Of a stretch of 4,966 bases of DNA, positions 1 to 4,966 are shown piece after piece (positions within the stretch are counted from its first letter, which is position 1; each line of letters starts with the position of its first letter). Source of the DNA: a virus (taxonomy: Duplodnaviria > Heunggongvirae > Uroviricota > Caudoviricetes); IMG/VR virus record IMGVR_UViG_2529292747_000018, one strand, 5' to 3'. The notes beneath the pieces were generated by a model. The model saw only the letters and a program-made list of their open reading frames with translations. It searched no databases and had not been told where the DNA came from. The translations under genes were made by a program, and so were the position numbers.

Positions 1-16
1 GTCTCCGGAATCCTTC

Positions 17-307
17 ATGAAACGACCTAAACGTCGCCGCTGGGTAAATGAGAAATACACACGCTGGGTAAAGACACAGCCGTGTGCGTGTTGTGGTAAG
101 CCAGCGGACGATCCTCATCATCTGATTGGTCATGGTCAGGGCGGAATGGGAACAAAATCCCACGATATTTTCACGCTACCGCTGTGTCGGGAGCATCACA
201 ACGAGCTTCATGCGGATCCGCTGGCGTTCGAAGAAAAGCATGGTTCCCAGGTTGATTTAATTTTTCGTTTTCTTGATCACGCCTTTGCGACTGGCGTGCT
301 CGGGTAA
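17..307 (+). CDS. Small Cys/His-rich nin-region protein, YbcO-like (DUF1364-type, HNH/zinc-finger-like putative nuclease)
   Basis: 96-aa ORF. CxCCG and HH...H...C..HH..H pattern (CACCGKPADDPHHLIGHGQ...LCREHHNELH) resembles a zinc-binding HNH-like fold. Same size and position (immediately upstream of rusA) as ybcO in DLP12-type prophages. ATG at 17 overlaps an upstream TGA (ATGA at 17-20), suggesting coupling to a gene cut by the window edge. Family assignment is from memory. Confidence 0.7.
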   Translation: MKRPKRRRWVNEKYTRWVKTQPCACCGKPADDPHHLIGHGQGGMGTKSHDIFTLPLCREHHNELHADPLAFEEKHGSQVDLIFRFLDHAFATGVLG

Positions 308-319
308 AAGAGGTGACTG

Positions 320-691
320 ATGCTCATAGATTTGGTTTTACCTTACCCGCCGACGGTGAACACCTACTGGCGACGTCGTGGCAGCACATATTTTGTATCA
401 AAAGCCGGTGAGCGTTATCGCCGGGCTGTGGCGCTTATTGTTCGCCAGCAGCGGCTGAAATTAAGCCTGTCCGGACGGCTGGCAATAAAAATTATTGCAG
501 AACCACCGGATAAGCGCCGCCGTGACCTGGACAACATTCTGAAAGCACCGCTGGATGCGCTGACGCATGCGGAAGTGCTCATTGATGACGAGCAGTTTGA
601 TGAAATCAATATTGTGCGCGGTCAGCCTGTGCCAGGTGGACGGCTGGGCGTGAAGATTTACGAAATCAGAGGTGGTAACGATGGCGCGTGA
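320..691 (+). CDS. rusA: RusA-family Holliday junction resolvase (crossover junction endodeoxyribonuclease)
   Basis: 123-aa ORF with GAGG Shine-Dalgarno 6 nt upstream. Contains RRRDLDN with the conserved catalytic Asp residues of RusA, plus LPxPP...N.Y.R N-terminal and GGRL C-terminal features. Sits in the nin region just before Q. Confidence 0.9.
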
Positions 692-1052
692 TATCCAGAT
701 GGTTCTTGAGCGATGGGGGGCATGGGCAGCAAATAATCATGAAGATGTAACATGGCCCTCGATAGCTGCTGGTTTTAAAGGATTAATCCCGACTAAAGTG
801 AAATCACGTCCTAAGTGTTCTGATGATGACGCCATGATAATTTGTGGTTGTATGGCACGATTAAACAAGAATAATCAGTATTTGCACGATTTGTTGGTGG
901 ATTATTACGTAGGTGGAATGACATTTATGGCTCTTGCACGTAAGCATAGATGTTCTGATGGGCTTATTGGTAAAAGGCTTTATAAAGCGGAAGGTATTAT
1001 TGAAGGAATGCTTATGGCTCTGAATGTCCGGTTAGATATGGATATGCGGTAG
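681..1052 (+). CDS. Q: Late-gene antiterminator Q, phage 21/82-type (QuuD-like)
   Basis: Protein [25 protein letters not shown]...CGCMARL...[10 protein letters not shown] matches the recalled N-terminus of DLP12 QuuD and 82-type Q proteins. ATG at 681 is preferred over the GTG at 672 given by the ORF track. Overlaps the rusA stop by 11 nt. Stop TAG at 1050-1052. Confidence 0.85.
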
Positions 1053-1143
1053 GGATATATAGTGATGAGGGTTATGTTTTCTGTGTTTATAATTAACATG
1101 TTTATTTTTTGATGGTCATGTATTGTGGAAGGTAGATAAAATG

Positions 1144-1172
1144 TTGCCTGGTGAATTGAAAATATTGATAAT
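1144..1172 (+). promoter_or_regulatory. Candidate sigma70 promoter for the CPBP gene (TTGCCT-N17-GATAAT)
   Basis: -35-like TTGCCT at 1144-1149, 17-nt spacer, -10-like GATAAT at 1167-1172, in an AT-rich stretch about 30 nt upstream of the CPBP Shine-Dalgarno. Pattern match only. Could alternatively be part of the Q-dependent late promoter. Confidence 0.3.
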
Positions 1173-1203
1173 CAATCTTCATCATTAAATAAAAGGAGTG
1201 CTT

Positions 1204-2022
1204 ATGTGGATTGTGTTAGTACTGTCACTGTCAACTCTCAGTTGGCATAAGGTAGTGGCTTTTTCATTGTTGACGGTGTCTGTTGTCCTGGCTGTGCTTA
1301 ATGATATTATTGATTGGTCGGTGTTATTTTTTGTTGCTACAATCGTTTTTTTTATTATTTTGAAGTTCAACTGGAAATATAACGCCTGGGCTAAATCTAT
1401 ATATGAAGTTGGCATAGTTTTATCAGCCATAGCATTATTTTTCCATCTATGGCCAGGGTTTCACAATCCTGTAGTGCTAAATTCTGTTACTGTTGGCCCT
1501 CAAAGTACTCCCTATACAATGTATTTTAATTTTGATAAAGCGCTGGTGCCATTTTTGTTAGTCCTGTGTACATCTTCTTTGTTTAAAAAAGAAGTAAAAT
1601 CAGAAGTGTCTTTGTGGAAGTGGGGGGCTCTGTCGCTCTCTGTTCCTCTTATCCTGTTTTTGGCTGTTTTTTTTGGTGGATTAAAGCCAGAGATTCATTT
1701 TCCTGAGTGGTTGCCAGAGTTTATATTGGCTAATTTGTTTTTTGTGTCTCTGGCAGAGGAATCATTATTTAGAGGGTATATTCAATCACGGCTATCAGAA
1801 GTAACGTCTCCATTGGTTGCATTAATTGTGGCGGCTTTGTTGTTTGGTTTTTATCACTATTCAGGTGGTGCTTTACTTGTATTATTTGCCACGTTATCTG
1901 GTGTTGTGTATGGATTGTCATGGATGTGGAGTGGGCGTTTGTGGGTTGCCACCCTTTTCCATTTTGGTTTGAATCTGTGTCACTTGTTATTCTTTACCTA
2001 TCCATTTTTAAAACATAATTGA
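1204..2022 (+). CDS. CPBP-family (CAAX protease / Abi, PF02517-like) polytopic membrane protein on an AT-rich moron
   Basis: 272 aa from ATG 1204, with AAGGAG Shine-Dalgarno at 1193-1198 and 5-nt spacing (the ORF-track GTG at 1198 lies inside the Shine-Dalgarno). Very hydrophobic with multiple predicted TM segments. Three CPBP motifs in canonical order and spacing: EExxxR (EESLFR, 1756-1773), FxxxH (FGFYH, 1843-1857), HxxxN (HFGLN, 1960-1974). Visibly AT-rich relative to the flanking phage genes. Confidence 0.8.
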   Translation: MWIVLVLSLSTLSWHKVVAFSLLTVSVVLAVLNDIIDWSVLFFVATIVFFIILKFNWKYNAWAKSIYEVGIVLSAIALFFHLWPGFHNPVVLNSVTVGPQSTPYTMYFNFDKALVPFLLVLCTSSLFKKEVKSEVSLWKWGALSLSVPLILFLAVFFGGLKPEIHFPEWLPEFILANLFFVSLAEESLFRGYIQSRLSEVTSPLVALIVAALLFGFYHYSGGALLVLFATLSGVVYGLSWMWSGRLWVATLFHFGLNLCHLLFFTYPFLKHN

Positions 2023-2074
2023 TTTTTTCTATGGTTTTAAATTTATAAGACTGAAAAATAGCAGGACGTGACAT

Positions 2075-2116
2075 TTGCATGAAAAATATGCACGGCAAAG
2101 CATTTACGTACGTAAA
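2075..2116 (+). promoter_or_regulatory. Promoter-like region with a perfect 14-bp palindrome TTTACGTACGTAAA (2103-2116); candidate late promoter or operator
   Basis: TTGCAT at 2075-2080 with a weak -10-like AAGCAT 17 nt downstream. Alternative TTTACG-N16-TATGCT at 2103-2130. The palindrome is perfect and overlaps these elements. An intrinsic terminator follows 50-75 nt downstream. Exact promoter position is uncertain. Confidence 0.25.
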
Positions 2117-2163
2117 AAATCAGGTATGCTGTTAAGAGTGGTTATTTCGCCGCATAGCTTGAC

Positions 2164-2185
2164 CCCGCCTCTGAGCGGGTTTTTT
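2164..2185 (+). terminator. Intrinsic terminator-like hairpin (CCCGC-CTCTGA-GCGGG) followed by T6
   Basis: 5-bp all-GC stem at 2164-2168 and 2175-2179, 6-nt loop, then TTTTTT at 2180-2185. Lies downstream of the CPBP gene and the promoter-like region. Confidence 0.5.
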
Positions 2186-2308
2186 GTGCCCGCAAAGTAG
2201 CGCAGTGCGTTAAATGTGCTGGTAGTTATTAATACAGGTCTTTCAGCTTGCTGGCTTTTTCGACAAGAGTTATTGGTGTGTCACGTTAACCGGAAAGGGT
2301 AAAAAGAC

Positions 2309-2671
2309 ATGCTGAAACAGCAGGATATGACAGAAACCGCCAGAGTTGTGTTTGATGAATTAAGCGTCACCGAACCGGCGACGGTCGGGGAGATTGCGCA
2401 GAATACGTACCTTTCACGCGAGCGCTGCCAGTTAATACTGACCCAGCTGGTTATGCGGGTCTGGCAGACTATCAGTTCGGTTGTTACAGACGCCTTCAGT
2501 CCTGAAGGCTTTTTTATTTGTGGTAAATGGGCGGCTGGTGGGTGTAAGGGGCACCCACCAGCCATCTGCTCATGCGTTGGGTTCACAAGCAAACCTCAGG
2601 CCCACTGCTTTGCGCAAAAGCAGAATGAGCCTATCAGAGACAGGCTTAATGATCCATGCTTAATACTGTAA
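2309..2671 (+). CDS. Hypothetical small protein; N-terminal ~60 aa plausibly coding, C-terminal half doubtful
   Basis: 120-aa ORF with a weak ribosome-binding site. The N-terminal part (TARVVFDELSVTEPATVGEIAQNTYLSRERCQLILTQL) looks like a small helical or HTH-like protein. The rest is translated through a textbook intrinsic terminator (2492-2519) and a perfect 12-bp hairpin (2533-2563), which argues against genuine coding. Confidence 0.25.
   Translation: MLKQQDMTETARVVFDELSVTEPATVGEIAQNTYLSRERCQLILTQLVMRVWQTISSVVTDAFSPEGFFICGKWAAGGCKGHPPAICSCVGFTSKPQAHCFAQKQNEPIRDRLNDPCLIL
2492..2519 (+). terminator. Strong intrinsic terminator (GCCTTCA-GTCC-TGAAGGC followed by TTTTTTATTT)
   Basis: Perfect 7-bp stem at 2492-2498 and 2503-2509, 4-nt loop, then a T-run at 2510-2519. 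Candidate for the Q-antiterminated late terminator tR' or an attenuator upstream of the methyltransferase. Confidence 0.6.
2533..2563. repeat. Perfect 12-bp inverted repeat GGCTGGTGGGTG / CACCCACCAGCC with 7-nt spacer
   Basis: Arms at 2533-2544 and 2552-2563 are exact reverse complements. No flanking U-run on either strand, so it is not a classical terminator. Stable RNA hairpin or protein-binding site. Confidence 0.6.
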
Positions 2672-3378
2672 AAATATCCAGTTGTGAGTTAATCAACGCC
2701 GACTGCCTGGAATTTATGCGGTCGTTACCCGAAAATTCTGTTGACCTGATAGTCACGGACCCGCCGTACTTCAAAGTGAAACCCGAGGGCTGGGATAACC
2801 AGTGGGCGGGTGATGAAGATTACCTGAAGTGGCTGGACCAGTGTCTTGCGCAGTTCTGGCGGGTGCTGAAACCTGCCGGAAGTCTTTACCTGTTCTGTGG
2901 CCATCGTCTGGCATCTGACACCGAAATCATGATGCGTGAGCGGTTTAACGTGCTGAACCATATCATCTGGGCAAAGCCGTCCGGACGCTGGAACGGGTGC
3001 AACAAGGAAAGCCTGCGGGCGTATTTCCCCGCCACAGAGCGCATTCTGTTCGCAGAGCATTATCAGGGGCCGTATCGTCCGAAAGATGCCGGGTATGAGG
3101 CGAAGGGTAGGACACTGAAACAGCATGTGATGGCCCCGCTGATTGCTTACTTTCGTGATGCGCGCGCTGTCCTGGGGATAACGGCAAAACAGATTGCAGA
3201 TGCCACAGGAAAGAAAAACATGGTGTCGCACTGGTTCAGTGCCGGTCAGTGGCAGCTGCCGAACGAAAGCGATTATCTGAAATTACAGGCACTGTTTGCC
3301 CGGGTGGCAGAAGAGAAGCATCAGCGGGGTGAACTGGAAAGCCCCACCACCAGCTGGTGGATACGTATGCCTCTCTGA
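2656..3378 (+). CDS. DNA methyltransferase (PF01555-like, beta-class N6-adenine/N4-cytosine), N-terminal fragment with DPPY motif; frame-split from the downstream part
   Basis: N-terminus LINADCLEFMRSLPENSVDLIVTDPPY carries catalytic motif IV (DPPY) in the arrangement typical of phage and ParB-linked amino-methyltransferases. The ORF ends at TGA 3376-3378 while the family's SAM-binding motif lies in the next ORF in another frame. Confidence 0.8.
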   Translation: MLNTVKISSCELINADCLEFMRSLPENSVDLIVTDPPYFKVKPEGWDNQWAGDEDYLKWLDQCLAQFWRVLKPAGSLYLFCGHRLASDTEIMMRERFNVLNHIIWAKPSGRWNGCNKESLRAYFPATERILFAEHYQGPYRPKDAGYEAKGRTLKQHVMAPLIAYFRDARAVLGITAKQIADATGKKNMVSHWFSAGQWQLPNESDYLKLQALFARVAEEKHQRGELESPTTSWWIRMPL

Positions 3379-3713
3379 ACCGACAGTATGCGGAGCTGCA
3401 GAGTGAATATAAGCATCTGCGGCGGTATTTCGGTGTGACGGTGCAGGTGCCGTACACCGATGTGTGGACGTATAAACCGGTGCAGTACTATCCAGGGAAA
3501 CATCCGTGCGAAAAACCGGCAGAAATGTTGCAGCAGATAATCAGCGCAAGCAGTCGTCCGGGAGACCTGGTTGCAGATTTCTTCATGGGGTCGGGGTCGA
3601 CAGTGAAAGCAGCGATGGCGCTGGGACGTCGTGCAACTGGCGTTGAACTGGAGACTGAACGTTTTGAGCAGACGGTGCGGGAAGTACAGGATTTAATCAT
3701 TCGTAACGGATGA
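3357..3713 (+). CDS. DNA methyltransferase C-terminal fragment (HPxxKP and FxGSGST SAM-binding motif I), same gene as 2656-3378 in a different frame
   Basis: Contains KHPCEKP and DFFMGSGSTVKAAMALGRR, the canonical C-terminal PF01555 signatures. The reading frame is open upstream of the annotated GTG start back to 3333 and overlaps the end of the N-terminal fragment, implying a single gene interrupted by a 1-nt indel or slip. Confidence 0.75.
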   Translation: MDTYASLNRQYAELQSEYKHLRRYFGVTVQVPYTDVWTYKPVQYYPGKHPCEKPAEMLQQIISASSRPGDLVADFFMGSGSTVKAAMALGRRATGVELETERFEQTVREVQDLIIRNG

Positions 3714-3753
3714 GATTGCGGAGTTAATCATGCGTCGTTATTATTCAGCAATC

Positions 3754-3829
3754 GGCCCTTTAGCTCAGCGGTGAGAGCGAGCGACTCATAATCGCCAGGT
3801 CGCTGGTTCAAATCCAGCAAGGGCCACCA
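3754..3829 (+). tRNA. tRNA-Ile2 (anticodon CAU, lysidine-type, AUA-decoding), ileX/ileZ-like
   Basis: 76 nt with cloverleaf: acceptor GGCCCTT/AAGGGCC, D-arm GCTC/GAGC, anticodon loop CTCATAA, T-arm GCTGG-TTCAAAT-CCAGC, 3' ACCA. Near-identical in layout to recalled E. coli ileX. The CAU anticodon could formally be Met, but similarity to ileX favours Ile2. Confidence 0.85.
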
Positions 3830-3830
3830 A

Positions 3831-3896
3831 CCGCCACTAGCTCATCAGGAAAGAACGTCACCCTGTGCGAGATTCGGAGTCCCCGGTGGCGGTCCA
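3831..3896 (+). other. Degenerate tRNA-like remnant (possible decayed argN-like tRNA)
   Basis: Perfect 7-bp acceptor-like pairing CCGCCAC (3831-3837) with GTGGCGG (3886-3892), followed by T-CCA, plus a D-arm-like TAGCTCA start and a T-loop-like TTCGGAGTCC. No foldable anticodon arm and only 66 nt long. Confidence 0.3.
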
Positions 3897-3909
3897 TTAT
3901 CGGTATTCT

Positions 3910-3986
3910 GCGTTGTTAGCTCAGCCGGACAGAGCAATTGCCTTCTAAGCAATCGGTCACTGGTCCGAATCCAGTACAACGCGCCA
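3910..3986 (+). tRNA. tRNA-Arg (anticodon UCU, AGA-decoding), argO/argU-like
   Basis: 77 nt: acceptor GCGTTGT/ACAACGC (perfect), D-arm GCTC/GAGC, anticodon stem ATTGC/GCAAT with loop CTTCTAA, T-arm ACTGG-TCCGAAT-CCAGT, discriminator G plus CCA. T-loop reads TCC instead of the usual TTC. Confidence 0.8.
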
Positions 3987-4171
3987 CACCACACTTATCT
4001 GCCCTGACTCTCTTTTGCGGGCTTTTTATTACAGGAAAGACACCGGACAGTGAAATGTTAAATGCCTCACAATTCAGGCAGTTGAATGTTGCCTGACATG
4101 CTGAGCGTTTGTTAAAAAAATTTCGCATGGTGAATCCCCCTGTGCGGAGGGGCAATCAGCAACCAGGTATA

Positions 4172-4180
4172 TGTGATAAT
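4172..4180 (+). promoter_or_regulatory. Candidate extended -10 promoter element (TGtGATAAT)
   Basis: TG at 4172-4173 one nt upstream of GATAAT (4175-4180). No convincing -35. Would start a transcript about 95 nt upstream of the terminator at 4259-4283. Confidence 0.2.
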
Positions 4181-4258
4181 CGCGGATTCAGGTGCTGATA
4201 CTGAATTCACCGGGAGGCACCCGGCACCATGCAAGAAAAAGAATGTGCATGCAAACAT

Positions 4259-4283
4259 GCCCCTCTCCGGAGGGGCATTTTTT
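4259..4283 (+). terminator. Intrinsic terminator (GCCCCTC-TCCG-GAGGGGC followed by ATTTTTT)
   Basis: Perfect 7-bp GC-rich stem at 4259-4265 and 4270-4276, 4-nt loop, then a T-run at 4278-4283. Confidence 0.6.
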
Positions 4284-4289
4284 ATGGGT

Positions 4290-4314
4290 AAAAAATGCCC
4301 GAATGGGTTCGGGC
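4290..4314 (-). terminator. Possible minus-strand intrinsic terminator (hairpin GCCCGAA-TGGG-TTCGGGC with adjacent A-run on + strand)
   Basis: Perfect 7-bp stem at 4297-4303 and 4308-4314. On the minus strand it is followed by a U-run (complement of A6 at 4290-4295). Together with 4259-4283 it forms a back-to-back terminator pair. No obvious minus-strand gene to terminate, so function is uncertain. Confidence 0.3.
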
Positions 4315-4375
4315 AATAGCATGAGATACTGATATTGTTGTGTTGTTATCGTGTGGATTTTAACCAGGGTTTATC

Positions 4376-4402
4376 AGGCTGCGCAACTGCGTGGCCTTTT
4401 TT
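4376..4402 (+). terminator. Intrinsic terminator-like hairpin (AGGCTGCGCA / TGCGTGGCCT with two G-U pairs) followed by T6
   Basis: 10-bp stem at 4376-4385 and 4388-4397 with a very short loop, followed by TTTTTT at 4397-4402 and a T-rich tail. Confidence 0.5.
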
Positions 4403-4410
4403 CATTTCTT

Positions 4411-4455
4411 GGGCTGTAGTCCCCGTGTGTCATTCAGGCTTCCGGACTACAGCCC
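4411..4455. repeat. Perfect 12-bp inverted repeat GGGCTGTAGTCC / GGACTACAGCCC with 21-nt spacer, just upstream of the nanS-p ribosome-binding site
   Basis: Arms at 4411-4422 and 4444-4455 are exact reverse complements. Located about 35 nt upstream of the GGGAGG Shine-Dalgarno of the downstream esterase gene. Confidence 0.6.
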
Positions 4456-4498
4456 ACTCCATATCTGATTTAATACACTATCCCGGCCGGGAGGAATA

Positions 4499-4966
4499 AT
4501 GACATTTAAACATTATGATGTTGTCAGGGCGGCGTCGCCGTCAGACCTTGCGGAAAAGCTGACACACAAACTGAAAGAGGGCTGGCAGCCATACGGCGGA
4601 CCGGTTGCCATTACGCCGTACACACTGATGCAGGCGGTGGCTATTGAAGGAGATCCACAGGTCGGCCCTTCATCTAAGCCGGACTGGTTCTACGTGGTTG
4701 TGCTTGCCGGACAGTCCAACGGCATGGCTTACGGTGAAGGGCTTCCGCTGCCGGATTCATACGATGCTCCGGATCCGCGCATTAAACAGCTGGCGCGCCG
4801 CAGCACGGTAACTCCGGGTGGAGAGAGTTGTACGTATAACGACATCATTCCGGCCGACCACTGCCTGCATGATGTGCAGGATATGAGTACGCTGAATCAT
4901 CCGAAGGCAGACCTGAGCAAAGGGCAGTACGGCTGTGTCGGCCAGGGCTTACATATTGCCAAAAAA
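4499..4966 (+). CDS. nanS-p: Prophage NanS-p-type sialate O-acetylesterase (N-terminal DUF1737-like domain plus start of SGNH/SASA hydrolase), 5' partial, continues past window end
   Basis: Open frame from ATG 4499 (GGGAGG Shine-Dalgarno at 4489-4494) to the window end, 156 codons with no stop. Translation MTFKHYDVVRAASPSDLAEKL...FYVVVLAGQSNGMAYGEG matches the recalled N-terminus of the YjhS/NanS-p esterases found next to stx in Stx phages. GQSN is the catalytic-serine block of sialate O-acetylesterase-type hydrolases. Confidence 0.85.
   Translation, partial: MTFKHYDVVRAASPSDLAEKLTHKLKEGWQPYGGPVAITPYTLMQAVAIEGDPQVGPSSKPDWFYVVVLAGQSNGMAYGEGLPLPDSYDAPDPRIKQLARRSTVTPGGESCTYNDIIPADHCLHDVQDMSTLNHPKADLSKGQYGCVGQGLHIAKK

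Follow-up and report, generated by a model that had tools for sequence, protein, structure and literature searches.

Which sequence serves as the late promoter pR' of a lambdoid Q gene when AT-rich cargo follows the Q stop codon? This question is raised by a stretch of 4,966 nucleotides (hereafter the window), a lambdoid prophage segment that codes, in this order, for the C-terminal part of a DUF968 protein, RusA, the antiterminator Q and a CPBP-type membrane protease. Downstream of the CPBP gene lie the region 2103-2185, a TrmB-like ORF, a frameshifted DNA methylase, two tRNAs, STnc100, AgvB and the start of a nanS-like gene. The window stops inside the latter, and lysis genes do not occur before this point; in PhiR40_1, SfV, K-12 and Sakai Sp4, holin and lysin genes are found downstream. 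The stretch 1000-2320 is present at ≥99% identity in 547 complete Escherichia coli genomes, with O157:H7 predominating among those listed, and its counterpart in Sakai prophage Sp4 comprises ECs_1084 (Q), ECs_1085 (CPBP) and ECs_1086. A sequence-only reading had proposed that 2068-2185 represents a displaced pR'-tR' unit. The signals on which it drew (TTGCAT at 2075-2080, TTTACG, TATGCT, a palindrome, and a hairpin followed by six T residues) are all found at their places in the sequence and by the terminator scan, as is the change from AT-rich to phage-type DNA, with a GC content of 0.46-0.52 past position 2100. The coordinates of all features are collected in Table 1.

Table 1. Features of the window relevant to the Q-pR' region, with the basis of each assignment
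Feature	Position	Strand	Basis
Q gene, 123 aa, QuuD/Q933 subgroup of the Q21 structural family	681-1052	+	Pfam PF06530, E=8e-52
Q helix-turn-helix (predicted)	residues 82-113		AlphaFold helices 82-89 and 93-113
Q variable recognition segment (predicted)	residues ~88-101, nt ~942-983		turn and first half of second helix (AlphaFold)
AT-rich cargo, CPBP/Rce1-like membrane protease cassette	1053-2102	+	GC 0.32-0.41 (1000-2100)
CPBP gene, CDS	1204-2022	+	Pfam PF02517
Palindrome TTTACGTACGTAAA, proposed Q-binding element (QBE)	2103-2116	.	sequence; covariation with Q helix
Spacer with A tract	2117-2124	+	column counts, 94 upstream sequences
Proposed -10 hexamer TATGCT of pR', family consensus TAnnnT	2125-2130	+	column counts
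Conserved leader block; GTTAAG (2131-2136) complementary to CTTGAC (2158-2163)	2131-2163	+	covariation
Predicted transcription start, A	2137	+	homology to mapped Sakai Sp5 PR' start
5'-proximal leader stem-loop GUGGU/GCCGC	2138-2153	+	MFE fold
First intrinsic terminator, 5-bp stem CCCGC/GCGGG, 6-nt loop, T6	2164-2185 (stem-loop 2164-2179)	+	terminator scan
Next terminator-like hairpin, 7-bp stem and T6, end of TrmB-like ORF	2492-2517	+	terminator scan
tRNA, anticodon CAT, ileZ-like	3754-3829		ARAGORN
tRNA Arg TCT	3910-3986		ARAGORN
STnc100, prophage sRNA	4096-4289	+	Rfam match
AgvB, anti-GcvB sRNA	4290-4351	-	Rfam match

To place the Q protein, we combined sequence and structure searches. A PDB sequence search with the window Q matched Q21 (E=1e-7). 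The AlphaFold model of Q (pLDDT 76), for which database homologues were supplied, likewise had Q21 as its best Foldseek match (TM 0.67), with ECF sigma region 4 in complex with -35 DNA coming next. The earlier reading had referred to phage 21/82-type prophages; this Q is a member of the phage 21 structural family (PF06530), within which it belongs to the QuuD/Q933 subgroup, and is not of the phage-82 type. The same subgroup takes in the Q that stands behind Shiga toxin 2 expression.

We collected related loci in two ways. The first scan looked for the exact leader pattern in viral contigs and returned 127 sites. Where more than 1.6 kb of upstream DNA was available, a PF06530 Q gene lies on the same strand, 3-2459 bp 5' of the site, with the single exception of L059, which is also devoid of the palindrome. 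The second scan was protein-guided and used one genome per species, yielding 80 Q loci from Escherichia, Citrobacter, Pantoea, Yersinia, Serratia, Proteus, Xenorhabdus, Photorhabdus and other genera. In most of these loci an A-rich patch, a dyad element, an A tract, six variable bases and TAnnnT succeed one another, and on the 3' side of TAnnnT there follow G(T/A)TAAGAGTG..., a small hairpin and a terminator. Over both scans the distance from Q to the element ranges from -2 to 2916 bp. Overall, in 163 related loci the pR' architecture is always located 3' of a PF06530 Q gene, either abutting it or separated from it by 0.6-2.9 kb of AT-rich cargo that varies between loci. Phages with a lambda-type Q (PF03589), namely SfV and Stx2_EH1910, share with the window only the terminator and the DNA downstream of it; upstream they have TAAATT...AACGATGGG, the lambda pR' -10 element and pause motif. 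The terminator is thus a common module, whereas the ~60 bp before it are specific to the Q family, as one would expect if they hold a pR' promoter together with Q recognition sequences.

What part of this architecture is the promoter? Among 94 distinct upstream sequences, the first position of the TAnnnT hexamer is T in 92, the second is A in all 94 and the sixth is T in 93, and these three positions are the ones that define a -10 element. Equally invariant (94/94) is the A at alignment position -17 (2114 in the window), next to which comes an A/T run. Combined with TTTACG (2103-2108) across a 16-nt spacer, TATGCT matches 8 of 12 consensus positions, one short of the threshold of 9, and this is why the pair is absent from our consensus promoter scan. 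The position of the start is provided by a homologue. For the Stx2a phage Sp5 of strain Sakai, the PR' start mapped by dRNA-seq and the StxS 3' end mapped by Term-seq are 258 nt apart (Sy et al. 2020, PMC7547250). In our copy of the Sp5 locus (L213) the T-run of the StxS terminator ends at position 1303, so that the start falls on position 1046, the A of AGTGG immediately after GATAAG. This is exactly 7 nt past TATCAT, and the equivalent base of the window is A2137. Such spacing identifies TATGCT as the likely -10 element and GTTAAG as the discriminator, and the proposal of a pR'-tR' unit is supported by this mapped homologue. TTGCAT, in contrast, which had been suggested as a promoter part, sits in non-conserved cargo, the homology with relatives starting only at ~2100-2103.

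The predicted transcript would begin with a small stem-loop. The base pairs of its inner stem persist from genus to genus, as G-C, A-U or G-U, in 43 diverse sequences; RNAalifold returned no consensus structure for the leader, and the hairpin therefore rests on the pair counts. A second complementarity, between G(T/A)TAAG and CTTA(A/T)C, covaries across genera (GTTAAG occurs with CTTAA, GATAAG with CTTAT): at one pair UA is seen 17 times and AU 13 times, and 83% of cells are paired versus 31-46% in slid registers. Because the GTTAAG arm lies 5' of the inferred start, this pairing is impossible within a pR' transcript, and it could be relevant only to RNA that reads through from Q or the cargo. 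The hairpin at the end of the leader is kept behind both PF06530-type and lambda-type Q genes, and its SfV homologue is annotated as a putative terminator. Termination there would give an RNA of ~49 nt. In Sp5, the homologous hairpin at +27 to +49 is read through to yield the 258-nt long StxS; given this and the stem of just 5 bp in the window, the stop may be partial or leaky. The hairpin near the end of the TrmB-like ORF may serve unmodified pR' transcripts as a second stop.

The leader had also been compared to 6S and StxS. The latter likeness holds for the promoter and the first ~49 nt, which resemble the 5' end of long StxS, and does not extend to the 74-nt StxS part: the window lacks the 74-nt Hfq-binding 3' fragment together with its terminator, and blastn against the Sp5 interval between Q and the tRNA gave only matches of ≤12 nt, the best two of them within the first ~50 nt of the leader. 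With Rfam 15 covariance models no hit at E≤1 was obtained in 2068-2185, the hits in the window being STnc100, AgvB and the two tRNAs elsewhere. The Hfq-site table of Tree et al. 2014 has no orphan Hfq-bound sRNA at the Sp4 position. We also considered HnrS (EcOnc10-12), a multicopy 66-nt prophage sRNA, as the identity of the element and rejected it, as HnrS is located past Rz and on the other strand.

The palindrome is perfect over 14 bp and is the sole copy in the window even when up to 3 mismatches are allowed. It was missed by the repeat search and confirmed by eye and by a pattern search. A perfect 14-bp palindrome is expected by chance ~0.3 times in 5 kb (4950/4^7), and the window alone is therefore no proof; what makes the palindrome significant is that it is conserved and covaries from locus to locus. 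If transcription starts at 2137, the dyad center is at about -27.5 and the palindrome spans -34 to -21, the usual place of a -35 element; its left half, TTTACG, doubles as a -35-like hexamer with a 4/6 match. The symmetric element varies in sequence between loci, yet all nine classes that we distinguished are dyad-symmetric and in a fixed register to TAnnnT.

If the element is recognized by Q, its sequence should follow the Q recognition helix, and this is what we observe. The helix CSDG.IGK, to which the window Q belongs, is accompanied by TTTACGTACGTAAA, CSDT.IGK by TTTACGATCGTAAA, RSDCWVGR by TTTACAATCGTAAA, CSDGT(I/V)R by GCGTACGC, K(D/S)EK.IRI by GCGG(T/A)CCGC, ISHN.V by TGTAATTACA, SHT.(I/V)L by TGGAATTCCA, ISLNQV by TGTTATAACA and CSEGK(I/V)R by TTCGT(A/T)ACGAA. 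For 164 loci, the agreement between helix class and palindrome class has a purity of 0.94 versus 0.36 after shuffling (0 of 10,000 shuffles as high), a statistic inflated by co-inheritance, as Q and the palindrome are physically linked. In the three largest classes, the match holds over 24, 21 and 17 different spacings between Q and the promoter. The palindrome is not predicted by the N-terminal half of Q: one N-terminal cluster includes three palindrome classes, each with a helix of its own. Sp5, which was held out of the class definition, behaves as the classes predict, in that its Q933 (CSDTCIGK) adjoins TTTACGATCGTAAA. There is one exception to the G/T rule relating helix and palindrome (L142). 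Based on this covariation, we infer that the palindrome is very probably a Q-binding element. The dimeric regulator for which it had been suggested as an operator would then most probably be Q itself. In Sp5 the palindrome (1012-1025 of L213) contains the Q stop codon TAA (1022-1024), so that the Q coding sequence ends within the proposed binding site of its own product.

The distance between Q and its presumed site in the window is due to the cargo. In relatives that have a Q of the same class and no cargo, the palindrome is 15-56 bp from the Q stop codon, in agreement with the earlier proposal that the CPBP gene was inserted between Q and its promoter. Homology with relatives begins at the very edge of the palindrome: according to phage BLAST, the sequence from ~2103-2130 onward is common to many Stx and non-Stx lambdoid phages, and 1053-2100 is not. 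In Stx2_EH2201 a 126-aa PF06530 Q terminates 38 bp 5' of the conserved leader; phiP27, PhiR40_1 and Stx2a_1447 have 0.6-1.7 kb of unrelated genes in between. The cargo segment occurs in E. coli genomes only together with CPBP, and it includes three overlapping sigma-70-like promoter matches at 1113-1185, just 5' of the CPBP start. These likely represent the moron's own promoter. The same explanation is more likely for 1144-1172, which had been put forward as an alternative late promoter, because it falls within the CPBP-only DNA. The terminator scan found nothing between the CPBP stop codon and 2164, and the CPBP mRNA thus probably ends at the pR' leader terminator.

Such insertions are not peculiar to the CPBP cassette. 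In 37 of the 62 species-representative loci, and likewise in Stx2_EH2201, Q and the element lie next to each other; in 24 of the 62 they are at least 600 bp apart. In the viral set, which is rich in E. coli phages, an insert is present in 92 of 101 loci. Altogether we found 46 distinct inserts of 0.6-2.9 kb in the Q-pR' gap (loci L002, L003, L005, L014, L028, L050, L095 and L105 are among those that carry one), with a GC content of 0.31-0.42 among those inspected. The main ORF is antisense to the late operon in 42 of the 46, the CPBP cassette being one of the few inserts on the same strand. The gap contents include the NmpC/Lc porin, lipoproteins, a NYN nuclease and matches to PADLOC defence models: PD-Lambda-1 (phiP27, L22), PDC-S20 (a KAP NTPase) and PDC-M68A (an HNH nuclease). 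The gap is thus a frequent landing site for cargo and anti-phage defence genes.

Further downstream, the TrmB-like ORF (2309-2671) codes for 120 aa in the window compared with 65 aa in relatives, and the annotation of a near-identical O157:H7 genome treats this gene as a pseudogene with a frameshift. The DNA methylase (2656-3713) is broken into 2656-3378 and 3357-3713; both the extended ORF and the split methylase point to prophage decay. The ~80 nt between the two tRNAs (3830-3909) have tRNA-like ends (ACCGCCAC...GTGGCGGTCCA) and may be the remains of argN, a gene that Sakai Sp4 has in intact form. STnc100 (157.6 bits) and AgvB (96.5 bits) are convergent and precede the nanS-like gene.

Could the conserved hexamer have another role? 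The Q systems of lambda, 21 and 82 each have a sigma-dependent pause element. We found no conserved nAnnnT or other -10-like hexamer at +1 to +12, where the candidates TATTTC (window), TACTTC (K-12) and TACATT (Sp5) are -10-like in part only. It might be argued that TAnnnT is itself the pause element, that an A-tract hexamer at ~2113-2118 is the -10 and that transcription starts near 2124-2126. Such an arrangement would match the phage 21 layout, with the QBE directly next to the -10 and the pause element where the transcript begins. The invariant A at 2114 is 12 bp 5' of TAnnnT, which is the lambda -10-to-pause spacing, and the palindrome would come to about -22 to -9, near the -25 to -12 of the Q21 QBE. 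Moreover, GTTAAG would be transcribed, and its covariation with CTTAAC explained. However, mapping places the Sp5 PR' start 7 nt past TAnnnT and not before it. The A-tract hexamer lacks the final T in 78 of 94 sequences and has no conserved -35 upstream; with the cargo junction at the palindrome, in the window as in K-12, any upstream -35 would be lost. We therefore regard the pause assignment as unlikely.

Two other explanations were considered. A palindrome over the -35 region is the classic layout of an operator, and the next gene in many relatives is a winged-helix ORF; accordingly, 2103-2185 might be an ordinary promoter and operator of the TrmB-like gene (2309), controlled by some other dimeric repressor and unlinked to Q. 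Yet the element stands behind Q whatever follows it (a holin gene in K-12- and Xenorhabdus-type loci, a methylase or tRNAs elsewhere), and the palindrome class tracks the recognition helix of Q. Furthermore, the TrmB-like region is near-identical across palindrome classes and is also found behind lambda-type Q genes, so it cannot set the specificity; this makes the operator a very unlikely explanation. As for the hairpin, it could simply terminate the CPBP cassette, the promoter and palindrome being products of chance at a mosaic junction or recombination hot spot. This would be consistent with the lack of any other terminator between the CPBP stop and 2164, with the homology breakpoint at the palindrome edge, and with the fact that 14-bp palindromes are not rare in 5 kb. 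But hundreds of loci have the block and no CPBP, many genera of Enterobacterales carry it, its nine classes are all dyad-symmetric in one register, and the homologous Sp5 promoter is active. This explanation is accordingly the most improbable of those considered.

Taken together, the data favor, with a probability of about 80%, the assignment of 2103-2185 as pR', short leader and first terminator for the Q gene at 681-1052, with the palindrome as the Q site and CPBP as a moron in the gap. Under this assignment, host RNA polymerase with sigma-70 would use TATGCT as its -10 and start near A2137, as judged from the mapped start of the homologue. Q would bind in the -35 place, via its sigma-region-4-like helix-turn-helix, and probably does so as two protomers on inverted half-sites ~8 bp apart. 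In the absence of Q, the transcript would form the 5' stem-loop, and some transcripts would stop at the leader terminator, others further 3'. Once loaded with Q, the polymerase would read through to the late region. The gap that holds the CPBP moron is empty in many relatives and holds other cargo elsewhere. One can speculate further that, for the QuuD/Q933-type Q, the dyad site replaces the -35 element, with RNA polymerase engaged while sigma region 2 still holds the -10 (at initiation or early escape), so that no separate downstream pause is needed, and that at least nine classes set late-gene cross-activation among co-resident prophages. We put this forward only as a tentative idea, which is at present rather doubtful.

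The element belongs to a known kind and is in itself an ordinary late promoter. What may be new is that the Q site is palindromic and class-specific, and that the gap is a hot spot for cargo; of either we found no description in the literature consulted, a body that does not include several key older papers; Zhang et al. 2018 compares pR' regions and mentions neither the palindrome nor specificity classes. The results have practical consequences. They locate pR' even with Q up to 2.9 kb away, which matters for annotation and for the design of reporters. Strains of O157:H7 and their relatives harbor many lambdoid prophages, and their late-gene and Shiga-toxin output depends on the pairing of Q with pR'. 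A helix-to-palindrome code would predict which prophages cross-activate one another: the window Q would act on GTAC-centred sites and Q933 on GATC-centred ones.

How does the element compare with Q systems that have been characterized? The logic is that of lambda pR'-6S-tR': a Q gene, a constitutive promoter, a short terminated leader and the late genes. The lambda leader is 194 nt long. Lambda has an unrelated Q family and promoter and leader sequences that differ from those of the window, even if the lambda-type relatives SfV and Stx2_EH1910 use the window's very terminator and downstream module. With phage 21 the window shares the Q fold, including a DNA-binding domain that resembles sigma region 4, and in both cases the QBE (a proposed one in the window) is inside the late promoter with two half-sites ~8 bp apart. 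Nevertheless, the phage 21 QBE is a direct repeat, TGAGCA-N2-TGAGCA, at -25 to -12, and a separate pause element causes a pause at +18 (Yin et al. 2019, bioRxiv 10.1101/651190; Shi et al. 2019, PMC6606751), whereas the window site is an inverted repeat of other sequence at -34 to -21, devoid of the direct TGAGCA repeat, and no separate pause element is evident. The proteins differ as well, the window Q having 123 aa and a short turn, and Q21 having 162 aa and a long helix-turn[loop]-helix.

In the K-12 prophage DLP12, the palindrome, TATGCT and leader are identical to those of the window and the terminator is homologous. The cargo differs, consisting of the nmpC porin gene (on the minus strand) and IS5 between quuD and the element, which is located ~170 bp 5' of essD, directly before the holin gene. 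A review-type statement in PMC7918800, citing Rueggeberg 2013, places the DLP12 lysis cassette under Q control. The primers of the reporter fragment used there (-121 to +650) imply an essD '+1' at position 4375 of our K-12 locus (L131), by the nmpC start and ~355 bp 5' of the pR'-like element (4696-4775); it follows that the Q-type promoter of K-12 may not be the site that was treated as the essD promoter in that study. Finally, the PR' of the Stx phages Sp5 and Sp15 (933W, H-19B type) is homologous to the window promoter. The Q933 of Sp5 is a PF06530 protein of 144 aa, and directly 3' of its gene is the sequence AAAAAATAG-TTTACGATCGTAAA-AATCTGCA-TATCAT-GATAAGAGTGGTTAC...CCCGCCGATGCGCGGGTTTTTTT. 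Sp5 thus has in common with the window the Q subgroup, the A-rich tract, a 14-bp palindrome, the A tract, TAnnnT, the G(A/T)TAAGAGTGGTTAC leader and the CCCGC hairpin with its T-run. The two differ in the palindrome center, GATC in Sp5 versus GTAC in the window, and correspondingly in the Q helix, CSDT versus CSDG; and the Sp5 promoter abuts Q, whereas in the window 1,050 bp of cargo lie between the two.

Follow-up and report, generated by a model that had tools for sequence, protein, structure and literature searches.

The ORF predicted at positions 2309-2671 of the analyzed DNA (4,966 nucleotides of the Caudoviricetes record IMGVR_UViG_2529292747_000018, hereafter the window) is translated straight through a terminator-like hairpin and a perfect 12-bp hairpin, which raises the question of what such a reading frame represents. 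The initial annotation offered two answers: either only the first ~60 codons are real, or the region is an RNA regulatory element, an attenuator or tR' candidate, governing access to the methyltransferase, tRNA and late genes. Both structures were indeed found within the frame of the 120-aa ORF. The reading considered likely here is that the ORF is an artefact, that the two hairpins are parts of a conserved cassette, and that the RNA leader of this cassette has two exclusive folds which would limit translation of the downstream methylase (Table 1).

In the alignment with the 198-nt gene of its relatives (alignment A1), the window sequence showed one single gap. With a G missing between 2455 and 2456, directly after codon 49, the frame is shifted and continues to 2671; it stays open through the terminator-like hairpin (P0) and most of the leader, ending 16 nt inside the methylase gene. 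DNA identical to the window from 2040 to about 2545, missing G included, was found in O157:H7 strain 86-24, with the same upstream neighbours (Q, a CPBP protease and a terminator), and is labelled by PGAP/RefSeq as a "frameshifted" TrmB-family pseudogene (E3169_RS18005). The 86-24 prophage differs after about 2545, where it carries the gene of a helix-turn-helix protein instead of the methyltransferase leader of the window, the junction lying inside the 12-bp hairpin (P2). Of 5426 complete E. coli genomes, 359 matched a 50-mer spanning the gap at a coverage of at least 80% (361 with any match), mostly O157:H7; none of 50,697 phage records did.

The full-length homologues conserved across divergent phages that a real 120-aa protein would predict were absent from the protein database. 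All the matches extending past residue 49 came from clusters of 1-5 member sequences, and among the five of these that were read out no two shifted at the same point, while the large clusters that were read (400-1900 members) ended in ...GCYRHLQS or ...GCYKRLQ, the stop of the 65-aa protein. Leader lengths in the relatives were 143, 144, 145 and 146 nt, with single-base indels that break any frame through the hairpins, and an open plus-strand frame across the leader was present in only 37 of 93 sequences. No Pfam family matched the 120-aa product of the window. The possibility that this ORF is a genuine protein, its C-terminal half encoded by structured DNA by chance, is effectively refuted by these results, even though the ORF is open, starts with ATG and follows a purine-rich stretch, and even though phrog_331 aligns with residues 1-76, which points to read-through tails in some deposited phage proteins. 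Judged from the sequence comparisons, the 120-aa ORF is not a real protein but an artefact that arises because the frame of a pseudogene reads through. The claim that about 60 codons are real was right for the N-terminal part, of which exactly codons 1-49 are in the ancestral frame of a 65-codon gene. The C-terminal half had been described as rich in Cys, Trp and Gly, which holds only in part; the 71 residues after the frameshift contain 6 Cys and 6 Gly, and only 2 Trp as counted by eye. A mechanical ORF call thus fuses a pseudogene with a terminator and an RNA leader into one "protein", and comparable read-through tails are already present in protein databases.

Table 1. Features in and around the 120-aa ORF (positions are those of the window).
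Feature	Position	Strand	Basis or composition
Predicted upstream intrinsic terminator	2164..2185	+	CCCGCC-TCTGAG-GCGGG and T6; terminator scan
120-aa ORF, ATG start	2309..2671	+	ORF listing of the window
Small winged-helix gene, codons 1-49	2309..2455	+	Sole part of the 120-aa ORF in the ancestral frame
1-bp deletion site	2455..2456	+	Relatives ATG^GCGGGT; window ATGCGGGT
Rest of the ancestral gene, shifted out of frame	2456..2505	+	Would read (A)GLADYQFGCYRRLQS; stop TGA 2503-2505
P0, GC hairpin and T-run	2492..2519	+	Terminator scan; inverted-repeat finder
Methyltransferase leader RNA, non-coding, ~135 nt	2518..2655	+	Covariance model R1
H1x, helix of fold B	2527..2573	+	AUGGGC 2527-2532 / GCUCAU 2568-2573; lengthens P2
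Fold A	2528..2604	+	P1 2528-2532/2600-2604 and P3 2565-2570/2588-2593; three-way junction with P2
P2, perfect 12-bp hairpin	2533..2563	+	Invariant core helix, common to both folds
Anti-start helix of fold B	2580..2655	+	GGUUCA (also written GGUCAC) 2580-2585 / UGAUCC 2650-2655; AAGC 2587-2590 / GCUU 2644-2647
Beta-class N6-adenine DNA methyltransferase, M.EcoGI/M.EcoGII family	2656..3713	+	Pfam N6_N4_Mtase
STnc100 (Rfam), short RNA with its own terminator	4096-4289		

The ancestral gene encodes a product of 63-67 aa in the relatives (e.g. MLKQQDMTETARVVFNELSVT.PATVGEIAQNTYLSRERCQLILTQLVMAGLADYQFGCYRRLQS), and an ORF of this length is retained in about 12 genera. Its TGA stop lies within the P0 hairpin. 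The gene matched the PHROG family phrog_331 (1.9e-37), while the Pfam TrmB score of the intact 65-aa protein (PF01978, 17.4 bits) was under the cutoff of 25.6 and NCBIfam gave only a sub-threshold Lrs14 match; the name "TrmB family transcriptional regulator" originates from PGAP. In the AlphaFold model (pLDDT 83.7), the intact homologue is a winged helix-turn-helix, with three helices followed by a beta-hairpin wing (H4-25, H33-40, H44-56, E60-63, E66-69). Foldseek retrieved winged-helix domains such as that of the IclR-type regulator 2g7u (TM 0.75, rmsd 1.2 A over 59 residues), and these fold matches were to generic winged-helix domains. According to the same model, the allele of the window loses the wing, as its out-of-frame residues are those of the beta-hairpin.

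Downstream of this gene, comparison of the relatives shows that the predicted P0 hairpin, a leader of ~135 nt and an M.EcoGII-type methyltransferase form one conserved cassette, which in complete Stx phages follows the Q antiterminator and precedes the late tRNA and stx genes. Both hairpins were conserved in relatives of about 12 genera. The leader was found 5' of the methylase in all 79 methylase-anchored loci with upstream DNA (about 12 enterobacterial genera), whatever gene lies upstream, and in 29 of the 35 loci searched; each of these loci has a single plus-strand copy, whose end coincides with the methylase start. The covariance model R1 matched the plus strand of the window at 2518-2661 (138.6 bits, E 3e-32); its minus-strand match (2512-2579, 16.8 bits) reflects the palindrome only. 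Among 16 non-Escherichia loci, nucleotide identity was 86% in the leader, 70% in the small gene and 76% in the methylase. A search of the plus strand at 2490-2660 against Rfam 15 returned no family at E<=1, and a literature search by sequence string found the leader core sequence printed in none of the papers covered. A minus-strand match to the Rfam family P26 (24.3 bits vs. a gathering score of 36, E 0.07) was taken as chance. The leader is a conserved folded RNA, apparently undescribed so far, and a strongly conserved structured leader before M.EcoGII-family phage methyltransferases is the main biological gain from this locus.

At the 5' boundary of the cassette, the terminator placed by the initial annotation was detected both by the inverted-repeat finder and by the terminator scan. 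The stem of P0 (GCCTTCA 2492-2498 / TGAAGGC 2503-2509; 7 bp, 4 of them GC pairs) closes a 4-nt loop (GTCC 2499-2502) and is followed by TTTTTTATTT, that is, by TTTTTT at 2510-2515 and then ATTTG (dG -10.5 kcal/mol). P0 in the window thus has the form of an intrinsic terminator, with a GC-rich stem-loop directly before a U-run; terminator-like sites numbered 13 in the whole window vs. 5.1 ± 2.3 in shuffled sequences. In 72 of 73 distinct upstream contexts, a hairpin was present at the same place, 13-16 nt before AATGGGCGG, with stems of unrelated sequence, differing upstream genes, and a mean dG of -11.1 vs. -7.3 for shuffles. In Escherichia and Enterobacter lineages the T-run was intact; elsewhere it was replaced by TTTCTGCTG, TATCTGCTG or GAATCTGCTG. 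By its appearance, P0 looks like an intrinsic terminator which overlaps the ancestral stop codon and would mark the 5' boundary of the methylase module, although the poor T-run of many lineages means that it may not be mainly a terminator. Its probable role is to halt stray upstream transcription in the lysogen.

The second hairpin, P2, was confirmed as a perfect inverted repeat of 12 nt, 100% complementary, with a 7-nt loop (arms GGCTGGTGGGTG at 2533-2544 and CACCCACCAGCC at 2552-2563); by a rough estimate, chance alone would give about 0.02 perfect short-loop inverted repeats of 12 bp per 5 kb. Across 93 sequences its outer seven pairs were 97.5% paired, one pair occurring as UA in 52 and UG in 31, and one double change from C-G to U-A was observed. 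The variants pair via G.U, which is possible in plus-strand RNA only.

Beyond P2, the comparisons show a leader capable of two mutually exclusive folds, whose predicted pairings are conserved, both with some covariation. In fold B, P2 is lengthened by H1x, a helix found in the minimum-free-energy structure of most homologues and 99.6% paired in the 93 sequences, with one-sided changes only. The anti-start helix of the same fold encloses the pairing GGCCCA 2599-2604 / UGAGCC 2626-2631 and the hairpin P4 (2605-2611/2617-2623), and occupies the 12 nt immediately 5' of the methylase AUG (-1 to -12). Fold A excludes both H1x and the anti-start helix, and its P3 shares bases 2588-2590 with the latter. 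Fold A was 96.0% paired in the 93 sequences (15-44% with slid partners), and fold B was 94.4% paired in the same sequences and 97.2% in an independent set of 54 distinct sequences (20-43% with slid partners). The anti-start helix itself (2580-2590/2644-2655) was 96.3% paired in the 93 sequences and 95.2% in the independent set. The computed energies of the two folds were 0-5.5 kcal/mol apart in four sequences.

Because the leader is extremely conserved, covariation rests on few positions. One P3 pair was found as AU in 33, CG in 25, UA in 23 and UG in 10 sequences, with one unpaired (92 of 93 paired). In the anti-start helix, pair 66:144 was AU in 57, GC in 19 and GU in 4, and pair 74:135 was AU in 91, GC in 1 and GU in 1. 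In one locus (L112), column 74 of the alignment has G in place of A, and both partners of this base, the one in fold A and the one in fold B, show a compensating change from U to C. One G-C to A-U double change was observed in P1; support for P1 came from one lineage, and its two changes would be just as compatible with an improved fold B. The abundance of G.U pairs places the structure on the plus strand only. RNAalifold by itself returned fold B only, with almost no covariation term; fold A was spotted by eye and afterwards tested on the alignment. In the independent model-fitted set, neither the percentage paired nor the covariation score clearly exceeded the shuffled values, 20 and 11 of 500 shuffles, respectively, reaching them. 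Shuffle controls overstate significance here because the sequences are related. Nucleotide conservation was also high beyond the paired bases, which the two-fold model leaves unexplained. This suggests an extra constraint on the leader, such as a bound factor.

The methylase AUG has no Shine-Dalgarno sequence, and the arrangement of the two folds suggests how its use might be controlled. In fold B, P2 would be extended and GGUCAC-AAGC would pair with GCUU..UGAUC immediately 5' of the AUG, while in fold A the AAGC segment would pair upstream in P3, P1 would close the junction and the start region would be free. The balance or timing of the folds would limit how much of the methyltransferase, toxic if produced constitutively, is translated; translation may occur only briefly on new transcripts, or only when a factor favours fold A. 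Most likely, the leader gates methylase translation and does not act by classical transcription attenuation. Of the proposed RNA regulatory element, what stands is a conserved structured RNA 3' of the terminator, which looks like a methyltransferase leader and not like an attenuator of the classical kind.

Known systems offer parallels. In the phage MS2 maturation-protein gene, translation is controlled kinetically via long-range pairing in the 5' leader; as there and in translational riboswitch platforms, two exclusive pairings here share a strand, one of them occluding the start, and the folds are near-isoenergetic. No aptamer-like invariant pocket was identified in the present leader, which has no sequence or Rfam relationship to those RNAs. 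In com-mom of phage Mu, the small Com protein, a zinc-finger RNA-binding protein, opens a stem-loop in which the start of mom, a toxic DNA-modification gene, is hidden. The window likewise has a small gene directly 5' of a host-harming DNA-modifying enzyme and a leader that can pair over the start; in contrast to Com, the small protein is a predicted winged helix, and leader and methylase are kept in loci without it. An obligatory Com-like activator role of the 65-aa protein is weakened by the same loci. A more speculative extension, to which we give a low probability, is that the leader belongs to a new, sensing class of riboregulator, with the P1-P2-P3 junction binding a small molecule (SAM and SAH being guesses) or a phage or host protein. 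A three-way junction is present, and no known riboswitch class matches. If true, the start site would be freed only in lytic growth, which would explain the silence of M.EcoGII-type genes in lysogens.

Alternatively, the leader could be mainly an element of RNA processing or stability, with P2 and H1x serving, for instance, as an RNase III site that splits the methylase-tRNA transcript off the upstream RNA. Lambda N and int are established cases of phage genes controlled by RNase III, the two helices together make a nearly continuous helix of about 18 bp, and a transcript with tRNA genes 3' of the methylase must be processed. This would leave unexplained both the conserved complementarity of 2580-2590 to the bases preceding the AUG and the covariation in P3, the competitor of that pairing, and we regard it as unlikely to be the main function.

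A role of P0 as the phage tR', ending a short PR' transcript and overridden by Q, or as the terminator arm of an attenuator for the methyltransferase, tRNA and late genes, appears doubtful. In favour of such a role are its textbook intrinsic-terminator form and its position 3' of Q and 5' of the tRNAs, and in P27 and 1720a-02 also 5' of stx; lying between Q and the tRNAs and stx, P0 must be passed by Q-modified polymerase, and probably is. Nevertheless, PR', the short RNA and tR' immediately follow Q in the studied Stx phages (PMC7547250), and in the window a second terminator (2164-2185) lies nearer to Q, separated from P0 by the 65-codon gene. A block formed by GTTAAGAGTGGTTAYTTCGCC and this hairpin with its T-run is common to phiP27 and Salmonella, and in phage 1720a-02 it is located directly 3' of the Q stop codon. 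The suggested tR' role of P0 is thus unsupported, and the site at 2164-2185 would be the better candidate for a Q-linked tR'. With the PR'-tR' transcripts lambda 6S, StxS (PMC7547250) and STnc100, P0 shares an intrinsic terminator 3' of Q in a lambdoid late region, and differs from them in following a coding gene, as the second terminator after the Q-linked block. A Pas/STnc100 preprint and a comparative paper on pR' contained nothing on the 2309-2671 region. A scan for sigma-70 promoters inside 2023-2656 found none. The conserved block 5' of the small gene (TTGCTG...CAGAGTTAT...GTNTGTCAC) is without an acceptable -10 element.

As for attenuation, the P0 stems vary freely, which precludes the pairing to the conserved leader that an attenuator needs, and the T-run is degenerate in many lineages. 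The sole candidate leader peptide is the mini-ORF MGGWWV* (AUG GGC GGC UGG UGG GUG UAA, 2527-2547), with tandem UGG codons; in L021, L043 and L161 it meets a stop at codon 4, and lineages differ widely in its length. Attenuation of the trp type via a leader peptide was considered on account of the invariant AAUGGGCGGCUGGUGG, which encodes MGGWW with tandem Trp codons, and was rejected given the codon-4 stops and the unconserved length.

Very improbable, finally, is the proposal that the conserved sequence acts as DNA, for instance as an operator bound by the winged-helix protein or as a hot spot of recombination, with the hairpins as incidental palindromes. Three mosaic junctions do fall exactly at the P2 hairpin, and a small protein of DNA-binding type is often encoded just 5'. 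Yet G.U-compatible changes (UG31, GU90, GU76, UG10) dominate the variation in the helices, and on the opposite strand or in a DNA cruciform they would give A.C mismatches; the leader is retained where the small gene is absent, and the covariance model matches the plus strand only.

The gene that the leader would control is itself broken in the window. Compared with the intact 352-aa methyltransferase gene of strain E2863 it has a single indel, the loss of 1 bp from an A-run at about 3338, which splits it into ORFs 2656-3378 and 3357-3713; both halves match Pfam N6_N4_Mtase. The repaired protein was 332/352 (94%) identical to the enzyme of phage 1720a-02, with an N-terminal DPPY and a C-terminal FxGxG motif (FMGSG). 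As the 1720a-02 methyltransferase is described as very similar to M.EcoGII (PMC5778455), the window protein is assigned through it to the M.EcoGI/M.EcoGII type, sharing with these enzymes the family, a length of about 350 aa and the order DPPY then FxGxG (PMC5778455), and differing from them in the frameshift of the window copy. Enzymes of the M.EcoGII family methylate adenine in any context, are toxic if constitutive and are silent in lysogens (PMC5778455); the upstream sequence of their genes is not mentioned in that report. A search for solved structures of M.EcoGII-type enzymes yielded distant beta-class methyltransferases only. With frameshifts in both the small gene and the methyltransferase, the cassette is decaying in the window. 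In P27 and 1720a-02 it lies directly upstream of stx2, and because it is part of the late transcript of Stx phages 5' of this gene, its terminator and leader could affect toxin-gene read-through.

The predicted 120-aa ORF (length confirmed by the ORF listing) is the read-through of a pseudogene, and is not real as a protein. The ORF, the terminator and the inverted repeat were all located where the initial annotation had placed them; inverted-repeat and terminator scans recovered the hairpin GCCTTCA-GTCC-TGAAGGC followed by a T-run (P0, 2492-2519), and the 12-bp repeat was perfect (P2, arms 2533-2544 and 2552-2563). The tail of the ORF, which had been described as Cys/Trp/Gly-rich, holds 6 Cys and 6 Gly among 71 residues and is indeed rich in these two, but not in Trp (two only, counted by eye). 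DNA searches gave matches to the region in 23 phage records; among complete E. coli genomes, 2157 of 5426 had it. The small gene is annotated with a length of 198 nt in phage phiP27, strain E2863 and an O78 strain, and its product is MLKQQDMTETARVVFNELSVT.PATVGEIAQNTYLSRERCQLILTQLVMAGLADYQFGCYRRL(QS/PQ). Alignment with these relatives showed that one G is missing from the window in ATGGCGGGT, between 2455 and 2456: when it is restored, the frame stops at TGA 2503-2505, a codon that makes up bases 1-3 of the hairpin's 3' arm, while without it the frame continues to 2671. Over 2040 to ~2545, gap included, the window does not differ from the prophage of O157:H7 strain 86-24, which carries the PGAP pseudogene label 'TrmB family transcriptional regulator, frameshifted'; RefSeq thus already flags the frameshift in the small gene. 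A 50-mer across the gap was present (≥80% coverage) in 359 complete E. coli genomes, one copy each and mostly O157:H7, and matched none of 50,697 phage records; the deletion is therefore real, inherited and confined to resident prophages. An ORF of 63-67 codons, ending at or in the hairpin, was kept in 22 loci from about 12 enterobacterial genera. Within a collection of 5.8 billion proteins, matches extending past the first 49 residues formed clusters of 1-5 sequences, and the frameshift point was different in each of the five such clusters read out; thus, no conserved full-length homologues, which the initial annotation had taken as the sign of a genuine 120-aa protein, were found. The large clusters read (up to 1869 members) terminate in ...GCYRHLQS or ...GCYKRLQ.

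The intact protein is a member of phrog_331, a family of unknown function, and was sub-threshold for Pfam TrmB, MarR and HTH_24. Its predicted structure is a minimal winged helix (pLDDT 83.7) with generic winged-helix domains as structural neighbours, and in the model the shift in frame comes where the recognition helix ends, and the wing is lost. A block 5' of the small gene (2244-2296; CTTGCTG, 17 nt, then CAGAGTTAT..GTNTGTCAC) was conserved across genera and includes a plausible -35 element; no acceptable -10 hexamer was seen in it, and the promoter scan reported nothing there.

At the RNA level, the region under the ORF points to a family of conserved leaders that is apparently undescribed, though its kind of regulation is known. 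The non-coding stretch 3' of the small gene (2520-2655) was strikingly conserved in all ~12 genera, and a second sampling, which started from the methyltransferase and not from the small gene (80 viral contigs fetched), placed this leader immediately 5' of the methylase start in 79 of the 79 contigs having upstream DNA. A covariance model built from 93 distinct leaders detected one + strand copy per locus and none elsewhere (138.6 bits at 2518-2661 in the window). Nucleotide identity among 16 non-Escherichia loci was 86% for the leader, 70% for the small gene and 76% for the first 600 nt of the methylase. Leader length (143-146 nt) differed by single bases, and the leader is therefore non-coding. 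No + strand match at E ≤ 1 was obtained in Rfam 15, nor was the core sequence found printed in the literature searched. The invariant start of the leader (2527-2547) reads AUG GGC GGC UGG UGG GUG UAA (MGGWWV*, with tandem Trp codons), a reading frame not conserved in other lineages.

P0, the leader and the methylase together make up a conserved cassette. A GC hairpin ending 13-16 nt before AATGGGCGG was present in 72 of 73 distinct contexts with unrelated stem sequences; this is covariation in the strongest sense, and it identifies the terminator of the initial annotation as the 5' element of the methylase cassette. Many methylase-anchored contigs had a gene other than the winged-helix gene upstream of P0, and some an additional terminator immediately upstream. 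Escherichia and Enterobacter lineages had a canonical T-run, other lineages an interrupted one, suggesting that termination is likely in the window, yet may not be the only role of the hairpin.

Two conserved and mutually exclusive pairing schemes, one of them covering the start region, were recognized in the aligned leaders (folds A and B, see table). Fold B was the minimum-free-energy structure in most homologues; its anti-start helix takes in the 12 nt (-1 to -12) directly ahead of the methylase AUG (2656), which on direct reading has no Shine-Dalgarno sequence before it. Fold A was spotted by eye as a competitor of fold B and then counted on the 93-sequence alignment, in which the leaders are closely related and highly conserved, so that few variable positions lie behind the covariation: fold A was 96.0% paired (vs. 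15-44% in slid controls) and fold B 94.4% (vs. 20-41%). One P3 pair occurred as AU 33, CG 25, UA 23, UG 10 and unpaired 1, and two pairs of the anti-start helix as AU 57, GC 19, GU 4 and AU 91, GC 1, GU 1, respectively. One homologous locus (L112) has an A-to-G substitution in the strand common to both folds, matched by U-to-C in the fold-A and the fold-B partner of that base, and another (L016) showed the G.U intermediate in both. G.U pairs were frequent in the helices (UG 31, GU 90, GU 76), and the structure therefore exists on the + strand RNA only. The H1x extension of P2 showed one-sided changes only, the covariation of P1 came from one lineage, and in a model-fitted independent set covariation was barely above shuffles. 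The energy gap between the folds was 0-5.5 kcal/mol in the four sequences computed.

Features of the window and elements of the two leader folds
Feature	Position	Strand	Details
DUF968 gene, 3' end			first feature
rusA	320-691		
Q antiterminator	672-1052		Pfam PF06530, E 9e-52
CPBP/Rce1-like membrane protease gene	1198-2022		AT-rich/low-GC
Intrinsic terminator	2164-2185		
120-aa ORF	2309-2671		
DNA methyltransferase	2656-3378 + 3357-3713		split in two ORFs
tRNA(CAU), then tRNA-Arg(UCU)			3' of methylase ORFs
STnc100 sRNA	4096-4289	+	Rfam 157.6 bits, E 2e-36
AgvB sRNA	4290-4351	-	Rfam 96.5 bits
Sialate-esterase-type gene, 5' end			last feature
Fold A, P1	2528-2532 / 2600-2604		flanks P2, three-way junction
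Fold A, P3	2565-2570 / 2588-2593		flanks P2, three-way junction
Fold B, H1x	2527-2532 / 2568-2573		AUGGGC x GCUCAU, extends P2 (12-bp hairpin)
Fold B, anti-start helix	2580-2585 / 2650-2655		GGUUCA x UGAUCC
Fold B, anti-start helix	2587-2590 / 2644-2647		AAGC x GCUU
Fold B, inner helix	2599-2604 / 2626-2631		GGCCCA/UGAGCC, inside anti-start helix
Fold B, P4 hairpin	2605-2623		inside anti-start helix

A GATC (2651-2654), lying within the anti-start helix, immediately precedes the methylase ATG in 93 of 93 leaders (TGATC[C/T]ATG). Three independent mosaic junctions were observed at P2 (window 2533-2563; homologous loci L004 3031-3070, L029 and L107): O157 strain 86-24 diverges within the 3' arm, the L029 type after the 5' arm, and L107 is a hybrid with partial duplication. 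P2 has the look of a boundary at which phage modules recombine.

The window covers the stretch from Q to the late genes in a lambdoid prophage of Stx-phage-like type. In characterised Stx phages, PR', a short RNA and tR' directly follow Q (PMC7547250). In phage 1720a-02, a block GTTAAGAGTGGTTACTTCGCC...AAACCCGCCGCGAGCGGGTTT-T-run lies within about 70 nt after the Q stop codon, and the conserved block, (T)GTTAAGAGTGGTTAYTTCGCCRCAYAGCTT plus terminator, was located at 2100-2185 in the window, 2384-2480 in locus L189 and about 2440-2540 in locus L001. The Q-linked block with its terminator (window 2136-2185) occurs in phiP27 and in a Salmonella prophage; in the window and phiP27 an extra gene (CPBP protease or GIY-YIG nuclease), which looks like a moron insertion, separates it from Q. 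The terminator at 2164-2185 is therefore a better tR' candidate than P0, which was set aside in that role and would be no more than a further barrier, the second, inside the late transcript. Block and terminator likely constitute the PR'/tR' unit of this Q type, the promoter itself being only presumed. Of the regulatory RNA element first suggested here, the conserved structured leader before the methyltransferase was retained, but not the tR' identity of its terminator. The CPBP/Rce1-like intramembrane protease gene, which follows Q and precedes the presumed late promoter block, has its own promoter-like sites (1113-1185) and looks like a typical moron.

The methyltransferase is of the beta class (DPPY then FxGxG motifs) and, once its frameshift is repaired, is identical at 332 of 352 residues to the enzyme of Stx2 phage 1720a-02, which Murray et al. 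named as very similar to M.EcoGII, a non-specific adenine methyltransferase (PMC5778455). Since M.EcoGII is reported to be silent in the lysogen and deleterious when expressed constitutively (PMC5778455), it is plausible that a gene of this sort is under tight post-transcriptional control. In the most likely mechanism, P0 would terminate stray transcription in the lysogen, Q-modified polymerase would pass it, and the leader would limit methylase translation, either by leaving a short open window before fold B forms or, alternatively, with fold A favoured by a putative factor. What makes the leader moderately interesting is the enzyme encoded after it and its place in the late transcript of Stx phages. 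The window copy of the methylase has a 1-bp deletion of its own at ~3338, where an A-run is one base short (one A lost in GGAAAAG), and apart from this only 3 bases distinguish it from the intact 352-aa gene of E2863; a 50-mer across the deletion matched, at ≥99% identity, 26 E. coli records of complete chromosomes or plasmids. In no complete E. coli genome did a single piece match over 76% of the window, which, together with the methylase deletion, marks the window as a mosaic built from O157-like segments, in which both genes of the cassette are inactivated.

Downstream, STnc100 ends at a terminator (4257-4278) and is convergent with AgvB, the two lying after the tRNAs and before the esterase gene. 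An 80-nt spacer (3830-3909) separates the two tRNA genes and is GC-rich with terminal complementarity (GCCAC...GTGGCGG); ARAGORN called no tRNA in it, relatives have a third tRNA (Arg) at the equivalent region, and it may be a degenerate tRNA. In five homologous loci (L029, L065, L087, L099 and L100), almost no DNA lies between the small winged-helix gene and an STnc100-like region, and methylase and tRNAs are missing.

Follow-up and report, generated by a model that had tools for sequence, protein, structure and literature searches.

A one-base deletion has probably made a pseudogene of an M.EcoGII-type orphan adenine methyltransferase gene in a lambdoid prophage

The 4,966-nucleotide stretch of Caudoviricetes DNA analysed here (IMG/VR record IMGVR_UViG_2529292747_000018; hereafter the window) carries the signatures of one DNA methyltransferase in two reading frames, which raises the question of whether the gene is broken, was misread in sequencing or assembly, is rescued during expression, or encodes two separate polypeptides. 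An earlier note, made from the sequence alone, had read the two frames as a single PF01555-type enzyme split by a frameshift, and the profile searches bear this out. The first frame (ORF1) scored 63.5 bits over PF01555 profile positions 1-106 and the second (ORF2) 88.1 bits over positions 121-220, both above the gathering cut-off of 26.7 that served as our criterion for membership of the family. As the two ORFs together span one profile end to end, this is no chance resemblance. The coordinates of the two frames, their motifs and the neighbouring features are collected in Table 1; the overlap of the two open frames proved to be exactly where the earlier note had put it.

Alignment to intact homologues, which the earlier note had proposed, located the single-base difference. 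Against both the intact 1,059-nt gene of E. coli O157:H7 TR01 and the methylase gene of an Stx2a phage, the window shows a single one-base gap, the intact genes reading CTGGAAAAGCCCC and the window CTGGAAAGCCCC. The note had placed the junction near an A3/C4 run, GAAAGCCCC, which is indeed located at 3337-3345, and the alignment narrows the lesion to the A run rather than the C run: the window has three As (A3) where intact alleles have four (A4). This one missing A is the sole difference from the TR01 allele, and adding an A to the run restores a 352-aa protein that is 100% identical to WP_000935548.1, the product of the TR01 gene annotated as 'DNA-methyltransferase'.

Table 1. Features of the methylase locus and its surroundings (positions are those of the window; Rfam scores in bits)
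Feature	Position	Strand	Remarks
Q antiterminator	672-1052		PF06530
CPBP/Rce1-like intramembrane protease gene	1198-2022	+	PF02517
120-aa ORF	2309-2671	+	no Pfam match; overlaps methylase start by 16 nt
ORF1, N-terminal methylase fragment	2656-3378	+	240 aa; PF01555 (N6_N4_Mtase) match
DPPY, catalytic motif IV	2758-2769	+	in ORF1; residue 35 of repaired protein
Stretch with both frames open	3333-3378	+	ORF2 frame open from 3333; ORF1 stop at 3378
Lesion, A3 run where intact alleles carry A4	3338-3340	+	GGAAAAGCCCC -> GGAAAGCCCC
C-terminal native coding part, K229-G352 plus stop	3339-3713	+	-1 frame relative to ORF1
ORF2 as mechanically called	3357-3713	+	118 aa; start GTG at 3357
HPCEKP, preceding motif I	3501-3518	+	ORF2 frame; residue 283 of repaired protein
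FMGSGST, SAM-binding motif I (FxGxG)	3582-3602	+	ORF2 frame; residue 310 of repaired protein
Downstream tRNA, anticodon CAT			tRNA-Ile in PGAP; ileZ in phage records
Remnant of middle tRNA of ileZ-argN-argO cluster	3831-3905		tRNA-Arg, anticodon TCG in relatives
tRNA-Arg, anticodon TCT	3910-3986
sRNA STnc100	4096-4289	+	Rfam 157.6, strong match
Anti-GcvB sRNA AgvB	4290-4351	-	Rfam 96.5; identical to consensus at every position

The repaired protein has the motif order of a beta-class enzyme, with DPPY in the N-terminal part, a central region, and FxGxG in the C-terminal part. In the window, the 1-bp deletion puts motif blocks IV and I into two frames, so that they do not lie on one continuous polypeptide. 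The ORF1 product consists of native residues 1-228 followed by a 12-aa out-of-frame tail (SPTTSWWIRMPL) and a TGA stop; it retains the DPPY half and most of the central region, and is without HPCEKP, FxGxG and all sequence downstream of them. One 249-aa solved methyltransferase covers both parts of the repaired protein, residues 8-115 aligning to its residues 3-110 and residues 269-333 to its residues 168-235, and since both segments map onto this single structure, both halves contribute to one catalytic domain.

The closest characterized relatives of the repaired protein are found in the M.EcoGI/M.EcoGII group. It shares 325/350 residues with M.EcoGII (about 93%, probably a lower bound as the reference sequence was machine-read from a PDF supplement of PMC11551740), and its 352 aa compare with 349 aa for M.EcoGII, with a few substitutions. 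M.EcoGII and the 95%-identical M.EcoGI are prophage-encoded orphan beta-class enzymes that methylate adenine in any sequence context and are unexpressed in the lysogen; their constitutive expression is deleterious, leading to slow, unstable growth (PMC5778455). The same work names phage 1720a-02 as a carrier of a very similar methylase (PMC5778455), and this phage was also the best phage match for the methylase region in our analysis, at 92.9% DNA identity. In addition, the A4 form of an 81-nt stretch used in our allele surveys is found in the O111 strains 95JB1 and 95NR1, two M.EcoGI/GII homologues of which have been catalogued as non-specific (PMC6602927). The 93% identity thus argues for placing the gene in the M.EcoGI/M.EcoGII group, and an intact copy would be expected to methylate adenine non-specifically.

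Like M.EcoGII, the window copy has the beta-class layout and is a prophage-borne orphan, from a family that is widespread in lambdoid and Stx phages of E. coli; unlike M.EcoGII, it breaks off after residue 228 and is predicted to lack activity. Its description as an orphan, already given in the earlier note, agrees with the content of the window, which holds no endonuclease gene, and with the related loci inspected, where none adjoins the methylase. Taken together, these comparisons lead us to regard the locus as probably a lambdoid-prophage pseudogene, derived by the loss of one A from an orphan beta-class N6-adenine DNA methyltransferase gene of the M.EcoGI/M.EcoGII type.

To what extent the A3 form exists beyond the window can be read from public genomes. 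Among 5,426 complete E. coli genomes, 26 contain the exact A3 81-mer; wherever the record name of one of these gives a serotype, it is O157:H7. Matches of 95-99% identity come from 328 others, and every listed one of these extends over 82 subject bases at 98.8%, as the A4 form does, while more distant alleles account for another 817. None of 1,151 genomes matched the corresponding A5 query exactly, and the sister Stx2-type allele, surveyed in more than 414 genomes, was never seen with A3; these two results indicate that A3 is a heritable allele of one gene lineage, and not homopolymer noise. In a public assembly collection, 182 indexed blocks contain the exact 240-aa product. Within IMG/VR, 25 contigs carry A4 and a single contig carries A3, in an upstream context different from that of the window. 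A3 and A4 copies of the same prophage (L019 against L027 and L044) have matching summary counts against the window and are only one gap apart over about 2.8 kb, which points to a recent deletion.

The frameshifted allele is in fact already known, being flagged as a pseudogene in public annotation: PGAP annotates the identical sequence in strain 2017C-4109 (DSB73_RS07830) as 'DNA-methyltransferase, frameshifted', a flag that we saw in the one record inspected. The DNA of this pseudogene and its surroundings is identical to the window over positions 2479-3964, including the A3 run and a degraded middle tRNA, and the same allele is found in 25 other complete genomes. Upstream of the A3 methylase, those prophages have a DUF1133 Q-like gene, whereas the window has a PF06530 Q gene and a CPBP protease gene. 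Both this annotation of the exact allele and the membership of the M.EcoGI/M.EcoGII group had been missed by the earlier note.

Upstream of the methylase gene lie a DUF968 gene, RusA, the Q antiterminator, the CPBP/Rce1-like protease gene and the 120-aa ORF; downstream lie the tRNAs and, some 2.7 kb beyond in related prophages, the holin and lysozyme genes. As described in the earlier note, the methylase gene is placed upstream of the tRNAs in the late region; Q precedes it, and the lysis genes, as judged from related loci, lie beyond. The protease gene directly follows Q, where the late promoter region is expected. Consensus matches mark promoter-like sites just after Q (1113-1185) and terminator-like hairpins at 2164-2179 and 2492-2509; such sites would be compatible with expression from Q-antiterminated late transcription, a fit and not a proof. 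The second hairpin sits inside the 120-aa ORF, which for this reason may not be real. In O157:H7 strain 493/89, the stretch equal to the first 197 nt of that ORF (2309-2505) is annotated by PGAP as a frameshifted TrmB-family regulator.

Methylase genes of Stx2 phages (for example Stx2_EH2201 and 1720a-02) are likewise located between Q and the tRNA genes, with about 92-93% DNA identity. Those copies are intact and lie upstream of the three tRNAs ileZ-argN-argO, after which come stx2AB; in contrast, the window has no stx, one degraded tRNA and a frameshifted methylase. The degraded tRNA is the middle one, in which a 12-nt deletion, common to the A3 prophage of 2017C-4109, took out the anticodon loop, and neither ARAGORN nor Rfam made a call for the remnant at 3831-3905. 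Its loss, together with the frameshifted TrmB-family stretch, fits a degrading prophage. In the T-loop of tRNA-Arg(TCT), position 3965, which we take to be the normally invariant U55, is C in the window and T in all three aligned relatives (GGTTCGAATCC -> GGTCCGAATCC); this T-to-C change may be genuine or may stem from a sequencing error. Two small RNAs, STnc100 and AgvB, both strong Rfam matches, are encoded beyond the tRNAs, and no stx gene intervenes.

Two lambdoid prophage types are combined in the window, which makes it a mosaic. A prophage of O157:H7 strain 493/89 matches positions 341-2545 at 100% identity, and the A3 allele of a paa-carrying prophage does so over 2479-3964, leaving a crossover zone of 67 nt (2479-2545). 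We also considered a simple joining of three O157:H7 prophage segments, for which the first two parts have these matches at 100%, whereas for the last 1 kb of the window the best full-length match is 94.3%. No place in the 5,426 complete E. coli genomes or in the phage collection covers at least 80% of the window, the Q-CPBP-methylase arrangement is absent from those complete genomes, and neither the GTDB species representatives nor the JGI metagenomes yielded a match (0) in scans with exact 63-mers. The arrangement is present, however, in short draft contigs, four of which, found via the 120-aa ORF, encode an intact 352-aa methylase. The mosaic could be the result of real recombination or of a repeat-driven assembly join, and the A3 run of the window may have come with the O157:H7 allele through recombination, arisen by a separate deletion, or resulted from faulty assembly.

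These observations bear directly on whether the A3 of the window is a sequencing or assembly error, the true sequence being A4 and the gene intact, a reading that we consider unlikely. It draws its support from two draft contigs (L017 and L018) that differ from the window by one gap and no mismatch in about 1.5 kb of shared sequence and that, as they encode the intact 352-aa protein, carry A4. It also gains from the lack of a match to the whole arrangement in complete genomes and of any 63-mer match in the two scans, from the short mosaic structure, which is typical of repeat-rich draft contigs, and from the odd change in the tRNA-Arg T-loop. On the other hand, 26 complete genomes and many draft assemblies share the identical A3 allele, as expected of a real, heritable allele, and the survey results for A5 and for the sister allele argue against random homopolymer noise. 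A four-base run is, moreover, not error-prone on most platforms. Overall, of the readings offered in the earlier note, an inactivating indel is the likeliest, an assembly error is possible and a programmed shift, which the note too had held less likely, is improbable.

Readings in which the A3 allele is functional fare far worse. Programmed -1 ribosomal frameshifting or transcriptional slippage could in principle restore the full-length enzyme, as -1 is the direction that a rescuing shift would need and the 90 nt from 3341 (3341-3430) fold somewhat better than shuffled sequence (z = -2.41; 2/200 shuffles fold as well). However, the sequence downstream of 3341 is the same in intact alleles, so this fold probably did not evolve for recoding, and no X XXY YYZ heptamer occurs in the ORF1 frame from 3300 to the ORF1 stop, a range that includes the whole overlap. 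The frameshift is also unconserved, almost all homologues having A4 and one ORF (25/26 contigs in IMG/VR) and the sister allele never having A3, and polymerase slippage would require a run much longer than A3. We therefore give rescue by recoding almost no credence. It is just as improbable that the run is a phase-variable on/off switch or that the methylase is naturally split into two subunits, even though A3 and A4 forms are both present in the population, gene callers do call the second ORF, and switching off could help given that constitutive M.EcoGII expression is deleterious (PMC5778455). The homopolymer tract measures only 3-4 bases and was seen in two lengths, A5 being found in 0 genomes, and A3 occurs in a single allele lineage and never in the Stx2-type allele; on the absence of A5 and of A3 in the sister allele, we rejected the A run as a hotspot or a phase-variable tract. 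As to a split enzyme, the homologues are single polypeptides, almost all with A4 and one 352-aa ORF, and not the consistently separate pairs that the earlier note had considered. The candidate starts in the ORF2 frame within this stretch are all GTG, with no ATG and none preceded by a Shine-Dalgarno-like sequence, on which ground independent translation of ORF2 was rejected, and the start chosen differs between gene callers, giving 118, 92 or 90 aa.

The A3 allele most likely goes back to an unremarkable deletion of 1 bp that recently inactivated the gene in a lambdoid prophage undergoing decay. On this account, one A was lost from the A4 run, and translation would leave the native frame after residue 228 and end at a stop 12 codons on. 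The two fragments would be inactive, since in beta-class enzymes both segments are expected to build one catalytic domain, and ORF2 would be without a credible start of its own. The gene lies in the interval from the Q antiterminator to the tRNA genes, which in Shiga-toxin phages is the site of the toxin genes. Extrapolating from the work on M.EcoGII, an intact copy would be made only in lytic growth, from Q-antiterminated late transcription, and would methylate adenines in any context, which may shield phage DNA from many restriction systems. For a resident, decaying prophage, loss of such a gene would be costless, and could even be mildly favourable given that constitutive M.EcoGII expression is harmful to the cell.

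We also considered whether the truncated 240-aa DPPY fragment could act as a dominant-negative protein, dimerising with intact M.EcoGII-type paralogues of co-resident prophages and thereby damping a toxic methylase. Beta-class methylases are thought to act as dimers (PMC7544214), and the gene family reaches up to 7 copies per E. coli genome. We nevertheless hold this to be a very improbable role for the fragment; were it true, the A3 allele would be retained by selection and not by drift.

The significance of an inactivating deletion at this locus is slight beyond correct annotation, for which the two ORFs should be merged as one frameshifted M.EcoGII-type pseudogene and not listed as two methylase genes. 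In strains with the A3 allele, induced phage DNA would have one fewer potential source of non-specific m6A. Membership of the M.EcoGII group also means that an intact copy is not expected to yield a sequence motif in methylome data, and methylome studies should not seek one from this family. Finally, the A3/A4 difference could mark lineages among the E. coli genomes that carry the gene, if phylogeny confirms a single origin.

What the first reader, a model, noticed from the sequence alone, without database searches (positions are those of the whole stretch)
3754..4966. Stx-phage-type cargo locus (tRNAs to nanS-p) with no Shiga toxin genes
The order Q, methyltransferase, tRNA-Ile2/tRNA-Arg, then nanS-p esterase matches the late-region neighbourhood where Stx-converting phages carry stxAB between the tRNAs and nanS-p. 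Here that interval (3987-4498) is about 510 bp with no ORF longer than about 20 codons on the + strand. Either this is a stx-negative relative, an empty acquisition site, or the toxin operon has been lost. The interval is dense with hairpins rather than neutral spacer.
Basis: partly seen in the sequence, partly recalled or inferred. Interest (0 to 1): 0.6.

Follow-up and report, generated by a model that had tools for sequence, protein, structure and literature searches.

The report
Toxin-free Stx-phage site carrying known sRNAs
This is the ordinary late-gene region of a Shiga-toxin-negative E. coli prophage, and the apparently empty gap before the esterase gene holds a pair of already described small regulatory RNA genes (AgvB and an STnc100-type RNA).

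Summary
Window 3754-4966 has a tRNA-Ile2(CAU), a broken argN remnant, a tRNA-Arg(UCU), a 512-bp stretch without credible ORFs, and the start of nanS-p.

Both flanks align with Stx2 phage 933W. Its 1341-bp stx2AB block corresponds to only 39 nt here (4028-4066). No trace of stx is detectable.

The interval is not empty. Rfam gives STnc100 at 4096-4289 (+) with 157.6 bits, and AgvB at 4351-4290 (-) with 96.5 bits and 62/62 identity to the consensus. This is the convergent sRNA pair that Tree et al. (2014) described between the moron site and the conserved esterase ORF of EHEC lambdoid prophages. Stx1 and Stx2 phages carry the same module downstream of stxB.

The 512 bp are 100% identical to several complete E. 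coli genomes and 99.8% identical to many O157:H7 genomes.

In a sample of 122 such sites, the gap between argO and the STnc100 core was short and cargo-free in 31. Other sites carried TerB-like, IraM-like or TolA-C-like ORFs, or Stx2.

Verdict: already known and ordinary. The only unexplained items are a conserved second terminator and a 13-bp hairpin upstream of nanS-p.

The parts
2103..2185 (+). Context: homologue of the Stx-phage late promoter pR', qut and first tR' terminator (the StxS-type region). It defines the start of the Q-dependent late operon that contains everything below.
   Evidence: 75% identity over 84 nt to 933W 20666-20748, annotated pR'/qut/terminator, and to the post-Q region of Stx1 phage YYZ-2008. 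StxS biology is described in PMC7547250.
3754..3829 (+). tRNA-Ile2 (anticodon CAT, ileZ type)
   Evidence: ARAGORN; Rfam tRNA 70.9 bits; one mismatch to 933W ileZ; PGAP calls the homologues tRNA-Ile.
3831..3896 (+). argN remnant: a pseudo-tRNA with a 12-nt deletion that removes the 3' half of the anticodon arm
   Evidence: Alignment with 933W argN and an O157 relative. Not called by ARAGORN even at relaxed thresholds. The same allele in O157:H7 genomes is annotated with only two tRNAs.
3910..3986 (+). tRNA-Arg (anticodon TCT, argO type); T-loop reads TCCGAAT instead of TTCGAAT
   Evidence: ARAGORN and Rfam, 65.8 bits; alignment.
4001..4027 (+). Homologue of the 933W terminator between argO and stx; the stem is weakened here
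   Evidence: Aligned to the 933W feature 'terminator upstream of the stx genes'. Folds at -6.0 kcal/mol (z -1.3) against -14.8 (z -4.3) in 933W.
4028..4066 (.). The actual unoccupied moron site: 39 nt where 933W carries 1341 bp (stx2 promoter, stxA2, stxB2 and 45 nt of 3' flank)
   Evidence: Pairwise blastn break points. No similarity to stx operons. The same junction occurs in L041 and L082.
4055..4096 (+). Left edge of the conserved sRNA module: a TGTTAAAT (-10-like) motif, TCACAATTCAG, and a leader hairpin at 4074-4096
   Evidence: Conservation starts here in 55 distinct upstream sequences, whatever cargo precedes it. The hairpin folds at -10.3 kcal/mol. Its role as a promoter is inferred only.
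4096..4289 (+). STnc100-family structured RNA (homologue of EcOnc27 of Sp5 and EcOnc42 of Sp15; related to PasD), ending in an intrinsic terminator at 4257-4278 plus a U-run
   Evidence: Rfam RF02076, 157.6 bits against a gathering score of 47, full length 1-206. Terminator scan. Closing helix plus three hairpins, with compensatory changes in P2 (AU:40 / GC:20) across 68 sequences. The EcOnc27 northern probe matches the homologous 933W sequence.
4290..4351 (-). AgvB anti-sRNA gene (GcvB sponge): single-stranded 5' seed CGAUAACAACACAACAAUAUC, a small hairpin, and a terminator at 4315-4296 plus a U-run
   Evidence: Rfam RF02702, 96.5 bits against a gathering score of 56, 62/62 identical to the consensus. 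Fold. 12-nt perfect complement to GcvB nt 71-82. Tree et al. 2014.
4357..4386 (-). Candidate sigma-70 promoter of AgvB: -35 TTGCGC (4386-4381), 18-nt spacer, -10 TAAAAT (4362-4357), start near 4351
   Evidence: Read from the sequence. Both hexamers lie in blocks conserved across 933W, the Stx1 phage and PPyecE. Inferred; it falls below the threshold of the promoter scan.
4376..4403 (+). Second + strand intrinsic terminator (9-bp stem, GC-rich, T6)
   Evidence: Terminator scan. -14.9 kcal/mol, z -4.0. Conserved in all classes. In loci that lack the anti-sRNA it directly follows the STnc100 core. Pair counts.
4410..4456 (+). Conserved long hairpin (13 perfect bp here) in the nanS-p leader; function unknown
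   Evidence: Inverted repeat I1. -28 kcal/mol, z -5.8. 89% of cells paired, and 5 pairs with changes on both sides, in 27 sequences.
4499..4966 (+). 5' part of nanS-p (DUF1737 + SASA sialate O-acetylesterase); it runs off the window; SD GGAGG at 4490-4494
   Evidence: Pfam DUF1737, 60 bits. Homologues are annotated as SASA esterase / yjhS. Full-length 617-aa homologues carry DUF1737+SASA+DUF6645.

Best explanation
The stretch is the moron-insertion segment of the Q-dependent late operon of a Shiga-toxin-negative, Stx-phage-like lambdoid prophage of E. coli. From a pR'-type promoter at about 2103-2131, the late operon runs through a frameshifted DNA methylase, the rare-codon tRNA cluster and the 512-bp interval into nanS-p and, by homology, the lysis genes. 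The tRNA cluster consists of ileZ, a dead argN and argO. The position that stx2AB occupies in 933W-type phages is vacant here (39 nt, 4028-4066). The rest of the interval is a conserved module that Stx1, Stx2 and stx-negative prophages share, made of two convergent small-RNA genes. On the + strand lies an STnc100/EcOnc27/PasD-family RNA of roughly 190-215 nt: a three-hairpin core closed by GCAUGGUG/CACCAUGC, followed by a terminator. Its target is not established. On the - strand lies the 60-nt anti-sRNA AgvB. AgvB is made from its own promoter in the lysogen. It binds Hfq and uses its single-stranded 5' CACAACA-containing seed to pair with the R1 seed of the core sRNA GcvB. This relieves GcvB repression of DppA and other amino-acid and peptide transport mRNAs. 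The two terminators abut at 4289/4290. A second + strand terminator and a long hairpin follow. Together with tR' they probably keep promoter activity from the tRNAs and sRNAs out of nanS-p and the lysis cassette unless Q-modified polymerase reads through.

Shown here: family membership by covariance models, homology and break points, complementarity to GcvB, conserved structures, and absence of stx.

Taken from the literature: Hfq binding, GcvB sponging, and the fitness effect in bovine rectal mucus.

Inferred: transcription start sites, promoters, and the insulating role of the extra terminators.
For: Rfam hits far above gathering scores. Break points against 933W and a Stx1 phage. No stx similarity. 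The interval is 100% identical in 5 complete E. coli genomes and 99.8% identical in many O157:H7 genomes; 595 of 5426 genomes hold at least 80% of it in one place. 782 of 5426 genomes hold the whole uninterrupted tRNA-to-nanS-p stretch. In the survey of 122 STnc100-core sites in IMG/VR, the short gap is the commonest class (31), and alternative cargo fills the same gap elsewhere. STnc100 structure shows compensatory changes. AgvB folds with a free 5' seed and has a 12-nt perfect complement to GcvB R1. The pR'/qut/tR' homologue lies at 2103-2185. The published description of exactly this arrangement, convergent sRNAs between the moron CDS and the conserved ORF, is in PMC4104026. STnc100 is annotated or reported about 75 nt downstream of stx2B (PMC12370729). 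[quoted passage not shown]
Against: No expression data exist for this particular prophage. The post-tRNA terminator is weakened, argN is deleted, argO carries a T-loop substitution and the methylase is frameshifted. The prophage may therefore be decaying, and individual parts could be inactive. No convincing sigma-70 promoter could be assigned to the STnc100-type RNA: the scan's only hit (4093-4121) would give an RNA shorter than the ~235/247 nt reported for the Sp5 homologue. The function of the STnc100 family remains unknown.
Confidence: 0.88

Rival explanations
1. The locus is a former Stx phage that lost stxAB by deletion, so the 39-nt junction is a deletion scar.
For: Both flanks of stx2 in 933W are present and collinear. 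Q is 79% identical to Q of 933W. The region shows other signs of decay: the argN deletion, the methylase frameshift and a weakened terminator.
Against: No residual stx coding, promoter or 3' sequence is detectable by tblastn or sensitive blastn. The identical junction recurs in unrelated contigs (L041, L082) and in complete genomes. The right half of the junction (GAAGACACYGGRCAGTGAAATGTTAAAT) also follows another STnc100 copy in L060, so it belongs to the sRNA-module leader and not to stx. Short gaps are the commonest state (31 sites against 6 with Stx) and several unrelated cargos occupy the same gap. This pattern fits repeated insertion or exchange of morons better than one deletion here.
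Confidence: 0.08
2. The STnc100-type element is mainly a cis-acting part of the late transcript rather than a trans-acting sRNA. It could be a 3' UTR or processing platform for the upstream moron, or a leader or insulator for nanS-p and the lysis genes.
For: It always sits in the late operon just upstream of nanS-p, whatever precedes it. No promoter could be assigned. In one class of loci it has no terminator of its own and runs to the shared downstream terminator. No trans target has been validated in the papers read.
Against: Homologues are Hfq-bound, discrete 235/247-nt species on northern blots in lysogens where Q is off. The related PasD RNAs have many RIL-seq partners. Conservation begins at a -10-like motif.
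Confidence: 0.15
3. The interval encodes small proteins. Candidates are the 48-aa minus-strand ORF at 4112-4258, which PGAP marks as a partial hypothetical protein in relatives, or the + strand ORF annotated as YYZ_gp41 in phage YYZ-2008.
For: Mechanical ORFs of 44-54 codons exist on both strands. Some annotations call CDSs here.
Against: Homologues differ by indels of 10, 8, 2 and 1 nt that do not preserve a reading frame. Variation is compensatory for RNA helices. The covariance-model scores are very high. PGAP itself flags the CDS as incomplete.
Confidence: 0.03

Closest known systems
AgvB (EcOnc01a/b; Rfam RF02702), anti-sRNA of E. coli O157:H7 Sakai prophages Sp10 and Sp17 (Tree et al. 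2014, Mol Cell, PMC4104026)
   Same: Identical to the family consensus at all 62 positions. It has the same position and orientation: antisense to the late operon, between the moron site and nanS-p, convergent with a + strand sRNA. It has the same CACAACA seed and the same terminator.
   Different: Nothing in the RNA itself differs. Only the surrounding mosaic differs: a Q933-like Q with a CPBP insertion, a dead argN, and a frameshifted methylase.
AsxR (EcOnc02; RF02703) of the Stx2 phage Sp5/933W
   Same: Homologous gene at the same position, with a shared ~42-nt 3' part and promoter.
   Different: The 5' seed differs: AsxR targets FnrS, whereas this RNA has the GcvB-directed seed. The AsxR model scores only 43 bits against a gathering score of 63.
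STnc100 (RF02076) / EcOnc27 (Sp5) / EcOnc42 (Sp15) / PasD family
   Same: Full-length match of 157.6 bits. Same three-hairpin core and terminator. Same location downstream of the moron and upstream of the sialate esterase.
   Different: The P2 hairpin and the segment before the terminator are of the variant found in stx-negative prophages. They are 10-13 nt shorter than in 933W.
Late region of Stx2 phage 933W (Q - pR' - ileZ argN argO - stx2AB - sRNAs - nanS-p/L0105 - S R)
   Same: Same order. Q is 79% identical. tRNA block 80% identical and stxB-to-nanS-p spacer 76% identical. A pR'/qut/tR' homologue is present.
   Different: No stx2AB. A CPBP protease gene sits between Q and pR'. A TrmB-like remnant and a DNA methylase sit between pR' and the tRNAs. 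argN is deleted.
stx-negative lambdoid prophages of EHEC/EPEC (for example the O157:H7 prophage in strain 493/89, L001, and those in E. coli 2014C-3011, L006)
   Same: Window 1-2555 is 99.5% identical to L001. The interval 3987-4498 is 100% identical to L006. The tRNA-sRNA-nanS-p architecture is the same.
   Different: This exact combination of modules was not found as one piece in the 5426 complete genomes. The best single place covers 76% of the window.

Membership tests
AgvB anti-sRNA (RF02702) | Covariance-model score at or above the curated gathering score (56 bits) | tested here: met
   96.5 bits, E 1.5e-18, model positions 1-62 of 62, all identical to the consensus.
AgvB anti-sRNA (RF02702) | 5' variable region carrying the GcvB R1 target consensus CACAACA and able to pair with GcvB R1 | tested here: met
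   The sequence CGAUAACAACACAACAAUAUC contains the consensus. A 12-nt perfect complement to K-12 GcvB nt 71-82 is present. The 5' 24 nt give a duplex of -19.9 kcal/mol against -13.7 +/- 2.7 for shuffles, and 17 of 1000 shuffles reach it.
AgvB anti-sRNA (RF02702) | Conserved ~42-nt 3' part ending in a Rho-independent terminator; total length 51-60 nt | tested here: met
   Terminator at 4315-4296 plus U6. The fold leaves the 5' end free. The 3' part is conserved with 933W and the Stx1 phage. The exact 5' end was not mapped.
AgvB anti-sRNA (RF02702) | Located in the moron region 3' of pR', antisense to the late operon and convergent with a + strand sRNA, upstream of the conserved phage ORF | tested here: met
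   The arrangement is as described in PMC4104026.
AgvB anti-sRNA (RF02702) | Expressed, Hfq-bound, and relieves GcvB repression of DppA | not testable with these tools
   Known for the identical RNA in O157:H7 Sakai. Not measured for this locus.
STnc100 (RF02076) / EcOnc27 / PasD family | Covariance-model score at or above the gathering score (47 bits) over the whole model | tested here: met
   157.6 bits, E 2e-36, model positions 1-206 of 206.
STnc100 (RF02076) / EcOnc27 / PasD family | Conserved secondary structure (closing helix, three hairpins, terminator) supported by compensatory change | tested here: met
   RNAalifold on 68 distinct sequences gives 24 pairs, 5 with changes on both sides (for example AU:40 / GC:20). 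The closing helix and P3 are almost invariant.
STnc100 (RF02076) / EcOnc27 / PasD family | Independent transcript of about 200-250 nt bound by Hfq | not testable with these tools
   Reported for the Sp5 homologue, ~235/247 nt. No promoter could be assigned here.
Stx-converting phage late region | stxA and stxB genes between the tRNA cluster (or pR') and the sRNA/nanS-p segment | tested here: not met
   tblastn with Stx1 and Stx2 subunits gives a best E of 0.07. blastn with both operons finds nothing in 3987-4498. The locus is Stx-phage-like but is not an Stx-converting locus.
Stx-converting phage late region | Q antiterminator with a cognate pR'/qut/tR' upstream | tested here: met
   PF06530, 174.5 bits, and 79% identity to Q of 933W. 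pR'/qut/tR' homologue at 2103-2185.
Stx-converting phage late region | ileZ-argN-argO tRNA cluster | tested here: inconclusive
   ileZ and argO are present and score well. argN is a deletion remnant.
Stx-converting phage late region | nanS-p esterase followed by holin and endolysin genes | tested here: inconclusive
   The nanS-p 5' end is present. Holin and endolysin lie beyond the window and are seen only in the closest relatives.

The most novel reading that the evidence does not exclude
The conserved + strand terminator (4376-4403) and the 13-bp hairpin (4410-4456) lie between the AgvB promoter and the nanS-p ribosome-binding site. Possibly together with the STnc100-type structure, they could form an undescribed cis-regulatory unit that controls expression or processing of nanS-p and the lysis cassette, for example a Q-dependent insulator or an RNase processing site. 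Under this reading they would be more than leftover terminators.
Probability: 0.1. Interest if true: 0.4.

Novelty: already known. Interest (0 to 1): 0.15.

Why it matters
The finding matters little beyond correct annotation. It shows that an 'empty' stx site in a toxin-negative prophage is a normal and very common state. It also shows that the adjoining spacer carries regulatory RNA cargo that gene callers miss or mis-annotate as hypothetical proteins. AgvB rewires host amino-acid and peptide uptake through GcvB. For surveillance, such prophages offer homologous flanks on both sides of the stx position, so toxin cassettes could be gained or exchanged by recombination. That possibility is already appreciated in the field.

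Tried and rejected
1. I looked for stx remnants or a deletion scar. Short-word blastn of 4015-4075 against 933W, a Stx1 phage and relatives gave only chance 8-11-mers. tblastn and blastn of whole stx operons against the window found nothing in the interval.

2. I tried to recover the middle tRNA with relaxed ARAGORN thresholds. Only spurious minus-strand calls appeared. Alignment then showed the 12-nt deletion.

3. I tried to find the source organism with the argN-deletion junction as an exact 36-mer in one-genome-per-species contigs. There were 0 hits. The allele was then found in O157:H7 genomes by megablast.

4. The promoter of the STnc100-type RNA stays unassigned. The scan's single hit (CTGACA-17-AAAAAT, 4093-4121) implies a ~160-nt RNA, at odds with the published 235/247 nt for the homologue. 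A conserved TGTTAAAT at 4056-4063 is a better candidate, but it has no conserved -35.

5. RNAalifold on a mixed set of 37 nanS-p leaders returned no structure, because two unrelated leader types were pooled. It was redone on 27 homologous rows with a named structure.

6. The AgvB sequence printed in the machine-read supplement of Tree et al. is inconsistent between lines. I therefore did not use it for identity. The Rfam consensus and the O157:H7 genomes were used instead.

7. The protein-coding reading of the interval was rejected because of frame-breaking indels and RNA covariation.
Full report
WHAT IS IN THE WINDOW

The 4966-bp window is a lambdoid prophage segment. It contains, in order:
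- the 3' end of a DUF968 gene (17-307);
- rusA (320-691);
- a Q antiterminator (681-1052; PF06530);
- a CPBP/Rce1-like membrane protease (1198-2022);
- a 120-codon ORF without a Pfam hit (2309-2671);
- an N6/N4 DNA methylase split into two ORFs (2656-3378 and 3357-3713);
- two tRNAs;
- a 512-bp stretch;
- the start of a DUF1737/SASA esterase gene, nanS-p (4499 onward).

Q is 79% identical to Q of Stx2 phage 933W.

Window 2103-2185 is 75% identical to the annotated pR' promoter, qut site and first tR' terminator of 933W, and to the equivalent stretch of a Stx1 phage. The late operon therefore starts about 1 kb downstream of Q, behind the CPBP gene. Everything from the methylase to nanS-p lies inside the operon.

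CHECK OF THE OBSERVATION

tRNA(CAT) lies at 3754-3829 and tRNA-Arg(TCT) at 3910-3986. ARAGORN and the Rfam tRNA model (70.9 and 65.8 bits) both call them.

The CAT tRNA differs from 933W ileZ by one base. 933W ileZ is annotated as reading AUA, and PGAP calls the homologues tRNA-Ile. 'tRNA-Ile2' is therefore right.

Between the two tRNAs lies a remnant of the third Stx-phage tRNA, argN (3831-3896). A 12-nt deletion has removed half of its anticodon arm. ARAGORN does not call it even at relaxed thresholds. The same allele occurs at 99.2-99.6% identity in O157:H7 genomes, where PGAP also annotates only two tRNAs.

The interval 3987-4498 has no ATG-started + strand ORF above 29 codons. GTG/TTG ORFs reach 54 codons.

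The interval folds better than dinucleotide shuffles (z -3.8 on the + strand, -3.2 on the - strand). It holds 5 terminator-like sites against 1.4 +/- 1.3 expected.

CORRESPONDENCE WITH STX PHAGES

Pairwise blastn against 933W gives two collinear blocks:
- Window 3705-4027 matches the tRNA promoter region, ileZ, argN, argO and the 'terminator upstream of the stx genes' at 80% identity.
- Window 4067-4596 matches 933W from 46 nt after the stx2B stop into nanS-p (L0105) at 76% identity.

The 1341 bp of 933W between these blocks hold the stx2 promoter, stxA2, stxB2 and the 3' flank. They correspond to 39 nt in the window (4028-4066).

Stx1 phage YYZ-2008 aligns from 40 nt after the stx1B stop, at window 4053 onward (82%).

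No stx remnant is detectable. tblastn with all four Stx subunits gives only chance hits (best E 0.07). Sensitive blastn with both operons finds nothing in the interval. The junction 4015-4075 shares only 8-11-mers with these phages.

WHAT THE INTERVAL CONTAINS

A scan against Rfam gives two strong matches:
- STnc100 (RF02076) at 4096-4289 on the + strand: 157.6 bits against a gathering score of 47, over the full model.
- AgvB (RF02702) at 4351-4290 on the - strand: 96.5 bits against a gathering score of 56, identical to the consensus at all 62 positions.

AsxR, the Stx2-phage paralogue, scores 43 bits at the same place, below its threshold.

The two genes converge. Their intrinsic terminators (4257-4278 on + and 4315-4296 on -) abut at 4289/4290.

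Tree et al. [quoted passage not shown] AgvB1 and AgvB2 lie in Sp10 and Sp17. AsxR plus EcOnc27 lie 3' of stx2B in Sp5 (PMC4104026).

The northern probe for EcOnc27 matches the 933W sequence that aligns with the window's STnc100 element. EcOnc27 is therefore the STnc100 homologue.

Other sources place STnc100 about 75 nt downstream of stx2B (annotation in phage F004; PMC12370729). [quoted passage not shown]

TESTS OF THE RNA ASSIGNMENTS

AgvB:
- It folds with a free 21-nt 5' end, a small hairpin and a terminator (-13.7 kcal/mol, z -3.75).
- Its 5' end carries CACAACA and a 12-nt perfect complement to nt 71-82 of K-12 GcvB, the R1 region. The 5' 24 nt pair at -19.9 kcal/mol against -13.7 +/- 2.7 for shuffles.
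- A weak GcvB-model hit on the opposite strand (4255-4403) likely reflects this mimicry, although I did not check which GcvB model positions it matches.
- A plausible promoter sits in blocks conserved across 933W, the Stx1 phage and PPyecE: TTGCGC, 18-nt spacer, TAAAAT, ending 5 nt before 4351. This assignment is inferred.

STnc100-type RNA:
- An alignment of 68 distinct copies supports a closing helix (AUGGUG/CACCAU), an invariant first hairpin, a variable second hairpin with compensatory changes (AU:40 / GC:20 at one pair, and four further pairs with double changes) and a nearly invariant third hairpin.
- Conservation across 55 distinct upstream sequences begins sharply at T(G/T)TTAAAT...TCACAATTCAG (window about 4055), whatever cargo precedes it.
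- Counting back the published ~235/247 nt from the terminator puts the 5' end of the Sp5 RNA close to this edge.
- A promoter could not be assigned with confidence.

HOW COMMON THIS IS, AND WHAT ELSE SITS AT THE SITE

- The 512-bp interval is 100% identical in five complete E. coli genomes and 99.8% identical in many O157:H7 genomes. 595 of 5426 complete genomes hold at least 80% of it in one place.
- The whole stretch 3700-4966 is present uninterrupted (at least 80% covered) in 782 genomes.
- The window as a whole is a mosaic. Bases 1-2555 are 99.5% identical to an O157:H7 prophage (L001). Bases 2177-4966 are about 93% identical to another prophage type (L129-L134). No single complete genome holds more than 76% of the window in one place.

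- 31 sites have 103-138 nt and no cargo. The window has 138 nt, as does L041.
- 18 sites have about 725 nt with a 108-aa ORF. It has no Pfam hit and lies where some phage records annotate iraM; I did not compare the two directly.
- At least 17 sites have about 800-860 nt with a TerB-domain protein.
- 2 sites have 1451-1453 nt with TerB plus small ORFs.
- 2 sites carry a TolA-C-domain lipoprotein.
- 5 sites have 1434-1436 nt with Stx2; one further Stx site has no tRNAs.

PPyecE_EH1910 carries ORFs annotated as a plasmid stabilization protein and a transcriptional regulator, together with a TerB-like gene, at this position. The position is thus a general moron hotspot, and the short gap is its most frequent state in this sample.

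The right half of the window's 39-nt junction also follows another STnc100 copy in L060. It therefore belongs to the sRNA-module leader and is not a relic of stx.

REMAINING STRUCTURES

A second + strand terminator (4376-4403; -14.9 kcal/mol, z -4.0) is conserved in all classes. In loci that lack the anti-sRNA gene it directly follows the STnc100 core. It therefore looks like the ancestral terminator of that RNA, and it also overlaps the -35 of AgvB on the other strand.

A 13-bp perfect hairpin (4410-4456; -28 kcal/mol, z -5.8) lies 42 nt upstream of the nanS-p start. In 27 homologous leaders, 89% of cells pair and five pairs show changes on both sides, above the shuffled and slid controls. 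Its function is unknown. I found no description of it in the papers read.

MECHANISM

This part combines results shown here with inference and published work.
- In the lysogen, Q is off and pR' transcripts stop at tR'.
- The tRNAs supply decoders for AUA and AGA/AGG. Their promoter is annotated as putative in 933W.
- AgvB is made from its own promoter, binds Hfq and sequesters the R1 seed of GcvB. This raises DppA and related transporters. In Sakai this improves growth in bovine terminal rectal mucus.
- The STnc100-type RNA is an Hfq-bound RNA of unknown target.
- On induction, Q-modified polymerase reads through all the terminators into nanS-p and the lysis genes.
- The string of terminators and hairpins plausibly shields the lysis cassette from the constitutive tRNA and sRNA promoters. 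This is inference.

VERDICT

The 'empty' interval, however, is a well-described sRNA locus, and the truly vacant site is only about 40 nt. Loss of stx cannot be excluded, but nothing supports it. The finding is already known and of low interest. The only open points are the two conserved structures upstream of nanS-p and the still unknown role of the STnc100 family.

Noticed in passing
window 1053-2131: The homologue of pR'/qut/tR' of 933W lies at 2103-2185, not right after Q (which ends at 1052). A CPBP/Rce1-like membrane protease gene (1198-2022) sits between Q and its late promoter, so it is outside the Q-dependent operon. The same arrangement occurs in an O157:H7 prophage (L001). The 2103-2185 stretch corresponds to the region that yields the sRNA StxS in Stx phages (PMC7547250).
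   Followed up: partly
window 3337-3340 (methylase, 2656-3713): The DNA methylase is split by a 1-nt deletion in an A-run (AAAA to AAA) relative to the intact 352-aa homologue. The truncated 240-aa product is on record in 182 blocks of the public collection, so this is an inherited allele and not a sequencing error of this window.
   Followed up: yes
window 3831-3896: The middle tRNA of the Stx-phage cluster (argN) is a remnant with a 12-nt deletion of the anticodon arm. The same allele is present in O157:H7 prophages.
   Followed up: yes
window 3960-3970 (within tRNA-Arg 3910-3986): The T-loop of the tRNA-Arg(UCU) reads TCCGAAT, whereas 933W argO and an O157 relative have TTCGAAT. This is a change at the normally invariant U55 position, so the tRNA may be impaired.
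   Followed up: partly
window 4001-4027: The terminator that follows argO in 933W (-14.8 kcal/mol) is weakened here by substitutions in the 5' arm (-6.0 kcal/mol, z -1.3). tRNA transcripts may therefore read into the sRNA module.
   Followed up: partly
window 4410-4456: A 13-bp perfect hairpin in the nanS-p leader is conserved in related prophages, with some compensatory changes. It has no T-run, and no description of it was found in the papers read.
   Followed up: partly
window 2309-2671: A 120-codon ORF has no Pfam hit. The homologous stretch in an O157:H7 genome is annotated as a frameshifted TrmB-family regulator, so this is probably a gene remnant.
   Followed up: no
window 4112-4258 (-); L006/L007 5129-5272; L003 3612-3839: Public annotations place 'hypothetical protein' CDSs, some flagged partial, on top of the STnc100-type RNA. 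These are probably spurious calls over a non-coding RNA.
   Followed up: partly
L060 1400-1680; L011; L033; loci with 782 nt between the STnc100 core and nanS-p: Some viral contigs carry two STnc100 cores in tandem or within about 2 kb. In a large class (21 of 122 sites) the STnc100 core lies about 780 nt rather than about 375 nt upstream of nanS-p, with an unrelated nanS-p leader. The content of the extra ~400 nt was not examined.
   Followed up: no
L094-type loci (for example L001 6880-6990): In many stx-negative prophages the minus-strand partner of STnc100 is a different RNA, with another terminator (GCCCGCG...CGCGGGC) and another 5' region. AgvB/AsxR is therefore only one of several anti-sRNA types at this position.
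   Followed up: no

Follow-up and report, generated by a model that had tools for sequence, protein, structure and literature searches.

A small-RNA gene of the STnc100 family converging on AgvB in the late region of a lambdoid prophage

Results

Positions 4172-4291 of the DNA analysed here (viral stretch IMGVR_UViG_2529292747_000018, 4,966 nucleotides, called the window below) are the 3' part, about 60%, of an STnc100-family prophage small-RNA gene that is partnered with AgvB. The segment is part of a catalogued small-RNA gene, because the STnc100 match starts at 4096 and AgvB adjoins it tail to tail. The RNA family, which is in Rfam, and its dyad arrangement with AgvB/AsxR are already known. 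We estimate a probability of roughly 0.75 that this unit is an sRNA gene of the STnc100 family transcribed from a sigma-70 promoter of its own and ended by its own terminator, and that its product associates with Hfq and acts in trans. The original prediction had described the segment as a compact promoter, hairpin and terminator unit with a 20-codon ORF. The features that it listed were borne out by direct reading of the sequence, the terminator stem being placed here at 4257-4278, followed by TTTTTT.

The segment belongs to an STnc100-family gene

An Rfam scan of the window gave a match to RF02076 (STnc100) at 4096-4289 on the plus strand, with 157.6 bits (E 2e-36) against the curated gathering score of 47 bits; the match covers positions 1-206 of the 206 of the covariance model, i.e. 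its full length. The same scan placed AgvB (RF02702) at 4351-4290 on the minus strand with 96.5 bits against a threshold of 56, and this copy is identical to the consensus at 62 of 62 positions. The STnc100 unit and the AgvB anti-sRNA gene (4290-4351, minus strand) converge with abutting 3' ends as the two partners of a dyad, and the unit is convergent with AgvB/AsxR also in three other loci (L001, L234 and L235). A GcvB gene at 4255-4403 on the plus strand was considered as well and rejected: it scored only 20.7 bits in Rfam and is the complement of the GcvB-target mimic of AgvB.

When this copy is compared with the STnc100 family, helices, late-region prophage position and multicopy state are all common, and no disqualifying difference was found. 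Compared with the model, P3 is short, with 14 model positions deleted and a 4-nt insertion that makes the motif TGTGATAAT, and the Rfam model begins about 29 nt upstream of the 5' end that we infer for this copy. A self-contained unit of about 95 nt, as first proposed, does not agree with these results, since the family match starts at 4096 and the partners of P1 and of the P4 loop (see below) lie upstream of 4172.

The 5' domain is a conserved and covarying structure

The pairs of helices P1, P2, P4 and P5 were counted in an alignment of 111 homologues with mutual identity below 93%. It can be seen that, first, standard pairs occupy 91.8% of the pair cells, as compared with 42-46% when the partners are slid. 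Secondly, cells changed on both sides number 334, against 61-97 with slid partners. Thirdly, the covariation score is 0.292 against 0.04-0.09 with slid partners, a value reached by none of 500 shuffles. Double changes were found at 13 of the 26 pairs of the STnc100 helices. The 162-nt RNA 4125-4286 folds with -66.6 kcal/mol (z-score -4.2), and the segment 4186-4286 has a fold z-score of -3.5. Both of the hairpins noted originally and the terminator therefore belong to a conserved structure, above chance expectation. The suggestion of a small regulatory RNA with covarying hairpins and an intrinsic terminator of its own is supported by this covariation and by homologues that are discrete, Hfq-associated RNAs. 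With regard to conservation of the segment, the hairpins and a near-invariant core are conserved, while the ORF and TGTGATAAT are not.

P1 pairs GCATGGTG (4125-4132, plus strand) with CACCATGC (4225-4232, plus strand) and shows compensatory changes at three of eight pairs. Its 5' strand aligns with the estimated 5' end of PasD2, and its 3' strand, which holds the ATG of the ORF (4229-4231), alternates together with the 5' strand: among homologues the strand pairs are GCATGGTG/CACCATGC, GTGTGGTG/CACCACAC and TTGTGGTG/CACCACAA. The P2 hairpin (4136-4151, plus strand) pairs 4136-4140 with 4146-4147 and 4149-4151, leaving a bulge at 4148 and a U-N-N-G-C loop; 99.5% of its cells are paired in the 111 homologues, double changes occur at three pairs, and variants include CCTTTC/GAAAGG and GCGGC..GC-A-CGC. 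It is followed by the hypervariable P3 region on the same strand, which contains the subclade-limited TGTGATAAT at 4172-4180. P4 (4184-4208, plus strand) is the 8-bp hairpin of the original prediction, in which GGATTCAG (4184-4191) pairs with CTGAATTC (4201-4208) by eight pairs including one G-U; compensatory changes at seven of the eight pairs in the 111 homologues gave a positive answer when this hairpin was checked for covariation.

The P5 hairpin, CCGGG-AGGCA-CCCGG (4210-4224, plus strand), pairs CCGGG (4210-4214) with CCCGG (4220-4224) and encloses GGGAGG (4212-4217). It lies within a near-invariant 22-mer at 4208-4229, CACCGGGAGGCACCCGGCACCA, and it could not vary among the 111 homologues because these were chosen by that 22-mer. 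We therefore refer to 35 divergent-core copies without the exact 22-mer, obtained by an anchored Hamming search. In these, P5 was almost invariant: apart from one compensatory type (C-G to U-A), which occurred twice, two changes were compatible with wobble pairing and one disrupted the helix, which indicates that P5 is conserved as sequence and not merely as a helix. Exact copies of the 22-mer occur in at least 120 viral contigs; among species-representative genomes, 110 stretches from many enterobacterial genera contain it (Kosakonia, Enterobacter, Klebsiella, Raoultella, Citrobacter, Trabulsiella, Buttiauxella, Pantoea, Erwinia and others). A tRNA-like origin, brought to mind by comparison of GGTGAATCC with the T-arm GGTTCGAATCC and by a CACCA tail, was discarded when neither ARAGORN nor the Rfam tRNA model found a tRNA.

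A further pairing was found between the P4 loop TGCTGAT (4193-4199) and the J2/3 strand ATCAGCA (4155-4161, plus strand), and this complementarity covaries. True loop/strand pairs average 6.25 contiguous base pairs (longest match), against 4.49 +/- 0.10 when the loops were swapped among sequences (n=1000), and 0 of the 1000 permutations reached the true value. The pairing is 5 bp or longer in 88% of the family members, among which 71 distinct J2/3 strand sequences occur. The minimum-free-energy (MFE) fold of the single sequence swaps P4 for an extended helix, 4155-4167 with 4188-4199. The pairing is either a pseudoknot or an alternative helix, and a two-state switch is also possible; we read it as a pseudoknot because the family covariation backs both P4 and the loop pairing. 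In the Rfam consensus line P2 is drawn without a bulge and the P4-loop pairing is absent. The bulged P2 with its U-N-N-G-C loop, the covarying loop pairing and the near-invariant 22-nt core may each be new details.

Near-identical 5' domains are joined to unrelated 45-nt 3' tails in 38% of the pairs at 90-97% identity, and in 15% of the pairs whose 5' domains are at least 97% identical. Such swapping of tails supports a modular layout of scaffold and linker. Tandem arrays of the unit are present in some genomes. On the other hand, the near-invariant core and the pseudoknot exceed the needs of a simple pairing sRNA and count against our main reading; the loop pairing and the core suggest that the 5' domain is recognised by something. 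It is conceivable, if unlikely, that the first 108 nt or so are a specific ligand- or protein-binding fold, acting as a sensor that gates read-through into moron and lysis genes or as a decoy for a host factor, with the tails as interchangeable outputs. The features behind this idea are the junction closed by P1, the covarying P4-loop pairing, the U-N-N-G-C loop of P2, the 22-nt core and the tandem arrays. If true, the 5' domain would be more than a passive sRNA scaffold.

The internal promoter motif and the 20-codon ORF are judged incidental

The leader-peptide attenuator put forward originally would consist of a transcript of about 95 nt from approximately 4185-4190, on which translation of a 20-codon leader ORF, gated by the hairpin that sequesters its Shine-Dalgarno sequence, modulates the overlapping terminator. 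Its starting point, TGTGATAAT at 4172-4180, makes a good extended -10 (5 of 6 plus TG), and close relatives retain it as TGnGATAAT. These amount to 19 of the 174 members, however, all from one closely related subclade with a short P3, and the motif is absent from about 155. No family-wide -10 signal was found at this position among the 174 members, and -10-like motifs inside the domain are in fact depleted (84, against 111 +/- 6 in shuffles). A promoter at 4172-4180 is thus not sustained; the conserved promoter-like signal lies upstream of 4125 instead. Furthermore, the partner of P1 (4125-4132) and that of the P4 loop (4155-4161) both lie upstream of 4172 and outside the proposed transcript, so a transcript from 4185-4190 misses two conserved pairing partners.

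The ORF runs from the ATG at 4229 to the TAA at 4289-4291 (4229-4291, plus strand) and encodes the peptide MQEKECACKHAPLRRGIFYG. GGGAGG precedes its ATG by 11 nt, an arrangement in favour of translation, as are the ribosome coverage ratios of 1.5-3.2 reported for some STnc100 copies of strain EDL933 (PMC5331693). Nevertheless, a start codon is present at this position in 65 of 217 distinct homologues and missing from 152, the commonest triplet there being ACA; the ORFs vary in length between 2 and more than 37 codons and encode unrelated peptides. The ATG itself sits within P1 and covaries with the partner strand. ORFs of at least 20 amino acids overlapping 3600-4966 number 28, and one of 20 codons is therefore nothing remarkable. 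A small hairpin at 4247-4260, which overlaps the terminator stem by 4 nt, speaks for attenuation, but it leaves a GC stem of 5-6 bp of the terminator intact. The Phe_leader model (RF01859) has a threshold of 55 bits, and its hit here, at 26.8 bits (E 0.24), is not meaningful. Like leader-peptide attenuators, this copy has a short ORF that overlaps an intrinsic terminator; unlike them, it has no conserved ORF, no regulatory codon run, no conserved alternative pairing and no co-oriented operon downstream. What follows directly is the convergent AgvB gene, and beyond it a second terminator (4376-4397). Therefore, attenuation seems highly improbable, and we judge both the 20-codon ORF and the proposed internal promoter to be incidental.

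Probable promoter and ends of the RNA

To locate the promoter signal, 168 distinct upstream sequences were lined up with the first base of P1 as the sole anchor. The information content is highest at -10 to -5 from this base (A in 73% at -9, T in 55% at -5), and T reaches 60% at about -33. This is the profile expected if a sigma-70 promoter initiated transcription at the start of P1 or no more than two bases away. Clear hexamers are seen in individual homologous loci, namely TTGACT-18-TATTTT, TTGACG-17-TACATT and TTGACC-17-TTAATC. Here the sequence is best read as TTGCCT (4089-4094, plus strand), a 17-nt spacer and TTAAAA. The former is the candidate -35 hexamer of the RNA's own promoter and aligns with TTGACT of PasD1/2; the latter belongs to a candidate extended -10, TGtTAAAAA (4110-4118, plus strand), which is in the region of the information peak and is identical in the Stx2a phage copy. 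A consensus scan offered CTGACA (4093-4098), 17 nt and AAAAAT (4116-4121) as an alternative.

The estimated 5' end of PasD1/2 is the G of GCATGGTGAATCC (for PasD2, NC_011601.1 741157), which aligns with window position 4125. By this homology and the sequence profile, the 5' end of the present RNA would be at about 4125-4128. The RNA is most likely about 160 nt long, from about 4125 to about 4284-4285, because the promoter-like signal stands at a fixed distance from P1 and aligns with the 5' end of PasD.

Downstream of P1 a linker at 4233-4256 (plus strand) is unpaired in both the MFE and the centroid fold. It begins with AAGAAAAAGAAT (4233-4244), which reads as four A-R-N triplets; its position equals that of the PasD seed UGUGAG, and it is highly variable among homologues. 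It is likely, judging from these features, that the linker provides the Hfq-contact and target-pairing region. The intrinsic terminator (4257-4284, plus strand) consists of a 9-bp stem, ATGCCCCTC/GAGGGGCAT, with a TCCG loop, followed by T6. A terminator-like hairpin was found in 116 of 217 homologues, as compared with 8 in shuffles, and its end lies at a median distance of 45 nt downstream of P1; in the remaining 101 the relaxed, energy-based scan found no clear terminator within about 100 nt. A strict scan for perfect stems gave 99 of 217. By either count the terminator is not universal in the STnc100 family.

Termination might be the main purpose of the unit, which would then be an insulating module that halts transcripts from tRNA, stx or moron promoters ahead of the lysis region, with the RNA as their stable, functionless, terminated 3' end. 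A strong terminator does lie just after stxB in Stx phages and after tRNAs here, and StxS sets a precedent for a terminated late-leader fragment that persists as RNA (PMC7873438). We regard this as decidedly unlikely, however, as it leaves unexplained the covarying multi-helix domain of about 108 nt with its near-invariant core, the promoter-like signal with its constant spacing from P1, the tandem arrays of the unit and the RIL-seq partners of PasD.

Position in the prophage

The gene content of the window is that of a lambdoid prophage late region. RusA (320-688), Q (PF06530, 681-1049) and the gene for an Rce1-like membrane protease (1204-2019) are followed, in window order, by a split DNA methylase, tRNAs, the STnc100 unit and a phage sialate esterase with a DUF1737 N-terminus (ORF starting at 4499). 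The position of the family is constant: Q is always on one side of it, and on the other are the lysis genes or morons, which are extra genes of the phage late region. A separate pR'/tR' unit, made up of the phage late promoter and its terminator, comes first and in the window is at about 2100-2190. In every Q-adjacent locus inspected, a lambda-like pR' with the TAACGATGGG pause motif and tR' precede the STnc100 unit, and the unit co-occurs with two unrelated Q families. The possibility that the unit is the Q-dependent pR'/tR' itself was rejected because a distinct pR'/tR' comes first and the Q families are unrelated.

A role in cis was considered as well. The 5' domain might be a sensor or recognition element that binds a ligand or protein, or a processing site, and might control read-through of the terminator or the fate of late or moron transcripts into the downstream genes (esterase, porin, lysis cassette), the sRNA being a by-product. 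The layout brings to mind an aptamer with a variable expression platform and a terminator behind it; many genera share the 22-mer without a mismatch, P5 is almost invariant in the divergent copies too, and the pseudoknot-type pairing covaries. In addition, 101 of 217 members have no clear terminator within about 100 nt, and one subfamily stands directly upstream of a KdgM-family porin gene. That about half of the members have no obvious terminator, some of them before this porin gene, hints at a cis role in some lineages. In the window, however, a convergent sRNA gene and a further terminator follow, and read-through into the esterase gene seems disfavoured. Holins, porin, esterase and unknowns all occur among the downstream gene families, a heterogeneity that fits a fixed prophage position rather than a regulon, and the homologues are abundant, discrete, Hfq-associated RNAs with partners in trans. 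No conserved antiterminator pairing was found: a riboswitch-style antiterminator between the P2 3' strand GGAGGGGC and the 5' strand of the terminator (GCCCCUC) can be drawn in the window, but the terminators of other lineages are unrelated to P2, so this similarity is not conserved. On balance a role in cis appears improbable.

In Stx phages the unit is found beside the toxin operon. The order in the Stx2a phage is tRNAs, stx2A, stx2B (ending at 3455), STnc100 (3530-3735, 206.9 bits), convergent AsxR and esterase; the Stx1a phage has the same order with an AgvB-like gene in the position of AsxR and an STnc100 score of 190.7 bits. The unit thus lies 75-80 nt downstream of stxB in both phages, and homology of the window to them starts at about 4058. 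The original prediction had placed the segment in the toxin-operon slot of Stx phages. This is corrected here: the unit is not in the toxin slot, because Stx phages carry it downstream of stxB. The slot lies upstream of the STnc100 unit, at about 3990-4057 of the window, and the unit is resident in Stx phages too. Its placement relative to stx agrees with a published description (PMC12370729), and Tree et al. 2014 (PMC4104026) reported a pair of converging sRNAs downstream of stx2B, with further such pairs in seven more prophages of strain Sakai.

Discussion

The reading that we prefer, a trans-acting sRNA of the STnc100 family, may be pictured as follows. Transcription would proceed from the -35 at about 4089-4094 and the extended -10 at about 4110-4118, start at about 4125 and stop at 4257-4284. 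The first 108 nt or so would form a compact domain in which a junction closed by P1 carries P2, the variable P3, P4 and P5; behind it would come a single-stranded, A-rich linker, then the terminator hairpin and a U tail. The RNA would be produced in the lysogen, constitutively and independently of the late antiterminator Q. Hfq would hold it through the U tail and the A-R-N linker, and the variable linker would base-pair with targets in trans. The conserved 5' domain, from the first transcribed bases on, would serve as a stabilising or recognition scaffold. The terminator may also block transcription not modified by Q before it reaches the esterase and lysis genes.

Discrete RNA species and binding to Hfq have been demonstrated by others for homologues, and by analogy the present RNA probably shares these properties. 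In EDL933, eleven STnc100 copies are transcribed and one of them (STnc100_4) was confirmed by northern blot; ribosome coverage ratios of these copies run from 0 to 3.2 (PMC5331693), and ratios above 1 in some of them count against our main reading. The stx2-linked copy is EcOnc27/sRNA103, which is crosslinked to Hfq and northern-positive and whose overexpression as sRNA103 raised fimZ and espA transcripts (Tree et al. 2014 and Gruber and Sperandio 2015, as cited in PMC7873438 and PMC12711010). The dyad partner of AgvB is EcOnc06, and at least 8 Sakai prophages carry such dyads (PMC4104026, PMC7873438, PMC12711010 for these dyads and for EcOnc27/sRNA103). Both EcOnc06 and EcOnc27 crosslink to Hfq in strain Sakai (PMC4104026, PMC7873438). 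The present copy falls in this EcOnc06 or EcOnc27/sRNA103 class of the EHEC studies: all are convergent with AgvB/AsxR and lie between the late promoter and the lysis genes. We infer a one-to-one identity with EcOnc06. The 3' linker differs from that of the stx2-linked copy, and the effects of sRNA103 on fimZ and espA therefore need not apply here.

The copy is also structurally related to PasD of EPEC. PasD1/2 of strain E2348/69 are northern-verified RNAs of 172-173 nt, found with their partners by RIL-seq on Hfq (Pearl Mizrahi et al. 2021, PMC8550237), and PasD and STnc100 have been reported as structural relatives (Zhu, Shabalina and Storz 2026, bioRxiv 10.64898/2026.05.13.724894). PasD1/2 and the present copy are alike in promoter geometry, in the P1/P2 start (GCATGGTGAATCC...), in layout and size class, and in position upstream of an esterase or holin gene. 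They differ in P3-P5 and in the linker, which carries the seed UGUGAG in PasD; this motif is absent from the linker 4233-4256, and identity with PasD at the level of sequence is not seen. The PasD1/2 loci score 41.4 and 37.7 bits, below the STnc100 threshold of 47. In an hfq mutant PasD changed by log2 fold values of +0.55 and -0.18 (table S2, PMC8550237); levels so barely altered indicate that dependence on Hfq may be weak. A literature search found no paper on 'EcOnc13', a name given for a PasD homologue.

Lambda 6S and StxS resemble the present RNA in being short, terminator-ended and constitutively made from the lambdoid late region, and StxS is Hfq-bound as well. They come from pR' stopped at tR', whereas here a separate pR'/tR' lies upstream of the STnc100 unit.

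The STnc100 family is frequent and multicopy in E. coli and stands beside Shiga toxin genes. Of 5426 complete E. coli genomes, 2852 contain a match to the 381-bp stretch 4040-4420, some of them at as many as 13 places; identity is 99.7-100% in many strains of O157:H7 and of other Shiga-toxin producers. A further 353 phage records match the stretch, most of them from Stx-converting phages. Variants just upstream of the stx2-linked copy have been reported as predictors of severe disease. By our reading of their position, these variants would fall in the putative promoter of the stx2-linked STnc100 copy, which is possibly a new observation.

Structure of the STnc100 RNA

Pairing within the STnc100 prophage sRNA extends to the loop of the P4 hairpin. 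The strand that follows P2 (window 4155-4161) is complementary to this loop (4193-4199), and covariation between the two segments is found family-wide. The match between loop and strand was 6.25 bp in the true set vs 4.49 bp after permutation, and the observed value was reached in none of 1000 permutations. The pairing either forms a pseudoknot or represents an alternative helix, and the Rfam STnc100 consensus line lacks it. The RNA also carries three Shine-Dalgarno-like GGAGG motifs (window 4136-4152, 4212-4217 and 4270-4276), every one of which is buried within a helix or hairpin. In the related EPEC sRNA PasD, the P2 hairpin sequence is CCUCCUUGGAGG, which resembles an SD/anti-SD pair.

Disease-linked variants at the putative promoter

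Two HUS-predictive variants, T/C at +90 and delT at +103, have been reported downstream of stx2B (PMC12711010). Positions 3540-3560 of the Stx2a phage locus L234 correspond to window 4106-4126. With a numbering uncertainty of 1-2 nt, the variants fall in the putative promoter of the STnc100/EcOnc27 gene, +90 on the extended -10 (its TG) and +103 on the discriminator.

AgvB and a second terminator

Convergent with the STnc100 unit lies the anti-sRNA AgvB (anti-GcvB; window 4290-4351, minus strand), a perfect copy identical to the Rfam consensus at 62 of 62 positions (96.5 bits), with its own terminator at 4315-4296 (minus strand). A second, rightward terminator-like hairpin (4376-4397, plus strand; 9 pairs and a T-run) is also kept in the Stx2a phage, at about 3815-3840 of L234. 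It falls in the interval that separates AgvB from the esterase gene, overlapping the region where the AgvB promoter is expected.

Multiple copies and a porin-linked subfamily

Model R1 gave 131 matches across 100 loci. In some Superficieibacter and Enterobacter genomes the domain occurs 3-5 times within one locus (L146 6365-7005, L161 135-1626, L145 3966-7920, L164 2763-7099 and L136 3141-7476), in places as tandem runs spaced by about 220-270 nt. In a Kosakonia/Enterobacter/Klebsiella subfamily (L126, L137, L140, L141, L147, L149, L163 and L175), no obvious terminator follows the domain, and a KdgM/NanC-family porin gene (PF06178), for which the domain may thus serve as a leader, begins 80-200 nt downstream.

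Upstream genes and elements

A StxS-type late promoter/terminator unit (window about 2100-2190, plus strand; terminator 2164-2179 followed by a T-run) is homologous to the sequence directly after the antiterminator gene Q in related loci; in the window, Q and this unit are separated by the insertion of an Rce1-like CPBP protease gene (1204-2019). The DNA methylase (PF01555), a single 349-aa protein in related loci, is here split into two overlapping plus-strand reading frames (2656-3378 and 3357-3713); the probable cause is a frameshift near 3357-3378. Only two tRNAs were called in the window by ARAGORN and Rfam. The uncalled middle one of the three phage tRNAs (3839-3900, plus strand), whose counterpart in the related locus L001 is an Arg tRNA, is degenerate, with several substitutions and the anticodon arm lost by a 12-nt deletion.
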